Assembly: GCA_000182565.2 (NCBI GenBank)
Contig: KQ257461.1
Strand: one strand, 5' to 3'
Source: Spizellomyces punctatus DAOM BR117
Taxonomy: Eukaryota
Length of the DNA stretch: 64,000 nt
Every line of letters starts with the position of its first letter. Positions within the stretch are counted from its first letter, which is position 1. Positions 1 through 64,000 of the stretch are shown here, piece after piece. The notes under the pieces are model-generated. The model worked only from the letters and a program-made list of their open reading frames with translations, made no database searches and was not told the origin of the DNA. The position numbers and the translations under genes were made by a program.

Positions 1-2
1 AC

Positions 3-2971
3 ATGACAGATTCGGATAAGCACCAATGTTCTATCCTGGAACGAGCGCGGAAACGAATGAGGGATGAAGAAGACAAACCATTTGATGTGCAGAAGAAACC
101 CTTGGCGCTGTCGCTAGACGAAGAACCCTGCCCGGATAATAAATCACATTACAAGAGACTCAAGACAGATAGTGGAGCTTCACTTGATCCCAACGGAGAA
201 GAACGTAAATTCTGCCTTGAATCTAGAGCAATCCTAGAACGCTCGTCGACTGAATTCATAGATTTGACGCAAGAGGACGGCAGCCACGCAGGGATCACTG
301 ACAGTCCGCCAAAGAGCTTCGCTCGAAGTCGATCACATATCATCGGTGGATACCAAGAGTTCCCAAGAAGAGGATCCACCCGAAAATCTCCATTCTCCAA
401 TGCAAGTACGACCTCTCCGATCAAGCAGAGGGAATCTCAATCGTCATATAGATTACACAAGAAAAGAACCTCAGGGAATTCCTCTGAAGACAAGACAGCG
501 ACGAATGATTTGTTTACTGGTCGCACCGCCGTTTTTCTCGAATGCAACATCTGCCCACTGCGATTGAAGGCACTCAAGGCGCGATGGGAAGAGAAGGGTA
601 AATGCTGATTGTTGTGCTCCATGCTGGAAGCCAGCGGTACTTAACGGTTACTCTGAGTTTCAGGAGGATTCTGTTCGGATGTGTTGACAGACAAGGTCAC
701 CGTATTAATTGCAGAAATTCCATTGCAACATGTGGTCAGTGCTTTGGGTATCTCCGTATTGCCGCAATCAGCGGTAGTCGTTCGACCCGATTGGATATCC
801 CAGTCTATTATCGTACGTTATGTACATTATATCGAGCGTCCCGCAAGAAGTGCTAAGACCTACCATTGAACAGGCCAATAGGCTCCTAGATACGTCTCCA
901 TTCATTGTCCCTGAGGCGGAAGTTGAGAAGTCACACGACAGCGACCATACGAGTGATGCGACTGAAATTGTTGAGACCGATGAAGAAGAACAGCCAAATT
1001 CTTTGCAGAGCAACACCTCACCGGCGTTACTGCTGGACAGAATAATGCAGAATATGAAGGACGGTCTCGATGACCAAGAGGAGGATGAGACCGAGACATG
1101 GGAGGTGGAATCGTGCCCAAAAGATGAAGAAGTCTGGGTAAGAGTGCTATCGTCGGACTCTTTACTGCCACAGACTCTCATGGACGATAATCAGGAAATT
1201 GCCTCCGCGGGCAGCTCCGATGATGAATCTAAAATAGATGTTAAAGCAAAATCACCTGTGGATTTTCCTAGAAAGAAGGTATTGCTTAACTATGTTGCAA
1301 GCGTCAAGTCATCTACGGAAAATGACATAGTGATCCGGTAATTAGATCCGAAACCAGGATCGCTTTCTTTGCATGCAAAAAAATGGGCGTGCGCTGCTCG
1401 ATGCGAACAACCAGAATTCACATCTAACGGATCTGCTTGAGGTTGTCATGCGTCGGCATGAAGCAGAAGGCGAGCATTTCCGTGTTCTTTCTTATCGGAA
1501 GGTACGGGATTCTCCTTGATCTCTGTCATATCTACACATAACACGACATTGTTGATCATGTCTGTGATGATAGGCTATCCAGACTTTGAAACGCCATCCC
1601 AGTCGAATTGAAAGCGGCGCAGAAGCTAAAAGAATATTTGGCATAGGCGGAAAGATTGCCGACAAGATTGATGAGATCCTCAAGACTGGCCGACTGCGGA
1701 AGGCAGAAGTTGTCCCAGAGATGCTGCCTGTGCTAGCGTTGTTCCAAGGGGTTCATGGTTTGTATCTACCGGGTGATAGTACATGAATCTGATTGAACCT
1801 AAATGTTATGCAGGTTGTGGGATCCAAGTCGCGCGACGATGGTACGCCCAAGGATGCCGGACGCTCGACGATGTGCGTAAAAAGGTCCAATTGACGCATG
1901 ATCAGAAGTTAGGATTAGAGTATTACCACGTAAGTCATATTCGACGTTGAGTGAACCGACTTTCCAGCTCATACACCTCTTGATCGTTAGGATCTGCAAG
2001 AGAAAATGCCCCGGTCTGAAACGGAAGCCATCGGTAGCATCGTACAAGCAGAATGCAAAATGATCGACCCAAACTTCCAGTGCACTATTCTGGGTTCCTA
2101 TCGGCGCGGGCGACCCATGTGCGGAGACGTGGATATTCTCGGTTCGTAACTGAGAAGGGTCTACAAAATTCTACAATCACTAATGATAGCCAATGTCATC
2201 AGTAACCCATCCTGATAACATGAGCCACCGTACAATTCTCGGACCCCTCGTCCACCGTCTCCGATCCACACAACTCATCATTGGCGAGTTCCACTCTCGC
2301 AGTGCGATGAATAAATATGACAACGCGACGTCTTGGATGGGAATCTGTCGGCTTCCTGGGGCGCCAAAATGTCGCCGGTTAGACATTTGGGTTACACCTT
2401 TCCAAGAGGTGGGCGCCGCACTGTTGCATTACACTGGAAATGATATTTTGTAAGGCTGCGGTATGTGTGAGTTTAGCATGTGGGAGGCTTCCTAATGACG
2501 TTCGAATGATTATCACAGCAACCGTTCCATGAGGAAACTGGCAGGTTTACAGGTTGGTTTCCTGACGTGTTCTTTATCACATGGTCGTTGTTACTTAATA
2601 TATGTGACTGCTCGGTAGGGAATGCGACTGAGTCAGGTTTGCAATCTTTCTTTTATGACACATGTCCATACATAAACTCATCGGGTGGTACAACAGCATG
2701 GTCTATTTGCCAATGTCATGCGGGGCAAAGGCGGAGCAAAAGTCACCGAAGGGAGAAGGATAGCGGGAAGCACAGAGGAGGTAGGGTTTGTAACCGGTGG
2801 TAGAGTTAATATACACTGCTAATGTCCCTATGAGTTTAGGAGATCTTTAAGGCGTTGGGTATGGCGTGAACGTAAACAACCACAGTTGAAGGTCGATCTT
2901 GTCTGACATCTTCCCTTTTTATTTAAATTACAGGTGTTCCCTATCGCCCTCCAGAAGAGAGAGATTGTTGA
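3..2971 (+). CDS. DNA polymerase X family (Pol lambda/Pol4-like), multi-exon, with a probable N-terminal BRCT-like region
   Basis: Spliced reading gives the HhH segment IFGIGGKIADKIDEIL, then GSYRRG..CGDVDIL (PolX signature), RRLDIW and ALLHYTG. It ends VPYRPPEERDC* at 2969-2971. Introns are GT-AG. Confidence 0.9.
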
Positions 2972-3083
2972 GATTGCGATGTTAATTTTTTGGAACCTAA
3001 TAAGCAAAGTAATAGTTATAGCAGTATTATTAATGTACCTTATGTGCAAATTATGCAACGCTATACTGGGTTGTCGCGCAATA

Positions 3084-4552
3084 CTACGCCGATACCAATG
3101 TGTGCATCAAAATCCCCGCCGCTACACTCACGTTTAACGAGTCTACTGTGTACTTTCCACCTCCTTTTGCGTCCTCATCATCCTCAACCTGATCCCCAAT
3201 AACCAAATGATCATGACATGCTTTTGATACTACCGGACGCATACCCTTCCCTTCGCTTCCAAGTACTAGAATCGTCGGACTATGTATCAATGGAGGAACC
3301 TCGAGACCAGAGTGCTTGGCACGGCTGTATTCGCTTAAAGAGATTGTATTGTCAGAGTGGATATCTGTACCATAAATATGCCATCCGTTTTCAGCGGAAG
3401 ACTGCAAAGTGTTAGCAAATTGTAATCCAAAGAGGAGGTGAAGAAAACTGATGGATTACTTCAAGGAATTTAGGAAGACTGGGTGTGATATATAGATCCA
3501 TCACTTCGAGAGCTCCCGCGCTTGCTTTGGAGACAAACGGACTGAACGGGGCACTGTTATGCAAAGATGGCAGATAGGAGGGTTTGTCTTCGGTGTCACA
3601 CTACAGTAAGGTACAAGAACGTACGTTTCGCGGTCCGTTAGAATGACACCGTCAATGTCAAAGAAATGTGCGGACCGAAGGATGCCACCCAAATTCTACT
3701 CATGTCGAGTTAAAATGTGTTAATTGTGAAAGAAAAGAAAAAAAAAAAGGTGGGAAGACTTGGCACACACCTGTGGATCTACAATCTGGTCAAGAGCTGC
3801 TCGTAAAATGAGTAAGGTTGGATAATTGAATAGATACCGACGTTAAACCGGCGTACCTAACCATATCGGATGCCGTCTCCGCCCCTCTCGCGACGAGAAA
3901 GGAATGGTAAGTGATTCACGTTTGGTGATCACAGCCGAATATCTGACGTGGGCAACCATGTTCACAAACAGCACCGAATTCAATCATTGCCTGACAAAAC
4001 TGTACCTGGAGTCGCTATCCCCTTCATTCTGCCAACATCCCAGGTGCCGTAGCTGCACACATTCAAGCGGAGCGGCCGCCAATACAAGACCCTACTTGCA
4101 TGATATCAATACAAGTATCAGATGCATCCAAAACAATAGGATAGTCGGAATGAACTCAATGCGTCACCACTCACCTGATGCGGTCTTCCGTCGGATAAAG
4201 CGTCCAGTCGGGACGCGGGAACTCGGGAGACAGTCACTTCTCGCCGTTGTGCTAGTTGCAGAGCCAGTTCCACCCACTTGCTTTACCGGAAGATGTCATT
4301 AATACCGGCAGCTGCCCAGCATTCGGCGCTCCCCATATATACATACTTTGACCTGTCTCCCCGCTTAGAACTTCGGATTCCGTCCAATTCTCCACCTTCT
4401 TTGACATACAATTTTCGTAGTTTGCGACGGCCAATCTCAAGGGCAGGTATCACGCATGATGCACCGTATAAATGCTCGAGTGTGCGTTGCGCGGTTGTGC
4501 GGTAGGACGCAGCAGGCAAGAGACGAGCAAATGAGCAAACCAACGGGTGCAT
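3084..4552 (-). CDS. MRM1: SpoU/TrmH-family rRNA 2'-O-methyltransferase (MRM1-like), multi-exon
   Basis: Motifs EHLYGASCVIPAL, ALDQIVDPQ/NLGGILRSAHFF, VLGSEGKGMR and SLNVSVAAGILMH. The N-terminus resembles a mitochondrial presequence. Start is approximate. Confidence 0.85.
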
Positions 4553-4805
4553 TATGAGTGATCTCCAACACCGAATACCAAGCACAAAACAAAAACCCAA
4601 CCCCTCTCTGCGTGCAGCCGGAATCGAACTCTGATCTGATCGGTTGATTAGATAAACCTTGTATGGCTGTGCAGAGAGATGCTTCGACATGTGACCATCA
4701 AAGCCGTTGGGAGTTTATCCATCCCCCTCCCCGTTGGCGAGTAATCTTCCATCGCGCACGAACATCACCATCTGTTCAGCAACTCGTTGAGAACATTTCA
4801 TAACC

Positions 4806-6768
4806 ATGGCACCAACAAAGACCCTGCGTCAAGTGACTCGTGAGGAAGTCGCGAAGAACAACACCGAATCCTCCTGCTGGATTATCGTCGACTCGTATGT
4901 TTATGATCTGACAAAATTCCTTGGCCTTCACCCTGGAGGTGAAGGTGTTATCCTGAAGGTTGCTGGAAAGGATGCTACTGGTACGTTGCGTGGCCCGTTT
5001 TTGACACGTCTGTATATGGAAAGGTATGCTAACGTAGACATGGGGCATTGTAGAGGAATTCTACGGACTCCACCGTCAGGAGGTTATGGATAAATTTGGT
5101 CCAAGATATATCATTGGTCAGGTGGGTGGTGCCTCGTATACGCATATGCTTTTATAGTAGTCATGTTAAGATTACTTGTCGAACAGATTGCGGGTGAAAA
5201 GCCCAAACTTGATCTGACAAAACCTGGCGAGTACAGCAAAGTTCCCTATGCAGAGGCGGGTTACTTGCAGGGCCGTCCGTCGCCATTCTACAAGTAAGTT
5301 CTGCTCAAACTACAAGCTCAAACCTCAAGTCAGCTCAGAATGCCAACGATCGTTTTATGATCAACAGAGAATCTCACATCCGTTTCCGGGATGCTATCCG
5401 CAAGTTCTACGATGACGAGCTTACGGCAGATGCACCTACAATGGATGCCATGGGTGAGGCTCCGGATCGCGAGACCTACCAAAAGATGGGCAAGATCGGG
5501 CTTCTTGCCTGCCGTTTAGGCCCTGGTCCTCACTTGAAGGTCGTTCCTGAGTTGCCCGGAGGGGTCAAGCCGGAGGAATTTGACTACTTCCACGAGTTAA
5601 TCTCGCACGAAGAAACCACACGGTTGGGTATTTACGGTTTTGCCGAGGGTCTCGCGTCCGGTATGGTCATCGGTCTACCACCAGTCCTGGCCTTCGGTCC
5701 TAAGTGGATGAAGGAAAAGGTTGTTCCAGAAGTGCTCTCGGGCAACAAGATCATCTGCTTGGCCATCACTGAGCCAACTGTTGGAAGTGATGTCGCTGGC
5801 CTTTCCACCACCGCCGTCAAGACTCCCGATGGCAAGCACTACATTGTTAACGGTGTGAAAAAATGGATAACCAACGGTAGTTTCTCGGACTACTTCACCA
5901 CTGCTGTCCGTACAGGGGGACCGGGTATGGGAGGAATCTCTATGCTTTTGATCCCGCGGTCGGAAGGTGTGGAGACCAAGATCATCAAGACTTCTGGAAC
6001 CACATCTGCCGGAACGGCATATGTCACATTTGACAACGTTAAGGTTCCGGTTGAGAACCTTATTGGTGGGGAGAACAAAGGATTCCAGGTCATCATGGCC
6101 AATTTCAACCACGAACGTTGGTCGATGGTTGTTGGAGGAACTCGCGCCGCTCGTTTGGTTACTGAGGAATGTTTCAAGTGGGCAAACCAGAGAATGGTGT
6201 TTGGCAAGAAGTTGATTGAGCAGCCAGTCATCCGTCTCAAGCTTGCGGAAATGGTACGTTGTCTAGAGTTTCCTTGATCAGTTATAGCACGTCTCTCATG
6301 CCACACCGCAGCTGGCAGCCGTCGAGACGCTCCAAGGTGCCCTCGAAGTGGTCACTTATCAGATGACCAAACTAAGCTACAAGGAGCAAGCTCTACACCT
6401 TGCTGGTCCTCTTGCCCTTCTCAAATATCAAACCACACGGTTCACGCAGCGGGTCTCGGATAACGCCGTGCAGATCTTTGGTGGACGAGCAATTACCAGG
6501 ACGGGCATGGGCCGTGTGATTGAGGCCTTCCAGGTACGTTATAGAAAGACCTGGTGACATTGAATGTGTCTGTAACTAACACAAAACTTACCGATTAGCG
6601 AACGAACAAATTCGGTGCGATCTTGGGAGGCAGCGAGGAGATTATGGCGGATTTGGGAGTCAGGCAGGCCATGGTATGCTAACAGAATATCCTTCCATTC
6701 TGATAATTCCATGACCCAAGTAACAATTATGCTCGTTTTAGAAAAATTTCCCCCAAGCAAGGCTATGA
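4806..6768 (+). CDS. Cytochrome b5 domain-acyl-CoA dehydrogenase fusion with C-terminal PTS1 (ARL)
   Basis: Exon 1 has b5 motifs [25 protein letters not shown] motifs follow: [22 protein letters not shown] and QIFGG. The last exon 6742-6768 reads KNFPQARL*. Confidence 0.92.
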
Positions 6769-7091
6769 GCACGTCGCTCTCGAAAAAAGTCCGATCAATC
6801 TCACGCATGCTTGGGCTTCATCGTAGAGGTGTTGATTTAGACATAGCGTCTAGGACCCCATTTATGTGATATGTGCGTCATTTATCAGATGTTGAATATA
6901 TGAGCAATAGCTCCCCTGTTTCTTGCAAGGTTTTCGATCATATCCGATGAATGTTATGTAATCATCTGTGCAAACCACCAGTGGGATGATAACCTTTTCA
7001 GCAAGAGTGGTTCAGCACGAATGGTGATTTTTATGTGGGAAAATAATGTATATTTGTACCAAAACGAGATACAGATCCCAATTATATTCCA

Positions 7092-9011
7092 TCACAGACA
7101 GGCCACTGCACCCGGTCTTTTTTGCATCCGGTCTCGTTTGCCTCGGCCTTTGCCGGCTCGATGGCCAAGGTCGGGTGGGTGTTTACGGAGAGCTCCATTT
7201 GGTGGTGTATCAGGGCGCACGCCGGATTGCTTAGGATGGGCATGTGTGGGACATGCTTCGGGTTTAGGAAAACTTGGACGGCGGTGATTTGCAGAGGACT
7301 GAGCAATAGGTGTTCGCTCGTTCTCTACCACGACTTTGTCCACCTTTCCACGGCTCTTGTCTCCACCGGTAACAATCATATCAACGTCCTTCCCAGCCTT
7401 TCCCTTTCTCTTTCTGCCCTTTTTACCTCCCGCCCCCTTGAACCCCAATACGGCACAGAGCAGAACATGATCGCTCGAGAATCCTTTGCAGGGCAAGGCT
7501 TGCAAAGAGTCCATGTATTTACCTGGGACTGGACCAAGAGTATCGTGGACATAGAGACTATCCGGTGAGAACAGTATGTGATCTATTGTGCCCGTAAATG
7601 TTGGTGTTTTGTTCGTGTATGGGAGAAGGGCTCGTGGGTACGCTGGTTGAAGAGTGAATGTGTTGGCGAGTACGGGTGAAGCCGCTGGACGCGAAAAAGT
7701 CCCATAGTCTTTGTCCACCCATCCAAAATCTTTTGAGCCCACATTAACGGAACCATTGACGAGGAACTGCATAACGTGTTCACCAAACATTGAATTCAAA
7801 TCCCCAGCTAGGACGATGGGTACGGCCGTCCCACGATTTTTATCGTCCAGGGGTGTTTTGAAGGATGGCTGTCGGGTATCGTCAGCAGCCTGGCATCGAT
7901 TCAAGACGTCCATCAGTAATCCGGCTTGTAGGAGTTTGGTTCGCTCGTCGCGGGGGTTCCAGTGTAAATGTGTGGTGACGACCCTCAGCTTTCGGTTTGT
8001 ATGGACGCATTTGAGGGTAGTGATGATGGCTGTGTTTGGGAAGCGGAGAAGGTCAAGTTTGAGGTCGTGTGAGGGTGTGGGGGGTCGGTCAATGGGTTCG
8101 GGGTGGGTATCCAGACCATTGAGGTTGGAGACGAGTTCTGGAAAAGCAAATGTTGAACACTCGACCAATCGAAATCGGTCGACTTTCCAAAATGTGGCAC
8201 ATCCATCATCTTGGTCGTCGGAACGGTTCTTGCCGCGGAAGACGCCGCGGTATCCTTGGGCATGCAAAGCGGGGGCAAAGAACCCGGTGAAATCGTTTTG
8301 TGGCAATTCTTGGAGGCAGACAATGTCTGGGTGATGATGGGCGAGTTCAGAGAGGATGGCTTGTTTCCGGCGAAGCCAAGGAATGTTTTGCGCATAGGGG
8401 AATTTGTCGGGGGTACAGTAGGTTGGCGCTAAGATATTCCATGTGAGGATGGAAAAGGTTGCGGGAGTAGATGGGGTTGGAGTGGATTTGCCAGTTGTTG
8501 CCCAGCGGCGATCTGGGATGATGAGGGGTGGATCGGATGGGCCTTGTGGGATGGTAAGGAGCGGATTTATCGGTGCGGACGTAGATGGCAGGCCGCCGGG
8601 ACTAGCTTTGGGGGGAACATTGGTGCAAGTTGACGTTTGCAATGTCATGACATTTGGTTTCGGCGGCGTTGACTCTCGGGTCCGGCGTTCATCCCGGTTT
8701 GCGATAGCCGTTTTGCTCGCTGACAGTTTCGTCGTCACACCCTCCACCACCGGCAAAAACGGCTTCATGTCCGTAGCGCGGGGTCGCAGCGACAGTAGAA
8801 AATCCCTCTCATATCGCCTCGGCACTTCCACTACCACCTCCACCTCCAATTCCACTTTGACATCTTTTGGTGGATCGACGACTATTTCATCGAGTTGTTC
8901 AAGCCTCGAGAAAATGACAGGTACAGACTGTGCTCGCGTTCGGGCGTTGAATGCCTTCTCAAGAGCTCCTGTAAATAGGGGCTGGATGATGGGCGCGCAC
9001 AAGCCCTGCAC
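7092..9011 (-). CDS. EEP-family CCR4/nocturnin/Angel-like nuclease/phosphatase, apparently intronless
   Basis: 639-aa ORF with TWNILA, DIVCLQE, DGCATFW, TTHLHWNP, LAGDLNS, GTIDHI and SSDH motifs. Confidence 0.88.
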   Translation of the reverse strand: MQGLCAPIIQPLFTGALEKAFNARTRAQSVPVIFSRLEQLDEIVVDPPKDVKVELEVEVVVEVPRRYERDFLLSLRPRATDMKPFLPVVEGVTTKLSASKTAIANRDERRTRESTPPKPNVMTLQTSTCTNVPPKASPGGLPSTSAPINPLLTIPQGPSDPPLIIPDRRWATTGKSTPTPSTPATFSILTWNILAPTYCTPDKFPYAQNIPWLRRKQAILSELAHHHPDIVCLQELPQNDFTGFFAPALHAQGYRGVFRGKNRSDDQDDGCATFWKVDRFRLVECSTFAFPELVSNLNGLDTHPEPIDRPPTPSHDLKLDLLRFPNTAIITTLKCVHTNRKLRVVTTHLHWNPRDERTKLLQAGLLMDVLNRCQAADDTRQPSFKTPLDDKNRGTAVPIVLAGDLNSMFGEHVMQFLVNGSVNVGSKDFGWVDKDYGTFSRPAASPVLANTFTLQPAYPRALLPYTNKTPTFTGTIDHILFSPDSLYVHDTLGPVPGKYMDSLQALPCKGFSSDHVLLCAVLGFKGAGGKKGRKRKGKAGKDVDMIVTGGDKSRGKVDKVVVENERTPIAQSSANHRRPSFPKPEACPTHAHPKQSGVRPDTPPNGALRKHPPDLGHRAGKGRGKRDRMQKRPGAVACL

Positions 9012-10261
9012 GCCATAAATACAAATGACAGGAATCGATCAGATATCAGTCTTTGAATCACTCGAAACAACTACTTTCAACCTTTTCCATTCTGTTGACC
9101 TCTTCTTCAGTGGGCGTCCACGTCACATTGGGGTCCAGATTTCGACGTTTGTCGGATTTCACTTGGTCCCATACTAATGCCAAGCTACACTGCTCAGTTT
9201 TGCAGGCACCCATTAATTAAAGATGTCCGCGTAGACTTACCCAACAAGATTCCTCGAAATACCGCACTAAAGACTCCACATAAAGCCCACCCCCATCCGG
9301 CATTGCAAACTGCAGCGACGAGGATCCCGCACGAAAGAAGTGTATCAAAAAATGTATACGACACACGCCTGTGACAAATAACTACACATGAGGGTTGTGT
9401 CAAAAATGTTTTCGAGCAGTCTCCTGAAGGGCCTTACATCAAACGGTCCATTCCCTTGCCAATTGGCAACTGTCGAGGCATGTTTGTATTGCGCTTGCCA
9501 AAACAGCAGATCGGCCCGTTCACCGATAGATGACCAATTTTGACAATCCGGCGAGAGTTTCGTTGTTCGATCGTCAACTTTTTCACCACATACACACAAT
9601 ATGAAATATCCCCGTAGCAATCAAATCCTTGAACAAAAAGCCTTCTTTACCAGGCTGCGATTTGAGCTTTATAGCCCCGCGCAACCCCCCAAACCAACAG
9701 TCCAAAGTAAAGCCTAAAGTTCCCTGCCCTGTAGCAAGTGAGCGCAGTAAAATGCAAGGGCGTCAAAAGTTCCGAAAGGGCGCGCGTTGGATTTGATAAT
9801 AACCACCAGGATCAACACGTGTAGGAGTTCTTTGTTAAAGCAATCAGTTGCAAGCAGCAAGCAGAAGAGGTTTCAAAAGTGTTGAGCAGGTTTTAAATAT
9901 CCCTTCCCTGCGGGCCGCCATGGGCAAACAACAAACGGACATTGTAATGGCTTCCCCTGGTGATCCCCCCCTTTAGTATGGAATATATCCAACCCGTATT
10001 GGAAGGACAAAAACGTGCCCCCTTTCGATGGGATATTGCAACCCCGATCATCGATATTTGGATTACGCGAGGATCAAGTCATCAAAAGGATTCATGCAAA
10101 ACGTCACAACCATGGCTCATGGCTTGCAGTTTGTTTGTTTTGTCACCCATACTAAACAACACACAAGGCATTACGTTACAATATATCAGTATCTGAGGTT
10201 TGCACAGTCTATGTTGTATTGATTCCAACATGGATAATGTTTGATTGCACTATGCAAAGGT

Positions 10262-13200
10262 TCAGACTACAACAGGCGCCCCTCCGGCGGCCCCTTCTTC
10301 AACCTCCACCAGCCCAATACTTTTCAAAAAGGCCTCATCACGAGGCTCTCGTCCCAAAAAGTTTCTCAACATGTCCATTCCATCGCTAATAATTAATGGG
10401 TCACATTTAATATTCACTTGGACGCAAAAATCGCACTTGTAGGTTACGGCCAGTTACTCACCGACTGCCTCCAGGGCCCAAAATATCCTTTCGGTAACTC
10501 AGTCCTGTTGCCGGATTTTGCACTCCCTCGACCTTGAACCGTGAAAAGAACATGTCGGCAGAGAATACTTGTGACCACAAGTAGCCATAGTATCCGGCAT
10601 CTAAAAGGGCAATAGGGAGTCAAACCCATGCACGTTCCGATCGTACACGCATTGGCTCTCGCAGCTTACCGTAGCCACCCATAATGTGACCAAAGGCAGC
10701 AGCAGGCCATGTATTAGGTGTTCCAGGAATCAACGTGACTTCCTCCCGAAGCTTGTTCCAGAGGTCTGTGGTTGAAATACCCCCGCTACGAGTCGTGTGC
10801 AGAGTAAAGTCGAACCAACCGAAAAAGATCTAAGCCCATGACCAACATGTGAGATAGAAGAAGACGCATTAACAAAGTTCTTGGATCGCAAGCGGCGCAC
10901 CTGTCGAAGGTTCAGAAGAGCTGCATTCACGTTCTTTGCCTTGACCAAAGACTCAATCAGATTGTTTGGTAAGGGGTGTGATGGACCCTTTTCATAATGG
11001 GCGGACAACTTTTGAAGAATTCCAGCCTCCCAACACCACTACCAAATGCCTCAAGAATAAGTCCTCACACCCAATGCAAATGCAACTACCCATAACAAAA
11101 GACTCACATTCTCCAACATTTGACTGGGCGCCTCAACAAAGTCCCGCTCAACTCTCGTTCCATGGAACCTGGAGAACCGCGTTACAGAGCAAATCTGATG
11201 CATCACGTGTCCAAGCTCATGGAAGTAGGTTGTGACTTCAGAGTGCTTGAGCAATGATGGCTTGGCCGCGGTGGGTTTGCTAAAGTTTGCAACCTAGAAG
11301 CCGGAACGAAATGGGCGATAAGCGTGGATGTTCGTACACATGGATAATGAGACAACTCACCATCGCGGCCACAGGGTACTGCCTCTTCCCGTCCGGCAAT
11401 TCACACCCGGGCTGTAACCCAAACACAGCGGCATGTGTGTATTTGCCTTCACTGGAAATGGAGAACGATCAAAGTACATTCATTGAAGTGGAATGTTGTC
11501 CTCGTCTTACCGTGGATGAAGGTCGAGATAAAAATGTCCCATAAACTCTCCAGAATGGTCAAACACTTCAAATAACCGCACATCCGCATGCCAAACTGGA
11601 GGTTTCTCGACCTCCTTGAATCGAATAGACAGCACCGTCTGATACAAATCTAACATGCCTTGAGTCACAGTTTCAAGGCTAAAGTACTGCTTAATCTCCT
11701 CATCGTTGACTGAATACTCGGATTCAAGCAAGAGTCGATTGTAGTACTGGAAATCCCAAGAGTTTATCTTGTTATCAAACGGCTCATTGCGGGAAGCTTT
11801 TTCTTTCTGTGCAGCGCCACAACCACCAACATCGTAAGGTTGCGATCACGTCAGTACAAGAAACTTCGACTTTACTAACCTTTTTGAGCTCAAGCAATCT
11901 TTGCAACTCTTTCTGGCCAAATGGCGTGAGCCTCTCTCGCAACTTTTTAAGAAATTCATCAACGCTCTTTGTGTCTTTCGCCATCTTGACCTCCAATATG
12001 TAGGACGCATGATCCTTGTACCCCAGAAGCTTTGCAATTTGTTCACGAACAGCAACAGCGGATTCAAGGATGGCAACGTTGGCCTGGCATTTTTGTCCAT
12101 TGGCAATATCTAGGCGCTTCCGTGTCTCTTCGCGCTTTGCCATGCGCATTGTAGGAATGCTGTCGTGCAATTCCCATTAGCATGCTGTTGCTACAGCATA
12201 AAGAGATTTGCTGTCCTCACATGTCAGGGTATTTCATGGTCACAGCATACTTCTCCACGCCGTCCTTTTCATCGACCTTTTTAGTCAATCCCTCCAAAAA
12301 GTCATCTGGCATGCCCTCCAATTCATCCTTGGTGAACCTATAACTGGCGATTAACGACCATAGCTGCAAATGACAGTCGTTATGAATACTTACAGAACCT
12401 CCGTCTTGTCTTCGTTCATGTTCTTACTAAACTCTGTTGATGCGTCAGCAAGCTTCTTCTTTAATTTTTCCAGTTCATCCCGCTTTTCTTTTGGCAGAGC
12501 AAGACCGTTTCTGAGAAACATTATTAGGCACGAATCCGAGCATCCCAGCTTTATAATATTATAACCTTTTGAAATCGCGTTCGGTGAATTCCAGCAATCG
12601 TGCCGATTCGGGGTCAAGCTGCTCCTTCTTGGCTGAAGTAGCTTGGACAGCTTTAAAGAGGTCCTCACGCATGCTTTGTTGAATTTCAAATTCCTATACA
12701 CAAAAGTTATCACTCAGTCACCCTTCCGGCATAACGGCGAGCTATAAGTGACGGAAGCCTACATCGAGAAGCTTGTTCGCCTCAACGGCGGCGTCCCTGA
12801 CTGCCTTGTCGGGGGAGACATATTGGGGAAAGGTCACCTGAAAGAGGAAACATGGAGGTTAACCACAGAGAATATGCCACCGCTCATGAGTGGTAGATAG
12901 CAACGTACGTTGTTTGTCTCAATACCAAGCCAAGTATCGACGGTCGCCATCTTCTTTATGACTGACTCGAAATTGCATTGGTCGGGCGTCAAAGCAGCGA
13001 TCTCATCGTACTGTTTGCGCGCTTTAGCAATTATATCTTCGGTGTGGGCCTTAATTTCAGACGGGGACATGTCCAGACGAAGACGGTTGTGCTCGAGGGT
13101 TGGGGTAGCCATGGTTGAGTTCAGGCGGTGGGGAGTGCAGAATGGAATAGTTGAGTATTGGAGAACCAGGCGATTAGAAGCCGTAAGGATGCGAGGGCTT

Positions 13201-13313
13201 TGGCAGTGGAGCGAATGGGAATGAGTTGCAAAATGGTTGGTGAGGGTGATGAGCGGTTTTATGCGGTGCCTGGAAACACAAAGCAATCTGGAAGCTCTGC
13301 AACGGGCAAGCAT
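10262..13313 (-). CDS. Peptidase M3A (thimet oligopeptidase/saccharolysin-like), multi-exon
   Basis: Motifs FHELGHVMH (HExxH), [19 protein letters not shown] and FLGREP. Stop at 10262-10264. Arg/Ser/Leu-rich leader before a second Met at 13112. Confidence 0.92.
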
Positions 13314-13700
13314 CGTGGTGTGGGGGGAAACAGGAGGTGACCCACGATCTGAGTTGAGTCATTGGCGTAACGCGCGCCTTGTCATTTAATAGACTTGTGA
13401 AAAGCTGGAAATTGCAATAAGATGACCAACAAATGGCAGCAAGAGTAAAACACCATGGTCATGGAGAGATAAGTGGGTTTCCCCTATTAGAACATGAGGA
13501 TGGACAAGAAAGAATCATCGGCCAGCACAACTTTCTAAAGCCGGCATCCTAACCGAATGTCATCTATAACTCGTTCATACGGCCCATCCTGCCATGTTCA
13601 TCTACTAGGAATTACCATTCAAAGTTTATTAGGTTCACTGCATGCCGGAGGTGCTGATCAATATCGGCATGCAGTCGTGGAGCGCGGTCGATATTTTCCA

Positions 13701-14368
13701 TTATTTTGATGATTTGGCATCTGAATGGCCCAGCGACATGTCTGGGGCTGCAGGAAGAGAGATATTAGCCCAGAACATTCTAATCTCCTGCAGTGCGGGT
13801 AAAACAAGAGCATACCAATCAGATCCCTCACTTTCTGCTTTAGATCCTTTATTTCTGGAAATCCTCCATTCGTCTGTAGGATCAGAGAGCAGTCAGATCA
13901 CAGTGCATCGACATTTTACAAAGTGCCAGCGCGCCATACCTTGCGGTCCCAGACCAAGTGCACTTGATCATTAACCACAATGCGGATTTGATATATAGCG
14001 TTATTGCCAGGTATAAGAGCCACTTCGCCCACGGCCTCTGTAAAGGTTGTTAAACTGCGAGATGAATGTCGTGAGGGCTAGGTTGAAACGGCCGCTGTAA
14101 CGAGGAGCCAACGGACAGTTCTTGGGCCATCCACGCAGCTAAGGAAAGACTGTTAGCAAGAGATGAAATTATTGTTCGAAAGGGTATTCTCACCTCTCAA
14201 CATCCACCGGCATCCAGGGCAGTACTCGATTTCTGGCAAAAGAGACTTAGTTTCGGTACAAACAGGTCTCACCGAGTTGTTAGCGCGTCCAGTACCTATA
14301 CGTGGTGTTCGAATGATTTGTGACGGGCTAGAGTCGCCGGGAGCGAGAGTAGAGACTGCTTCTGCCAT
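13701..14368 (-). CDS. Rdx family (SelW/SelT/SelH-like) thioredoxin-like protein, Cys homolog, 5 exons
   Basis: Manual splicing gives ...EIEYCPGCRWMLR-AAWMAQEL-LTTFTEAVGEVALIPG...VWDRK-TNGGFPEIKDLKQKVRDLI-APDMSLGHSD, with all introns GT-AG and frame-consistent. Confidence 0.88.
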
Positions 14369-14744
14369 AATGTTGATGTGAGCGACAAATGCAAGAGCTT
14401 TCAAACGAGGCTTCAACCCATGTGCATGTTGGATGAGTCAATTCCCATGGCTGTGCCACATATGCCTATCTCAACTTTGCTGATATCACAACGCAGGCTG
14501 CATTATCCACGCTATCCCGGCATCACGAATAAAATAAGTTGGTAAACCCAGTTGCTTAATCTGCGACTGATGGCAAAACGCTTTCGATTCCTCTTTCAAA
14601 ACCCAGGCAGAAGCAAACCGCGATGATGTCCATGTTCAGATACGAGTTGATCCGACATTTCTTATTGCCAATACACTATGCTCACAATAAATAGCATTGC
14701 TGACAACTACCGACTACCTAATTTTAATTGTCCTGCAAAGTTGT

Positions 14745-16086
14745 TTACACCATGTCTTGATCTGCACCTCTCCCGACTTGTTCACGTACAGTCTCTCTGG
14801 ACGCATCTTTATCATTTCCACCTTGTGGTTCAATAAATGCATTCACGTACGCATCGTCTTCATCTTGCTCGTACTCGGCACTAGGTAGACTCTCCACATC
14901 CTGCATGCTGGTCACCATATTAGTGGCTTTGACCATATTCGGTCGTCCGTCGGCCCCCGCGCCTGTTTTCGAGACGGTTTTTGTACTCTTGATTGTTTTG
15001 GCTGCTCCGCTGGTATTTCCGCGCGATTTGGTCCGGCTGCGAACTCTACGATGTTCTCTGATCACTGCCCAGGCAATTATCGCCGAGCGGGCAGAATCGA
15101 TGGCATGAGTGACGGCCGTAACGCTGTTGAAGTTCCCATACGCAAAGATAATTTTGAGAGTAACAAAGATCTTTTAAAACGGTTGTCAGCTGTGTCAGAT
15201 CGTGATTGGGCATCACAAATACAACTTACGATAGAGAAGAACACTCGTACATGTTCATTTTGAGCCAACTGCCGGAACACCTCTTGGGTACCTTCGAATA
15301 CTCCGTGTTGACGACTGGCGATGCCTTGGAGTAGCATCCCTGTTGTGAAAACCTCTAGAAATAGCTGCATGATGCAAAACAAAAATTAGATAAACATTCC
15401 AAGGTGTCCGACCAAAAGTCAACTTGGAAACCTACTTCTATGTCATATTGATGTTTAAACACAACCGGATACTTGTCCGCACAAAGTCCAAGTGCCGTTA
15501 CGCTGGATTTTCTCATAATGATTCCCGCCAGAACAACCGCAAAATGTGCCGCTGACCCGAGAATCACCACCACCTGACATGTCCTTTTCCACTGCGTAAA
15601 TAGCAAGAGCTTTATCAACATAATTCCATAAATCAAGTCCCACGCCAAGACCATTGGAATGTTGACCAATGGCGATCGGGCACTGCAGCTCAACGGTCCC
15701 GAAACCATCACGGCATACAGTGTCGCGCTGATCGTTTTGATAAAGATCAACGAGGCTTGTAGGGCATTGAGGAGGTAGATGGGCTTACGACGCCTGTAAT
15801 ATGTATAATAGCTGGAATATAAGACGACAATGCCCAACGCAGTTAATGCTCCGAACAGGGCAGAATTGGTGTTCGAAAGCTGGATATCGTAAAAAGTTTG
15901 AAGGGCCAGCGCATTGGGGTTGAAGGGAGCTCCAGGCGATACTGGAGATGGTGGGAGGTTGTCGGTGTCGGGAACGCTGGTTACAGGAGCAGTTGCATCA
16001 AGAGACGAGTCGTGAGATTGGGAGTAGTTGCTTGTCCCGAAAGTGATGTTCACTGTGATATTTGATAAGATGGTGTTGTTGTCCAT
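14745..16086 (-). CDS. Uncharacterised multi-pass membrane protein (about 3 exons)
   Basis: Several hydrophobic helices in the 243-aa ORF, continued in downstream frames through GT-AG introns. N-terminus is rich in N-glycosylation sequons; the C-tail is charged. Confidence 0.65.
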
Positions 16087-16566
16087 GCTGTGAATCTACA
16101 GTGAGACCAAAATCAAAATACATAGAAAGGCAAAGGGATGTCTGGCCGCTCGCTACCAAGGCCCTGATAATATCCCGAGATCGAAAGGTTTCCAGGAACA
16201 ATGGCGGCGGTAGGCTTACGTTAAGCGCGATCCTCATTTGGCGGGAGAGGTTTTTAATTAAGACCATCTAGACGGGAGCCCGTCTGAGTACAGGCGCATT
16301 GTTGGACAGCATGAAATCCATGGCACGGAACGAGTGCCCATAGCAAGGGGCCCTTATAAGACAAGCGCTCTTGTAATTTCGGGGATGAGTACGAGATTCA
16401 AGAAATGCTGCTTACATTTTAAGTGGTGAAGTAAGCGCAAGATCATAAAAAAGGTGACACTGTCACCGTGAAATTCTGGTTTGCCAACTCGTGTATACAA
16501 ATCTGTCCAGTCTACAAAACCCTCGAAGGAGAATCCGACGTGTCATCTAGCTGATTAAATCAAATT

Positions 16567-17793
16567 TTATACTGGGACCCCCGACGCACCAAACGCCTTG
16601 CCCACGGCATATGTTCCACCCATCGCAATCCAACCCCCAATCAAAACACGCAAAGCGCCCTTCCAAACTGGTGCTCCGCCGAGCCAGGCACCCAAAATAC
16701 CGTTAAGAATCAGACCCAAAGTACTGGCAATCACCACTGCGAGGATACGCGTCTCGTATGAACTGATAAACACCGCAGCTGAACACAGACAGAGAGTTAG
16801 ATGCGTCGCCCATAGCGCTCGAATATGCAATGACTTACCTAGCAGAGGTAAGGCCGCGCCCACCGCAAATGTCAGCGCTGATGTGATGGCGGCTTGAGCA
16901 GGATTGGATAATTCATCAACGTCAACGTTGAGTTCCTCCCGCAAATGAACCTTTACAATCTCGTCAATGTCCCCATTAGCTTGAGCGTGCAGCTCTTCAG
17001 CTACACGAAGCGCTAATTCTGGTGATATGCCTCGCGCCTCGTATATTCCTGCAGAAAATCAACAGGGCAAGAGTTGTCAGACAAATGATGACATGATTGC
17101 ATGAATCCTCATCCCACTTCAAATGCTAGCAAGACCTACCTGCCAGCTCGCGAAGTTCCCGCTCTACATGGAGAGGACCCTTCAAGAATTCGGCTTTCTC
17201 TCTGATCATATCTGGCAACAAAGGTTCAGTAGGCACAAATCACTGGAAATATGCAGAAAAACGTACCAGCACTCTCGGTGTCCTTCTGCGTAGCTACAGA
17301 GACATACTCGCCTGAATTGCACAGGGGTTAGAAGCAAATTCCAAAGAGGATTCGGACCACACCTTGGACTCACCGCATGCCATTGACAATGCACCCGCAA
17401 CCAAGGCGGCCAATCCACTGAGAATCATCAAATGGTAATCCTCACTACTACCTCCAATACCTAACAAAATAGCCAGAACTCTTTATTTCAATGTTGATCG
17501 ACTCGGTATACGAATTGAAACCTACCGACGATCAGCGAAGCCGTGGAGACGAGGCCATCATTAGCACCCAGCACAGCGGCACGCAACCAAGGGGTCCGGT
17601 CCGAGTAGTGCTTGTGGCCAATTTCCGGAAGGTGGTGGTGTGGGTGGTGGTGGCTGGATAATAGGGGAGTGGTTGGGTCGACATCGACAGAGATGGAACC
17701 GGACGTGGAACTGTTACCGCCTGCCACTGAGCCGTAATTTGGAGGTGGCTCGCAGAGAACAGACTGGGGTTCTTGATTCTTGTTAGCAGCCAT
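16567..17793 (-). CDS. VIT1/CCC1 vacuolar iron/manganese transporter, multi-exon
   Basis: Motifs WLRAAVLGANDGLVS, EYVSV and NPAQAAITSALTFAVGAALPL. His-rich N-terminal segment. Confidence 0.92.
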
Positions 17794-18196
17794 TCTAAAT
17801 CTTTTTAGTAACTAGTTGCAGAATAGGGTCTCGGGTGAATGGAATGAATTTCCGCCCTGGAGGTCTGATTGCAAATAACGCTGCGCTCGGTGGATTAATT
17901 GAAATTAAGATGACTGTGCCATTGATTACAAGCCTCAGATTGGAGAGTTTAGATTTTTGGACAAACTCTTTAAACGCTCGTAATGATTGCCTTTTCGTGG
18001 CCAGTTCCATACAGCATTGGTTTCCAGTTCATGCCATATGTAAAGTGCATGGACAAATAACCTCCATGTTAGAGTATGCCCCTTTCCATCCATTTCACTG
18101 AGAGCTATAACTTGCTTGATATGTGAGCGATACATATCGCCCTTACAGAGCAATCATGAACAAATATATTCAAACTATCCTGCTCACAGGTAAGTC

Positions 18197-18280
18197 GCCT
18201 CAGTAGCACAATCAGGTAGTGCACTCGCCTCCTAAGCTTAGGTTAGTGAGAGGTTGCGGGTTCGAGTCCCGTCTGAGGTG
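18197..18280 (+). tRNA. tRNA-Arg(CCT) with about 10-nt intron (18235-18244)
   Basis: Acceptor stem GCCTCAG/CTGAGGT, D arm GCAC..GTGC, anticodon stem CTCGC/GTGAG around CT-CCT-A, T arm GCGGG-TTCGAGT-CCCGT, downstream T-run. Confidence 0.85.
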
Positions 18281-19402
18281 TTTTGAAAGCGTCGTGGTTT
18301 TTTTTCACATTGTTTTCTGTTTTGATGCCTTGCAGAATGCTGCAATTCTCTTTGCCCTCAAGGCTTCCCTACCCGTTCTCAGCCAATACGAATGAATATT
18401 GGCATACATTGTTTTGATGAAATGCTTCGACCAGTATCCATTCGGCAAAACAAGATGCAAACAAGCATCCAATTGTTCGGATGCAAAAATGTACCGATTT
18501 CAGGGTCCTTGTCATCTCTTGGCCGAGTACCATGGATGTGGGATGTTTAATAACCAAACGTTCCAAAGCAAGATATAGCAACAAATGTCTCCAAATGGAA
18601 ATTCTGCCTCGTAAGGAGTGATGGAAGGCGTTTCAGTTGTATTGAAAACTGGTTAGCATGTGGGCTTAGCTACTCCAGGCCCAGATTTCACCATCCATCG
18701 TCGTCGTTCCTTTTTATTTTTGGCATGGGCTTTTGGGAAATCTAGTGTTTTTAATCCATTGCATCTTTTGCTCACCTTATGAACCATGAAGGTGAAGGGT
18801 AAGAGTGACAATGTTGTGTCAGGAGCTCTCCCTCCACTTGCAGAATGCTCACAAACGCTGGTGATTTCTAGGCCAAGTTGCATAGACGAAAGGCGGTGCA
18901 TTGCGGTGATCAAATGCACGGAAACACTCACAAACAGGTAAGCGCACGGACACTTGGACCTCCATGATCAACGCAGTCGAAAGGCGCTACAGACACAGGT
19001 GGCGGCCATACAGTCTGTTCTGCCGTGACACGTGGACTGGCAGAGAGTGAAATTCACTGTCGGTGCTGGCAGTTCAGATCCGTTTTTTGGTCGGTCCAGA
19101 ATTGGATATGCGGTTCAGGCACATTTGTTATGGCTCAGATCTGTTCTCAACTTTTTTGCTTGCTTTACATCAAATAGCGCAACTGCCCCACCATTTTAAT
19201 TTAATCGTTACGACTGCGAAATTCATAAGCGATCGAATAGGACTGTACCTGCACAATATCACAAAAGCAAATTTCCAACGATCGCACAAACCTGCACACC
19301 ACGAGCCCAGCAAGGATCTGATATCCAGCTCCCTGTAGATAACCGTTCAAACCTCAAACTTGTAGACTTTGCATACAACCATCCTTTGTGCCAGAATTTT
19401 CG

Positions 19403-22400
19403 ATGCCAGCAACAGAATTTGACTCTCTCATCTCCTCCGACTCTGATTCAGACGACCAACGAAAGCGCGTACTTGCGCGGGCGTTGAGAAAGAAGGAAGC
19501 CGAGAATGGTCGGTCGGACTCTGAATTGTTCGACTCTGATCCATCATCTCTTTCCGAATCAATGCTTTCTGATCTATCCTCGTCCAGTAGTGAAGATGAT
19601 GAACCGCACACGATAATATCTGGAAAAAAACGACGAAGAGACTCTATCGTATCTACGACATCCGTCGGGTCAGTCTCTAAAAAGCCCCGCGGAAATCGAA
19701 GTGTAACAAATAAGAAGCCACCAGCAAAAGGTACTGTCAAAATAAAAGGAGCAGCAGGAAAGGGAAAGGGACGAGGGACGGGTACCATATCTTCAAAAGG
19801 AACTGGTACGCCAGCATCCAACTCAAAGTCGCGGGCGTCAGGAAAGAAAAACGGCTCGCTCAAGAAGCAGCTATATTGTATATGTCGGTCCGAATACGAT
19901 GGGGAAGAGTTTATGATTGCTTGTGATGGATGCCAAGGTTGGTGCAAAAAAGTTCATAAACAATTTATCAATCGCGCACTCACGTTATTGGAATTCCAGA
20001 ATGGTTCCATGGAAAGTGTGTCGGTGTCAAACCGTCGAAAGCTAGTGAAAAGGAGTATTATTGCGACGAATGTTGCCCAAAACCGCCGCCAATAGACTCA
20101 CTTGGAGGCCGTCAAGGTAGGCACAATTTGTAAGGTGCGACTGAAAGGTCCAATACTGACTAATAACCCAGGTCAAAAAGGATCTCGGACGTCCGTAGAA
20201 CCCATAATACAGGCTGATGACGACCTGGGCGATGATGACATTTGCGTCTTGTGCGATGGCGATTGTACATGCAATGTCCCTAAAGCGGAGGACGTCGTTG
20301 AACCAGTTCCCTCACCTATTGCAGTGTATCCACCCGAAATATCTCCCATAACAAAAAGAAAGGCTGGGAAAGGTGCAACGGTGTCTAAAGTGGCCGGAAA
20401 AGGAAAAAGCAGCGTGGCTTTGAAAAACATTCTTAGAGAAGCTCCTCCGGAGATCGTACCTAAACCAAAAAAGAAATCAAAGAGGGATGCGTCTCGTACA
20501 GCGAATACAAAGAAATCAAAGACGATTGCTTCCAAAGCAACGGATAATTGGATCGTGCAGGACGCTAGTCAGACAGTTTCGATTCAAAGTGATGATGAAG
20601 CAGAGGTCCAGACGCGTGCCGACGAGGAACTAGAGGATACCATTCAGAATAGCGATGACGACATCTTTGCGTCTGACGTAGATGATGCATCTGACATTTA
20701 TGCCATTGTGGATGGGCAAAATGGGAACGAACATGATGACGACGAGGGAGAGGACCACAGCGATGAGAACGATGCTGATGCTGATGAGGACGATAATGAG
20801 GATGAAGACGTATTGTCCACTTACCAAAACTACGATGCAGAGCAGCGGATTTTAGGATGGAGCGAGTCTGATGAGGAAGAGGACGATGATGACGATGATG
20901 ACTTTTTCAAGTCCCCGGCATTGGTGCCAGGCAGATCCATGACCACCGCCGAGTCGACGTCTATTCTCGGTGATATCGATATTGACGACTTGCTCGATCT
21001 GGGGATGCCAACAGAGGGTCTCGAAGAGATTGATTTTACTAATGGGGACGATCCAATACCAGATCTGGATTTTTTCAACGCCGATTCTCTTGATATAGAC
21101 TCCCACTCACCCGACTCTCAATCCAATGGGGTTTGCGACACGCAGACGACAAGCGCGCCAGTAGGCGCAGTTTCAGCCGCAACGTCACCAGGCGACAGTC
21201 CTGCCCAACCCGTAACAGTGGGCCCAACGTCAATATCCTTTGACATTAAGAAAACTGATGTGGGGCCAAACGGGGAAATCACCACGACGACAAAAACAAT
21301 GACGTTCCAGTTGAACGGGACTCAGTCTGCATTGTTGGCTGCCGGAAAGACAATTGGAACAAAGCGCCGAGATGGGGGTGCCAAGCGTGGCGCAAAGACT
21401 ACCCCAAGGCTTGGACGTGCGGTTACGAGCGGTCCGCTTGGAAGTCCTGGGGTTGGTACACATATCAATGGTTTGACCGGAGGGGCTGCAAGCGCATCAG
21501 CACCTTCAACAATATCTCCGTTTCCTTCCTTCTTGTCATCTTCCGGGACCCCAGGAGGATATGCGTCAATGTCTCCTCTTTTATCGACTCGCTCGTCCCT
21601 CCCAACCTTCCCCCTCTCCAGTACCACATCTGCTGTTACCGCAGCCACTTTGCTCAAGACGCCATTGGATCCTTCCATTCTTGCTGCCGCAGCAGCTGCC
21701 ATGGTCGGTTCTGGGGGATTATTGGGAACTCCCTCTACACCTGCAACAGGCACCGGCTTGGCGGGAAGACCTGATTTGCAGAAACTGATTGATAGCATTA
21801 CCCTCAATGCCAAAGTGAAAGCGGCGCTTGCTGCTACCGTTGGTGGGGCCATCGCCTCTGGGAACACGAATATCCCAACCGCGACACATCCGAAGCCGCA
21901 GGACGGAGGGCTTAAAGCAAAGGATGCCGCACCGAGTGTGCCTGGAACTAGACCAAATTTTCCTCAACCTCCACCGAATCCGTTTCTCGGGTTTGACTTT
22001 CCAAAGACAATGGAAGAGTTTAATCGGTTATTTAGTCCTCAAAATGTTGCTGCAGCTGCCGCCGCGGCCGCAGCTGCCGCTGCAGCGTATGCTTCTACAA
22101 CTGGTTCTGCAACGGGTTTTACTGGTAATGCTTCGACGACTACTGCTTTTGCTGGTGTACCGCCTCCTAGTGTGTTGACACAGGCTGTCATGGGTGCAGG
22201 GGTAGGTGCCGTTGGCGGTGGCATTAGCTCGTTGGGTGCATCTACCATACCGGCGCCAGTTGTTTCGGCTCCCATACCACCTCCCGCACCGTTGTCAGGA
22301 CCGACATCTTCCCCATCCACCAATCCGCCTATCAAAGAAGAACCAGCTCCGCCGGCAGATATGACCATGGAGGATCTCTTTGACACCGCCGCTCTCGATT

Positions 22401-22870
22401 CGTCTCTTCTCGATGCCACCTCCGTTCCTAGTACCTCCGCACAAGATGATCGATGGAGAAAGATTCCAATCGGGGCTTTCCGACGATCGAGACGGATGAG
22501 TGGAGATGGAGGTGGATGGCGGGGATTAAAAGCGGCCATTAAAGGCGGCCGGAGGGTGTTTAACGAAACGCTTTTGGTAGAGGGTGGCATGTGGAGCCAC
22601 CAAACTCCGCAACACATACCCCTCGACAGTGACACTGTCAATGAGAGTTTATCTGTGAATGCACCCAACGCGACCCAGCATCGTATGGAAAACTCTTATG
22701 AAGACGATTTTGTTCGGGAACTGGGTGGAGAGTGGGGTGCTTTAGATAAAGCCTGTGAGGAACATGCTCTTAATTCACCTGGTGAATCGGTATTTGGAGA
22801 TGTGCACGGCCGGCGAAAGGGGAAGGGCAAGAAGAAGGGGAAAAAGGTCAAGATAGGTAGACGGATTTAA
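19403..22870 (+). CDS. PHD-finger protein with long acidic and Ala/Pro/Gly low-complexity regions
   Basis: Spliced PHD [37 protein letters not shown], then a long final exon (most of the 922-codon ORF) with basic NLS-like stretches. Confidence 0.8.
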
Positions 22871-23251
22871 TAGTGTACATATCCTTTTGTAATTTTGGCA
22901 TCTTTATTGAAAACTATATAGTAGGTAGATTTCTAGGGCGTGAGATTGTGATTGAGAGTTGATGTTGTAGATTGGGTCACTCAAACAGACATGCATTATC
23001 AAAAGGAATATAAATTCCAATTCACAACCATTATTCGCATCCAAATTTTATATTTTACAGAATGCTAGTTTTAAAACAATCATAGAATCGAATCATATAA
23101 TAATAACTTGGTTTTTGTCTCCCTCTCCAATGAAGAATTACTTACAATGTGTAAAAGTATACAACTATAAACAGTGTGCGTAGCCGTTAGCTTTCTTCCT
23201 CCCCTTTTTGTCATATACCTTGGAGGTGGATAGTTCGAAACTAGGCTTCTT

Positions 23252-24279
23252 TTATCTCCACATTCCATGCCATCGATTCGGGACCTGACTACGCGGCGAA
23301 ACTGGGGCCGATGAGGATGAAGAGAGATGGTAGCGGGAAAGGTCTCTGCTGCCTTGGTGTTTAGGTACCGTCGCGGGCGGTGGAGGGAGACGAATTTGGT
23401 TAGGGATTGATGGTTGTACGGCGCTTAGGAATGACGGCAGTTGGGGGAATTTTGGGTTTGGTGTTTGATGTGGAGATGGGGATGGGGATGGAGGCGATAA
23501 ATGTCGTCGAGAAGGGAGATGTGGTAGGATTTGGAGAGATGATGATAAAGATGGTAATTGTGGTGGAGGTGGTGGTGGTGGGGGTCGTGGTCGTGGCGGG
23601 GCTACTGGATAATGATGTGTCGGTGGAGGTAGGGATAGGGACGGAAGATAAGACGGACCAACCCAAGGCATGTGCCCTGTATTGTGATATGAAGGATCTG
23701 GTCCGTAGGGATAATAGCTTTGATGATGACGGTGCAAATTGCCCATATCCTCGTATTTGATCTCGTTCTCGTCATCTTCGTTATTCGATCCACTTTCCAA
23801 TGTCTCGCCATCTGTCCCAACACTGTGCTCGCGGCTGCTTTCCCTCTTTTCGTATCGCTTTCGCATGGCTTCCAAGCTGCGATGTCGTCTCAACGTATCC
23901 GACCTTGTGAAGCCCAGGCCACACAAGTCACAAGTGTATGGCTTGGATCCTGTCTCCATATGGACACTTTGCATGTGCCGACGCTGATCAAATTTACGAC
24001 GGAACGTTCGATTACAGAGCTCGCATTTGAAAGGCCGGAGGTTGGAATGGACTAGCTCATGAGATTGCAGGTTGAATCGGCGGGTGAAGGCCTTGCCACA
24101 GTCTAACTCATTTTGGCGAATGTCAGATCAACACTCGTTTTACATTCTGATGCAGCCCGCTTGGATATTCTATTGAAAATCTCACCTGGTTCCGGGCACT
24201 TGAAGAGTTTTGGTGAAGTATGTCCCAATTTTTGACCATCGCCAGCCACCGCTTCTGGCGAAGACCGCATTGGCTTCAT
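23252..24279 (-). CDS. C2H2 zinc-finger transcription factor (3 fingers, Pro-rich tail)
   Basis: FKCPEP-DCGKAFTRRFNLQSHELVH, FKCELCNRTFRRKFDQRRHMQSVH and YTCDLCGLGFTRSDTLRRH, with one intron. Start is approximate. Confidence 0.88.
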
Positions 24280-26949
24280 TATCTATCCACTGTGGAGGCC
24301 TAAGAAAGAAATGGCACCAAGCAATGACAGAATAGACATTAACATGGACGGGCTATCAAAGCAACCGCAAAAACAGCAAGTAACAGCTGGGCTTACGCGG
24401 GAGCGGAGAGATCCTCCCCGTTACATGCGGCTTTTTATTCGGGAAATATAAGCGGTGGCGAAAAGAAGACTTGTGTATAACAAAGAATGACGACGCATTC
24501 GGCAAGTCCGTTTCCTCTTTGTTAGTCACAAGGGGGAATTGGAAGAAAAACTCTCCCAGCGGGAGGTGAGATGTTGGTAGTTTTTGGCAAAAAGGCTGAC
24601 GAGAAAAAGTCGATAAAATCTGCCTTATAAATTGTCTTTGGTTTTTGTTTGCCCAAAAAGCAGTTTCTTTTTTGGAGGGACGAGTTGTTTGGTTTGCTTT
24701 AAAAGATATTTATTACGCTTTCCAATGCGCAGAACTCTTCCACCAGCCAACCAAAAGAAAACCCCCATTTCCCTCCGCCCAACAAAGAGTTCCTGCCCGC
24801 ATAACAAAAAAGAAGAAGAAAACAAAAGCCCCATGAGTAGGGTGGCGGTTTTCACACTTTTTAGATTTTTGAACACCCAGCCCATTTTGTATCGCCTTGG
24901 AGTTTTGAGACGGTACACGACTCTTGAAATTTCAACTAGTTGCTGCTTCAGTCTTGCTGAACTCTTTATAGGTAGTGGCTTTCATCTCGACTTTTGTTTG
25001 AGCATGAATCAAGGGAGTTACATTAAAGCTTTTTTACGAATGCGGGATGGAAATCGCTAACATGGCAATAACCATGTGTGTGTGCTTAAAGAAATTATCA
25101 AGGTTTTAGGACGCGCTACGAAAGTAACACTAATTTCTTTCTTGTGTGTGTGTGCTTTCAGTTTGAAAAAGAACTTGCAATCACCCCCGCCAAAAGGTTT
25201 TGTAAAGTGTGTCCAACAACAAAAGAAAAAAACTTGCCAAACTACAAACCAATTGACTTTGTCGTTTCCAACAGTTTTTTTTTTATATTGGCCTTTCCAC
25301 AGTTGGAGCTTTTTGTCGAAATCCACGTTGCTTTAGCATTCAGTCAAACACTACTCAGCCAAAGAGTTTTTAAAGAAACAGTACATTCCATCGTCCTTAA
25401 GCACATTGACGTCTCATTTTTGTCTAGTAACTTGGCATTGAGGGTTTACGGGATGCACACAGTTTTGCAAGCTTCACTGGAATTCATCATGATTTGATGA
25501 GGTGTGCTGACCGAGGATCAAGAAAGGAAAAGGAACTGCTGCATTTGTTACGTTATTGGCCCGCCAAAATCGATAGCATTTTGTAAAAGCAGAAAGTGCG
25601 ATGTGTAGGAGATATCCCTCCATTTCCCGCATTTCCTCAAACGTGCAGCTCTTCTGTCATTAGCACGAATGTCCGCACGCGTTACGCAATGTAACCACCC
25701 TAAAGTCCAAAGATTTTTAGCGCGCAAGTTATACTTTTAACCATATGGGACAAACTCCAGAGTCAAGACAGGTTGAACGACTTTGATTAACCATAATATG
25801 GTGTTTTTGAGACGACGGTATTCTTTAATCCTCCCAGCTGATCTTGTGGGCATGCCACGGCTCGTCACCGCTCATCCGTCATTCTGGAACAAGTCATTTG
25901 ACATTTGCGCCGATTAGCAGTTATCCTTCCCCAATCGCCCGAAATTATCCTCCAGTGAATACCGAATGTTAACAGCAAATCTCGCCCGTTTTTGCACCAA
26001 AGAGCATATAATCGCATCGTTACATGACATCCGATTCTCATCTTGTTGGCAAGTGCCAAAACGAGCCGTGCCAGCACAATTACAGCGACATCCGTAAACA
26101 TGACATTGGATACAGGAGATGACTTTCAAGTTTCCTGCATCTCGTCTCATTGTACAGTCGTTCATAGTGATCGTAGGCCTTTGGAGGACAGCTTCGGCTT
26201 CCCTCCGCTCCGAATATGCAATGGTGAGGTCAGCAAAGTTCACTGAACTGCGTACTGCCGATCAAAATTAAATAAGCAAGCGCTGATAACTACAGTTTTC
26301 ATACGAACAATCTTTGGGACTGCTAACGGCACTTGTATAGCTAAGGGTAGCCGACGTTAAGGTTATGCGTAGAGGACGGCCTGACGGTCAAGCGCCATCT
26401 TATATCCAGCCGTGTGGAAGACCAGTGGCATGCTGTACATATAGTGGGACCTGGATCTCACAGAAACGTATTTAATGGTGCCGTGCTCTAATTCTGCGAA
26501 TGTCAAGCCACTTTGACCGGCTATTCTTTTTGTTAAGGATATACACTGGAGGACAGCTGTTTATCATATATCTGACGGGCACATGATACCAATTGCTAAT
26601 GTGCTGTACGACTCGCCCTTGCGACAACAAAGAATTTATGACCTGGCCACCGGCATCAGGACACAATCCAATGATGATAGTTTTGTAGTGACTATCATCC
26701 AGCGTTTGCTATCTCTCTTGTAGACCTTGTGTCAAACAGTAGTTTGGCAGATATGCGAACTCGACAAGGCTCGTGTGTGGCACAGCAGAACGGGCATCCG
26801 GGCATACCGAGCAAGACTTTAGGATGAGCAGAGATCATGGTGCAAATGGCCAACCATAGTGATGTCAAACCGGGTATGCACCTTTAACATTTTACTCATA
26901 TCCTTTGGGAACGGTGATTTGGGGTGATTACCTTGTTCAGTTCAACAAT

Positions 26950-29058
26950 ATGCATGCGTTCAATGGTGACCGAAAGGGAGAACAAGCCGCCTTTGCTGGG
27001 CAAGATAGTGAGCATGCGGGAACCGCATATCAAGCAGATACTCAACAAAATGATTCACAAATGCTCAGCGCTCCGCAAGTCAAGCAAGAAATTGGAGATG
27101 ACGTGGTGATTGATTGGAAACAATCGCGAACTGAAGCTTGGGCACAAGCACCTCCTAGCATACATCAAAGCCCTCTCCCGGCTAGCACAACAACAGAAGA
27201 GAAAGAAAAGCGGAGCCTTTCCCCCGACTCTGTACAATCTGCAGTCGAGAAAAAGCTACGTCTGGAGTTTGAAGATCTTTCCGATGATGAAGGCGAAACC
27301 CCCACACCTGCGTCCTCTGTAGCGGGAACTCCGGTTGCTACATCTCTGTCATCTGACGAAACCGAACTCGTTCATGGTCTTGAACGTCTCCTCCAAGTAT
27401 ATGATCCAGACCGAGACGCATCTCAGGACGAACAAGCACTTTACGACAAGCTTTACAACTGGATGGAAAGGAGGATGACGATGGACGCAAGGTTCATACC
27501 ATGGAAACCCGACACAACAGAAGAGCAGGCACTATATTCCCCAAGCATATTACACAGCTCGCGCGCAGGTCGATTTCATTACTTCAAATCCCGTCGACAG
27601 TCTGTCAAGAAATATGCGGAACCCGCCACCGCGCTACTGATTGGTAATCTTGCCTGGAAATGGCGAAAGCCTGATGCTGCAGGTCTCCAAGAACAAACAG
27701 AACCCAATATCATTATATCAGGAACTGAAGGCAACGTCACGATGATCAGAGAAGGCACCTCGGCCGAGGATTTCGTCTATGAGACAAAGGGGGACACCAT
27801 CACGACAATGGCTGTCCACAAGATTTTCGCGCACAGTCCTCTTGACCTAATTACTGGGGATGCCGATGGAAACATCAAGTTGATTTCTCAGCAAAGGGTG
27901 TTGGTGAAGCATACGCTGGGGGCTGCAGTAACGTGCATCGAGGTCGTCAATAGTATGGGTGCGTGTAGGCCGCCAAATGAGTTGATGGTGTGAGATCGAC
28001 CACCGTTGCTGAACTTGTCACCAGCAAACAGTACCTATATCGTTGCAGGAGATTCCAGTGGAGTTGTCACCGCATTTGATTTCATTGAGCGACTCTGGCA
28101 GGTGCGAGTAGGCGGGTTGCAAACAGCTCCCGATCACAACGTACGTGTTTCATTGCCCAACATTGAATCCAACCTATTGTTCCACTGATTCGCATTCATA
28201 TTTAGTCAATGGATTACAACCCTGGCATCACTGCCATTCTCTCCCTCAAACTCTATGACCCATACGGCATGCGCAACAGCATTCTCCTTGTCTGTGACGG
28301 CGCACCGCATATTCACGTCTTTCAAGGGGACCAACGGATCTTGACAATGGGTCTTCCATCGAGTGTTACTTCGGTAGGAAAGAACTCTTCTTTCTGTCGT
28401 TAGAATACATATCTCACCTCCGCTTTTCTTTTCGGGGCACAAGATGTTTAAAGGGTACTTCTCCTATCGTAGTTCACCAATAGATACACTCATCCCAAAA
28501 GCAGCTCTTACATCACCACGTTCACACCCCCAAGTCCTTATGGCTACCGACCAAGGAGAAATATTGATCATGGACGGCTGGCTCAATGTAGGCTGTTAAA
28601 GAAATACGATCACATGGTATCGGATGCTGACTCTTTTGACACAGATCCGTCGATACATTGCTCTCGACACCTGCGTAAGGAAACTTAAAGGCTTCAGGTT
28701 GGAATCGCAAACAAAAGACGATACCGATTATATCGCCGTCGTTGGACACTTTTGCGATATGAACGTGTTCAAAGATGGAAAGGTAAGAATGCGACTTTCC
28801 TTAAATTTTTGGCGATTTGACATGGTTCACAACTGAATTTGTAAAAAGCATATATATTCCCTTCCGACGCATGATTGGATTCACGATTTCGACATTATTT
28901 CTCTTCCCGATGATCCAGATGGCGTGCGAGTAGGAGTCACACTACTAGATGGGCATGTCCAGACCTATAGGATGCTTAAATCGGAGGGCAAAGCGGCAGG
29001 AGATAACTCAGACATGGATGTGGACGACGAGGAGGAGGAAGGGGAGATTTTGGAATAG
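26950..29058 (+). CDS. Uncharacterised protein with beta-propeller-like repeats, multi-exon
   Basis: Repeated strand motifs LITGDADGNIKL, IVAGDSSGVVTAF and LMATDQGEILI. GT-AG introns and an acidic C-terminus ending at TAG 29056-29058. Confidence 0.6.
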
Positions 29059-29143
29059 CCAAATGCCACGGTGATATGATTCAATGCCTATGTACAAAAT
29101 GGGTGTGTACAAAACCCCTACGAGAACTCAAGTCACAAAGTCA

Positions 29144-32100
29144 CTATAACAATGCAACCAGGACTCTCCGTGCGAGAACTCCAATTTCGTCATCTGCATG
29201 CCCCGTCACAGCCCCCTCAACGGCTTTCCTGATTCGTGGATCTTTGAACCTGCCGTCATCACTTACAGCCACGCATGCAGCAAGCAGTTTGAGAGCCGAC
29301 ATTTGGACCTGTATGTTGAATAGAGAGAGAAAAGGCGCGGTCAATGGCGATCCGTTCGCTCGCTAAGCGTTGGCTTCGACTGAGATGGGCACTTACGATA
29401 TCAAATGGGCTTTCCAAACCATGCAAACAAGCCTCCGCTAGATCCTCCAAGATACCAGCAATATCAGTCGGTTTCTGATGTGACCCATGCGTGTAGACGT
29501 ACACGATATGAAAGAGCGTCTGCGAGCACAACCAGACGGATGTGAGAGGAAACACTACGAATCCGCACTGTAACTAAAATTCTTACCTGAAAACTAGCGG
29601 CAACCCCTACACTGCCGTTCGTTCCACTCGTGACCCTCAAAACCGTCTTCCAAACCATCGCACCAAGCCAAAGGGCAGCATCACGACGGTCTTCGCTTAA
29701 AAGGTTTTTGAAGGACTTTGAGAGGACATTTGCCATGGCCGTTTGGCAGCTTTCGTTAGGTGGGGAAGCGAGGGTATCGAGGACAAGATTGAGAACGGAT
29801 TCAAATGTGTTTGGTTTCTCTTGACGGGCTAGGGGCGGTTGTTCGGTAGCGAGTAAGGCGATGATGATAGCAAAGAAGTCTATAGCGCTCAAGTGGAGCT
29901 TTTGACCTTCCTCCGTATCTGCGAACCGGTCAATAAAAGTCAGTTTTTTTGCATCCTTAGCATCTCGCGCCCGAAGATTCATCTTTTAGAAACACTCACT
30001 GTCGGCTGAAAACCCTGTCAAAACGCCTCTGGCAACAATTATACCACTCTCCAATATGATTCCTTCAATTTTCCGCCCCCATAGTCCTGCGACGTGGCAC
30101 AACCAGTACACCCAGCCTTTAGTCAACCATATGTCCCCCTCCTCCCATGCCTGCATGAACAGGGGTGGAATGATGACACAAGTCTTTTGTATAGGAAATC
30201 TTGCAAGAATTTCCAGCGACAATTGACGAAGTTGGGCATACTGAGATGGCATGGTCGCGCTGCATTTGTAGACATTTACAAATTGCTAACCGTCAATGCT
30301 GTGTCCAAACCAGAAATTTACGAACGCGATCCTCCTACCAGCGTAAAAGGTGGTTTAGAATGATCGATCCAGTATGCTCTAGCGAAGGACGTTGTGGCTC
30401 GGCCGTAGGCAGTGCATCATCAGTTAAAGACTGGCGATAAATGTAATCTGATGGAACTATAATTGAAGAGAAGGCGTCTATCGGTAGAATCTCACAAAAT
30501 AAAACTCGTCAGCATTATCCTGTAGCGGCATTGGTACGAAGGGAAGACACGCACACCTTTAAAACTAGGAAAGGACACAGTCTCAGAAAAACCAACTCTT
30601 CCCCTTCACCATAATCTCGTTTGCTAGCATCCGTGCAAGTGTCCAGCCGAATCCAGCCGGCCACAATTTCCAAAGCGCACAGACTAGATTCTGGATCGGT
30701 CCAAAAAGCAGCAAGTGTGCTTAAAACTCGCACCATGATAGAATCTTGGGGCGCTGCGTAGAGTTTGCGGAGAAGTATAGGTAGGATCTGTGGCCAGTAT
30801 GCTGGTGGGCATATCTCACCCCACATTTTGAGTGTTGAAAAGAGTGCATCAAGATGGTCTGTGTTGTGAAATGGCAGGGTTACTTTTGATGTTCAGAGGT
30901 GAACGAAGGGAGGAGAGCGCATACCGGTGGAGTTATTTTGAGCATCTGGTTTGTCCAAGGTTGGGGCACCGACCTCTCCTGGAGTTTTCGGTATCCTGTG
31001 CGTTGCCGAAGGTTTGGTTCGTGCTGTAGTTCTTTTGAACATACGAATAATAAGCGCTTTCAGTATGAGATTGTGCGCAACCGTTGAACAAAAAATGGTC
31101 ATTATCAAAACCAACCGGGTATATTCTACGAATGCACTCACAGCTTCCGCCCGTGGCTTGTGCTGTCCTAAGACAGTTACAATCCGTCTTACGGCAGTAG
31201 ACCGGATTTCATCGTCAGGAGAGTTTAATACATCGCAAAGCTTGGGTATCAGATATGTCAGATCTAGCGTTGTATAGGGGAGGAAATTAATCAGAATGAA
31301 TAGAATTTGAAGTTGATCGCAAAATATTACCAAGATGGCTAATCAGGTATTCACACGTATCTCCCGTCCAAACCCCATCATCTCGGATTCTTTGGACAAG
31401 TTGCTCAACCAGCCCTCTTCTGACGGCAAACATCGCAGTAATCTCATCCACAACGGGTAGTAAGTTCTTGCCTGACGCAATCATGTCTAGAAAGCCCTCA
31501 ATGACATCTTCTTTGTTCACAGTGGCCAGAGTGGCGAGAATCCGTGGAGCACCGCTTGCCATGACCTCTGCATCCATCATGGACAAAATTGGACGCGAAA
31601 GTGCAGAGATATGTTTTGGGAGGAAGTGTCGTAAAAGGGCAAGCAGCAGTGGTTGGGCTAAAGGATCACATAACTTCGGACAGAGAGCACCGTAACAAGT
31701 CAAACTTGTGCAGGGAGAAAAGAGCTAATATCGGTCACTTACGTTTTCCGCCACCATATCGCGCAGTCGCTCGTCCAGTCCTGTCTCATTCAAAATATTC
31801 AGAGTCTCCGATTCGGTCCACTGAATGAGGGAGCAGCAAATCACACCAATCGGCTCAAACACAGACTCGCTTCGAGGTACCTGATGATGCATGTCTTAAA
31901 CATGTAATATCTTTGGCCCAAGCATAGCAACCGCGTTCTACCTCATCAAGCTTTGCGCCCAAAAAAGCTTCATATCGAGTGCGCGACATGCTCCAGAGTT
32001 TTGGATGTAGGCCAGAAGCGAGCGATATACAAAGTCCTGATATCGCTTTCGTCACTTCTCCGTTTCTTGATCGGCTACGCAAAGCACAAATAATTTCCAC

Positions 32101-33101
32101 GATCGCACTTAATACTTCCGTCCCAAAGCCATGTGCCCAATAAAACTATTATCATCGAAACTATGAGCCAGAAACACTCTCAGATAGCGCTACAAAGGGA
32201 TACTCACTGGTAAGAGACTATTAACCAGCTCTTCTATGATATCTAGAACTTCACCCATCCTATCATTTACAAGGAGCCCCTGTGCGGCTCCCTTGACTAA
32301 ATCGAAGGCACAGCCTAAGCATCCCGTGGTCAACTTGGTGTGGTGTACAGTATTGTCTTCTGCAACCAGCCTACGCGCACCAATTCTTTGTAAATTTTCC
32401 AAACGTCGCTATCATAGTACGAGTGACATACCTGTCATTGTTGATTCGGTAAAGAAACCCCCGCACCAGCGTCCATGCTTGGACATCACGGAGGAGCAAA
32501 TCAGATCCCTCAGTAGCCAAAACAACACTCAATGCATCCCTCTTGCTTCCCGTTTCGAGAACCTCCATTAGAACAGCCACAAGCTCCACCTTGAATGGGC
32601 CATTGAACAGAAAGGAGATTATTCGGATGGACTTGTTACGATCAGGACCCTTTTTGATGATCTAAGAATATGGTAAGATGAAAGAAGGCATTCGCGCTTT
32701 GTGGACAACCCGGTGGAAGACATACCTTGTCTCGTAAAGGACTCCATATTTCCCTCATGGAAGTTCGCCTGTCGTCATTGCGTTCCAAGTAAGCTTCTAG
32801 ACCTCGCAACGCCGACGCTGTTGGAGCTTGAGTTGATACAAACGCATGTAAGCAAATTTCCATAGGCGTCCCGTCATACATTAAAACACTTGTTGCCTCT
32901 CACCCACGTACTATTGGCGTCGTCTTTACGGTATGCCTCACAGACACGTCTTAGAACGGGCTCGGGTGTATTGAATAGAATGAGGAAGGACTTGCCCAAC
33001 GATGGGGGTACATGGTATGAAGGCTGTGGTGGCTCGAGCACTTGTGAGGGAACAATTCCATTTTGGATATCTTGTATGCTTTTGTTAATGTAGTCTACCA
33101 T
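29144..33101 (-). CDS. Large uncharacterised helical (ARM/HEAT-like) protein, many exons
   Basis: Chain of Leu-rich amphipathic ORF segments on the minus strand separated by short GT-AG introns. Exon structure not fully resolved. Confidence 0.6.
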
Positions 33102-33858
33102 TGTCAAGAAGCACCCCAGGAATATGAGTTAGGATCTGAGGTGTTCGACAACGGTTGGGGTGAGTCACGTTGTTACCATAGCATTGCGCAGCATTTGGAT
33201 GTTGTTTGGTTACGTAAAAACTTTTTGAGAAATTATGCTATTTTCCAAATGCAAACACCCTTGCTTTGCCGTCTTGGGCATCTTGAAGCTCTAGCTGAGG
33301 GTCAACCAAGCTAACACCATGGATGGCACTTCGTTGCGTTTGAACCACATAATGGGCAAACGAGACATATGTCAGGCCACTCAGATGTATTGTGCCCTAC
33401 GGTCGTTACTCCAGATATGCAGAAGAAACATGCATTTTGAAAAGAGTGGCGGCCGTGATGGAATTTTCGTGGAGTATATAACACCCGCATGAGGAAAACC
33501 AACAAAGCACAAATCCGTGTATACTGTTTACATTCACTTTTGCCATATGGCATGAGAAGCGTCTTTTTGAATGAATATGGACAAGTAGCTTTGTGTAATG
33601 GTGAGTGCTTCCCCTATTGAAGATATTTTTATCGCATTTCTGAAAGGAGGATCGGATTTCTAAGAATAGGGACTTTCGTTCCTTTGGGTTTGGGTGGGCT
33701 TCCATTTATTCTAAACTCCAATATTGTCTTTATATTTTTGTTCGAGCTGCCAAGTCGGAGGCTTAGCTCCGATTAAAGCTCGACTTAAAAGCCAGGCTCC
33801 CCTCGTCTGAGTACTCGTACATACGTTCAGACTTTGTACTTTCCATACAGTTGACACC

Positions 33859-34987
33859 ATGTTCGGCGGAAAAACCCCTGTGCATCTCCACGTTCCCGAT
33901 ACTCACGCAATAGGAGACCGTCCTCTCGTTGGTGCCGTTACCATCGACGTATCGAGTCCATTGGAAATCAAAGGCGTTCAAGTCAGCTTCTACGGGGAAG
34001 CGGAAATAGAGTATGAGTACACCAAGATGGAGGAAAACTCGGAGGGACAGAAAGTCAGCAAGAAACACGAGTTCAAGAAGGAGAAAAAGTTTGATAAAAC
34101 GAAGGTTCAGGTTACTGGCCCTCAGGTATGCACAGCGTGGTCAACTTTAATGTGCTGCCGAAAGGCTTACCGAATTTGTTATTTTTCTTTTACAGAAATT
34201 GAACCCTGGCAACTATACCTTCCCCTTTGAGCTCAACCTTCCTACCCACCTGCAGCCCTCGTTCAAATATAAGAAAGATAAAATGGAGGTGGAAATCAAA
34301 TATCGCCTCCATGCAAAAGTGCTAAAAGGAGCATTGAAGTCAGACAGCAAGTCAGAAAAAGCTCCTCTGAAGATTCTCCCAGCTGTCCCTGCCCCGTCTC
34401 CCAAAGAAAAGAGCGACACGAACAAGTTCATGTTTGGAAAGGGAACCAGCACAGTGAGCGTGAAGCTGCCGGACACAACCTTCACTCTTGGTCAATCTAT
34501 CGTGTTCAATGTCGAATGTAATAACGACTCTAAGAAGAACAACAAGGGGATCAAGGGCAAGCTTGAGCAGAAAATTAAGCTTAAGAGTGGCGAAGCCGAG
34601 GTTCCAGACTACCACCATGAGAAGACCGTTGCCGAGTCCAAAGCAGAAGGTGCTGGCGAGAACCGCACGACGGTTGTTCGCGAATTGAAGCTTGAAACCA
34701 GCAACCTCCCACCCACAGTTCACCATCCTTTCATCGAGATCGAATACAAGCTTCACGCATCAGCTGACTACAGCTTTGCAAAAGATCCTGCTGTGAAGGT
34801 TGACGTGGTTATTATCCCTCGTCAAGCGCAGCAATCTCATCCAGGTGCCAGCACCGGCCAGAACTACACATGGAACACTGCTCAATCTCCCGCCCAACCC
34901 ATGCCCATGCCAATGGCAATACCAGTGGAGATGCCAACGCCGATGCCGATGCCCATGGCGGAACAACCGGTTCACGTTAGTGCGTAA
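33859..34987 (+). CDS. Arrestin-fold (alpha-arrestin-like) protein, 2 exons
   Basis: Motifs GVQVSFYGEA, PGNYTFPFELNLP..LQPSF, IKYRLHA and LPPTVHHPFIEIEYKL. Intron at about 34126-34194. Confidence 0.88.
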
Positions 34988-35461
34988 GTAGATACCTTAT
35001 TATATACTCCGCTTAAAAATGTGCTAGTTAGAATCAAGCAGAATCGAAATATTAGACATCTTATTCGTCAGACTTGCAGTAGAGTATACATTGATATAAG
35101 AACAAATTATACAATGGAACCATACGTATGTGTAGATACAACTTGCAGGTGTTTCCTTGGGCAACAATGTCCTTCTGTACAAACCCGCGACATTCATCTA
35201 AATGAAATGCCACTGAAGCCTTCCCAGTTCATCCCCACGTCGCGATCACTAAAGCCGGGGTCGTCAGCGTAGTAGTTGCGGCGGATTCGAGGGGGTACTG
35301 ATGCTGGCTTGGCCACCGACTGCCTGGTTGATGGACTGCCGATCAATATAGTAAATCTCTGTCAATCATTGCCGAAATGCGATTCCGAAGAAAAGGCGGC
35401 ATATTCGGAGTTCGGACACGCCACACACCCACGAAGGGAGTCGGTAACTACTATATCTAAC

Positions 35462-38400
35462 TCACCCTCGCATGTTCATATTTCGTCCAGCGGAACTGCT
35501 TCCGGTCTTTCCTCTTCCCCTCCACTGACCGCGTCCTCTCCATCCAGAATTCTTGCCCCGCCATTTCTTTCCACTTCCAGTTCTGCCGGCAGGAGTTTGT
35601 TTGGGTGGGGTTTCGCGTGGAACTCGCTTTCCTTTGCTATCAAACTGTTTATGGAACATCTCCAGACTTCCACTTACATCCTCTCCATCAGCAAGATGTT
35701 CGAAGCCCTCAAGCGGCGATAGATTTTCATCATCCTCGTCATTTCCGAAGCCACTGCGGTCATCTTCCGCCAGGGTTGCTTGCTGTGCCCATATAAAATT
35801 GTCTCCCGCATGCTGTAATGAACTGACTGGTGGGCGGACGTCGTTGTAATCACCATCCCATTCGTAAGGGATGTTCTGCTCTACTTGGCCGTCCCACGCA
35901 GGATTATCGGTACCCACGTCTTCAGAGAGACCGGTAGCCATACTTTGCATCTTCCTTATATCGTTCTCTTTTGGCATCGTGTTTTCGGAAAGGTCAACAG
36001 GTCCTTGCACGTTATCTGCGCCCTTCTGACGGTCCAAGTCGTCCTCCACATGCTGTTGTAGATTTTCTTTTAAAACCATCTTATCACAGATGAAGCATTG
36101 TTCCCAACTTTCTTGACGATTCCTTCGAACATCTGGTTTTCGTCGTTTTCCAGGACTGCTTATTCGTGGGTCCGGAACTGAAAAATACTAGTCAGAAAAG
36201 AGAGGGAGTAGGTATTTTGCAAAGAATGTCATACCAGTCCCGCTTCCGTTTCCATTTTGGAGTTGGCTTTCACGCTTTTCTTCTCGGTTAACATACCACA
36301 AGATGTTCGGTCCAGGCATATCATCTGGGTCCAGGTCGCTGTCCTCGCTGCTATCTTCTAACATATTCGTCTTTCCACCTGGAGTGCGTTTTTGAAGGCG
36401 ACGTTTGCGACTGAGTTCAGACAGTCTGCGCTTCTTTTCCTCCTTCGAGGCACATGGTGGTTGGGGGGTGTCGCTTTCGGATTCGATTGTGATTGCTAGA
36501 GTGCGATTAGGTGATGAGACAGGGGTATTGCCGTTGCAAGCAGAAGCATGCTCCTCGACGGCATCGGCAAAGAAATATTTGCTGCAGATGGGGCATGCAA
36601 CCTTAGTGCCATCACCGAGGTAAATGTCAATTCACGACTTTCAATAATCCGAATGGAGGCCCACTTACCTTATCGAACCCCGAGTCCTGTTCACCCAGAC
36701 CAGGGGTGTTATCTATTTTTCCTGGCACGGTTCGATCGTTCGAATCCTTCCCGATAATGTCCAACGTCAAATCTAACGCATCATCTTTACTGCTATCACT
36801 CTCGGACACGTCTTCTTGCAGGTTCTCGCCAAGTTCCATTGGAATTCGCTCGTGGGGTTCAACATTGTTCATTCCGAACAAGTCCCTAAAAGATCTGGGT
36901 TTCAGATCCGACTGCGGTATGTCCTGCGCTAGGTCCTTTCCCCTTTGCCGCTCGCTTCGCGGCACCCCAGTCGTGCTAGGCGAGATTCCAGGGGTGAAGC
37001 TGAACCGGGTGGCTGCTTTTACCCCACTTGTACTTCCAAGGTCAAAAAACTCGTCAGCAGGTTGAACGGGAGTAAAGACAGATGTGGCCGAAACAACTTT
37101 GGGTATTGGCTTCCCAATTTTAGTGGCAGTATCAATCCTATTGACCTCCTTCGACGCCTCAGAAGACGAGAGTACTCGACCCGAAGATGACGCCGATGCC
37201 AGCACGGGCGATGATCGAGCATGTTGCATGGCGGGGGATTGTCGTTCGCTCGCTAGCCAAGGCCTTTGTCTGCCAGCTGACGCGCTAGCACCAAATTGCC
37301 AATCTGGACCCCCTTTTTGGCTTGATGTCGGACCTGGTGTAGTCAAAATAAGAATATCAACATCATCTTCCAGTTCGTCAACACGACTGTTTTGATTAGA
37401 TGTGCCATTTCGGGTGCGAGCTCCTTTTTCGGGCGTTTGCTCCACGGAGGACTGCAAGGAAAACTCTGGTGTAGCCTTGGCATGTTCAGGCTCACAGCCC
37501 TGGGGAAAAGCTGCATTGGCCACATCCTTCTCCGAAAGTGTCCCACTTCCAGCAACGCGGCGCTTTTTTGCCGGTGACTCAAAGAGAGGGCTTGCGTAAA
37601 TCGCGTGAGGGTTACTGGCAATGGTATTTTCTTCTGCCGACACCACGGCTTCAGGATTTTCCCATAATGGCGAATCGCTTTTGACTGAGCCTTCATCTCC
37701 GGCTTCCTTGCCCCCAATGACGGTCTCCGACGTTGTTTTAACTGGTATCATGATCTCCACCTCCAGGTGCTTACGTTTAAGCTTTTGGGTTTCAGGCGTT
37801 TCACTCTGCTTTAGAACATCTTCATGAGATATGATCCGGGGACTGGTTCGACGTGACTTGGACAGCGAGACCGAGTCCTTTTTGGTGGGGTCCGGAGGAG
37901 ACGCGCTGCGTCGTATTTTGACCAGATTCCGAATCGAGATAGGTGTGGATCCTGGTAGAGACATAAGCCCTTCGGTTTTGTTGATAGGAACGTCGCTCAG
38001 CGATGGATCAGAAGCAGATTCAGTTTTGTGAGACTCTGAGCAGGACTGTGCCTCGTCAGCTAACTTCGGCAGAACGCAGCGGGACCCGCGTTCTCCTGTC
38101 GTTTCACGGGACCACGGTTTAGAAGCAGTCGGAGCCCTGGCTGCCCGTGTGCGATTCACATGTCGCGGGTCAATCTGGTATAGTGCGTACAGAGTGGACA
38201 AAAACCGTTTGTGACGACGCTTTCGTTCGGTTTGGCTCATTCTTGCGCCATGCTCCACTTCAGTGGCTTCAGAAAGGCTGCTTGTTTTCTCACAACCTTC
38301 ACTTTGGGAGATACCGGATACACTCTCCACCAGGAGACCGTGATTACCTCGTAATTCGGACATGGCGGATCGTGTCCTCGTCACTTTGCCAAATTGATGT

Positions 38401-39350
38401 GACTGGCTTTCCGGGGTCAAGGAAGTATTTGAATGCATGCTTTTGGACGGCTGGCCAATTTGCGATTCCTTATCAGTCCCTCTATGCGTTCCCCGGCGTG
38501 TGGGAATTGGGATAGTCACTGATTCGTCTCCACTGGACGGCGTCTCTGATTTGGCACGAGTATTGCTCTTGAAACTTCCGCTGCTTTTTTCTTGATTCAA
38601 TCTAACGGCGTTTGGAGGTGACGATTCCCGTCCTGCTTTCGCTTGAATATCAATATTGCAAAGTTTCTTGACACGCCCACTAGACAACGTTGGTGTAGCT
38701 GGAGAATTGCGAGGAGTGAATCTTTTTCTCTTCTTCCGCTTGGATGAAGGTTTCTCTTGCTCATAGTCGATATCTAAACTGACTGTGGGTTCAGCGCAAT
38801 CAGAATAGTTTTTTTCAGAGGGTCGACGGGAGGATCCAAGCGAATGGTTATTTCCGGGTGACTGCTCTATTGGAAAGTCTCTGGAATCATGGCGGGCATC
38901 GGCCTGATTTTTTGACAGATCATTATTTGCGGATCCTGTATCGCTGCACTGGTTATCGGCTTCATGGCGAGTGGACTGAATTTCACTGAGGATGACATGC
39001 TGCTGGTGACGGTGCTCCTGAAGGCTAAGCGCGACGGCTCGTGAGAGTTCGTCATTGTAGTCGTCATTCCCTGTACTGCCCTCAGCAGAGCTTGCGGTAC
39101 CTGCCGACCAAACCATAGAATATCAGCAGTGTTTGCCAAGGGAAGAGATCTACAGAAAAGACACCGCCTACCGTCTCTTTTGCGGCACGATACCATTGTT
39201 TGTAAACAAGGTGCTGTCAGCGTCTATATCTCAAAACGCACAAGCTGTGGCGAGGTTTCTGTAAAACGGTCTGGCCTACCTGGAATGGGAGAAGGTGAGG
39301 GTCGTTTGAGAGGTCCGTGACCTCTTCTTGGACCTCATTCCTCTAACCAT
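35462..39350 (-). CDS. Large Ser/charged low-complexity protein with a UIM-like motif, multi-exon
   Basis: 829-codon and 205-codon ORFs linked by introns. DELSRAVALSLQE resembles a ubiquitin-interacting motif; KRKKRKR is NLS-like. 5' end uncertain. Confidence 0.6.
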
Positions 39351-39575
39351 TGTCCATCACAACCCGCCCCTTTCGTCCAGGCGACAACTAGGACGCCTCA
39401 AGACTTAGACCGGACTAATCCAATGGCGCCCAATTATAAAGCCACGCTCTCTGTATAGGTGGGGATGCGCGATCGCCTGTCTGTCCTGTGCAAAAAGTTG
39501 CTGTGAAGTTCATTTTACCTTTTCAGGAGTGCAGTTCTACATTAGCTATGTACTTACAATCCAACGTTTTCACTA

Positions 39576-39647
39576 TCCGCATTGGTCCAGTGGTTAGGAT
39601 TCCGCGCTCTCACCGCGGCGGCCGGGGTTCGATTCCCCGATGCGGAA
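39576..39647 (+). tRNA. tRNA-Glu(CTC)
   Basis: 72 nt; acceptor TCCGCAT/ATGCGGA, anticodon arm CCGCG-CTCTCAC-CGCGG, T loop GGTTCGATTCC, following T-run. Confidence 0.96.
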
Positions 39648-40096
39648 ATTTTAAAATGCGCTGTGTTCTTTTAATAATTTTAGATTTTTGCCAATTACCG
39701 TCATTCTGATAGGTCTTTGTCCGTTGACAACGTACGTCTGTAGTATCTGTCTCTTTGGCTTATGCTCACCTGTATTTGGAAGGAATTCTTCTTTCCTTCT
39801 ACGGACTACAATTTGCCACCACTTCAAACGCCCGTGGATGTGTAATGTGCTATGAGCATTGATGAATTCTTTGTGCACTTTTTGGAAAAATCGGGCAACG
39901 ACCCATACAATTTCCATTTGTCCCGTGCAATTGACGTTGAGTCTGGAGAAACCATAGCCAGGCGGATCTAGGTCTCTACTGCCGATGAGCGCAGGATTTC
40001 ATCAGAACCATTTGATCGTTGATCTTGATTTGTTAAGCATACCACGTGTTCTGAGCTTCAAAGTCTCACATCGCGAAAACAAGTCCTCGCAGACCA

Positions 40097-40621
40097 ATGA
40101 CCATAGAGCCCATCGTAGAGGCCAAGCCGGATTCTCTGTCTATTCATGTTCCGACAAATGTTTGCCTCACTGCCCAAAATGATGTTCTGCCGGCAGACAA
40201 CAATGAGCCCACTATTCGGCTTCTACACAACATCAACAACCGGCTAGCACGGCTGGAACAGCTTCTCATTTCTGAGGAATCCACTCCAGCGACGCTACAA
40301 AGCACCATACCGGGTACCATCATATCCTCTGCTGATGCCTTGTGTCCGCAGTCTCTAGCCACACGGTTCATTCGTTCCATTCCTTCCCGAGCCATTGCAG
40401 CGGCGCGAAACGCCGTGCTAAGACAGCTACAGAGTTTTGCGATCACGACCGTTTCCAGCTTGCTCATGTTTCTTTGGATACGAAAGCTGCGCAAGGTTTT
40501 TCTGAAATGGGCAATTTTGCTACTCTTCAAGACGGCGGAATGGACCCGGCACGAGAATATGAGAGCGTTTAGAAAGGCTGGCCAAAAGGCACTAATGGTG
40601 GCGACTCGTATCCTTCAATAG
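40097..40621 (+). CDS. Hypothetical protein with short coiled coil and C-terminal hydrophobic helix
   Basis: 174-aa ATG ORF containing INNRLARLEQLL and FAITTVSSLLMFLWI. Confidence 0.55.
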   Translation: MTIEPIVEAKPDSLSIHVPTNVCLTAQNDVLPADNNEPTIRLLHNINNRLARLEQLLISEESTPATLQSTIPGTIISSADALCPQSLATRFIRSIPSRAIAAARNAVLRQLQSFAITTVSSLLMFLWIRKLRKVFLKWAILLLFKTAEWTRHENMRAFRKAGQKALMVATRILQ

Positions 40622-41264
40622 TGTTACATAGTGTTACATATCTCCTTTAGCTACATAGAATATAAAGCATCTATAGAGGCGGAAACGGTTGGATGTTGGT
40701 CTGTGGACAATACAGCCGGCAACCATAGGTGAATCCTTTCTCCAAAGATCATCGCTGAGTGTATCGGCAGCCGAACCTGTCGGACGCAACACGTGATACG
40801 TCCGTCAATTTGTTTGTGATGGGTGCCCTGGCTGGCTTCGTTCGACTGCTCCATCTTTGACGACTAATACCTCTCCTTCATCGTAATTGTCTTTCCAGAC
40901 TTTCCGTCAGACTTGTCGTTTTTGAATTTTGGGGTAGCCTTAATCGAAGGGAGCTCCCAAACCGCTAACTAGTTGGATTCTGCAGCAGCATTCTAGAGAA
41001 GGAATCGTGCCACGAGCCCGTGCGGCAGGAGATCCTTAGCCTCTTGTAGTGTTTTACGTTTACTTACCGCTGTTATTGTCGAGTGACGGACGCTATAGCT
41101 GCCTGCTTTGCAGCTAGTACCTTGGGGTGCAATCATGACAGCTCCGGCCATACCAGGTGCGCAGACACAACCTTCACATCCAAACTGGAAACTGGGCTAT
41201 TCATGCCTGTAACCAGCACGTCCCGTCGCTTACGCCCAAGTGTCGTGCGTTCTGTCGCTACAGC

Positions 41265-44200
41265 ATGGATATGTTCAATGACGTTGGAACACACCCTTGG
41301 CTATTGGCGTGGATAACTCTCGGGCGTTTTGTCGTTGAACTTTTTTTTTCGTTCACATCCTCTAGGTGGCCCGGGAAATGAAGTGATATCCAGCGATACC
41401 ACTTACGGAAAACTGCTCGAGCAGCTCATTGCTCAGGAAGTGGTGGATCAGCATAAAAAGGATGCAGCCGTGATTATCGATATATTGCGCACTCAAGGGC
41501 AACCCGATGCACAGATATGGGCAACTCTAATACAAGCCCGGTATGTTTCAATATAGGGTCGATTGGAACTGATCCTGTACTGACCACTTCACTATCATAC
41601 AGACGAGCGAAATTAAAGAGGCCCTTTGCATCACAGGAGCATGAAGGGCAGCAATTGCAGAATGGCATGTCTACGAAAGTTGCAGCGGTTGCACAGCGGT
41701 TTGCCGCCAGTAATGTTATGTCTGTGTCAGCCAAGCCATCAGTGCCACTACCGATCACTTCAGCGGCGCCTTTAGTGACTGCCCAAGTCATTGTTGGCGC
41801 TGCAGAAGCCGCTCAACCGTCTGCTATTGTCGTGGATCGTCATCCATCACCAGCAGTTACCAATCCTGTCAACGCACCAAATGTTCGAATAACAAAGTCT
41901 CCTCGTGCTCATCCACCTCCGCCGCAACTCCCGAAGCCGCTTCCTGTCCGGCCTATGGCAGTTCAACAGGTAGCCCAACCCCCAAGGCAGGTCACTTGTA
42001 CGACCGTGGACGACAGAGTGAATGGATCAGATCAGGAACAGCGGAAGACAGTACACGCGGCTGAGGTTGACTCCCCGTCGTCTACTATTCCTCAAACAGG
42101 GAAAGTCGGTCAATCAAGTGAAATTCTGATAGGCATGTCAACAGCTACGGAAGTTTCACTGGGATCTCAAACTAAGGGTATTCCCAGCTACGATAGCATG
42201 GATGAAGCAGCGTTGATACGGCAGCTCCAAGCTAAACAAGAAGATGTGACGAAGTATGAGAAGTTAGCTACGATTGCCAGAGCGGAGGCAAAGCGCTTGA
42301 AGAAAGCTCTGTTGAGAAAGCGGAAACGGGTAGAGTCTACAGACAGTGTTCTTCCTAATGGAGAACAACCAACACTCCTTCCTGGCGTTGACGATACCGT
42401 GCAGCAAACGCAGGTTGATAAACTACCAAAAAAGAAGCGCAAGTTGCAGGATAGTCTGACGGAGCCAACAAAATCAAATACAGCTGGTCAAGCTAGCAAG
42501 TCACTTGCAGGCGAGAGTGCGATGGAAACGCCAAAGGAATTGCCAAACATTGTTGGAGAACGCCAGGCCGAGGCAAGACAGATTCAGACTCAGATTACTC
42601 CAAAGGCAAAGCCTTTGGCAAGTAAACCATGGACTTTGCGCATGACCGAGGACGATGATGAAGTAGGGTTCACGACGGCTGGTCCTGTCAAGATTAATGT
42701 CACATCAACGCGTCAAGGAAATGATGCCCCGCAAAATACCCAAATGATCGAAGTCCCCAGTTACGATACCAAGGAACTCGTCACAGACAGGACGCAAAGC
42801 GAGAAGACATCTATCGCCGTGAAAATGTCGGTATCTAACATACGCATGCCATCTGAGCATGATGCAGTTGAAGTCGCATCTACCGCGAAGGGAGCGACTC
42901 TATCCCCTCGTGAGCAGCGTGAGGCAGAAGTTAGAAAAGCAATGGAGAGGGATGAATGGGCAAAGCGCCAGCGCGCAAGCGAATCAAGCAAGCAAAGACC
43001 TCTTTCGCTTGATTCCGACTACGGGCAAATCATTCAAGAGTATCAGCAAAAGGCACAGTCCGTGTACAACGAGCGAATGGCGCTAACGAAGAGATCGAGT
43101 ATTGTGGAAGAGGTGACATCTCAAGTGGATGCAATGAAAAAAGCAAAAAAAGGGAAGCAAGCACCTCCGATCGTCGAGACACCATTGGCAGCGAATTCCT
43201 CGGAAAGAAGGGTTTCTCTGACCGAGGAAGAAGCCCGACGACTGCGCGAAGCCGCTCAGAAACGACTCCTCATCAAGCAGCGTGAGGAATTGGAGATGAT
43301 GGCCCGCGAGGCCGCTCAGAAACGACGCGACGAGGCCGAGAAAATGGCTCACGAAGAGGAGCAGCGACGGCGGGAAGCACAGCGCCGCGTGGAAGAGCTG
43401 CTGAAACGTGAGGAAGCGGAGAGGAAACGACGACATGAAGAGGAACGGAAGCATCGTGCAGAACGAGCAAGACTGCAGCGTGAAGAGCAAGAGCGGAAGA
43501 AACGGGAAGAGGAAGAGAGACGTCGTGAAGAGCAAGAGCACAAGAAACGGGAAGAAGAAGAAAAAAGACTCCGTGAGGAGCAAGCTCGGTTACAGCGTGA
43601 AGAGCAAGAGCGCAAGAAACGTGAGGAAGAGGAAAAGAGACGTCGTGAGGAACAAGCTCGATTACAGCGTGAACAAGAGGAGCGAAAGCAAAGGGAGGAA
43701 CTCCTTCGCAAACAGTTGCAAGAGCAAGAGCGCAAGAAACGGGAAGAAGAGGAAAAGAGACTCCGTGAGGAACAAGCGCGCATGCAGCGTGAAGAGCAAG
43801 AGCGGAAGAAACGGGAAGAGGAAGAGAGACGTCGTGAAGAGCAAGAGCATAAGAAACGGGAAGAAGAAGAAAAGAGACTTCGTGAGGAGCAAGCTCGGTT
43901 ACAGCGTGAAGAGCAAGAGCGCAAGAAACGTGAGGAAGAGGAAAAGAGACGTCGTGAGGAGCAAGCTCGATTACAGCGTGAACAAGAGGAGCGAAAGCAA
44001 AGGGAGGAACTCCTTCGCAAACAGTTGCAAGAGCAAGAGCGCAAGAAACGGGAAGAAGAGGAAAAGAGACTCCGTGAGGAACAAGCGCGCATGCAGCGTG
44101 AAGAGCAAGAGCGGAAGAAACGGGAAGAGGAAGAAAAGAGACTTCGTGAGCAGCAAGCTCGGTTACAGCGTGAAGAGCAAGAGCGCAAGAAACGTGAAGA

Positions 44201-46201
44201 AGAGGAAAGGAGACGTCGCGAGGAACAAGCGCGCTTACAGCGTGAACAAGAGGAGCGAAAGCAACGGGAGGAACTTCTTCGCAAGCAATTACAAGAGCAA
44301 GAGCGCAAACGACGCGAAGAGCAGCTGCGGAAGCGTCTCGACGAGGAAGAAAGTAAACGTAAAGAGATAGAACATACTCAACGGCAACAGGATGAGGAAA
44401 TCCGACGCGCGGCAGAGCGGAGCTTGGCCGAAAAACAAAGACTCGCTCGAGACGCCCTTTTAGCAGATACATTTGTTCGTGGGGTAGTCTCAGAACACAC
44501 TGGGAAAGCGGTCGATGCGCAGAGTCAATTACATCAACAAGCTGAGAAACGGGCGGAGGAGCTGCGACAAAAGTTAATGAGAGGAAAGCAGATCAAGGAC
44601 GTACAAGGACGCAAGGTCTCAGAGAGCGCGCCAGAGTCTCTCACATCCAGCCCTGTGCAATTGCCAGCTCAGCCCTCCACTTCATCATTCTCACAAACAA
44701 AAGAGACGACACCGGTCTCCACTAGTAGGGCTCCGATACCCGGGTCAGGATCCTCATCAAAACTGCCCCTGGTATCGCATGTCCCCGTGACAACTGCCGT
44801 AGTGAGCGTTGTTCATGACCTGTCTCCGAACCAACTTACGGCCTCTCCAATTATCTCGAAGGCGAAGCAACTAGAACTGGAAGAAGGAGAAATCGAAGAG
44901 TTCTCTACACCAGTCAGCAGCAAGACCAATAGTCCTGTGCCAGTTCAGCAGGTTGAAGTTTTGAAACGAACTAGCCAGCCGGCAAGCGTTATTGGATCAA
45001 CTGCTGTACTTTCGGTTAGCTCCGGGCAGAATGGTAAGAGATGCGCTCACATGGCTCTGTCGTTGTGCTCATTCCGCGATCTGCTTAATTCTGCTTATTG
45101 ATCCTGACAGCATTATCCTCAACGCCTGCTGTGTGTGGTGCAAGGGTGAAAACTGAAAGTGCTATCGCCAGTCCCGAAATACCATATGAAGTGGAAACGC
45201 CAAGTTCAGCAAGAACAGGTCGTGAGCGTTCTATGACCACGGAAATCAATCCGTTCGCCGTTGTGCGCTTCGCTAACGGACAACCATCGGTGGGCCAACA
45301 ATTTTCGACTCAGAATCCATTCATCCAGAATTCGGCCATGGGCCCAGGATTCACAGGGGCCAATTTGATGGGTGGTTTTGGTGCTCCTGGATTAGGTTTT
45401 CCCCTTGCTGACGGAGGAATGTTTGCTACAGGGGCATCCGCTAGCTTACCTCCGGAAATCAGAGCTCAAATTCTTGCGTCGCATCATCAAGCCCTGCAAA
45501 CATATCAACAAGCCTTGACGCAATTTACCGCTCACTTCTTGAATCAAGCAGCCATCTCTTTCCCTCAACCTCGACCGCAGGTACAAGGTATGGTACCGCC
45601 TGCGGCACCAGTATTCGGCCCCACCATCCCGCCACAGCAAGGAACGCAGACCGGATTTCAAGCAGATACCACCCTTTCTGCACCATTGTCATCCACAGCC
45701 GCTAGGCAAGCTTTGCAACCAAGTGACCTTGGAATGACAACAGGTGGGCGTCCCGGTGTTGTTCCAGCTAACCCTCCCCTAGCATTCCCTGAACGTCTAA
45801 GGGCAATGGGCGGAGCTCCAAACTTCATTGGCTTTGGCGCCCCCCCAATGATGGGTGGATTTACCTATCCTCAAGGCGCAGTTTTGCCTCAGCAGCCTGG
45901 GAATCCGACACCTTTTTCAATGCCTACCAATGGTCCACCGACGATGATGAACATAAATCCTCCTTCGGGTACAGCGCCGGGAGGGTATACTCCAACTGTA
46001 CCCTTTGTGGGCAGTTTATCAGGCGCCGGCTCTAGCACCACGCCAACTCCTATGCAACGAATGGCTGGTGTTCCCGTTGGAGGAGCAACGATGGATGAGA
46101 CTACTTTGAGGGGCATTCAACAAAGGATTGCTGATATGGCTAGACAACAAGGATCACCACAAGGAAGCACGCAGGTGTCCCATCCTGGATTTCAAAGTTA
46201 G
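41265..46201 (+). CDS. Very large low-complexity protein with E/R/K/Q helical repeat and Pro/Gly/Gln-rich C-terminus
   Basis: 1194-codon ORF joined by an intron (about 45033-45110) to a 367-codon ORF. Upstream small exons and the start are uncertain. Confidence 0.7.
43474..44308 (+). repeat. Coding tandem repeat, 309-bp (103-aa) period, about 2.7 copies, built from shorter EEQERKKREEE subunits
   Basis: TGCAGCGTGAAGAGCAAGAGCGGAAGAAACGGGAAGAGGAAGA recurs at 43474, 43783 and 44092. Confidence 0.92.
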
Positions 46202-47029
46202 GCGGGCTCCAAATTTCATTTGAGTGAGGTGCGAGCAAAATGCTTGAAGGTCAATTCTTTTGAGATTGAGTGGACTCTTATGGGACAGTTGGGTTTCTGT
46301 ATATTATACTTTTATTTTTTGCGTTCATTGTCATCTTTTGTGGTAGAAAATAAATGCGTTTTGCTTGTTAGCTGGTGGCCTGAGTGCTTGAGAGACGCTG
46401 TTGGAAATGCAAGCGAAAATCGCTGCGCGCGTCTCATGCATGGCACATTGCAACGCACTCCCAGGATTTGAGTCCTGTGTGGTCACCGAACCCGGCATTA
46501 ACCCTGTCGTGTGATGGAGACCCTTCGACATGACGGACTGCACCTTGGACAAACCTGTAGCATCTAAATAGACGATGCTAGAGTGAATATCGCTATCTGG
46601 GCTATCAAAGTACGTTCATTTCCTGATGTCTGAACCACAAGGGCAACTACAACAGTCGACCACTCTCGAAAGCGCGCATCTATCTTGCTCCAGCGGTCCT
46701 CGTTTTGTAGCCGCTCCCTAGAGCCACGACAATGTAGTTGTAATGTTGGCCCTTCTTCATAGTGTACGATGCCCTCCTTGCCAGGCTAACAGCTTCTGTT
46801 CCTCTGTCTGGTCGAAGCCAACGTTATCCCGACCTTGAACTAGACGATTGCAAGTGGCAGGGCGACGACAGCTCGATCTGATGTGGTAATCAACTCCGAA
46901 AAGGGATAGATTAATTACGGATACAACCGGGTTGCCAGGATGCGGCGCTAAGGAAAACTGAGTTGGGCATCGCGTGGACGCAACAGACTTATTAGCATCA
47001 GCGATTTAAAATACCGACACCTTGCAACG

Positions 47030-47569
47030 ATGCTCTTCAAAGCTGTCCTTCGTCCACTAGCTGCACGGCCTGCTGTTGCCTCCCGTGCGCTTGTCGCTCC
47101 CCAGCGTCGCATGGCAAGCACCTCCGTCTTCGCTGCGGACAACTTTAAGAAATACGTGCCTGATGTTCGCCTTACCGGAGAGACTACCCTTGGCGAAATT
47201 TACGAGAAGGCCTACGTGCGATACCGTTACCGACTTTTGTACCCCATTGCTGCGTGGGTTGGTTTCTTGTACTACTACCTCTGGGTTCCGTAAGTTGACC
47301 AATGACATGTACACTGTGCGGGGAAAGAGCGGGAGGGACATGTGGTGCTGTGTGAAGATCAGAGAATCTCTATCGTGATCGATTTGGCTAGTATTATGGG
47401 AAAATGAGCGTTGGTTGCGATGTTGGCTACTAGAGGGGATATCGAATTACTTTGCAACTGTGGCGTGGCCTGACACTCTTCATTCCGCAGGTATGCTCCT
47501 GAGTCGGAAAAGAAGGCGGTTAGGGAAAGGGAGGAGTACCTCAAGAGCCTTGAATACCACTCGGTGTAA
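47030..47569 (+). CDS. Small single-pass protein with mitochondrial presequence, 2 exons
   Basis: Presequence MLFKAVLRPLAARPAVASRALVAPQRRMAS, TM segment LLYPIAAWVGFLYYYLWVP, intron 47290-47490, ends LEYHSV*. Confidence 0.8.
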
Positions 47570-47749
47570 TTGAGAAGAGGTATGCATGCCTTCTTTTGTG
47601 TCGCGTAATGTCGACCATTGTGTCATAACCGTAATTTTGTGCGCTTAGAGGTTTTAGTTGCATTAGCCTCAAATGACATACCAAATGACCATCGATGTAG
47701 TTTCATGCAGAATAGAGCAGAAAATATACGGGAGCCGGGGTTTTAAACA

Positions 47750-50700
47750 TGTGCTTGCGGCCTCATAAGTATTCTTGCCCACATGCTTATGTGGTTGGAT
47801 GAATGAACGAGTGGCTAGTGGAACGATGATTTCTTTCGATGAACTTTGCGAATGCTGAGTTGAGGAACCTGAAGGACCTGAAGAATCACGATATATGTCG
47901 TTTGGTGGCCATTAGCTCAATCGTCCTATGAGCTTGACACCGAGCGCAGAGTATTGATGGATGCGATGGAAGCGTGCACCTGTGGCCAATGTTTACATCT
48001 TAGACTCGCAGTGCCAGCTGCAACTCTATTTTCAGGACGATTTGCCAAATCAGTGGGCCATCTGAGGTCTATGCTGGTGTCTCCAACACCCCTTCCGTTC
48101 GTAGTAACCCGAGGAAGTCCGCTTGCCTCTGATGCATCTTTTAGGAAGCAAGTAAGGTATAAGCTTGCACTGTCGCTTAACGCTATAACAGTCAGTGTTC
48201 ACCTCTCGTGACATTGCGTCTGCTCGTCGTGTCTCGCTTTCCAGTGAGCTTCTGTGTATTCATCTGTTATTAACATCTCTGGCAACACTGAAGATCTGCG
48301 GGTCTTTTGACTCACCGGAGCTTGTGAGCTTCTTCCTTATATGTCTTAACTCTTGTTTTCAAAACTTGTAATTTATTCTTGAAGAGGGTCTGGGACTACA
48401 GGCCGTGATTCAGCTGAGAGAGAGTCGCAGGCTCTGAAAGTCATAGCGTTTTACCTTGTCCAGCAAGTCCTCCAGCTCTCTTGACTTATCCGCTAATTTC
48501 TCCTTTTCCTTGATAAGCGCCTCAAGCTTCTGGGTGAGGTTGGTTTTTTCTTTGCTCCAAGTAGACTTGAAAAAAATGATCTACGCATCAGTGTCGAGGA
48601 TCGTGTGGGCTAGTTTCTCACTCAAAGTGGCTAACATACACGATAGCGTTCTGCATTATGGAAGTAGGCCTCGCGCTCCTTCTCCATCTGTTCAGATATT
48701 TGCGCCAATTGACCTTGAAGTGACTGGAGTGCCGCTTCTGTTGACGCGAGCTTCTCTCTAAGCATGCAACAATAAGTAATCATGAACATGCCAATGTGAT
48801 GCAATGTCATTCACTGGTACCTCAAAACCTCTTCCCCCTTCCTTCGCAGTGCTACATCTTTATTGAGTTCAGCTGTTTGCGCTTCAGCTTCCTGTATGGC
48901 TTTTTTGAAATGGTCGATTTCAGCTTGCAGACGCTCAATCTGGGCTGTGTTCTCCATTCGGGCTTGTGCCAATGAATCATTTTGGGTTTGAAAGGTGCGA
49001 ATGGTTTGCTTGAGGTTTGAAAGTTCCTTAATCGTAAACATGAGTTCCGTGAAGAATAAGCTTGAAGCGGGGTATGAATGCCTACCTGATGCAGATCCTT
49101 TTCAGCGGAATCACTCAAAGCTTCCGCTTCGGTATTTTTTTGTTTAACATCCGCCAACTGTTTTTCCAGCTATAATAATGTTGAAAATTTGACATTAGGT
49201 TTGAGTGGATATTTGACTATCAACTGTTGCAGCCCGCCCTGTGCTTACATCGCATTTTTGAGATTCGAGCTGTGACCGCTTTGCCCATTCCTCCTCCCTC
49301 GCCAACCTCAATTTCTCAAGAAGGTCTTTCTCACCGTTGGATACACGATCACGAAGCGACTGTATAGTTTCGTTTGCTGTTTTGAGGTGACTGGTGGGAG
49401 CGAAGATTAGGCAATGCGAGGCGCTGATGATTGGTTTGGTAGTGCGCACCTTTCAAGCTCGACCACCTTTTCTTTTAGATCGTTGATCGTGTTCTCAAAT
49501 TGATTACGCTCTTTGAGCATCGACAGCTTCAAGTCACTCGTTTCAATCCTGCCATTATCAATTAGGTCTGTACGGAAGATCCATAATAGGGTAATACACG
49601 TACTTGACAGTATGCAGATTCTCTTCAAGCTTACTTCGGACTTTATTCAGGTCCTTTGTGAGAACAGCATTCTGCTCTGTGACTTGATCAAGCGTACGGA
49701 GGGTTTGCGTGGCTTCGTTTTCCATAGACGCTATCTGGTCAAATGCCCGTTGGCGTAAGCTGCAAACATTATCATACCATTTGCCCAATTGCAATTACAA
49801 ACCTGTGTGGCCAATGCATCTTTTTCAGCATGCAATGTTTTCGAATGTGCAACCTCGTCTATGAGCTTTCTCTGGTGGATGCGGGCTTGCTGCTCATAAT
49901 CGACCCGAAGTTTCTCTTTCTCTGCTCTATTGTCGAAGATTTCGATGAGGTACATGTCTGGTAATACCGAATACAAGCTCGACATACCTCAGTTCCTCAT
50001 TCTCGGGGAGAAGGGACTGCACTTTGAGCTGTAGTTCAGCGTTCTCCCTTTGGAGCTCGCGGAGTCGCTTGGTGTCCATTGAAGAATCTTTTTATGCAGT
50101 CCGTTTATATTACTATCCGCGGTTTAGCATTCCTGGCATCCTGTCCCTTACCGAGACATTGTCGCAGTTCCAGCATACGAGCTTCAAGCGCCGCCATCTC
50201 GTCTTGATACGATTGTTCCATGTCTTTTAACTTGGACTCTAGTTGTGCACGCTAAAAGTAGATATTAGCACGTTTCGCTAAGTTCATTCTGATGGAGCAT
50301 CATATACCTCACGTTCGATATCAGTTTTGGCGACTTCATGATCCCGCCGCAAGGCATAGTACATGGAGCGGTACTTCTCTGTTTCCTACCTCATCAGCGT
50401 TAGTTTTCCACCTTTTACGTACTTATCCAGTAGGTCAGGCGTGTGCAATTACCTGTTTTAAGCCCTTTGAGCGCTTCTCATTTTGCTCCTCCATTTCCTG
50501 TACAACTTTAAGGCGGAGGATTTCCAAATCTCTGCATATCACATATGTGGATCAGGACCCCTTTTTGCATGACTGTAGCGGGCACATCAACTAACTTTGG
50601 TTGTGGAGCTTTGGAACGGAATTCTTCTAGCTCCCGGGATTTAGCGTTAAGTTGTGATTTAAAGAGTGATGTTGATTCGCTTATTTGAGCCTCTAAAGCT

Positions 50701-51020
50701 GTCTACTCTCCAATTTTGTTAGTTAGTTAACCGCAAATTCTCGTGAATGGGTGCTCAGAATGTGATAGCACAACCTTCTCCTTAACCGAGAGATCATATT
50801 CTCGACTGAGGGTCTCATATCGCTCTTGAAGGCGCTCATGGCCGTTTTTAAGCTGTAATGGCGACGTTGTTCAATTTGGTTCCCGAAACATAGTTGGCTC
50901 TTTCTGTGACCTTACGTGTTCAAAATTGTCTTTATATGCCTCATTTTCTTTCTTGAGAGTCTCCACAAGTGATAAAGCAACTTTGAGCTTTTCAAGTACT
51001 GCTTCTTGCGTTTCCGCCAT
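47750..51020 (-). CDS. Long coiled-coil protein, many exons (3' end approximate)
   Basis: Heptad-rich E/K/Q/L exons starting MAETQEAVLEKLKVALSLVETLKKENE, separated by short GT-AG introns. Confidence 0.7.
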
Positions 51021-51290
51021 ATTTCTTGTTGTTAAACCGAACCCTGGCTGGTGCAGCGTGAAGCTGCTGCGCACACATAACGCAGCGACGCGTTCGTTGA
51101 TTACATAATATCGAGGTGAGGGCTCATCCTGCGATCAATACTCATGCAACACCAGGAGCTCTCCCATTAGTGAGCATCAGTACGTCTCCATAAGACTTCG
51201 AACATACTGCTTGAACTACCATCTATAGCAAGAACGTTCGTTTGGTGATGGGGGGAAAGATGCACATTTGGAGTTTGAGATCACTACATA

Positions 51291-52020
51291 GTGTGGAGGC
51301 GATTGAAAATGGCACTAGGACCCATTATTATCCGGATTAATCCGGTTAATCATATCGCATAATCAGAACCCCCCTCTATCGCTCTTGGTGTGGCATGCAT
51401 GTAATGTTTTTTTTTAAAATTGCGATGTGGTGCATGCCAAAGGTCTATAAAAGGGGGGCCTTTTCCCTCTTTCCTCTTTACCCATCCTCGACTCTCAAAG
51501 CATCTGCACAAATGCTCATTGCGACCCACATTGCAACTCATTGCGACTCGGTCAACCATGAGAATGCCGATGTGGTGGTGTCGAGGACCTCGACCACCCA
51601 ACAGCAACCGTGATCAGAACCAGTGGCAACCAATCGGATCCGATAACAGAACCTACTATTACGCTGCCACATTAGTTGAGCTTGGTTGGTATGTATCGAT
51701 GGCATTTCTTGCATTTCTTGTCATCGGGTCATCTTCTGACATGCAGTTTTTTTCTCTAGTCTCCAAGCCTTGTCACTGAAGATCCTCCAGCTTACGAGTC
51801 TCCCCAATATTGTGAAGACTCTGGCTTCAATGCCATCAAGAGTTCTGGATCAAGGCCTAGTAGGGACTGCGTGTGGTGGTGGGCAGTTATCCGGTTAGAA
51901 CAACCGTTACGTATTGCGTGTATAATTGCCTAGTAGTAGTTAGTTAGCTTTTCCGAACCAGTTGTCGCCGGTTTATTCCCTGGTGTAGTAGCTAGTGCCA
52001 GTTTCTGTCACCTAATACAC
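51291..52020 (+). mobile_element. Non-autonomous Fanzor-family 'ghost' TIR element without Fanzor ORF
   Basis: Flanked by CATA (51287-90) and TATG (52021-24). The left end GTGTGGAGGCGATTGAAAATGGCACTAG matches the reverse complement of the right end at 22/29 positions. It shares the GTG...TGGCACTAG frame with the Fanzor element TIR. Confidence 0.85.
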
Positions 52021-52037
52021 TATGTATTTCACCTGTA
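51948..52037 (+). ncRNA. Diverged omegaRNA-like scaffold (51948-52022) plus predicted guide TGTATTTCACCTGTA
   Basis: 44/54 identity to the first 54 nt of the scaffold at 56798, the same 75-nt length, ending in CACTA. Guide length assumed to be 15 nt. Confidence 0.75.
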
Positions 52038-52115
52038 CAGGGATGCAGAGAATACGCATCATCATATGGGCACGGGACACAAACGAGAATTCTCGGCTAC
52101 TGCTACAGTCTAGCG

Positions 52116-53254
52116 CTATTCCTCTCTGGGCTGCAGAATGGAATCTGCCTCACTTTGCAAAATGGCCGCTTCATCTCCATAACGCTTTGGATCAACCCTA
52201 CCCTTCTGCTTCATCTCTTGGGACATCAACTCAGCTGCTTTGGCTTTCTTTTCAAGCGCAATTTTGACCTGTTCCTTCTTTGGTAGCTCCTCGACTTCTT
52301 CATGCGTTAATTTTGCAAGAGCATCTCTGATCTTTTTCTTTTCGCCTTCTTTCATTTGATTGACATCAGCGATCGCCTCTCTAGCACCCTCCGATGGAAC
52401 TGGAAGATTGTCTTCATGCAAGGCAATCCGCGCAAGGGACTCAATAATGGCTTTCTCGGGTCCGGTGTCAAGATTTTTGCCACCATGGACCTCGGCAATG
52501 TGCCTTAACATTCGGTCAGCTTCGCTCATGAGCTTGGAAGCAGGGGAATCTTTGTCGACGCGGCCCTTTTGTTTCATTTCGCGGGACATTAGCTCACGGG
52601 CCAACTCCTTCTTGGCAATTGCCTCTTTGATCTCTTTCATGACGGGATCGTCTCGCTCTGGGAGTCCCTCAGCCTTTCTCTTCGCCTGTCTCGCACTCAA
52701 TACTTCATGCAACATTTTTTGCGCTTCGCTCATAAGCTTCGAAGCTTCGCTTCCTTCCTCCGCTTTGAAAACTCTGCTGTGAATTGAGTCGCGCATCTCT
52801 TGTGACATTTGATCCTGAGCATGGATCTTCAACTCTATGGCTTGGGCGACAGGGGTCTTCTTCTTATGAGCTGGTGATTCCGTGTGAAGAGCAATAGCCT
52901 GTATTGGGCACGTCAGAATCTGCAATGAAAGGTGCTCCGGTATGGAGTACAGCGAACCTATGATCTCACCTGCATATCGTCAGCAATATGCTTTGCGCGA
53001 TCTGCTGCACTCTGCGCAACCGCCGCAGCCGAATCCTTGGGAATGACCCCACCGGTAACAGCAGCTGTCCTTGCCTCAAGTTCTTTCGCATGTCGCTGCA
53101 TACATTGAGCGGTCAATTCGGCCTGAGCAGCGTTGGCCATTTGTTTGTGTTCTGGAAGTTTGGCGATTCCTTCAGCAACTGCTTCGTCCACGTTGGAAAC
53201 TTGGGATTTGGAGGTCGTCTCGTTTTGTTCCTTCGAACATGCTAGGGTACTCAT
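52116..53254 (-). CDS. Hydrophilic helical repeat protein, LEA/seed-maturation-protein (SMP)-like, 2 exons
   Basis: Repeated motif DSAAAVAQSAAD / GSEASKLMSEA / DSPASKLMSEAD / DEAAILQSEAD; rich in A, E and K. Confidence 0.7.
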
Positions 53255-53994
53255 CCTTCAAAACTATGCGCTATTTGCGCAATACTGCAGGTGCCCTCAC
53301 CTTGGCGTCCTTTTTCACCTTCCATTTCGGATTATAAATGTGCAAATCTTATTTACAGCCTTCACGGCAAGTTTGACAGTTGGTAGGGCAGAAAAGATTC
53401 GCTGCGAGAGAGCTCAACTGTTCTTTTAAGTTCGTATTTTGAGCTTATATTACTCAAGGTTGGACACCTTTGTAGGAGCCTTTCTCCAGCTTCCGTATTT
53501 CAGAAGGCGAAGTTACTGACGGTCGGCTGCCTTTACACTACTGTAATACTGACGCCAATTCCAAGTGACCAAGGCTCACAGAAATTACCATCACGTATAA
53601 GAATCCACTGAATAGTCCATGTCTGCCATTACGTATCAAAGATATCGTGACTATTTCCCAAGGACCCTTGGGCTTGTCTGAGTCCTTTTGACGTGTAGAA
53701 GCAGGAACTCTTACAAAAAAGGACGTCGTGCATGAGAAAGGTTCCAATGCGGTGCTTCTTGCAACGTCGTTCAAAGCAGACGTCCACTTTCAATGTTATG
53801 GAGTTGACATTGATCAGACATATTTAGGCTACTCACAACGCGATGACATTATACACTATCCGTACCATATATACACTTTCAAAATAATCTTTGTGTTCTG
53901 CCTCATTGTCAGGTAACGGTAAGAGACCGACACAACAGTAGCAGTCTTCAATTACAAAAGCAATGAAAAAAAAGCACAAGATGAGGTGGGGAAG

Positions 53995-54076
53995 CGACAC
54001 GAGCAGGATTTGAACCTGCGCGGGCAGAGCCCAATAGATTTCTAGTCTATCGCCTTAACCACTCGGCCATCGTGTC
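53995..54076 (-). tRNA. tRNA-Ser(AGA)
   Basis: 82 nt; acceptor GACACGA/TCGTGTC, anticodon arm ATAGA-CTAGAAA-TCTAT, long variable arm GGGCTCTGCCC, T loop GGTTCAAATCC. Confidence 0.96.
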
Positions 54077-54825
54077 AGGTGAATGACAGAACAGGTATTT
54101 GCAATATATTCCTTGTGATATTCTATGCTCATCTGCTTCCCAGAGGCTGGCTCTAGGTAAGGCTCGTTGCAAGGAAAATTGTCGTGGCTGTAAGTTGACA
54201 TGAAGGAGTATGAAATCGCACTTTCGGGCGTTGCAGATACATTGTTGATATTGGCACTTCTCACATGTCGCCATTATCAACTATTATCATAGATGTGAAA
54301 GCAATGTTCGCATAGAAGGAGGACAGTAAAAGCAAGAATGAGCCACCTCGGTGCTAGCAGATCTGCCTCTCGTTTGGAGCACGATATATGCTCTATGAAA
54401 TTATGGCTTCATGTTTTTGAGACGAGCCTTAGACGTTGCGAGAAAGCCATGCTGAAAGACAGACTCCAATTTAGTTGACACTTGATCGAAAGCATAAGAC
54501 ATGGTAGATTTCATTGATGATTCGGATGATTTGGAGCCAATTATGTTGAAGTTATTAATTGGCATTAGCTCCGTCCATCCAGGATACATTGATGATGTCC
54601 ATGAACTTTGGAGAATAGGTTCAGCACCTTTTCTGATGGTTTTGTGTTAAAGAAAGTACGCAGTTACTTGCCGATGCTTCATGGGAACAAGATTTGGCCC
54701 AGTTCTCAACCCTTGTACATAGTGCGGAGCCGATGGGTATTGGCACTAGTACAAAGATTCCAACCAATTTAATCATAATTTTACTCGATTTAGACTCATG
54801 AACTATGGTTTGATCCAAAAAGTCC

Positions 54826-54832
54826 TATATAA
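54826..54832 (+). promoter_or_regulatory. Putative TATA box of the Fanzor gene
   Basis: TATATAA starts 57 nt upstream of the ATG; its context is similar to that in the ghost element (51446-51452). Confidence 0.5.
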
Positions 54833-54882
54833 GTTGTCGGGCCCATTTTCCCAGGCTTTCGTCTTTTTCCACAGATATCATC

Positions 54883-56783
54883 ATGCCACCAAAGAAAAAG
54901 CAAAAACTCGAAAAACTCGACAAACCTACTTGCTTACATACCTGCAACAAGACTTCCTTTGCAAAAGCTTTCCTGCCAAACGAGATCTACCGCCAACGGC
55001 TTCTAGATTACATTGCCATGATCCATCAACTTGCTGACCATGCTTCCCACACTCTCAAATTCTACATCCTATCTGCACCATCCTTCACCGTAAACGAGGA
55101 GACCATCGAAGCAATTCTCTATCTTCTCAACAAAGGAGAGGCTTGGCAACCAAAAACTGATGCGAAAAGGGCATTGCGCGAATGCTTGCTGCCCTATGTC
55201 CGACGGTACTGCCACATCGTCGGCTTCGTTCATCCAAATCTACAAAAAGAGCAGCAATCAGTCAATTACCTGACAATGAGTATGATGACGAACCTGAAAG
55301 TCAACGTCCAAGAGCATTTCATGCAGATGATCCTTCGGTATATCAATCTGCGGCTTGACGTGAAGGGACGGAAAGGGCAATTTCCTCCAAAGAGTGAAGC
55401 GCGAAAAGCTTTCTTTGCTCGGCTACGCTACTTGAAGTCAGTTTTCCTTTTCGAAACAATGCCAGAATCGCTGGATGACTTGAGCATTCTTGAAAACGAG
55501 ATTTTAGAAGAGATCTGGACACTTAACCTGCCATTTCCTGATCAAGACAAGCCGCTTGCCTACCTCATTGCCATCGACGCGATGTCCTTCTTGCCTGCAT
55601 ACTGCAAACTCTCCCGCTCTATGAGCATCATGGATTTCGATGGTTTAGCGCCATACCTCTTCGCCGCTCCCTCATCCAAAGCCATATACGCATTGACACC
55701 GTCATCCTCTATTCTCATGTTCTTTGCATCCCCCGCAGACGCAGAGAGGCAGAAGCCATAGAGAAGGATGATCTGTGGTTGCGTGTCTGTAATCTACGTA
55801 CCAAAGCTTTTCAGTCTCGCCGCAGTATGCAGTTTGAAGGCTCGATCACGACGGACGGAACCTCGGTGTCTGTATACCTAAAGCACCCCGAAGCAGACAA
55901 GTATGGAAAGCGCGGAGCGAGAAAGTCAGCAAAGACTCTAGAAGCTGAGGTGAAGGCAGTATATGTGGAGAACAACTTGCCTGCTTGTCGAGCAGCAGAA
56001 AATGTCGTCATTATTGACCCAAACAAGCGCGACCTTCTCTACTGCCAAGACAGCAATGGTGCGACGATGTTTCACTATACCGCCAATCAACGCTGCAAGG
56101 AGACTGGTAGCCGGCGATTTGCAAAGGAACGGCAGCAGATGAAGAAGGAAGCGGGAATGGACCTTATAGAATCGCGAATACCATCTCACAAGACGATGAA
56201 CCTCATGGATTTCCTCCGCTACCTCCTCGTCCGTTGTGTCGACTGGAACCGCCGCAAGGACTTCTATTCGCATCCTGCTCATACTCGATGGAAATGGCAC
56301 TCCTTCATAAACCGTCAGAAGAGCGAATCAGACCTCATAAGTAACATGCGCAACAAGTACAGTGAAAACCTTACTGTTGTAATGGGTGATTGGAGCGATG
56401 CCGGTCGAACTGCAAGATTTCAGACCTCATCAAAGACAAAAGGCTGGCGCACCCTCTTTAAGCGCAACCGCATTGATTGTTTCCTTCTCGACGAGTACAA
56501 GACCTCATCTGTTTGCCCTCGCTGTTCCTCATCTGAGTTTGTGGAGAAAAAATTCAAAGAACGACCTCATTCAAGACCTTATCGACAACGAGAAGGCAAG
56601 ATTGAAAAAGTCCACGGATTGCTGGGTTGTACCAACCCTAACTGTTTGCAGCAAGCCTGGACGATGCGCTACTGGAATCGAGATACGCTGAGCACCTGCA
56701 ATATGCTAACGATCGTGCAATCAATGTTGGATGGACACGGTAGACCAGAAGTGTTCAGCAGGAGTGTTCCAGCCGTAGCTTAG
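54883..56783 (+). pseudogene. Fz1: Fanzor1 RNA-guided RuvC endonuclease (SpuFz1-like), split by a 1-nt frameshift near 55617
   Basis: N-terminal NLS MPPKKKQKL; RuvC motifs IIDPNKRD, LLDEYKTS and NRDTLS; Zn finger CPRC..CTNPNC. Adding one base near 55617 gives a continuous 633-aa ORF. Confidence 0.92.
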
Positions 56784-56797
56784 ATTGGTTAGATTAG

Positions 56798-56887
56798 GTT
56801 TTCCGAGCCGGTTGTCGCGCGGTTCAATCCCTGGTGCGGGTGCTAGTGCCAATACCCACCGGCTCCGCACTATGTTACCAAGTCTGT
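56798..56887 (+). ncRNA. Fanzor omegaRNA: 75-nt scaffold (56798-56872) plus predicted guide TGTTACCAAGTCTGT
   Basis: Starts 14 nt after the Fanzor stop and overlaps the right TIR. Stems GAGCCG/CGGTTC, GGGTG/TACCC and TGGTGCGG/CCGCACTA. Matches my recollection of the SpuFz1 scaffold. Guide length assumed. Confidence 0.88.
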
Positions 56888-57110
56888 ATAACAAGAAGTC
56901 ACTGGATGCAACTTTGGGGTCGACTATTGAGCCGTCAATTTACGCGGTGACATGGTAGAAAAGCATTGATAACTTAAACTATCACCATGCAATAAGTCTT
57001 GCGACAATGGTTAACCTTTAACACGCTCTATGTAGAATATCTATTAAATGCCAGCAATCTGCAGCATAGGTTGGAGAACTTAATGATAGGAACTTTCAAC
57101 GCTCAAAGTA

Positions 57111-57935
57111 CTATGATTGACTTCCTTCCATCGCATCACCACCAAAAAACCTCTCCCACACGCGTCTCGCACCCATTCTTGCCCGATCAAACAGAGCAGA
57201 TGGGCTATCCAAAGCAGGCCTTACATCCACATTGAAGGCAGGAACACCCGGCGCTTCATCGGGGGCAGAGTAGTAGTCAATGACGTAGCGCACTTGCTGT
57301 CCGCAGCGATCAACCGTCCAATCGTGGCGATCAAAGGGCTTGTCCACTCTGGAAGAAAACGCTAATTAGGGCTACAAAGACACCAACAGCAGATGACATG
57401 TACAGATAACATACCCAAACCAGCTGTACATCCTTGCCTTAGGTGTCAGGTCCTGCGGTCTACCCTGAAACTTTGCCAACTTGACATCCTTGCAGTCACA
57501 GTGAAACATTTTTTCCCACTTGAGGACCTCCCCCCAGCAAGCCTCGTTTAAAAAGTTATGAATATCAACCATGGTAGGAATCTCATGTTCCGGGGTTTCC
57601 CATCCTTTTCGTTTAAGCGCGTTGTAAAACTGTTGTGGGGAAGGGTAGTCCCATGTCTTGTCTTGGACGTCTTGGCGGGGAATGGAGGAGGATGTGCGTT
57701 CGGTGGAGAGGTTGACCGTTTGGCCTTGAGAAGGGGTTTGGGGGAGGTTGGGCATCATATTGAGAGGGTTGATGTGGGAGGAGGTGTGGTCGACAGGGCA
57801 GCCGCCTCCTGAGGAAGAGGCGGAGGTCGACGAAGAGGGTGCTGATCGCTTCCCAGCAATGGACGCAAAAGAAGAGTGGTCAACGGGACATGTACCTCCC
57901 GAAGAGGAGGTTTGAGAATCTGGTGAAGGCGTCAT
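57111..57935 (-). CDS. Holocytochrome c/c1 synthase (heme lyase), 2 exons
   Basis: Two CPV heme-regulatory motifs, WDYPSPQQFYNALKRKG, IHNFLNE, PFDRHDW, RYVIDYY and DVRPALDS. Confidence 0.95.
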
Positions 57936-58862
57936 GACGGAGAACACTAGTCGCAAGGTCACAACAAAGTGCGAATTGAAGACGGGAAGAAAAACAAAAG
58001 ACACGGCAGCGTTAAGCGTGTGCGCAATTGCAGTCGGAGTATTTTTGGGAGGCACAGCCATCTGAAGTAATGTTTGTTGCCATGACACCAACCAAGTGCG
58101 ATTGCCTTGACGGAATCACTCACATATCAGATGCTGTTTTTGTGTTTATCTTCATTCTACAGTCATTGATTTATTCAATTGGCTGCAATGTTACAGGTAT
58201 TGACATTTGGCTTTCTTTGCCATACCATCCCAGTCAGATGCACGGTTAGGGTTTGCAGTTATATCTTAGAAATGTGGTTGGATTAACAGGTTGGAGTGTC
58301 TGGGCAGAGAGTTAAGATACCCGGGATATCTTGCAAGCGAATGAGGGTATTCTCCTTTGGAAGCAATTAAAAGGCAATCTGATGTAGGGCCACCAAATCG
58401 CAACAGCTTATGCTACATATTTTATTCGTTTCGTATGCATAACTTGGCCAGAGTTTCATAGATCACATATTCAGGCACCGGCTTTCCGTCTGGCAACCAT
58501 TCTTGGGTGTTCGTCATAATTTTCAAGCAATTGTCCAATCCCATCTTCTGCTGCCGACGGTCATCTGCAGGTAATAGAAAAGAACCTAGCTGCTACTGCT
58601 TGCCACGTACCCACTTGAGGAGACCTTGCTATCTCGATCCATTGTACCTGAAAATCGATTGGTACCAAAATATTAACTAACTTGTCCCCCTTCCTCTTCA
58701 GTAGGAGGATATATATCTTTAGCTTCTTCCATAACTATCTCCAACTATTTACTTATCCTCATAATCCTGGGGTAACAAAATGATAGTATCACGTGATATT
58801 GTTTACGAGATTGGTCGTCCATTTGGGCTAGCCCAGAGGAAAAAGGGATCTAAGAATCGAGA

Positions 58863-60384
58863 ATGAGACTGTGTACACTTTGCCAGAAGGAGCGTGCGGT
58901 ACTCAAACGGCCAAAGACTGGTCAGCAGATTTGCAGAAACTGTTTCTATGCAGTCTTTGAAACAGAGGTGCACAATACAATACAAGAGAATGAACTTTTC
59001 AAACGGGGTGATAAGGTGGCTATTGCAGCGTCAGGAGGCAAAGGTTAGTCTTGAGCTTTGTATCGGGCGGTCGGCGACATGTGTAACTGATGTAACTGAT
59101 GCATGACTGACTAGATTCTACGGTGCTGGCTCATGTCATGACCACGCTTAATGAGCGTTACGGATATGGTTTGGACCTGTTCCTTCTTTCGGTGGACGAG
59201 GGTATTACCGGATACAGAGACGACTCCTTGGAGGTGGGTCTGAGCGGAAAAAGGCAGATAGTCTAATCTACAAGGACCTGACACTCGACCCATCACCAGA
59301 CTGTTAAAAGAAACGAACAGCAGTATAAGATACCTCTCAAGATTGTCTCATATGAAGAACTTTACGGATGGAGCATGGATGCCATCGTGAAGGAAATTGG
59401 AATGAAGAACAACTGCACGTTCTGTGGAGTGTTCCGACGTCAAGCGCTAGATAGGGGGGCTGCATTACTGCAAGTTGATCATATTGTAACGGGACATAAT
59501 GCGGATGATATTGCTGAGACGGTGCTAATGAATAGTACGTTGCGCTACGACCTCTGAGAGACCTGAAGATTTGCTAACGTCCCGATCGCTTACAGTTCTG
59601 CGAGGGGACTTTTCCCGGCTTCAGCGATGTACTGCGATTCGTACTGCGACCAATGAAACCATCCCCCGGTCAAAGCCTTTCAAATACACCTATGAGAAAG
59701 AAATTGTGATGTAAGAGCTCAAGTGATAAAAATCTGCACATGCGCATAAGTTTTTACTTTAGCCTCTTCACAGGTATGCATACTTTAAAAAGCTCGACTA
59801 TTTCTCGACAGAGTGCATATACTCGCCAAATGCATATCGAGGATACGCACGTGCGTTCTTGAAAGATTTAGAGTCAATACGGCCCAGCGCGATTATGGGT
59901 ATGATCAATCGTTTCCCTCTTACTATCAGAGAGCCAGACCAGTATGACCAATATGCTCGTGTTACAGATATCATTCACTCCGGGGAGGCCTGGGAATCGA
60001 AAATTGAAGTTAAAGTCAATACGCCTGTCGATGGACGAGTGATTGTCGGTTCCTGTGAACGATGTGGCTACATGTCTAGTAATAAACTATGCAAGGCATG
60101 TGTATTATTGGAGGGTCTCAACAAAGGGCTGCCAAAGTGAGTCCCCTTTGCCATGATCAATGCGTATGCGGTGAGCATTAACACTTTTTGTAATATCTTT
60201 TAGATTGGCAATTGGAAATTCGACCAAATATGTAAGTTCTGGGGTTGGGATTGCAACTGCTTGAATGGTTTGCTGACACTGTTTCTTGCTCCTTCCGTAG
60301 AAAAGGGAACAAGACAAGCGGGACGCGTCGGCAAGAGCGCGAGTGTGTGATCCAGCAACACCATCAGGACGCTCACCCAGCTAG
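58863..60384 (+). CDS. NCS6: Cytoplasmic tRNA 2-thiolation protein 1 (CTU1/Ncs6), multi-exon
   Basis: PP-loop [35 protein letters not shown] and [16 protein letters not shown]. Last exon approximate. Confidence 0.95.
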
Positions 60385-63300
60385 GAAAAGTGTGAAGATT
60401 ATGTATAGTTATTCAGCATATTCCATAGATCGCCGACCCCAACTCGGGTCACTGGCGCACTAGGCATGTAGTTAGCAGAGACGGTTTGAGTGGAAGTAGT
60501 GATACAGCTGTAGGAAGGAACGATTTTGCGCGTGGATATGGTCAGGTTCACGTCGTATCCCTCGGCTGACGCATATACAATAATGGAGCTGTTTCTGTCA
60601 CTACCTCGTTCATCTCATGTATCAAATCTCATAGCCCTCAATCTGAAAAGACTATAGAAGAGTGCAAAGCATGGCAGTTCCATGTATAATTGTTGCTACA
60701 TTTCTTCCTTTTTTTTAAAAGAATAACTCTTTTATTTTACAGGCCCTCCTCCGGCCGGAGCCAAGAGGCACCCCCACCGCGGTGAGTCGTGGCCGCCGCT
60801 CCACCATCGCGACAGTCAGTCCTGTTCAACCAAAGAAGACAAGTGGAGAAGACGAGTAAAGAGAAGGGGGAGGCGAGAAACGTCGCCTTTTTATAACCTT
60901 GGGGGCCTGCGCTTTTTTTTTGTAATCCGGAATTCTACGCGGAAGATACCGTATCCCGCGTACGTCATTCTTTTGAGCACGCCATGAACGCCCAATCATC
61001 GTCGTCGTCGTGTTCACCTCCTGGCATGCGTTCCCCCTTGCGCGAGTCAAGATCATTTGTTTATGTTCATTTTCCCACGGTCTCGAACAAGCGAGATTCG
61101 ACACATTTTGGGATGCTTGTTGGTAGAAACAAGAATATCGGGTCTTGTTTTCAGTTGGTTTATCTAATCCAAGAACAACGAATGCAAACACGTCATGAAA
61201 CCGTAAAAGCACAAGCGAGGTCACTGTTCGGATCTCCAATGCTTGCCCGCCGCTTTTGTCGGATGTAGCGTCAGCGCAGTGAAAAGCGTCAGACTGACGA
61301 ATGTAGAGATTGAAAGAGCGATAATAATAGGATACGATCGGATGGTTGTATCGCCAAATGTCAGAAGACAGTGCGCTGGGATGCACAACATGCTGTTGGT
61401 CTTATATGCCAGTATAGCCAATCGCTGTATCCACTAACAATTTCATGCTGTCGAGAATAAGGTTAACATCAACTCCAATTGCAATCCAGTGTCCTTGGTT
61501 TCCAGTTCACGTAAAAACAATTGCGACATGCTAATTCATCGCGACCCACCTCAAGCTCTCTGCTCTCTCGGTTGGATGGACCAAATGGTGACAACAGATC
61601 AGGTCTGTCTCTAGATTCACGTCTGTTCCGAATGAAAAAGACGTTGAATTTGTACGCATAGCTTGGAGGAATGCGTTTCTTACTCAAGAATTTTGTCATT
61701 AGTGAGGGTACTCAAAAGTCTACAGGCGTGGCAGCTTGCAAGCTATTTGAATAGAGAATGCAAGTCATCTAAACTGAGTTGATACAATGCTGTCAGATCG
61801 GAAAGTCGATGACCGTGCGCATCGAGGAGTGTTTTTGTATTCATCGAAAATATCGTCAAGTGCGGGTTGTTCACTCTCTTGCGGCCGCGGTATTCAAATA
61901 ATGCATTAGGTGAACCAAGACAGGGATACTGCATGACTGATTCTCGGACATCTTTGAGCATGGCTTGATCGGTGTGGTCCAATATATTAGATTTCTCGTT
62001 TAAGACGAGCAAGTTTATCCGAATAGAGGGTCAGTGTTTCTCAACCTCGGCAGAAACTGGCGATGAAGAAGGGGATATTGCCAGATCCATTACATGTTCT
62101 TGTGGGAGATGGTTGCTCCCATTTGACTGACTATATACACATATGCTAATTTCCTATTCGTCTTTGCTAATATCCGTTTAAATGGCCATCACCCATGGAT
62201 ATACATGTTCTGCTGCCTATTCTTTGTCTTGTATGTCATCGTATCAAGTCTCAGTAGTGTAAAAGGCTTCATTTGTCTGTAAATCGCATCGAGACAGAGT
62301 TCACACAATGGCGTTCATCGGTTGGCGTCGGAAACCCTTCTCCCTTAAAGACATGACCTAAATGACCTCCACACTAAAAATATTTTAGGTAAGAAACTTG
62401 AGATTTGGTCCGAAACTGTGTCCTTGAACATACATTCGAACAAACAATCTCAGTGCGCTCCATTCCATACGTATTGTCGACGTGACGGGTCACGGCACCG
62501 GGTATGGCGTCTGAGACATATGCATGGTTTAGGTTGAAAGGTGAACACACTGTTAACGGAACAACACAAACCAACCAAAGAATGCTGGCCATCCACAACC
62601 GGAATCAAACTTTGTGCTTGATTTATATAAGGGTGCATCGCATCCAGCACAATGATACACACCTATGGTGGTAAAATGTATGAACACTTTGGACGTACAT
62701 TCAACAGCAAAAGTAAACATCAAGAGACATACCGTCCGCCTTATGCTTATTGTACTCTCCCGTTCCAGGTGCTTCGGTCCCCTTCTGCCGTAGCACGCGG
62801 AATTGCTCGGGCGTCAACTTGACTCTCCACTAAAACGTAACGCTCAGGAAAAGAAGATAGATCAGACAAAACGAGCAACACTTACCTCTTGGTCTGTTTT
62901 CGGTAAAGACATGGTAACAGTGCGGAAAAAGAAAGAACGGGTGAGAGGGAAGATGCGAGTGCGATGCCAGAGTGGTCGTAAAAACATCACCAAAAGTGCA
63001 AGTGTCCCATTGCTTGTTCAAGTCAGCGACGTGGCTGATCGAGGTGAGTCATGTCATTTACCTTTATTAGGTCATTATTACCCCACTCCCCTCCAGGCTT
63101 CAAATGAACGGCCAAGTCCTTCCTTGGATGTTTGGAATGAAGGTCTGCACTTTGATGGACATATTGATGATGTTGTATGGAAGGGGCATAACCCCTATAG
63201 TAGATTTGAGATCTGTTCTTTTTGCTGATCCAAGGAACCTGTGCCCATGCATCAGCACATTGTAAAAGGGCATCCTTTCTCTGCTTTTTTTTGGTATAGA

Positions 63301-64000
63301 CCAGCGACATCAAAGCGAGCGGGGGCATGCAAACAACTCATGAATACCCTAGGGTTCACCCATCGCTATGACGGAATGGTCAAGCATGTTGCAGAATGTC
63401 CGTGCAACTCGTTCTTCCATCCAAGGACATGCCCGAAACACAAAGATGACCAGTGAAGGCGCCGTTGACACAAAGTGCCCTGGAGGAATTTCAAATATCG
63501 GAGCAAGGTTATGCCGTCAGGCCTGACAGTGATGACGTCGGTGAAGCAGCCTTTGTAAGTCTGACGTTGTTCATCTTAGCCTGCCGCGGCCATGGGTTAA
63601 GAATAATTTAAAGACAGGGTGTCGAAAGTCTCCCCTCCTTTGCCCCAAATCTTGCAACCTTTCAAAGGTCCCTTTTCACCAGCATGTGTGTATCTTGTTC
63701 AACGGTAGTGCAACAAGTTAAGCATCCTTATTCCCGCTTCATTGGACAATATCGCTGCATTTCTCCGCTCATCTTTTTTCTGCTCTGTTTGCGGATATTT
63801 CTATTTGGAGGGATACGTCATTTGTCTCTGTCAAAAGTGGCAATCGGAACCTGCAGTGTAGGAGCAAAAAGAGGAAAAAAAAGGTAAGAGATGGCAACAT
63901 CAACAATTGAAATACTCGGCCGCGGCGTTGGGTTCCGTCGCGTTCAGCTTGTCTGCAAATTGCGAATGTTTTTTTACTGTCAAGCTGTGGGCGGTTTGCG

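Follow-up and report, generated by a model that had tools for sequence, protein, structure and literature searches.

Within the window, the whole 64,000-nt stretch of Spizellomyces punctatus DAOM BR117 DNA analysed here, positions 51289-52022 are occupied by a short element of 734 nt (as measured by the published definition of its inverted repeats, or IRs), the two ends of which form imperfect inverted repeats. Its parts, and the segments that abut it, are the following:

51287 to 51290, plus strand: CATA at the left junction, made up of a conserved CA (51287-51288) and then TA, and equal to the TAM of SpuFz1.
51289 to 51318, plus strand: left inverted repeat, 30 nt, as placed by the published record (NW_015971548:415335-415364).
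51319 to 51946, plus strand: core of the element, about 630 nt, unrelated to the Fanzor ORF.
51332 to 51345, no strand assigned: perfect 14-nt palindrome, CCGGATTAATCCGG, just inside the left inverted repeat.
51947 to 52022, plus strand: ghost-type omegaRNA scaffold, 76 nt, recognised by covariance-model score (98.3 bits), by its fold and by identity to the published scaffold gst99.
51992 to 52022, plus strand: right inverted repeat, 31 nt, as placed by the published record (416038-416068) and by alignment.
52023 to 52037, plus strand: predicted 15-nt guide, TGTATTTCACCTGTA, lying in flanking host DNA.

The right inverted repeat, which is also the 3′ half of stem 2 of the omegaRNA, closes with CACTA at 52022 and is followed directly by the guide sequence; to the right, 94 nt beyond the element, lies the end of a host gene (a minus-strand ORF, to 52116). 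An earlier note on this DNA had delimited a segment of about 730 bp between CATA and TATG, and these boundaries agree with the present ones, with TATG lying at 52021-52024. The same note had counted 22 of 29 matching positions in the TIRs. Comparison of the left end with the reverse complement of the right end gives 27 identical columns among 37 aligned, a stretch that takes in the CA/TG and a few inner bases, and within the IRs proper 24 of 31 columns match (hand count from the alignment), which is of the same order. CATA and both IR termini are intact. TA occurs at both junctions and is invariant in all copies compared, so that, short of an empty site, it is indistinguishable from the opening dinucleotide of the IR; it has been regarded as a putative target-site duplication (PMC3627910). 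The TG that follows the right-hand TA is no feature of the family, as two other published copies carry GC and TT at this position (by eye). The palindrome just inside the left IR is present in three other published copies of the element and has a one-base change in a fourth (by eye).

About 2.7 kb from the right end of this element (52022 to 54717), the distance that had been given earlier, lies a Spu-1 Fanzor (Fz) element:

54717 to 56875, plus strand: neighbouring Spu-1 Fanzor element, 2.16 kb, with a 36-nt TIR pair that is 94% complementary.
About 54884 to 56783, plus strand: Fz gene of this neighbour, split by a frameshift near 55611-55621.
56798 to 56872, plus strand: omegaRNA scaffold of the neighbour, with its guide at 56873-56887.

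The two long reading frames of the neighbour match SpuFz1 (PDB 8GKH) with E values of 7e-210 and 1.7e-120; agreement with SpuFz1 runs in the N-terminal frame as far as about nt 55621 and is carried on, from about nt 55614, by the other frame. As sequenced, and judged from these frames, the neighbouring Fanzor copy is a frameshifted pseudogene, and thus the shorter element cannot depend on it for Fanzor protein.

Similarity between the two elements is confined to their ends. The left end of the short element and that of the Fz element are identical in 28 of 36 columns (blastn, 81% over 37 nt, E 0.001), with the blocks CATAGTG and TGGCACTAG in common and a differing core between them, much as the earlier description of a Fanzor-like TIR with a different core had it. 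By hand count, 6 of 30 positions differ between the two left IRs; other copies of the short element have one further difference from Fz, a T at a position where the window copy has C (by eye). At the right end, window positions 51928-52000 match 56778-56851 (blastn within the window, 80% over 75 nt, E 1.5e-10), and a MAFFT alignment of the two scaffolds has 55 identical columns out of 77, with 45 of the first 54 Fz positions matched where 44 of 54 had been counted before. Inside these ends, no coding remnant of Fanzor was detected when pieces of the Fz protein were compared with the short element by tblastn (best E 0.10, 18.9 bits), and blastn of its interior against the Fz interior found no similarity (best E 3.6). 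The possibility of a Fanzor remnant in the element was rejected on these values, in keeping with the earlier statement that it holds no Fanzor-like coding sequence. A blastn search of the element against the 64-kb window at word size 7 revealed no further copy.

The omegaRNA assignment draws on sequence, structure and published protein contacts. The two scaffolds were used to train a covariance model, with which the entire window was searched unfiltered. It scores the short element's scaffold at 98.3 bits and the Fz scaffold at 96.6 bits, both being training sequences of the model, and finds no third scaffold; below these come the left TIRs of the two elements in reverse orientation (18.6 and 13.9 bits), and all other matches have E values of at least 0.2. 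A covariance search of this kind had been suggested earlier. Rfam 15 at E≤1 recovers no omegaRNA family between positions 50000 and 58000, only a tRNA and a sub-threshold chance match. In the consensus fold both stems are common to the two RNAs, and among 14 pairs there are two compensatory changes, two one-side changes and no broken pair. The minimum free energy of the short element's scaffold is -15.9 kcal/mol (z -1.17; 29 of 200 shuffled sequences fold at least as well), as compared with a z-score of -1.88 for the Fz scaffold, and folding energy alone is weak evidence for the former. One position of stem 1 is unpaired because of the A at scaffold position 13.

In the published structure-based description of the Fz omegaRNA, U5, C6, C7 and G20 contact the protein, A29-C34 form the linker, U35/G37 and A72/A75 lie at the base of stem 2, and the segment C40-G70 makes no protein contact and can be deleted (PMC10432273). 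This numbering fits the Fz scaffold of the window exactly when nucleotide 1 is placed at 56798. The scaffold of the short element keeps every individually named contact, namely U5 C6 C7, G20, the CCC of the linker, U35/G37 and A72/A75, and its linker departs from that of the Fz scaffold at two bases only (Fz A30 and C28). Outside Fz positions 40-70 the two scaffolds are identical in 39 of 45 columns, and inside them in 16 of 32. We consider it probable that the scaffold is a competent Fanzor guide scaffold.

This anatomy is the one described for the "ghost Spu-1 elements", 134 of which, together with 42 Fz loci, have been reported in S. punctatus DAOM BR117, a genome said in the same paper to hold 19 full-length Fz genes (PMC10432273). 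Ghosts are described there as having two regions homologous to the Fz IRs and lacking an Fz ORF. A region of about 550 nt is conserved among them, seven positions set their 30-nt IRs apart from those of Fz, the 5′ IR is preceded by a conserved CA, and a stretch of 75 nt over the 3′ IR resembles the Fz omegaRNA region with a different stem 2. Conservation among ghosts is strongest in the omegaRNA and the IRs (PMC10432273, Extended Data Fig. 3 legend). The window element has every one of the defining traits, and it departs from the description at the level of the individual copy only; the diverged IR core and diverged stem 2 noted above are themselves published hallmarks of the group (PMC10432273).

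The locus itself can be found in the same source. The C-terminal peptide of the flanking host gene occurs once in the supplements of PMC10432273, in record NW_015971548.32_-_ghost of file 6, which places the IRs at 415335-415364 and 416038-416068 of supercont1.12, a span of 734 nt that corresponds to window positions 51289-52022. The record equals the window in the stretches compared, including both IR junctions, and its trimmed flank resumes at window position 52289 as the window does; these identities were judged by eye rather than with an aligner. File 6 comprises 135 LOCUS records, 7 of them on the supercontig of this ghost, and the neighbouring Fanzor element is record NW_015971548.32_-_Loci_with_Fz of file 5, which marks the ghost at its edge. 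A second study lists 126 unique ghost scaffolds (gst1-gst126, 74-76 nt) and tests representatives with SpuFz1-v3 (PMC13434818); gst99 in its supplement is the same as window positions 51947-52022 letter for letter, by exact string match. The closely related gst9, which has G in place of A at position 13 as its one differing base and has the same unusual 3′ end, is among the scaffolds with higher editing efficiency with SpuFz1-v3, and the relevant passage does not name gst99 itself as tested (PMC13434818).

Lined up by eye with four other published ghost records, the core of the window copy corresponds along its length, and it lacks a 12-nt stretch that is present in two other copies. Its right IR, with one extra base and some substitutions relative to the other copies compared, measures 31 nt and its scaffold 76 nt, as against 30 and 75 nt in most ghosts. 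Window positions 51289-52022 are thus almost certainly a catalogued ghost Spu-1 element of S. punctatus DAOM BR117. It is not new, because the element class, the exact locus and the exact scaffold are already in print (PMC10432273, PMC13434818). The earlier note knew of ghost loci in this fungus and was unsure whether the particular subfamily had been described; both have been, the latter down to this locus and its gst99 scaffold.

The reading that best accommodates these observations, and one that we consider probable, is that the ghost is a non-autonomous element whose omegaRNA is loaded in trans onto Fanzor and targets its own empty site, CATA followed by TGTATTTCACCTGTA. The earlier proposal of a Fanzor-less, non-autonomous element that supplies its own omegaRNA and borrows Fanzor and transposase in trans was along the same lines, and it agrees with PMC10432273, the discussion of which connects ghost loci with trans-acting Fz. 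In such a scheme, a transcript starting inside the ghost would cover the 76-nt scaffold together with 15 nt or more of the flank, and would then be trimmed to a scaffold-plus-guide RNA of about 90 nt. Trimmed RNAs of this kind are documented for Fz loci only, with native small RNAs at four of them; transcripts there reach 14-15 nt beyond the 75-nt scaffold, giving an RNA of about 88-90 nt (PMC10432273). The ghost RNA would be bound in trans by Fanzor protein from an intact Spu-1 copy elsewhere, a pairing made plausible by two papers in which SpuFz1 accepts ghost scaffolds in human cells (PMC10432273, PMC13434818).

The sequence at the junctions fits an empty-site logic. SpuFz1 requires a 5′-CATA TAM, and a change of any of its bases abolishes cleavage (PMC10432273). 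The CA upstream of the element and the TA of its IR together make up such a TAM, and an allele free of the element would read CATATGTATTTCACC, in which the RNP would be expected to cleave at CATA and the adjoining TGTATTTCACCTGTA. The occupied site reads ACTA, not CATA, ahead of the same 15 nt, so that the target would exist only where the ghost is absent and the occupied site should be immune to cleavage. A search of the window for CATA plus guide with up to three mismatches returns the occupied site alone, with two mismatches, both in the TAM. Repair from the occupied copy would then restore or spread the ghost, as in the "cut-and-copy" model for bacterial TnpB, in which the nuclease cleaves the empty donor joint and repair from the sister copy keeps the element in place (PMC10055086). 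Movement of the ghost needs some transposase in trans, and PMC10432273 reports finding no transposase within Spu-1 IRs. Whether the fungus in fact transcribes this particular ghost and uses it to cleave empty sites is a narrower matter, on which we incline very slightly to the negative.

The most serious competitor is that the ghost is an inert relic, a decaying copy whose mobilisation, expression and loading have all ceased and that records past activity. The imperfection of the TIRs (the 27 of 37 columns given above), the extra base of the right IR relative to other copies, the unpaired stem-1 position and the weak folding z-score would all suit a decaying copy, as would the frameshift in the adjacent Fz gene, the lack of any transposase reported for Spu-1 (PMC10432273) and the lack of an annotated transcript model at the ghost locus. 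Decay would, however, have had to spare every named protein-contact nucleotide, the identity of 39 of 45 columns outside the dispensable region, the CATA and both IR termini. Moreover, gst9, one base apart and with the same 3′ variant, is named among the active scaffolds (PMC13434818), and the loss of the adjacent Fz gene is set against 19 full-length Fz genes elsewhere in the genome (PMC10432273). A relic is thus a real possibility, albeit distinctly less likely than a ghost with a usable guide RNA.

The core of the ghost raises a separate set of considerations. Two features may be recognised within it:

51558 (ATG) to 51688, plus strand: candidate short exon, a 131-nt open stretch.
51689 to 51759, plus strand: intron-like stretch of 71 nt, with a GTATGT start, a branch-like CTGAC and a terminal TAG.

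Within other ghost copies there are RefSeq gene models, at least three of which came to light in a peptide search of the supplement (line breaks could hide more): SPPG_09412, SPPG_08830 and SPPG_09407 all include this exon and have an intron in the corresponding position, and the right IR is overrun by two of the three mRNA models, by 175 and 307 nt. File 6 opens with a record in which the mRNA model for exportin CRM1 has the ghost ATG as its start and includes the ghost intron. Record NW_015971548.32_-_ghost has no gene model annotated inside the ghost copy. Beyond a short common start (LQA or LQV), the exon-2 frames of the three annotated proteins and of the window copy differ from one another. 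On the ground of this divergence, the idea that the core encodes a conserved small protein was rejected, and we do not consider such a protein likely to be made.

A transcription unit that feeds the omegaRNA is a more attractive function for the core than a conserved protein. Tentatively, on the indirect evidence of the RefSeq and exportin CRM1 models and of the intact signals in the window copy, the core could be a self-contained RNA polymerase II unit that makes the omegaRNA precursor. Transcription would begin some 110-130 nt from the left end, pass through a short first exon and a 71-nt intron removed by the spliceosome, and continue past the right IR. We regard this as a possibility that falls well below an even chance. 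If it were so, a host gene downstream of a newly inserted ghost could acquire its promoter and first exon from the element, in the manner of the exportin CRM1 model. The main text of PMC10432273, figures and PDF supplements aside, does not contain the word "intron" and uses "promoter" only for U6 and yeast expression constructs, and a ghost core with a possible promoter and intron seems not to have been discussed in print.

The same features could be turned around, such that the core, as a small gene or as a mobile promoter, first exon and intron, is the functional part of the ghost and the omegaRNA a mere passenger. The common exon and intron of the three models, the two mRNAs that overrun the right IR and the use of the ghost ATG and intron by the exportin CRM1 model are as such a scheme would have them, and the window copy itself keeps the ATG, the GTATGT donor, the CTGAC branch-like site and the TAG acceptor. 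Yet no protein is conserved past exon 1, and it is the omegaRNA and the IRs, rather than the core, that are the most strongly conserved parts of ghosts (PMC10432273). We consider a passenger omegaRNA improbable.

An omegaRNA that acts in trans also requires a partner, and the earlier note had allowed that the ghost might belong to a different Fanzor paralog, not of the SpuFz1 type. Ghosts are consistently unlike Fz loci in their IR core and in distal stem 2, and three Fanzor1 families are recorded in S. punctatus (PMC3627910, Table 1), which would leave room for a dedicated paralog. The functional data point elsewhere: the 75-nt ghost scaffolds of four loci, combined with wild-type SpuFz1 in HEK293FT cells, give indels comparable to those of extended canonical scaffolds (PMC10432273), and several more ghost scaffolds work with SpuFz1-v3 (PMC13434818). 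The divergence, furthermore, is concentrated in C40-G70, the part that makes no contact, and one Fz locus on NW_015971539 joins a ghost-like stem 1 to a canonical stem 2 (by eye), which implies that the variants mix within Fz loci. Given this compatibility with SpuFz1 and the location of the divergence mostly in the non-contacting part of stem 2, a different paralog is not needed, and we hold it to be very improbable. Chance resemblance to the ends of a Fanzor element, which short TIR matches without other support would have allowed, can be dismissed in view of the scaffold blastn match noted above, the catalogued locus and covariance scores of 98.3 and 96.6 bits against 18.6 for the next match, though both scaffolds trained the model.

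A non-autonomous element that would supply an omegaRNA to Fanzor in trans is the reading retained here. As a locus, this ghost is ordinary: its class, position and scaffold are published, and its class of scaffold has been tested with SpuFz1. What it illustrates is that a guide-RNA-bearing non-autonomous transposon can be recognised from raw sequence.

Among the known systems closest to it, beside the published ghosts, are the Spu-1 Fanzor1 elements themselves (PMC3627910; PMC10432273), with which it shares IR termini of the form CATAGTG...TGGCACTAG, a putative TA at both ends, an omegaRNA at the right end, a guide derived from the flank and the logic of a CATA TAM. It differs from them in size and content, the Fz elements measuring about 2.1 kb and encoding a Fanzor protein of about 633-638 aa and the ghost having an unrelated core within its 734 nt, and its distal stem 2 is only half identical to theirs. 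A prokaryotic parallel is provided by the PATEs, which are protein-less derivatives of IS200/IS605 elements that carry omegaRNAs (PMC10055086). Like the ghost, PATEs are non-autonomous and nuclease-less, with an omegaRNA used in trans by a nuclease of the TnpB family that another element encodes; they belong to bacteria and archaea, have hairpin ends and move as single strands by means of Y1/HUH TnpA (PMC10055086), whereas the ghost has a eukaryotic host and TIR ends with TA. Because its ends are inverted repeats, the ghost is not a member of the PATEs, although it would work like one. In its general form it may also be likened to TA-ended MITEs (Tc1/mariner-type, Stowaway-like). Such elements are small, have TIRs and TA at both junctions, and occur in many copies that lack a transposase gene, all of which would apply to the ghost; the ghost would be set apart from them by the guide-RNA gene that overlaps one of its TIRs.

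The Fanzor gene adjoining the ghost (the Fanzor-less Spu-1-type element of this window) spans 54884-56783 and is shared between two reading frames, with a break near 55611-55621. The N-terminal frame tracks SpuFz1, the S. punctatus Fanzor, up to approximately chain residue 646 of the 8GKH structure, and the second frame resumes at residue 645 of the same chain. As sequenced, this copy is a frameshifted pseudogene.

Features within the ghost itself:

51289-51356, minus strand, window counterpart of published ghost scaffold entries that resemble left ends
51332-51345, perfect 14-nt palindrome CCGGATTAATCCGG, immediately interior to the left inverted repeat
51558-51759, candidate open exon (131 nt, with an ATG) and intron-like stretch (71 nt) in the ghost core

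The intron-like stretch contains GTATGT, CTGAC and TAG. Three further ghost loci carry RefSeq models that include the same exon, together with an intron at the corresponding position. The reading frames of exon 2 are not conserved from one ghost copy to another. In addition, a CRM1 mRNA model begins within a ghost copy. As judged by eye, three other ghost copies also contain the palindrome, and a fourth has it with a single-base change; it could serve as a protein-binding site or promoter element.

Further features lie in the surrounding sequence:

18196-18281, plus strand, tRNA-Leu(AAG), elsewhere in the window
39576-39647, plus strand, tRNA-Glu(CTC), elsewhere in the window
43387-44373, long array of degenerate repeats inside the long plus-strand ORF 41457-45101
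53994-54076, minus strand, tRNA-Ser(AGA), in the interval from the ghost to the Fanzor element

Another published ghost copy has a tRNA-Thr gene 66 nt away. Repeat spacings in the array are multiples of 24 nt, with 72 nt being frequent, and the array encodes a Glu/Lys/Arg-rich region of an open frame of 1214 codons.

Comparison with the published ghost scaffolds, based on approximately 16 entries of the supplementary list of PMC13434818, indicates by eye that several of these (gst7, gst11, gst12, gst13, gst98 and gst103) look like ghost left ends in reverse complement rather than omegaRNA scaffolds. The covariance model built from the two scaffolds of the window scores the ghost left end, read backwards, at only 18.6 bits. 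PMC13434818 names gst7 and gst98 among those scaffolds whose relationship is more distant and whose efficiency is lower, and it may be that these left-end sequences make up the “distinct second clade” described there. At a Fanzor-bearing locus on NW_015971539 (PMC10432273, supplement file 5), the omegaRNA region joins a ghost-type stem 1 to a canonical stem 2 and inverted repeat, and looks like an intermediate or recombinant between Fanzor and ghost scaffolds.

Follow-up and report, generated by a model that had tools for sequence, protein, structure and literature searches.

Ghost Spu-1 element and its Fanzor neighbour

The window, meaning the whole 64,000-nt stretch of Spizellomyces punctatus contig KQ257461.1 that was analyzed, contains two related elements on the + strand: a ghost Spu-1 element and, 4.8 kb away, a Spu-1 element with a SpuFz1-type Fanzor (Fz) gene (Table 1). 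Ghost Spu-1 loci in S. punctatus number 134, compared with 42 Fz loci (Saito et al. 2023, Nature 620:660, PMC10432273), and the ghost element of the window is already in print. By eye, 51945-52090, which includes unique flanking DNA, is an entry in part 15 of the ghost-locus file (file 7) of PMC10432273. The scaffold at its right end was likewise recognized by eye as gst99/gst112 in Supplementary Data 1 of PMC13434818, where the ghost scaffolds gst1-gst126 were clustered and some of them assayed (Chen et al. 2026, Nat Commun 17:7701). The Fz locus, again with unique flanking DNA, is an entry in the Fz-locus file (file 6, part 21) of PMC10432273, and its scaffold is identical to the published 75-nt SpuFz1 omegaRNA scaffold (supplementary file 4 of the same paper). 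Nucleotides are numbered here on that scaffold, with nt 1 at 56798, A75 at 56872 and the guide from 56873. This numbering fits all nucleotides named in the structure section of PMC10432273, namely U5, C6, C7, U16-G22 and A29-C34, and also U35, G37, C40, G70, A72, A75 and U76.

Table 1. Features of the two Spu-1 elements and of the DNA between them (window coordinates)
Feature	Position	Strand	Remarks
Conserved CA before left repeat	51287-51288	+	With the first TA of the repeat, CATA, the SpuFz1 TAM
Ghost Spu-1 element	51289-52022	+	734 bp, inverted repeats at both ends, no nuclease gene
Ghost left inverted repeat	51289-51318	+	30 nt, TAGTGTGGAGG...GGCACTAG; blastn to Fz repeats, four-end comparison
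TATA-like box	51446-51453	+	TATAAAAG; conserved in published ghost loci
Spliceosomal intron	51689-51759	+	71 nt, GTATGT...CTGAC...CTCTAG
Ghost omegaRNA scaffold	51948-52022	+	75 nt; homology to canonical scaffold, RNAfold, published lists
Ghost stem 1	51955-51960 with 51969-51974	+
Ghost stem 2 core	51981-51987 with 52016-52022	+	TGGTGTA with TACACTA
Ghost right inverted repeat	51992-52022	+	31 nt, 1-nt insertion; contains the 3' strand of stem 2
Self-pairing of ghost repeat	51993-51998 with 52017-52022
Putative ghost guide	52023-52037	+	15 nt of flanking DNA, TGTATTTCACCTGTA; by position (75-nt scaffold plus 14-15-nt guide, published)
Spliced mRNA	52008-53449	-	RNA contig, run X5; exons 53449-53301, 53241-52969, 52897-52008
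tRNA gene	53995-54076	-	Between both elements; Rfam RF00005, 64 bits, E 1.4e-12
Fz left inverted repeat	54720-54749	+	30 nt; CA before it at 54718-54719
SpuFz1-type Fanzor1 gene	54883-56783	+	Two reading frames; 1-nt deletion at 55615-55616 relative to solved SpuFz1
Canonical SpuFz1 omegaRNA scaffold	56798-56872	+	Identical to the published 75-nt scaffold
Fz stem 2 strands	56832-56838 with 56866-56872	+	TGGTGCG with CGCACTA
Fz right inverted repeat	56843-56872	+	nt 46-75
Self-pairing of Fz repeat	56844-56849 with 56867-56872
Putative Fz-locus guide	56873-56887	+	TGTTACCAAGTCTGT; by position

The ghost element is the same thing as the ghosts of Saito et al., with CA before the left repeat, a right repeat overlain by the 75-nt scaffold, and conserved sequence in between (PMC10432273). 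Its left junction reads ...CACTACATAGTGTGG; the CA motif and the CATA TAM are treated in sections 7 and 8 of PMC10432273. Over 37 nt, the left end (51285-51321) matches the left repeat of the Fz element at 81%, and the right end agrees with the Fz repeat at 79-83% (blastn), and an identical left end recurs among the published ghost loci (PMC10432273). No Fz coding remnant was found in 50500-52600 with both Fz pieces as tblastn queries (best E 4.2), and the inner 73-aa ORF had no Pfam family at E up to 0.01. The window holds only the two scaffold copies, and their flanks diverge past the first three bases, TGT. Within the ghosts of Saito et al., the window copy belongs to a small variant group with a CTAATACACTA 3' end (gst9, gst99 and gst112) and with A·C and G·A mismatches; this variant was not found among the scaffolds reported as tested.

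The left end of the ghost has its own counterpart in the published lists, as its reverse complement (51289-51363, - strand) is, by eye, gst87/gst90 of PMC13434818. When the 126 gst entries were sorted by eye, 68 were left-end reverse complements, 38 were right ends, 13 were of a third type and 7 were others. About half of the published 'ghost scaffold' set are accordingly left ends read backwards, a point not found in the main text of Saito et al. The left-end entries that were assayed still gave some editing, with values of about 7-11% for gst7 and about 18-20% for gst98, the canonical scaffold reaching about 37-43% (PMC13434818 source data). The word TTATCCGG followed by CCGGTTA is present near the left end (51328-51348) and again at 51887-51897, ~55 nt upstream of the ghost scaffold.

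In the neighbouring element, large reading frames at 54814-56783 match the S. punctatus Fanzor 1 chain 8GKH. Residues 24-269 of one piece (P0002) align with residues 395-646 of 8GKH_P (E 1.6e-120) and residues 25-413 of the other (P0001) with residues 645-1032 (E 3.6e-233). The pieces cover the solved chain end to end in different frames, and no intact full-length ORF is present. At 55615-55616 two bases replace the Gly codon between CKLS and LYE of the solved protein; the frameshifted copy is either a pseudogene or the product of a sequencing error. Neither the two Fz pieces nor the neighbouring 287-aa ORF, which belongs to the - strand mRNA at 52008-53449, had a Pfam family at E up to 0.01. 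The two ends of the Fz element are alike at 94% over 36 bases.

The 3' end of the - strand mRNA that begins beyond the ghost element is antisense to the guide and to the 15 bases at the 3' end of the ghost scaffold. A further site at 62902-62925 (-), CCGCAC-TGTTACCATGTCT, is similar to the right end of the Fz element with its guide (CCGCACTA-TGTTACCAAGTCT); it lies where a gene begins, at the start codon, and is not preceded by CATA, and the likeness is probably due to chance.

Fold of the omegaRNA scaffold and paired substitutions

An earlier note on this DNA had reported that base changes in the ghost scaffold preserve the pairing of two helices, and all of its letters and coordinates were correct when both copies were read again. 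The Fz strands TGGTGCG and CGCACTA correspond to U35-G41 paired with C69-A75 and form the base of stem 2, on the side near the protein. This stem shows two double substitutions from the Fz to the ghost copy, C40-G70 to U-A and G41-C69 to A-U. The 5' hairpin, stem 1, still pairs in the ghost (GAACC at 51955-51959 with GGTTT at 51970-51974); here G10·U26 has become A-U and G8-C28 has become G·U. The ghost copy also breaks the adjoining pair in each stem, G13-C23 becoming A·C and G42-C68 becoming G·A, which was absent from the earlier note. A third hairpin, GGGTG/TACCC, which had been described as not conserved, occurs in neither the published nor the predicted fold: the partners of G41-G43 are U67-C69, and the loop is CCAAUACC (nt 52-59). 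The published trimming series, in which stem 2 is removed pair by pair around this loop, confirms the pairing of stem 2.

Identical letters were found in 54 of the 74 aligned columns of the ghost and Fz scaffolds, the other 20 differing, and the ghost scaffold ends in CACUA followed by a variable guide. RNAfold gave the same two-stem fold for both copies, with -28.9 kcal/mol for the Fz copy and -15.9 kcal/mol for the ghost, and weak z-scores (-1.9 and -1.5, respectively). On the canonical structure 38 of 42 cells are paired (90.5%), and the succession of stem 1, six-nt linker and stem 2 is present, with two core pairs broken in the ghost. Compared with the SpuFz1 omegaRNA in 8GKH, the ghost has the same two-stem design and is identical at nt 2-9, 11-12, 14-21, 23-27, 29, 31-39 and 71-75, which include every named protein contact. 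It differs from that RNA in a loop 1 that is one nucleotide shorter, in a rebuilt distal stem 2 and in the swapped pairs 40-70 and 41-69.

Within the terminal repeat, UAGUGC (nt 47-52) is complementary to GCACUA (nt 70-75), and this pairing could compete with stem 2. With A70 in the ghost, the rival repeat helix consists of five pairs and a C·A mismatch, and stem 2 keeps U40-A70.

Neither scaffold matched a family in Rfam 15, in which the only real match was the tRNA. A tRNA-like nature of the linker was rejected, as aragorn found no tRNA in either scaffold. Metagenome matches to a 16-nt degenerate linker/stem 2 word were also set aside as chance, none of the 120 listed being omegaRNA-like beyond 18-23 nt; five of these 120 loci lay in tRNAs.

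Paired changes across published copies

Taken by themselves, the two copies in the window show no significant covariation, hardly more than would arise by chance. A shuffle control, in which 124 of 500 shuffles did as well, is uninformative with two sequences. Sliding the stem partners gave no double change at five offsets and two at one offset. Neutral simulations were fixed at the observed transition and transversion counts, and the probability of at least two double-compensated pairs was 0.016 for the well-aligned core with uniform rates and 0.11 for all columns. It was 0.06-0.11 when CpG sites changed 5 to 10 times faster.

These last values bear on the possibility that chance and mutation bias produced the pattern, CG to TA decay on facing CpGs of the helix mimicking compensation without selection on the RNA. 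All four bases of the double substitutions are indeed CG to TA transitions in CpG dinucleotides, the family copies show about two transitions per transversion (273 vs 137, X3 counts), and the ghost breaks the two other pairs noted above. However, CpG decay is weak in the window, where the observed/expected ratio of CpG is 0.90 (0.71 in the ghost element). A change from CG to TA moreover takes two hits per dinucleotide, of which CpG drives only the first, and other scaffold types keep the pairs by other letters: U40-A70 with G41-C69, C42-G68, U42-A68, and the U·G/G·U of gst22. We therefore regard this account as unlikely.

The letters of these other types come from the copies published in the supplements, which were tallied by eye and not by program. 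Among 26 word matches in the Fz-locus file, 22 were complete Fz-type scaffolds, and one each was cut by N, ghost-type, diverged and unrelated; C40 G41 / C69 G70 was present in all 22 complete Fz-type scaffolds. The right-end ghost scaffolds (39, from the 126 gst entries and ghost1) had U-A/A-U in 35 cases, U·G/G·U in one (gst22) and one mismatch in three (gst65, gst105 and gst113). The diverged scaffold, GGUGUGCG...CGCACAC, has U40-A70, has kept G41-C69 and has C42-G68 swapped; it thus mixes both states, as a stepping stone between the Fz type and the ghost type. In a further type (gst23; file 7, parts 71 and 74), GGUGUAUUG...CAAUACAC, the pair 42-68 is U-A. The combinations read by eye over the published copies are C-G, U-A and U·G for pair 40-70, G-C, A-U and G·U for pair 41-69, and G-C, C-G and U-A for pair 42-68.

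In stem 1, the 38 ghosts that have this stem carry pair 13-23 as G-C (29), A-U (6), G·U (1) and A·C (2, one of them the window copy). The association between the two positions gave a Fisher P of 6.7e-5, which is no true probability as the copies share ancestry. Variants at paired positions that occur in at least two copies kept the pairing in four cases (A13 with U23, G10, C28, A8) and broke it in two, both of which occur in the window ghost. Those confined to a single copy kept it in three cases and broke it in seven.

The reading of the earlier note is borne out in part: the helices are real and are kept across four scaffold types, and the window pair alone is not significant. As the four types keep them through different letters, the comparison speaks for selection on the fold. 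The differences are fixed between lineages, which leaves a small number of independent events (about three or four). On the basis of these tallies, it is likely that selection acted on the RNA fold in spreading copies and was followed by neutral decay in single insertions. The double substitutions would then be fixed differences between the Fz-type and ghost-type lineages that keep stem 2 continuous.

Possible contribution of the inverted repeat

The caution already given in the earlier note, that the 3' strand of stem 2 is also terminal inverted repeat, is right, as the 30-nt repeat spans nt 46-75. A counterpart of the A70 change is present in the ghost left repeat (TAGTGT...), so a constraint at the DNA level, or parallel CpG decay, may have a share in pair 40-70. 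The counterpart of U69 is mostly absent from the left ends: the left-end word 'catagtgtg' was found 13 times and 'catagtgta' three times as unsplit matches in the ghost-locus file, and the left-end gst entries mostly read CCTCCACACTA. The 5' strand of stem 2 lies outside the repeat, and there is no partner word for it at the left end. Pair 41-69 is accordingly better explained at the RNA level.

Extended to both pairs, a DNA-level constraint would mean that the co-change was set by a transposase or by a DNA hairpin at the right end, and not by the RNA. It would accommodate the overlap of nt 46-75 with the repeat, the near copy of the inner repeat word TAGTGC in TGGTGCG, the presence of A70 in both ghost repeats, the self-complementarity of the repeat, and the seven positions at which ghost and Fz repeats differ (PMC10432273). 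We consider it very unlikely nonetheless, in view of the 5' strand (nt 35-45) that is not repeat, the lack of a mirrored U69 in most left ends, and the observation of the helix as RNA in the solved complex; in addition, no transposase is known for Spu-1 according to PMC10432273.

Regions of the scaffold needed by SpuFz1

The cryo-EM work describes stem 1, the A29-C34 linker and stem 2 in the SpuFz1 complex, with protein contacts at U5-C7, loop 1, the linker, U35, G37, A72 and A75, and states that C40-G70 makes no contact with SpuFz1 (PMC10432273). An active 52-nt scaffold retains only pairs 35-39/71-75 of stem 2, pairs 40-70 and 41-69 having been removed (PMC10432273). With gst28, perturbation of the C40-G70 region had no significant effect, whereas perturbation of U31-G37 strongly cut activity, as given in the peer-review file of PMC13434818; activity in the Chen set is mapped to U31-G37, and not to C40-G70. 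The 75-nt scaffold outperformed the 52-nt one by 1.26- to 1.94-fold, and did so in only some settings (PMC13434818).

The earlier note had concluded that the compensatory changes mark the helices needed by the protein, and had suggested mapping the changes onto the SpuFz1 structure. Mapped through the published text, C40-G70 falls outside the protein contacts, and the covarying pairs 40-70 and 41-69 are the protein-free helix of stem 2, dispensable in the published scaffold. The protein-contacting pairs 35-39/71-75 never vary and the contacted nucleotides are invariant between the two window copies, so that covariation cannot mark them. It is true that stem 1 and the base of stem 2 bind the protein and are conserved between both copies. 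As an account of the covariation, however, protein need is scarcely credible, given that the two pairs lie outside the contact zone, are gone from the active 52-nt scaffold and belong to a region that tolerates perturbation, and given that the contacted pairs never vary. Since mutation and trimming in this region had no significant effect on editing, a benefit of the helix formed by pairs 40-70 and 41-69 is unproven. The likeliest cause of the double substitutions would be selection that acted, in the spreading source copies, on RNA folding or stability. Protein contact is not the likely cause, as it is at these pairs that the part of stem 2 starts which is free of protein and dispensable in experiments.

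Transcription, TATA-like box and intron of ghost elements

RNA run X23 was aligned to the region, and reads were counted from 80% likeness, so that the counts apply at the level of the family. The GT..AG joint 51687->51759 was crossed by 921 reads on the + strand and 5 on the - strand (first mate); the joint indicates a spliced + strand RNA, with the first mate in sense. Mean + strand first-mate depth in five bins over 51200-52169 was 116, 291, 936, 35082 and 2595, with 6-100 on the - strand, and the depth at the Fz scaffold was 193 and 43 in two bins. Partial fits made up 172335 of the 180165 aligned reads, which therefore come mostly from other family copies and are not attributable to this ghost locus. 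Family-level + strand reads cover the omegaRNA region, mostly as partial fits.

In 5917 reads of the same run, the sequence leaves that of the window after 51987 and continues with TTGTGTTGTGACATTT, which is the gst23 scaffold type. These reads agree with the ghost copy through nt 40 of its scaffold (A41 in canonical numbering). The gst23-type scaffold with its rebuilt distal stem 2 thus seems to be strongly expressed.

The splice joint lies downstream of the TATA-like box, and both features recur in the published loci. The word 'tataaaag' was found 43 times in the ghost-locus file; of the five places listed, two share the context of the window copy and three are unrelated. The file keeps the intron-bearing form, with 33 matches of 'ggtatgta' and 28 of 'tagtctcca', and no intronless ghost was seen among the 10 junction-word places listed. 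A promoter and a spliced intron belonging to ghost elements were not found in the main text of Saito et al., in which the words 'intron', 'TATA' and 'spliced' are not present. Processing to about 88-90 nt would be expected of a SpuFz1-type omegaRNA, the published small-RNA data being from Fz loci (PMC10432273).

Discussion

The locus, its class, the comparison of RNA folds, the function with SpuFz1 and the regions needed are already known from print. Predicted folds of canonical and ghost omegaRNAs are compared in Fig. 3e and Extended Data Fig. 3c of PMC10432273, judging by their legends. A literature search for Fanzor, ghost and Spizellomyces found only Saito et al. 2023. No word beginning with 'compensat' occurs in the main text of PMC10432273, whose supplementary PDFs may say more, and none beginning with 'covaria' in that of PMC13434818. 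In the Fanzor structure paper PMC11423790 (Cell 2024), a search by term did not find ghost, stem 1, stem 2, covaria or pseudoknot. As the literature covers the system without the wording of compensation, the explicit pair-by-pair account is a small gloss on a known system. Its value as a discovery is small, published mutagenesis having already shown which parts the nuclease needs, and it carries a caution: covariation does not equal protein need.

The ghost scaffold resembles the reRNA/omegaRNA of TnpB (IS200/IS605, ISDra2) in being a guide RNA encoded at the right end of an element, with the guide taken from the flank. Unlike the TnpB omegaRNA, that of SpuFz1 has no pseudoknot, the host is eukaryotic, and the ghost carries an intron and a TATA box. 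By analogy with TnpB, a function in retaining the transposon has been proposed (PMC10432273).

Ghosts could, more ambitiously, be self-contained RNA polymerase II guide-RNA cassettes and not passive remnants, the conserved TATA box and the efficiently spliced intron yielding an omegaRNA precursor. Ghost RNAs, including those of the rebuilt GGUGUAUUG...CAAUACAC type, would then far outnumber the RNAs of Fz loci, and the covariation in stem 2 would reflect selection on native processing or stability, which human-cell editing assays do not measure. We put this forward tentatively, as a possibility that is rather doubtful at present.

As a whole, the locus is probably best explained as a published ghost Spu-1 element, derived from the SpuFz1 Fanzor transposon, with an omegaRNA that is loaded in trans, its paired substitutions having arisen by selection on RNA folding or stability and not on protein contact. 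We hypothesize that a TATA-type promoter within the element drives + strand transcription of a precursor that is spliced, and that the 3' part of this precursor would become an omegaRNA of roughly 90 nt with a guide derived from the flank. SpuFz1 encoded by intact copies at other sites may take up the ghost omegaRNA in trans; the Fz copy at a distance of 4.8 kb carries a frameshift, so any protein must originate from other copies. The omegaRNAs of Ghost1-4 work with SpuFz1 in human cells (PMC10432273), function with SpuFz1 is also published for several gst scaffolds (PMC13434818), and this particular ghost copy might be used in the same way. The loaded complex would cut CATA-flanked DNA that matches the guide. 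An empty site would show just such a CATA with a guide-matching flank, and cutting there could favour retention of the element in the manner of TnpB, by analogy. The authors of PMC10432273 suggest that ghosts widen the guide repertoire in trans.

What the first reader, a model, noticed from the sequence alone, without database searches (positions are those of the whole stretch)
54718..56887. Complete eukaryotic RNA-guided nuclease locus (Fanzor1 + omegaRNA + TAM) inside a TIR element
Seen in sequence: 28-bp TIRs (27/28), TA duplication, CATA immediately 5' of the element, a TnpB-like RuvC ORF with D/E/D catalytic motifs and a Zn finger, and a structured 75-nt segment running from just after the stop codon through the right TIR into host DNA. 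Established: Fanzors are eukaryotic OMEGA nucleases whose guide is the flank beyond the right end, and SpuFz1 uses a CATA TAM. Inference: the RNP would cut the empty allele CATA-TGTTACCAAGTCTGT. The family is known, but this copy appears diverged from SpuFz1.
Basis: partly seen in the sequence, partly recalled or inferred. Interest (0 to 1): 0.85.

Follow-up and report, generated by a model that had tools for sequence, protein, structure and literature searches.

The report
Frameshifted copy of known Fanzor transposon
This is one more copy of the already published SPu-1 Fanzor element of the soil fungus Spizellomyces punctatus, with its guide-RNA end intact but its nuclease gene broken by a one-base frameshift, so it is ordinary for this genome.

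Summary
A 2,153-bp element (54720-56872) has 30-nt inverted ends (29/30), TA at both ends, CA before the left end (CATA) and a Fanzor1 reading frame. A 75-nt right-end segment matches the published SpuFz1 omegaRNA scaffold at 18 of 18 nucleotides named in the paper.

The neighbouring gene is 100% identical to SPPG_06544 of Spizellomyces punctatus DAOM BR117. That is the genome in which this family was discovered (SPu-1, Bao and Jurka 2013) and characterised (SpuFz1, Saito et al. 2023: 42 Fz loci, 134 ghost loci, CATA TAM, 75-nt scaffold plus 14-15-nt guide).

The protein is about 85% identical to SpuFz1, within the published spread of about 82%. Catalytic D383/N385/E541/D606 and all four zinc-finger cysteines are kept. 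One base is missing in the codon matching SpuFz1 G251 (55615-55616), so the frame changes and the first frame stops at 55759-55761 before the RuvC domain.

Most likely this is a recently inactivated copy whose omegaRNA could still guide Fanzor protein made by other copies to the empty site CATA-TGTTACCAAGTCTGT. That step is inferred, not shown. A ghost-type sister element lies 2.7 kb upstream. Novelty: already known.

The parts
54718..54721 (+). CATA: the conserved CA flank plus the left TA. It equals the published SpuFz1 TAM.
   Evidence: Read. CA upstream of the 5' IR and the CATA TAM are described in PMC10432273, sections 7 and 8.
54720..54749 (+). Left 30-nt inverted repeat, including the TA (putative target-site duplication).
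   Evidence: 29/30 to the right end.
54826..54833 (+). TATATAAG, a TATA-box-like motif about 50 nt upstream of the ATG. This is inferred only.
   Evidence: Read; not tested.
54883..55614 (+). Fanzor1 ORF, first part (244 aa, matching SpuFz1 residues 1-250). It begins with the basic stretch MPPKKKQKLEK.
   Evidence: E 1.7e-120 to PDB 8gkh; 192/252 identical.
55615..55616 (+). Two-base remnant of the codon matching SpuFz1 G251. This is the site of the 1-nt frameshift. If read on, the first frame stops at 55759-55761.
   Evidence: X1 contig over 55564-55854 with 0 differences and 0 gaps.
55617..56783 (+). Fanzor1 ORF, second part (388 aa plus stop, matching SpuFz1 residues 252-638). It carries the WED/RuvC/NUC regions with D383, N385, E541, D606 and the C4 zinc finger.
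   Evidence: E 3.9e-224; 338/390 identical.
56798..56872 (+). 75-nt omegaRNA scaffold: stem 1, the 6-nt linker AAUCCC, and stem 2 with an 8-nt loop.
   Evidence: fold; 18/18 nucleotides named in PMC10432273 section 10 match in this register.
56843..56872 (-). Right 30-nt inverted repeat, including TA. It forms the 3' strand of stem 2.
56873..56887 (+). Flanking 15 nt, TGTTACCAAGTCTGT: the presumed guide.
   Evidence: Position follows the published model (scaffold plus 14-15 nt; PMC10432273 section 7). It is unique in the window at 0-1 mismatch. No RNA evidence was obtained for this locus.

Best explanation
This is a copy of the SPu-1 (Spu-1) Fanzor1 element of Spizellomyces punctatus DAOM BR117, inserted at a TA between a tRNA-Ser gene and the holocytochrome c synthase gene.

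Its ends and its omegaRNA scaffold are intact. Its nuclease gene has one 1-nt deletion, in the codon matching SpuFz1 G251, so the locus by itself yields only a truncated REC fragment.

By the published mechanism, the right end would be transcribed into an RNA of about 90 nt (scaffold 56798-56872 plus guide 56873-56887). Fanzor protein from one of the intact paralogues could bind it and cut DNA carrying CATA followed by TGTTACCAAGTCTGT, which is the unoccupied insertion site. The occupied locus is spared: at the right junction the guide match is preceded by ACTA, and at the left junction CATA is followed by element sequence.

Shown here: the anatomy, the homology, the conserved residues, the frameshift and the host genome. 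Inferred: transcription of this copy's omegaRNA, loading in trans, and cleavage of the empty site.
For: Host: the flanking ORF 57372-58115(-) is 100% identical to SPPG_06544 of S. punctatus DAOM BR117. The next best hit is 67%.

Family: phmmer against PDB gives SpuFz1 (8gkh) at E 3.9e-224 for the C part and 1.7e-120 for the N part. tblastn of SPPG_07727 places residues 1-250 and 252-638 in two frames. SPPG_07727 aligns over 2-638 to the 8gkh chain at 1493 bits, and all 48 residues named in the paper fit its numbering.

Identity is 84.7% to SpuFz1 and 86.9% to SPPG_09423.

Conserved residues: catalytic 4/4, zinc-finger Cys 4/4, TAM contacts 5/6 (R96K), scaffold contacts 19/25, heteroduplex contacts 12/13.

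Only 2 of 114 columns that are at least 90% conserved among 22 homologues deviate (R401H, W570Y). The six closest homologues (four annotated S. punctatus full-length proteins and two unnamed close relatives) deviate at 0-3 such columns.

The omegaRNA scaffold matches 18/18 named nucleotides, and the fold shows two stems, a 6-nt linker and an 8-nt loop, as published (PMC10432273 sections 9, 10).

The element's length (2,153 bp), its inverted repeats, TA and CA all match the published descriptions (PMC3627910 section 5; PMC10432273 section 7).

The frameshift is present in the X1 contig (291 nt, 0 differences). An X10 contig also crosses it over 55564-55761 with no gap.
Against: No RNA evidence was obtained for this locus's right junction. 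None of the four runs laid has a contig crossing 56873-57026.

X1 may be the data the assembly was made from, so it is not certainly independent support for the frameshift.

The fold energy alone is not significant (z -1.1 to -1.9).

Six of 25 scaffold-contact residues differ from SpuFz1, including W570Y, the residue that stacks on U5. Even a corrected protein might therefore behave differently.

I could not see Supplementary Data 1 and 2 of Saito et al., so I cannot say that this exact locus is in their list of 42.
Confidence: 0.85

Rival explanations
1. The copy is in fact intact and autonomous. On this view the missing base at 55615-16 is an error of the reference assembly, and the locus makes its own Fanzor RNP.
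For: There is only one lesion in 633 codons and no in-frame stop in either aligned part. Conservation is as good as in intact paralogues. The break lies next to a short C run, a context where some sequencing chemistries miscount bases; this last point is my own knowledge.
Against: The X1 contig (291 nt, word depth 13.3) reproduces the site exactly. An X10 contig from another study and year crosses it with no gap. No annotated protein identical to this copy appeared among the 61 hits of 213-679 aa.
Confidence: 0.08
2. The element is a dead relic: neither its protein nor its RNA is made or used, and it persists only as neutral DNA.
For: The ORF is broken. No listed run is on record as RNA. No contig bridges the right junction. 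Bao and Jurka found only 9 of 17 full-length copies with intact ORFs (PMC3627910 section 5), so decay is common in this family.
Against: The ends are 29/30 and the scaffold matches 18/18. Ghost loci, which lack the gene altogether, give functional omegaRNAs (PMC10432273 section 9). Contigs identical to this copy over 120, 180 and 291 nt exist in X1. X1's coverage pattern looks like a transcriptome: the flanks are absent while the neighbouring gene is present. The tool, however, labels the run 'DNA?'.
Confidence: 0.2
3. The break is bypassed in the cell by a tiny intron, programmed frameshifting or editing, so that a full-length protein is still made.
For: None was found, apart from the good conservation on both sides of the break.
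Against: The alignment to SpuFz1 is continuous up to residue 250 and resumes at residue 252, with only 2 nt between. That leaves no room for an intron. No insertion at this site appears in any contig (table 4).
Confidence: 0.02

Closest known systems
SpuFz1 (SPPG_07727; PDB 8gkh) in its Spu-1 locus, Saito et al. 2023 (PMC10432273)
   Same: Same genome and same element family. It shares the 30-nt inverted repeats, the CA plus TA on the left, a locus of about 2.1 kb, a single ORF, and a 75-nt scaffold that begins shortly after the stop codon with the guide in the flank. The catalytic and zinc residues are identical, and 18/18 named scaffold nucleotides are identical.
   Different: Amino-acid identity is 84.7%, with several 1-3-residue indels. 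There is a 1-nt frameshift at codon 251. Contact residues R96K, W570Y, R572Q, R419E, R315Q, M607T and R260W differ, and S598 is absent. The guide and the insertion site are different.
SPu-1 / SPu-1-1p, the prototype Fanzor1 element, Bao and Jurka 2013 (PMC3627910)
   Same: About 2,100 bp, with TIRs (33 bp by their count), putative TA duplications and one ORF of about 633 aa. It carries the motif D...[TS][TS]xx-C4 zinc finger...RD, here IDPN...TSSVCPRC...CTNPNC...NRD.
   Different: This copy belongs to those without an intact ORF; they reported 9 of 17 full-length copies as intact. I could not see their additional files, so I could not compare it with their consensus.
Ghost Spu-1 elements (Saito et al. 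2023)
   Same: Functionally this copy would act like a ghost: it has the ends and an omegaRNA but makes no working nuclease. A ghost-type element lies 2.7 kb upstream in the window (51289-52022).
   Different: Ghosts lack the ORF, have inverted repeats differing at about 7 positions, and have a different stem 2. This copy keeps the canonical inverted repeats, the 8-nt loop and a nearly whole gene.
TnpB of IS200/IS605 (e.g. ISDra2) and its omegaRNA
   Same: By the literature it shares the working logic: a RuvC nuclease guided by an RNA from the right end whose guide is the flank, and a TAM that equals the sequence before the left end.
   Different: No sequence-level match to TnpB or Cas12 structures was found, even with a 23-sequence profile (only three Fanzor1 structures at E up to 1). 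There was no Pfam hit either. The SpuFz1 omegaRNA lacks the pseudoknot (PMC10432273 discussion). This is a eukaryotic TIR/TA element with no TnpA.

Membership tests
Fanzor1 (SpuFz1 / SPu-1-1p clade) | Full-length sequence homology to characterised Fanzor1 proteins | tested here: met
   A profile of 23 sequences hits SpuFz1, Parasitella Fz1 and Guillardia Fz1 structures.
Fanzor1 (SpuFz1 / SPu-1-1p clade) | RuvC catalytic and metal residues D383, N385, E541, D606 | tested here: met
   4/4 kept. The residue list is from PMC10432273 section 10.
Fanzor1 (SpuFz1 / SPu-1-1p clade) | C4 zinc finger preceded by [TS][TS]xx and followed by RD (Bao and Jurka motif) | tested here: met
   C548, C551, C586 and C591 are kept. 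TSSVCPRC...CTNPNC...WNRD is read.
Fanzor1 (SpuFz1 / SPu-1-1p clade) | Uninterrupted ORF able to give the whole nuclease | tested here: not met
   A 1-nt frameshift at 55615-16. The copy is a member by descent, but as a pseudogene.
Fanzor1 (SpuFz1 / SPu-1-1p clade) | omegaRNA from the right end, bound by the protein, that guides TAM-dependent dsDNA cleavage | not testable with these tools
   Only sequence identity of the scaffold (18/18) and the predicted fold are available. There are no RNA or cleavage data for this locus.
SPu-1 / Spu-1 transposable element | About 2.1 kb, 30-33-nt terminal inverted repeats, TA at both ends, CA before the left end | tested here: met
   2,153 bp; inverted repeats 29/30; TA at both ends; CA at 54718-19.
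SPu-1 / Spu-1 transposable element | TA is a true target-site duplication (an empty site carries a single TA) | not testable with these tools
   No genome is held for this window, and no empty allele was seen in the runs laid. An indirect argument: the published TAM CATA fits the empty site only if one TA remains.
SPu-1 / Spu-1 transposable element | Resides in Spizellomyces punctatus | tested here: met
   The neighbouring gene is 100% identical to SPPG_06544 of DAOM BR117. 27 of the 61 Fz hits are DAOM BR117 proteins.
TnpB / OrfB_Zn_ribbon superfamily (prokaryotic) | Detectable sequence match to TnpB or Pfam OrfB_Zn_ribbon | tested here: not met
   There is no Pfam-A family at E up to 0.01, and only two chance-level matches to unrelated families (ArgoMid, DUF7537) for the window C part at E up to 10. 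SpuFz1 itself also gets no Pfam-A family in this copy of the library. There is no TnpB or Cas12 chain at E up to 1 with the profile. The relationship rests on published structural work, not on a test made here.
Tc1/mariner-type DNA transposon | DDE transposase within the element or nearby | tested here: not met
   The element holds only the Fz ORF. None of the 36 other window ORFs scanned against Pfam is a transposase. Saito et al. also found no transposase within Spu-1 inverted repeats (PMC10432273 discussion).

The most novel reading that the evidence does not exclude
Frameshifted Fz copies such as this one may be a living intermediate between gene-bearing and ghost Spu-1 elements. They would be kept because their intact right end still supplies a locus-specific guide to Fanzor protein made elsewhere.

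The ORF may also be crossed by spliced antisense transcripts. Two contig joints, of 75 and 72 nt, have GT..AG ends on the minus strand. That would point to regulation of Fanzor copies by antisense RNA.
Probability: 0.2. Interest if true: 0.35.

Novelty: already known. Interest (0 to 1): 0.1.

Why it matters
It matters little beyond bookkeeping. The family, its RNA, its TAM, its structure and its copy census in this very genome are published.

The useful corrections are three. The locus is a pseudogene copy rather than a complete system. Its omegaRNA end is nonetheless canonical. A ghost element sits next to it.

If pseudogene copies are shown to donate guides in trans, that would add a small piece to an open question. 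That question is what Fanzor does for elements that carry no transposase.

Tried and rejected
Whole-genome search for other copies and an empty site: no genome is held for this window.

Rfam: no family for the right end. The only real hit in 54000-57600 was a tRNA; the others were chance-level.

Pfam-A: no family for either part of the protein, nor for SpuFz1 itself. The family PF26935 listed for the homologues gave no match even for SpuFz1 in this scan, so it is apparently not in the library copy, and the blank says nothing.

The bacterial promoter and terminator scan is irrelevant to a eukaryote and showed nothing above shuffles.

I searched two papers for the scaffold sequence in print, to compare it letter by letter. 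There were 0 occurrences, so I used the nucleotides named in the structure text instead.

Sequencing runs: no RNA holder is listed. In the four runs laid, nothing covers 54300-54703 or 56926-57026, and no contig crosses the right junction into the guide. Expression of this locus's omegaRNA is therefore left open.

I looked for an intron that could bridge the two frames and rejected it, because only 2 nt lie between the aligned parts.

I looked for paralogues lacking the 25- and 24-residue stretches skipped in the contig joints. None of the 22 aligned homologues lacks them.

A palindromic target ACA-TA-TGT is seen at both elements in the window. The loose ends of other copies show other right flanks (CGAATT..., ACTATA...), so I dropped it as a rule.

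They may list this exact locus.

Full report
**What is there**

The region was read. An inverted repeat joins 54717-54752 to 56840-56875, 36 nt at 94% complementarity. Counted as in the literature, the 30-nt repeat including its terminal TA is 54720-54749 on the left and 56843-56872 on the right, with 29 of 30 positions identical. A 25-nt end pattern with up to 3 mismatches occurs only at these two places in the window, against none in 100 shuffles. CA precedes the left TA, giving CATA at 54718-54721. The element from TA to TA is 2,153 bp.

**The gene**

Two overlapping open frames cover the interior. Against the Protein Data Bank, the C-terminal 372 residues hit the SpuFz1 chain of 8gkh at E 3.9e-224. 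Parasitella Fanzor1 follows at 1.8e-38. The N-terminal frame hits SpuFz1 at 1.7e-120.

- The database protein SPPG_07727 (P0003, 638 aa) aligns over residues 2-638 to that chain. All 48 residues named in the structure paper fit its numbering, so I treat it as SpuFz1.
- BLASTP and tblastn place SpuFz1 1-250 on 54883-55614 (192/252 identical). They place 252-638 on 55617-56780 (338/390 identical), in a different frame.
- Only two bases (55615-16) stand where codon 251 should be. This is a one-base deletion, and there is no room for an intron.
- Read on in the first frame, translation stops at 55759-61, before the RuvC domain.
- A 291-nt contig of run X1 covers 55564-55854 with no difference and no gap. 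A contig of run X10 crosses 55564-55761 with two substitutions and no gap. The break is thus not peculiar to the window's assembly, although X1 may be the assembly's own data.

**State of the protein**

I read the gene through with X at the break and aligned it with 22 homologues.

- Identity is 84.7% to SpuFz1. It is 86.9% to SPPG_09423, its closest annotated paralogue among those compared.
- It departs from columns that are at least 90% conserved in the others at only 2 of 114, R401H and W570Y. The six closest homologues (four annotated S. punctatus full-length proteins and two unnamed close relatives) depart at 0-3.
- Using the residue lists in section 10 of Saito et al. (read in full), the following are kept:

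| Residue group | Kept | Changes |
|---|---|---|
| Catalytic/metal | 4/4 | none |
| Zinc-finger cysteines | 4/4 | none |
| TAM contacts | 5/6 | R96K |
| Scaffold contacts | 19/25 | W570Y, R572Q, R419E, R315Q, M607T; S598 absent |
| Heteroduplex contacts | 12/13 | R260W |

The gene therefore evolved under constraint until recently and then acquired one disabling lesion.

**The RNA end**

With position 1 set at 56798, all 18 scaffold nucleotides that the paper names are matched. These are U5, C6, C7, U16-G20, G22, A29, C32, C34, U35, G37, C40, G70, A72 and A75. The twelve neighbouring registers match only 2-6.

- The predicted fold has stem 1, an unpaired AAUCCC at 29-34 (the paper's 6-nt linker A29-C34) and stem 2 with an 8-nt loop. 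The 15 flank bases stay unpaired.
- The energy is not clearly better than shuffles (z -1.9 and -1.1). The fold alone would prove nothing; the match to the solved RNA is what counts.
- The scaffold ends with the element's last base. The guide is the next 15 nt, TGTTACCAAGTCTGT (56873-56887), which is unique in the window at 0-1 mismatch.

**Where the window comes from**

The ORF to the right (57372-58115, minus strand; Pfam Cyto_heme_lyase) is 100% identical to SPPG_06544 of Spizellomyces punctatus DAOM BR117. The next best hit is 67%. Of the 61 Fanzor hits, 27 are DAOM BR117 proteins, at up to 87% identity to the C part. None is identical to this copy.

**What is already published**

- Bao and Jurka 2013 (PMC3627910; passages read) discovered the first eukaryotic TnpB-like protein in this fungus. 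Their SPu-1 is about 2,100 bp, with 33-bp TIRs, putative TA duplications and one ORF of 633 aa. They counted 17 full-length copies, nine of them intact.
- Saito et al. 2023 (PMC10432273; sections 7, 8 and 10 read in full, and other passages) counted 42 Fz loci in DAOM BR117, 19 of them full-length, and 134 ghost loci. They reported about 82% protein identity among copies and 30-nt inverted repeats with CA upstream.
- They also found an 88-90-nt RNA made of a 75-nt scaffold plus a 14-15-nt flank-derived guide, seen by small-RNA-seq at four loci. The TAM is CATA, and any single change in it abolishes cleavage. They solved the structure.
- Every feature of the finding is in these two papers. I could not open their supplementary lists, so I cannot say under which entry this locus stands.

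**How it most likely works**

This follows the published model and is inferred for this copy. The right end gives an omegaRNA whose guide is the flank. Fanzor protein from an intact paralogue binds it and cuts DNA with CATA followed by the guide match, which is the unoccupied site with a single TA.

In the occupied locus the guide match is preceded by ACTA, and the CATA on the left is followed by element sequence, so the copy does not target itself. The fact that the measured TAM equals CA plus one TA is itself an argument that TA is a target-site duplication. Functionally this copy is then equivalent to a ghost element.

**Surroundings**

- A ghost-type relative lies 2.7 kb upstream at 51289-52022 (734 bp). 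It has CATA at 51287-90 and a left repeat matching 24/30. Its right-end scaffold is 83% identical over 64 nt (E about 1e-10). Its own flank is TGTATTTCACCTGTA.
- Comparing the two predicted stem-2 helices, two base pairs change on both sides: C40-G70 becomes U-A, and G41-C69 becomes A-U (two sequences only).
- tRNA-Ser(AGA) lies at 53994-54076 on the minus strand.
- None of the 36 other ORFs scanned in the window is a transposase.

**Relationship to TnpB**

Neither the single sequence nor a 23-sequence profile reaches any TnpB or Cas12 structure at E up to 1. Pfam-A as held here gives no family even for SpuFz1. The TnpB ancestry is taken from the literature and was not tested here.

**Run data, with limits**

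No listed run is on record as RNA. X1 leaves the unique flanks 54300-54703 uncovered, yet it covers the neighbouring gene from 57063 onward. It also holds contigs identical to this copy over 120, 180 and 291 nt. That pattern looks like a transcriptome, but the tool labels the run 'DNA?'.

Two contig joints skip 55489-55563 (75 nt; X1 and X10) and about 56302-56374 (72 nt; X1). Both have CT..AC ends, which read GT..AG on the minus strand. None of the 22 aligned homologues lacks these residues. They may be antisense introns or deleted paralogues; I could not decide.

**Verdict**

It belongs to the prototype, fully characterised family in the very genome where that family was defined. It is already known, and of low interest.

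Noticed in passing
window 51287-52037: A ghost-type Spu-1 element lies at 51289-52022 (734 bp), in the same orientation and 2.7 kb upstream of the Fz copy. It has CATA on its left, and its left repeat matches the Fz repeat at 24/30. Its 75-nt right-end scaffold is 83% identical to the Fz one, and its flank is TGTATTTCACCTGTA. Two stem-2 pairs differ from the Fz scaffold on both sides.
   Followed up: partly
window 55489-55563 and 56302-56374: Run contigs skip these 75 and 72 nt (the first in X1 and X10, the second in X1). Both skipped pieces have CT..AC ends, which read GT..AG on the minus strand (GTAGGC...AAG and GTAAGG...AAG). They may be spliced antisense transcripts across the Fanzor ORF, or paralogues with in-frame deletions. 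None of the 22 aligned homologues lacks these residues.
   Followed up: partly
window 53994-54076 (-), 18196-18281 (+), 39576-39647 (+): Three tRNA genes: Ser(AGA), Leu(AAG) and Glu(CTC). The Ser gene lies 644 bp left of the Fz element.
   Followed up: no
window 57111-58115 (-): A holocytochrome c synthase gene in at least two exons, 100% identical to SPPG_06544 of S. punctatus DAOM BR117. A run contig begins at 57063, about 50 nt past its stop codon.
   Followed up: partly
window 54715-54724 and 56869-56878; 51285-51292 and 52019-52027: At both elements the flanks read ACA-TA...TA-TGT, a palindromic insertion site. Loose ends of other copies in the runs show other right flanks, so it is not a rule.
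   Followed up: partly
window 51689-51759: Inside the ghost element, a stretch of about 71 nt starts with GTATGT and ends with a pyrimidine run plus TAG, like a short fungal intron. It lies downstream of a TATAAAAG motif near 51447. This was seen by eye only.
   Followed up: no
window 20096-22870 (+), 36627-39122 (-), 41457-46201 (+): Long open frames of 924, 831, and 1214 plus 370 aa have no Pfam-A family at E up to 0.001. Their nature was not examined.
   Followed up: no
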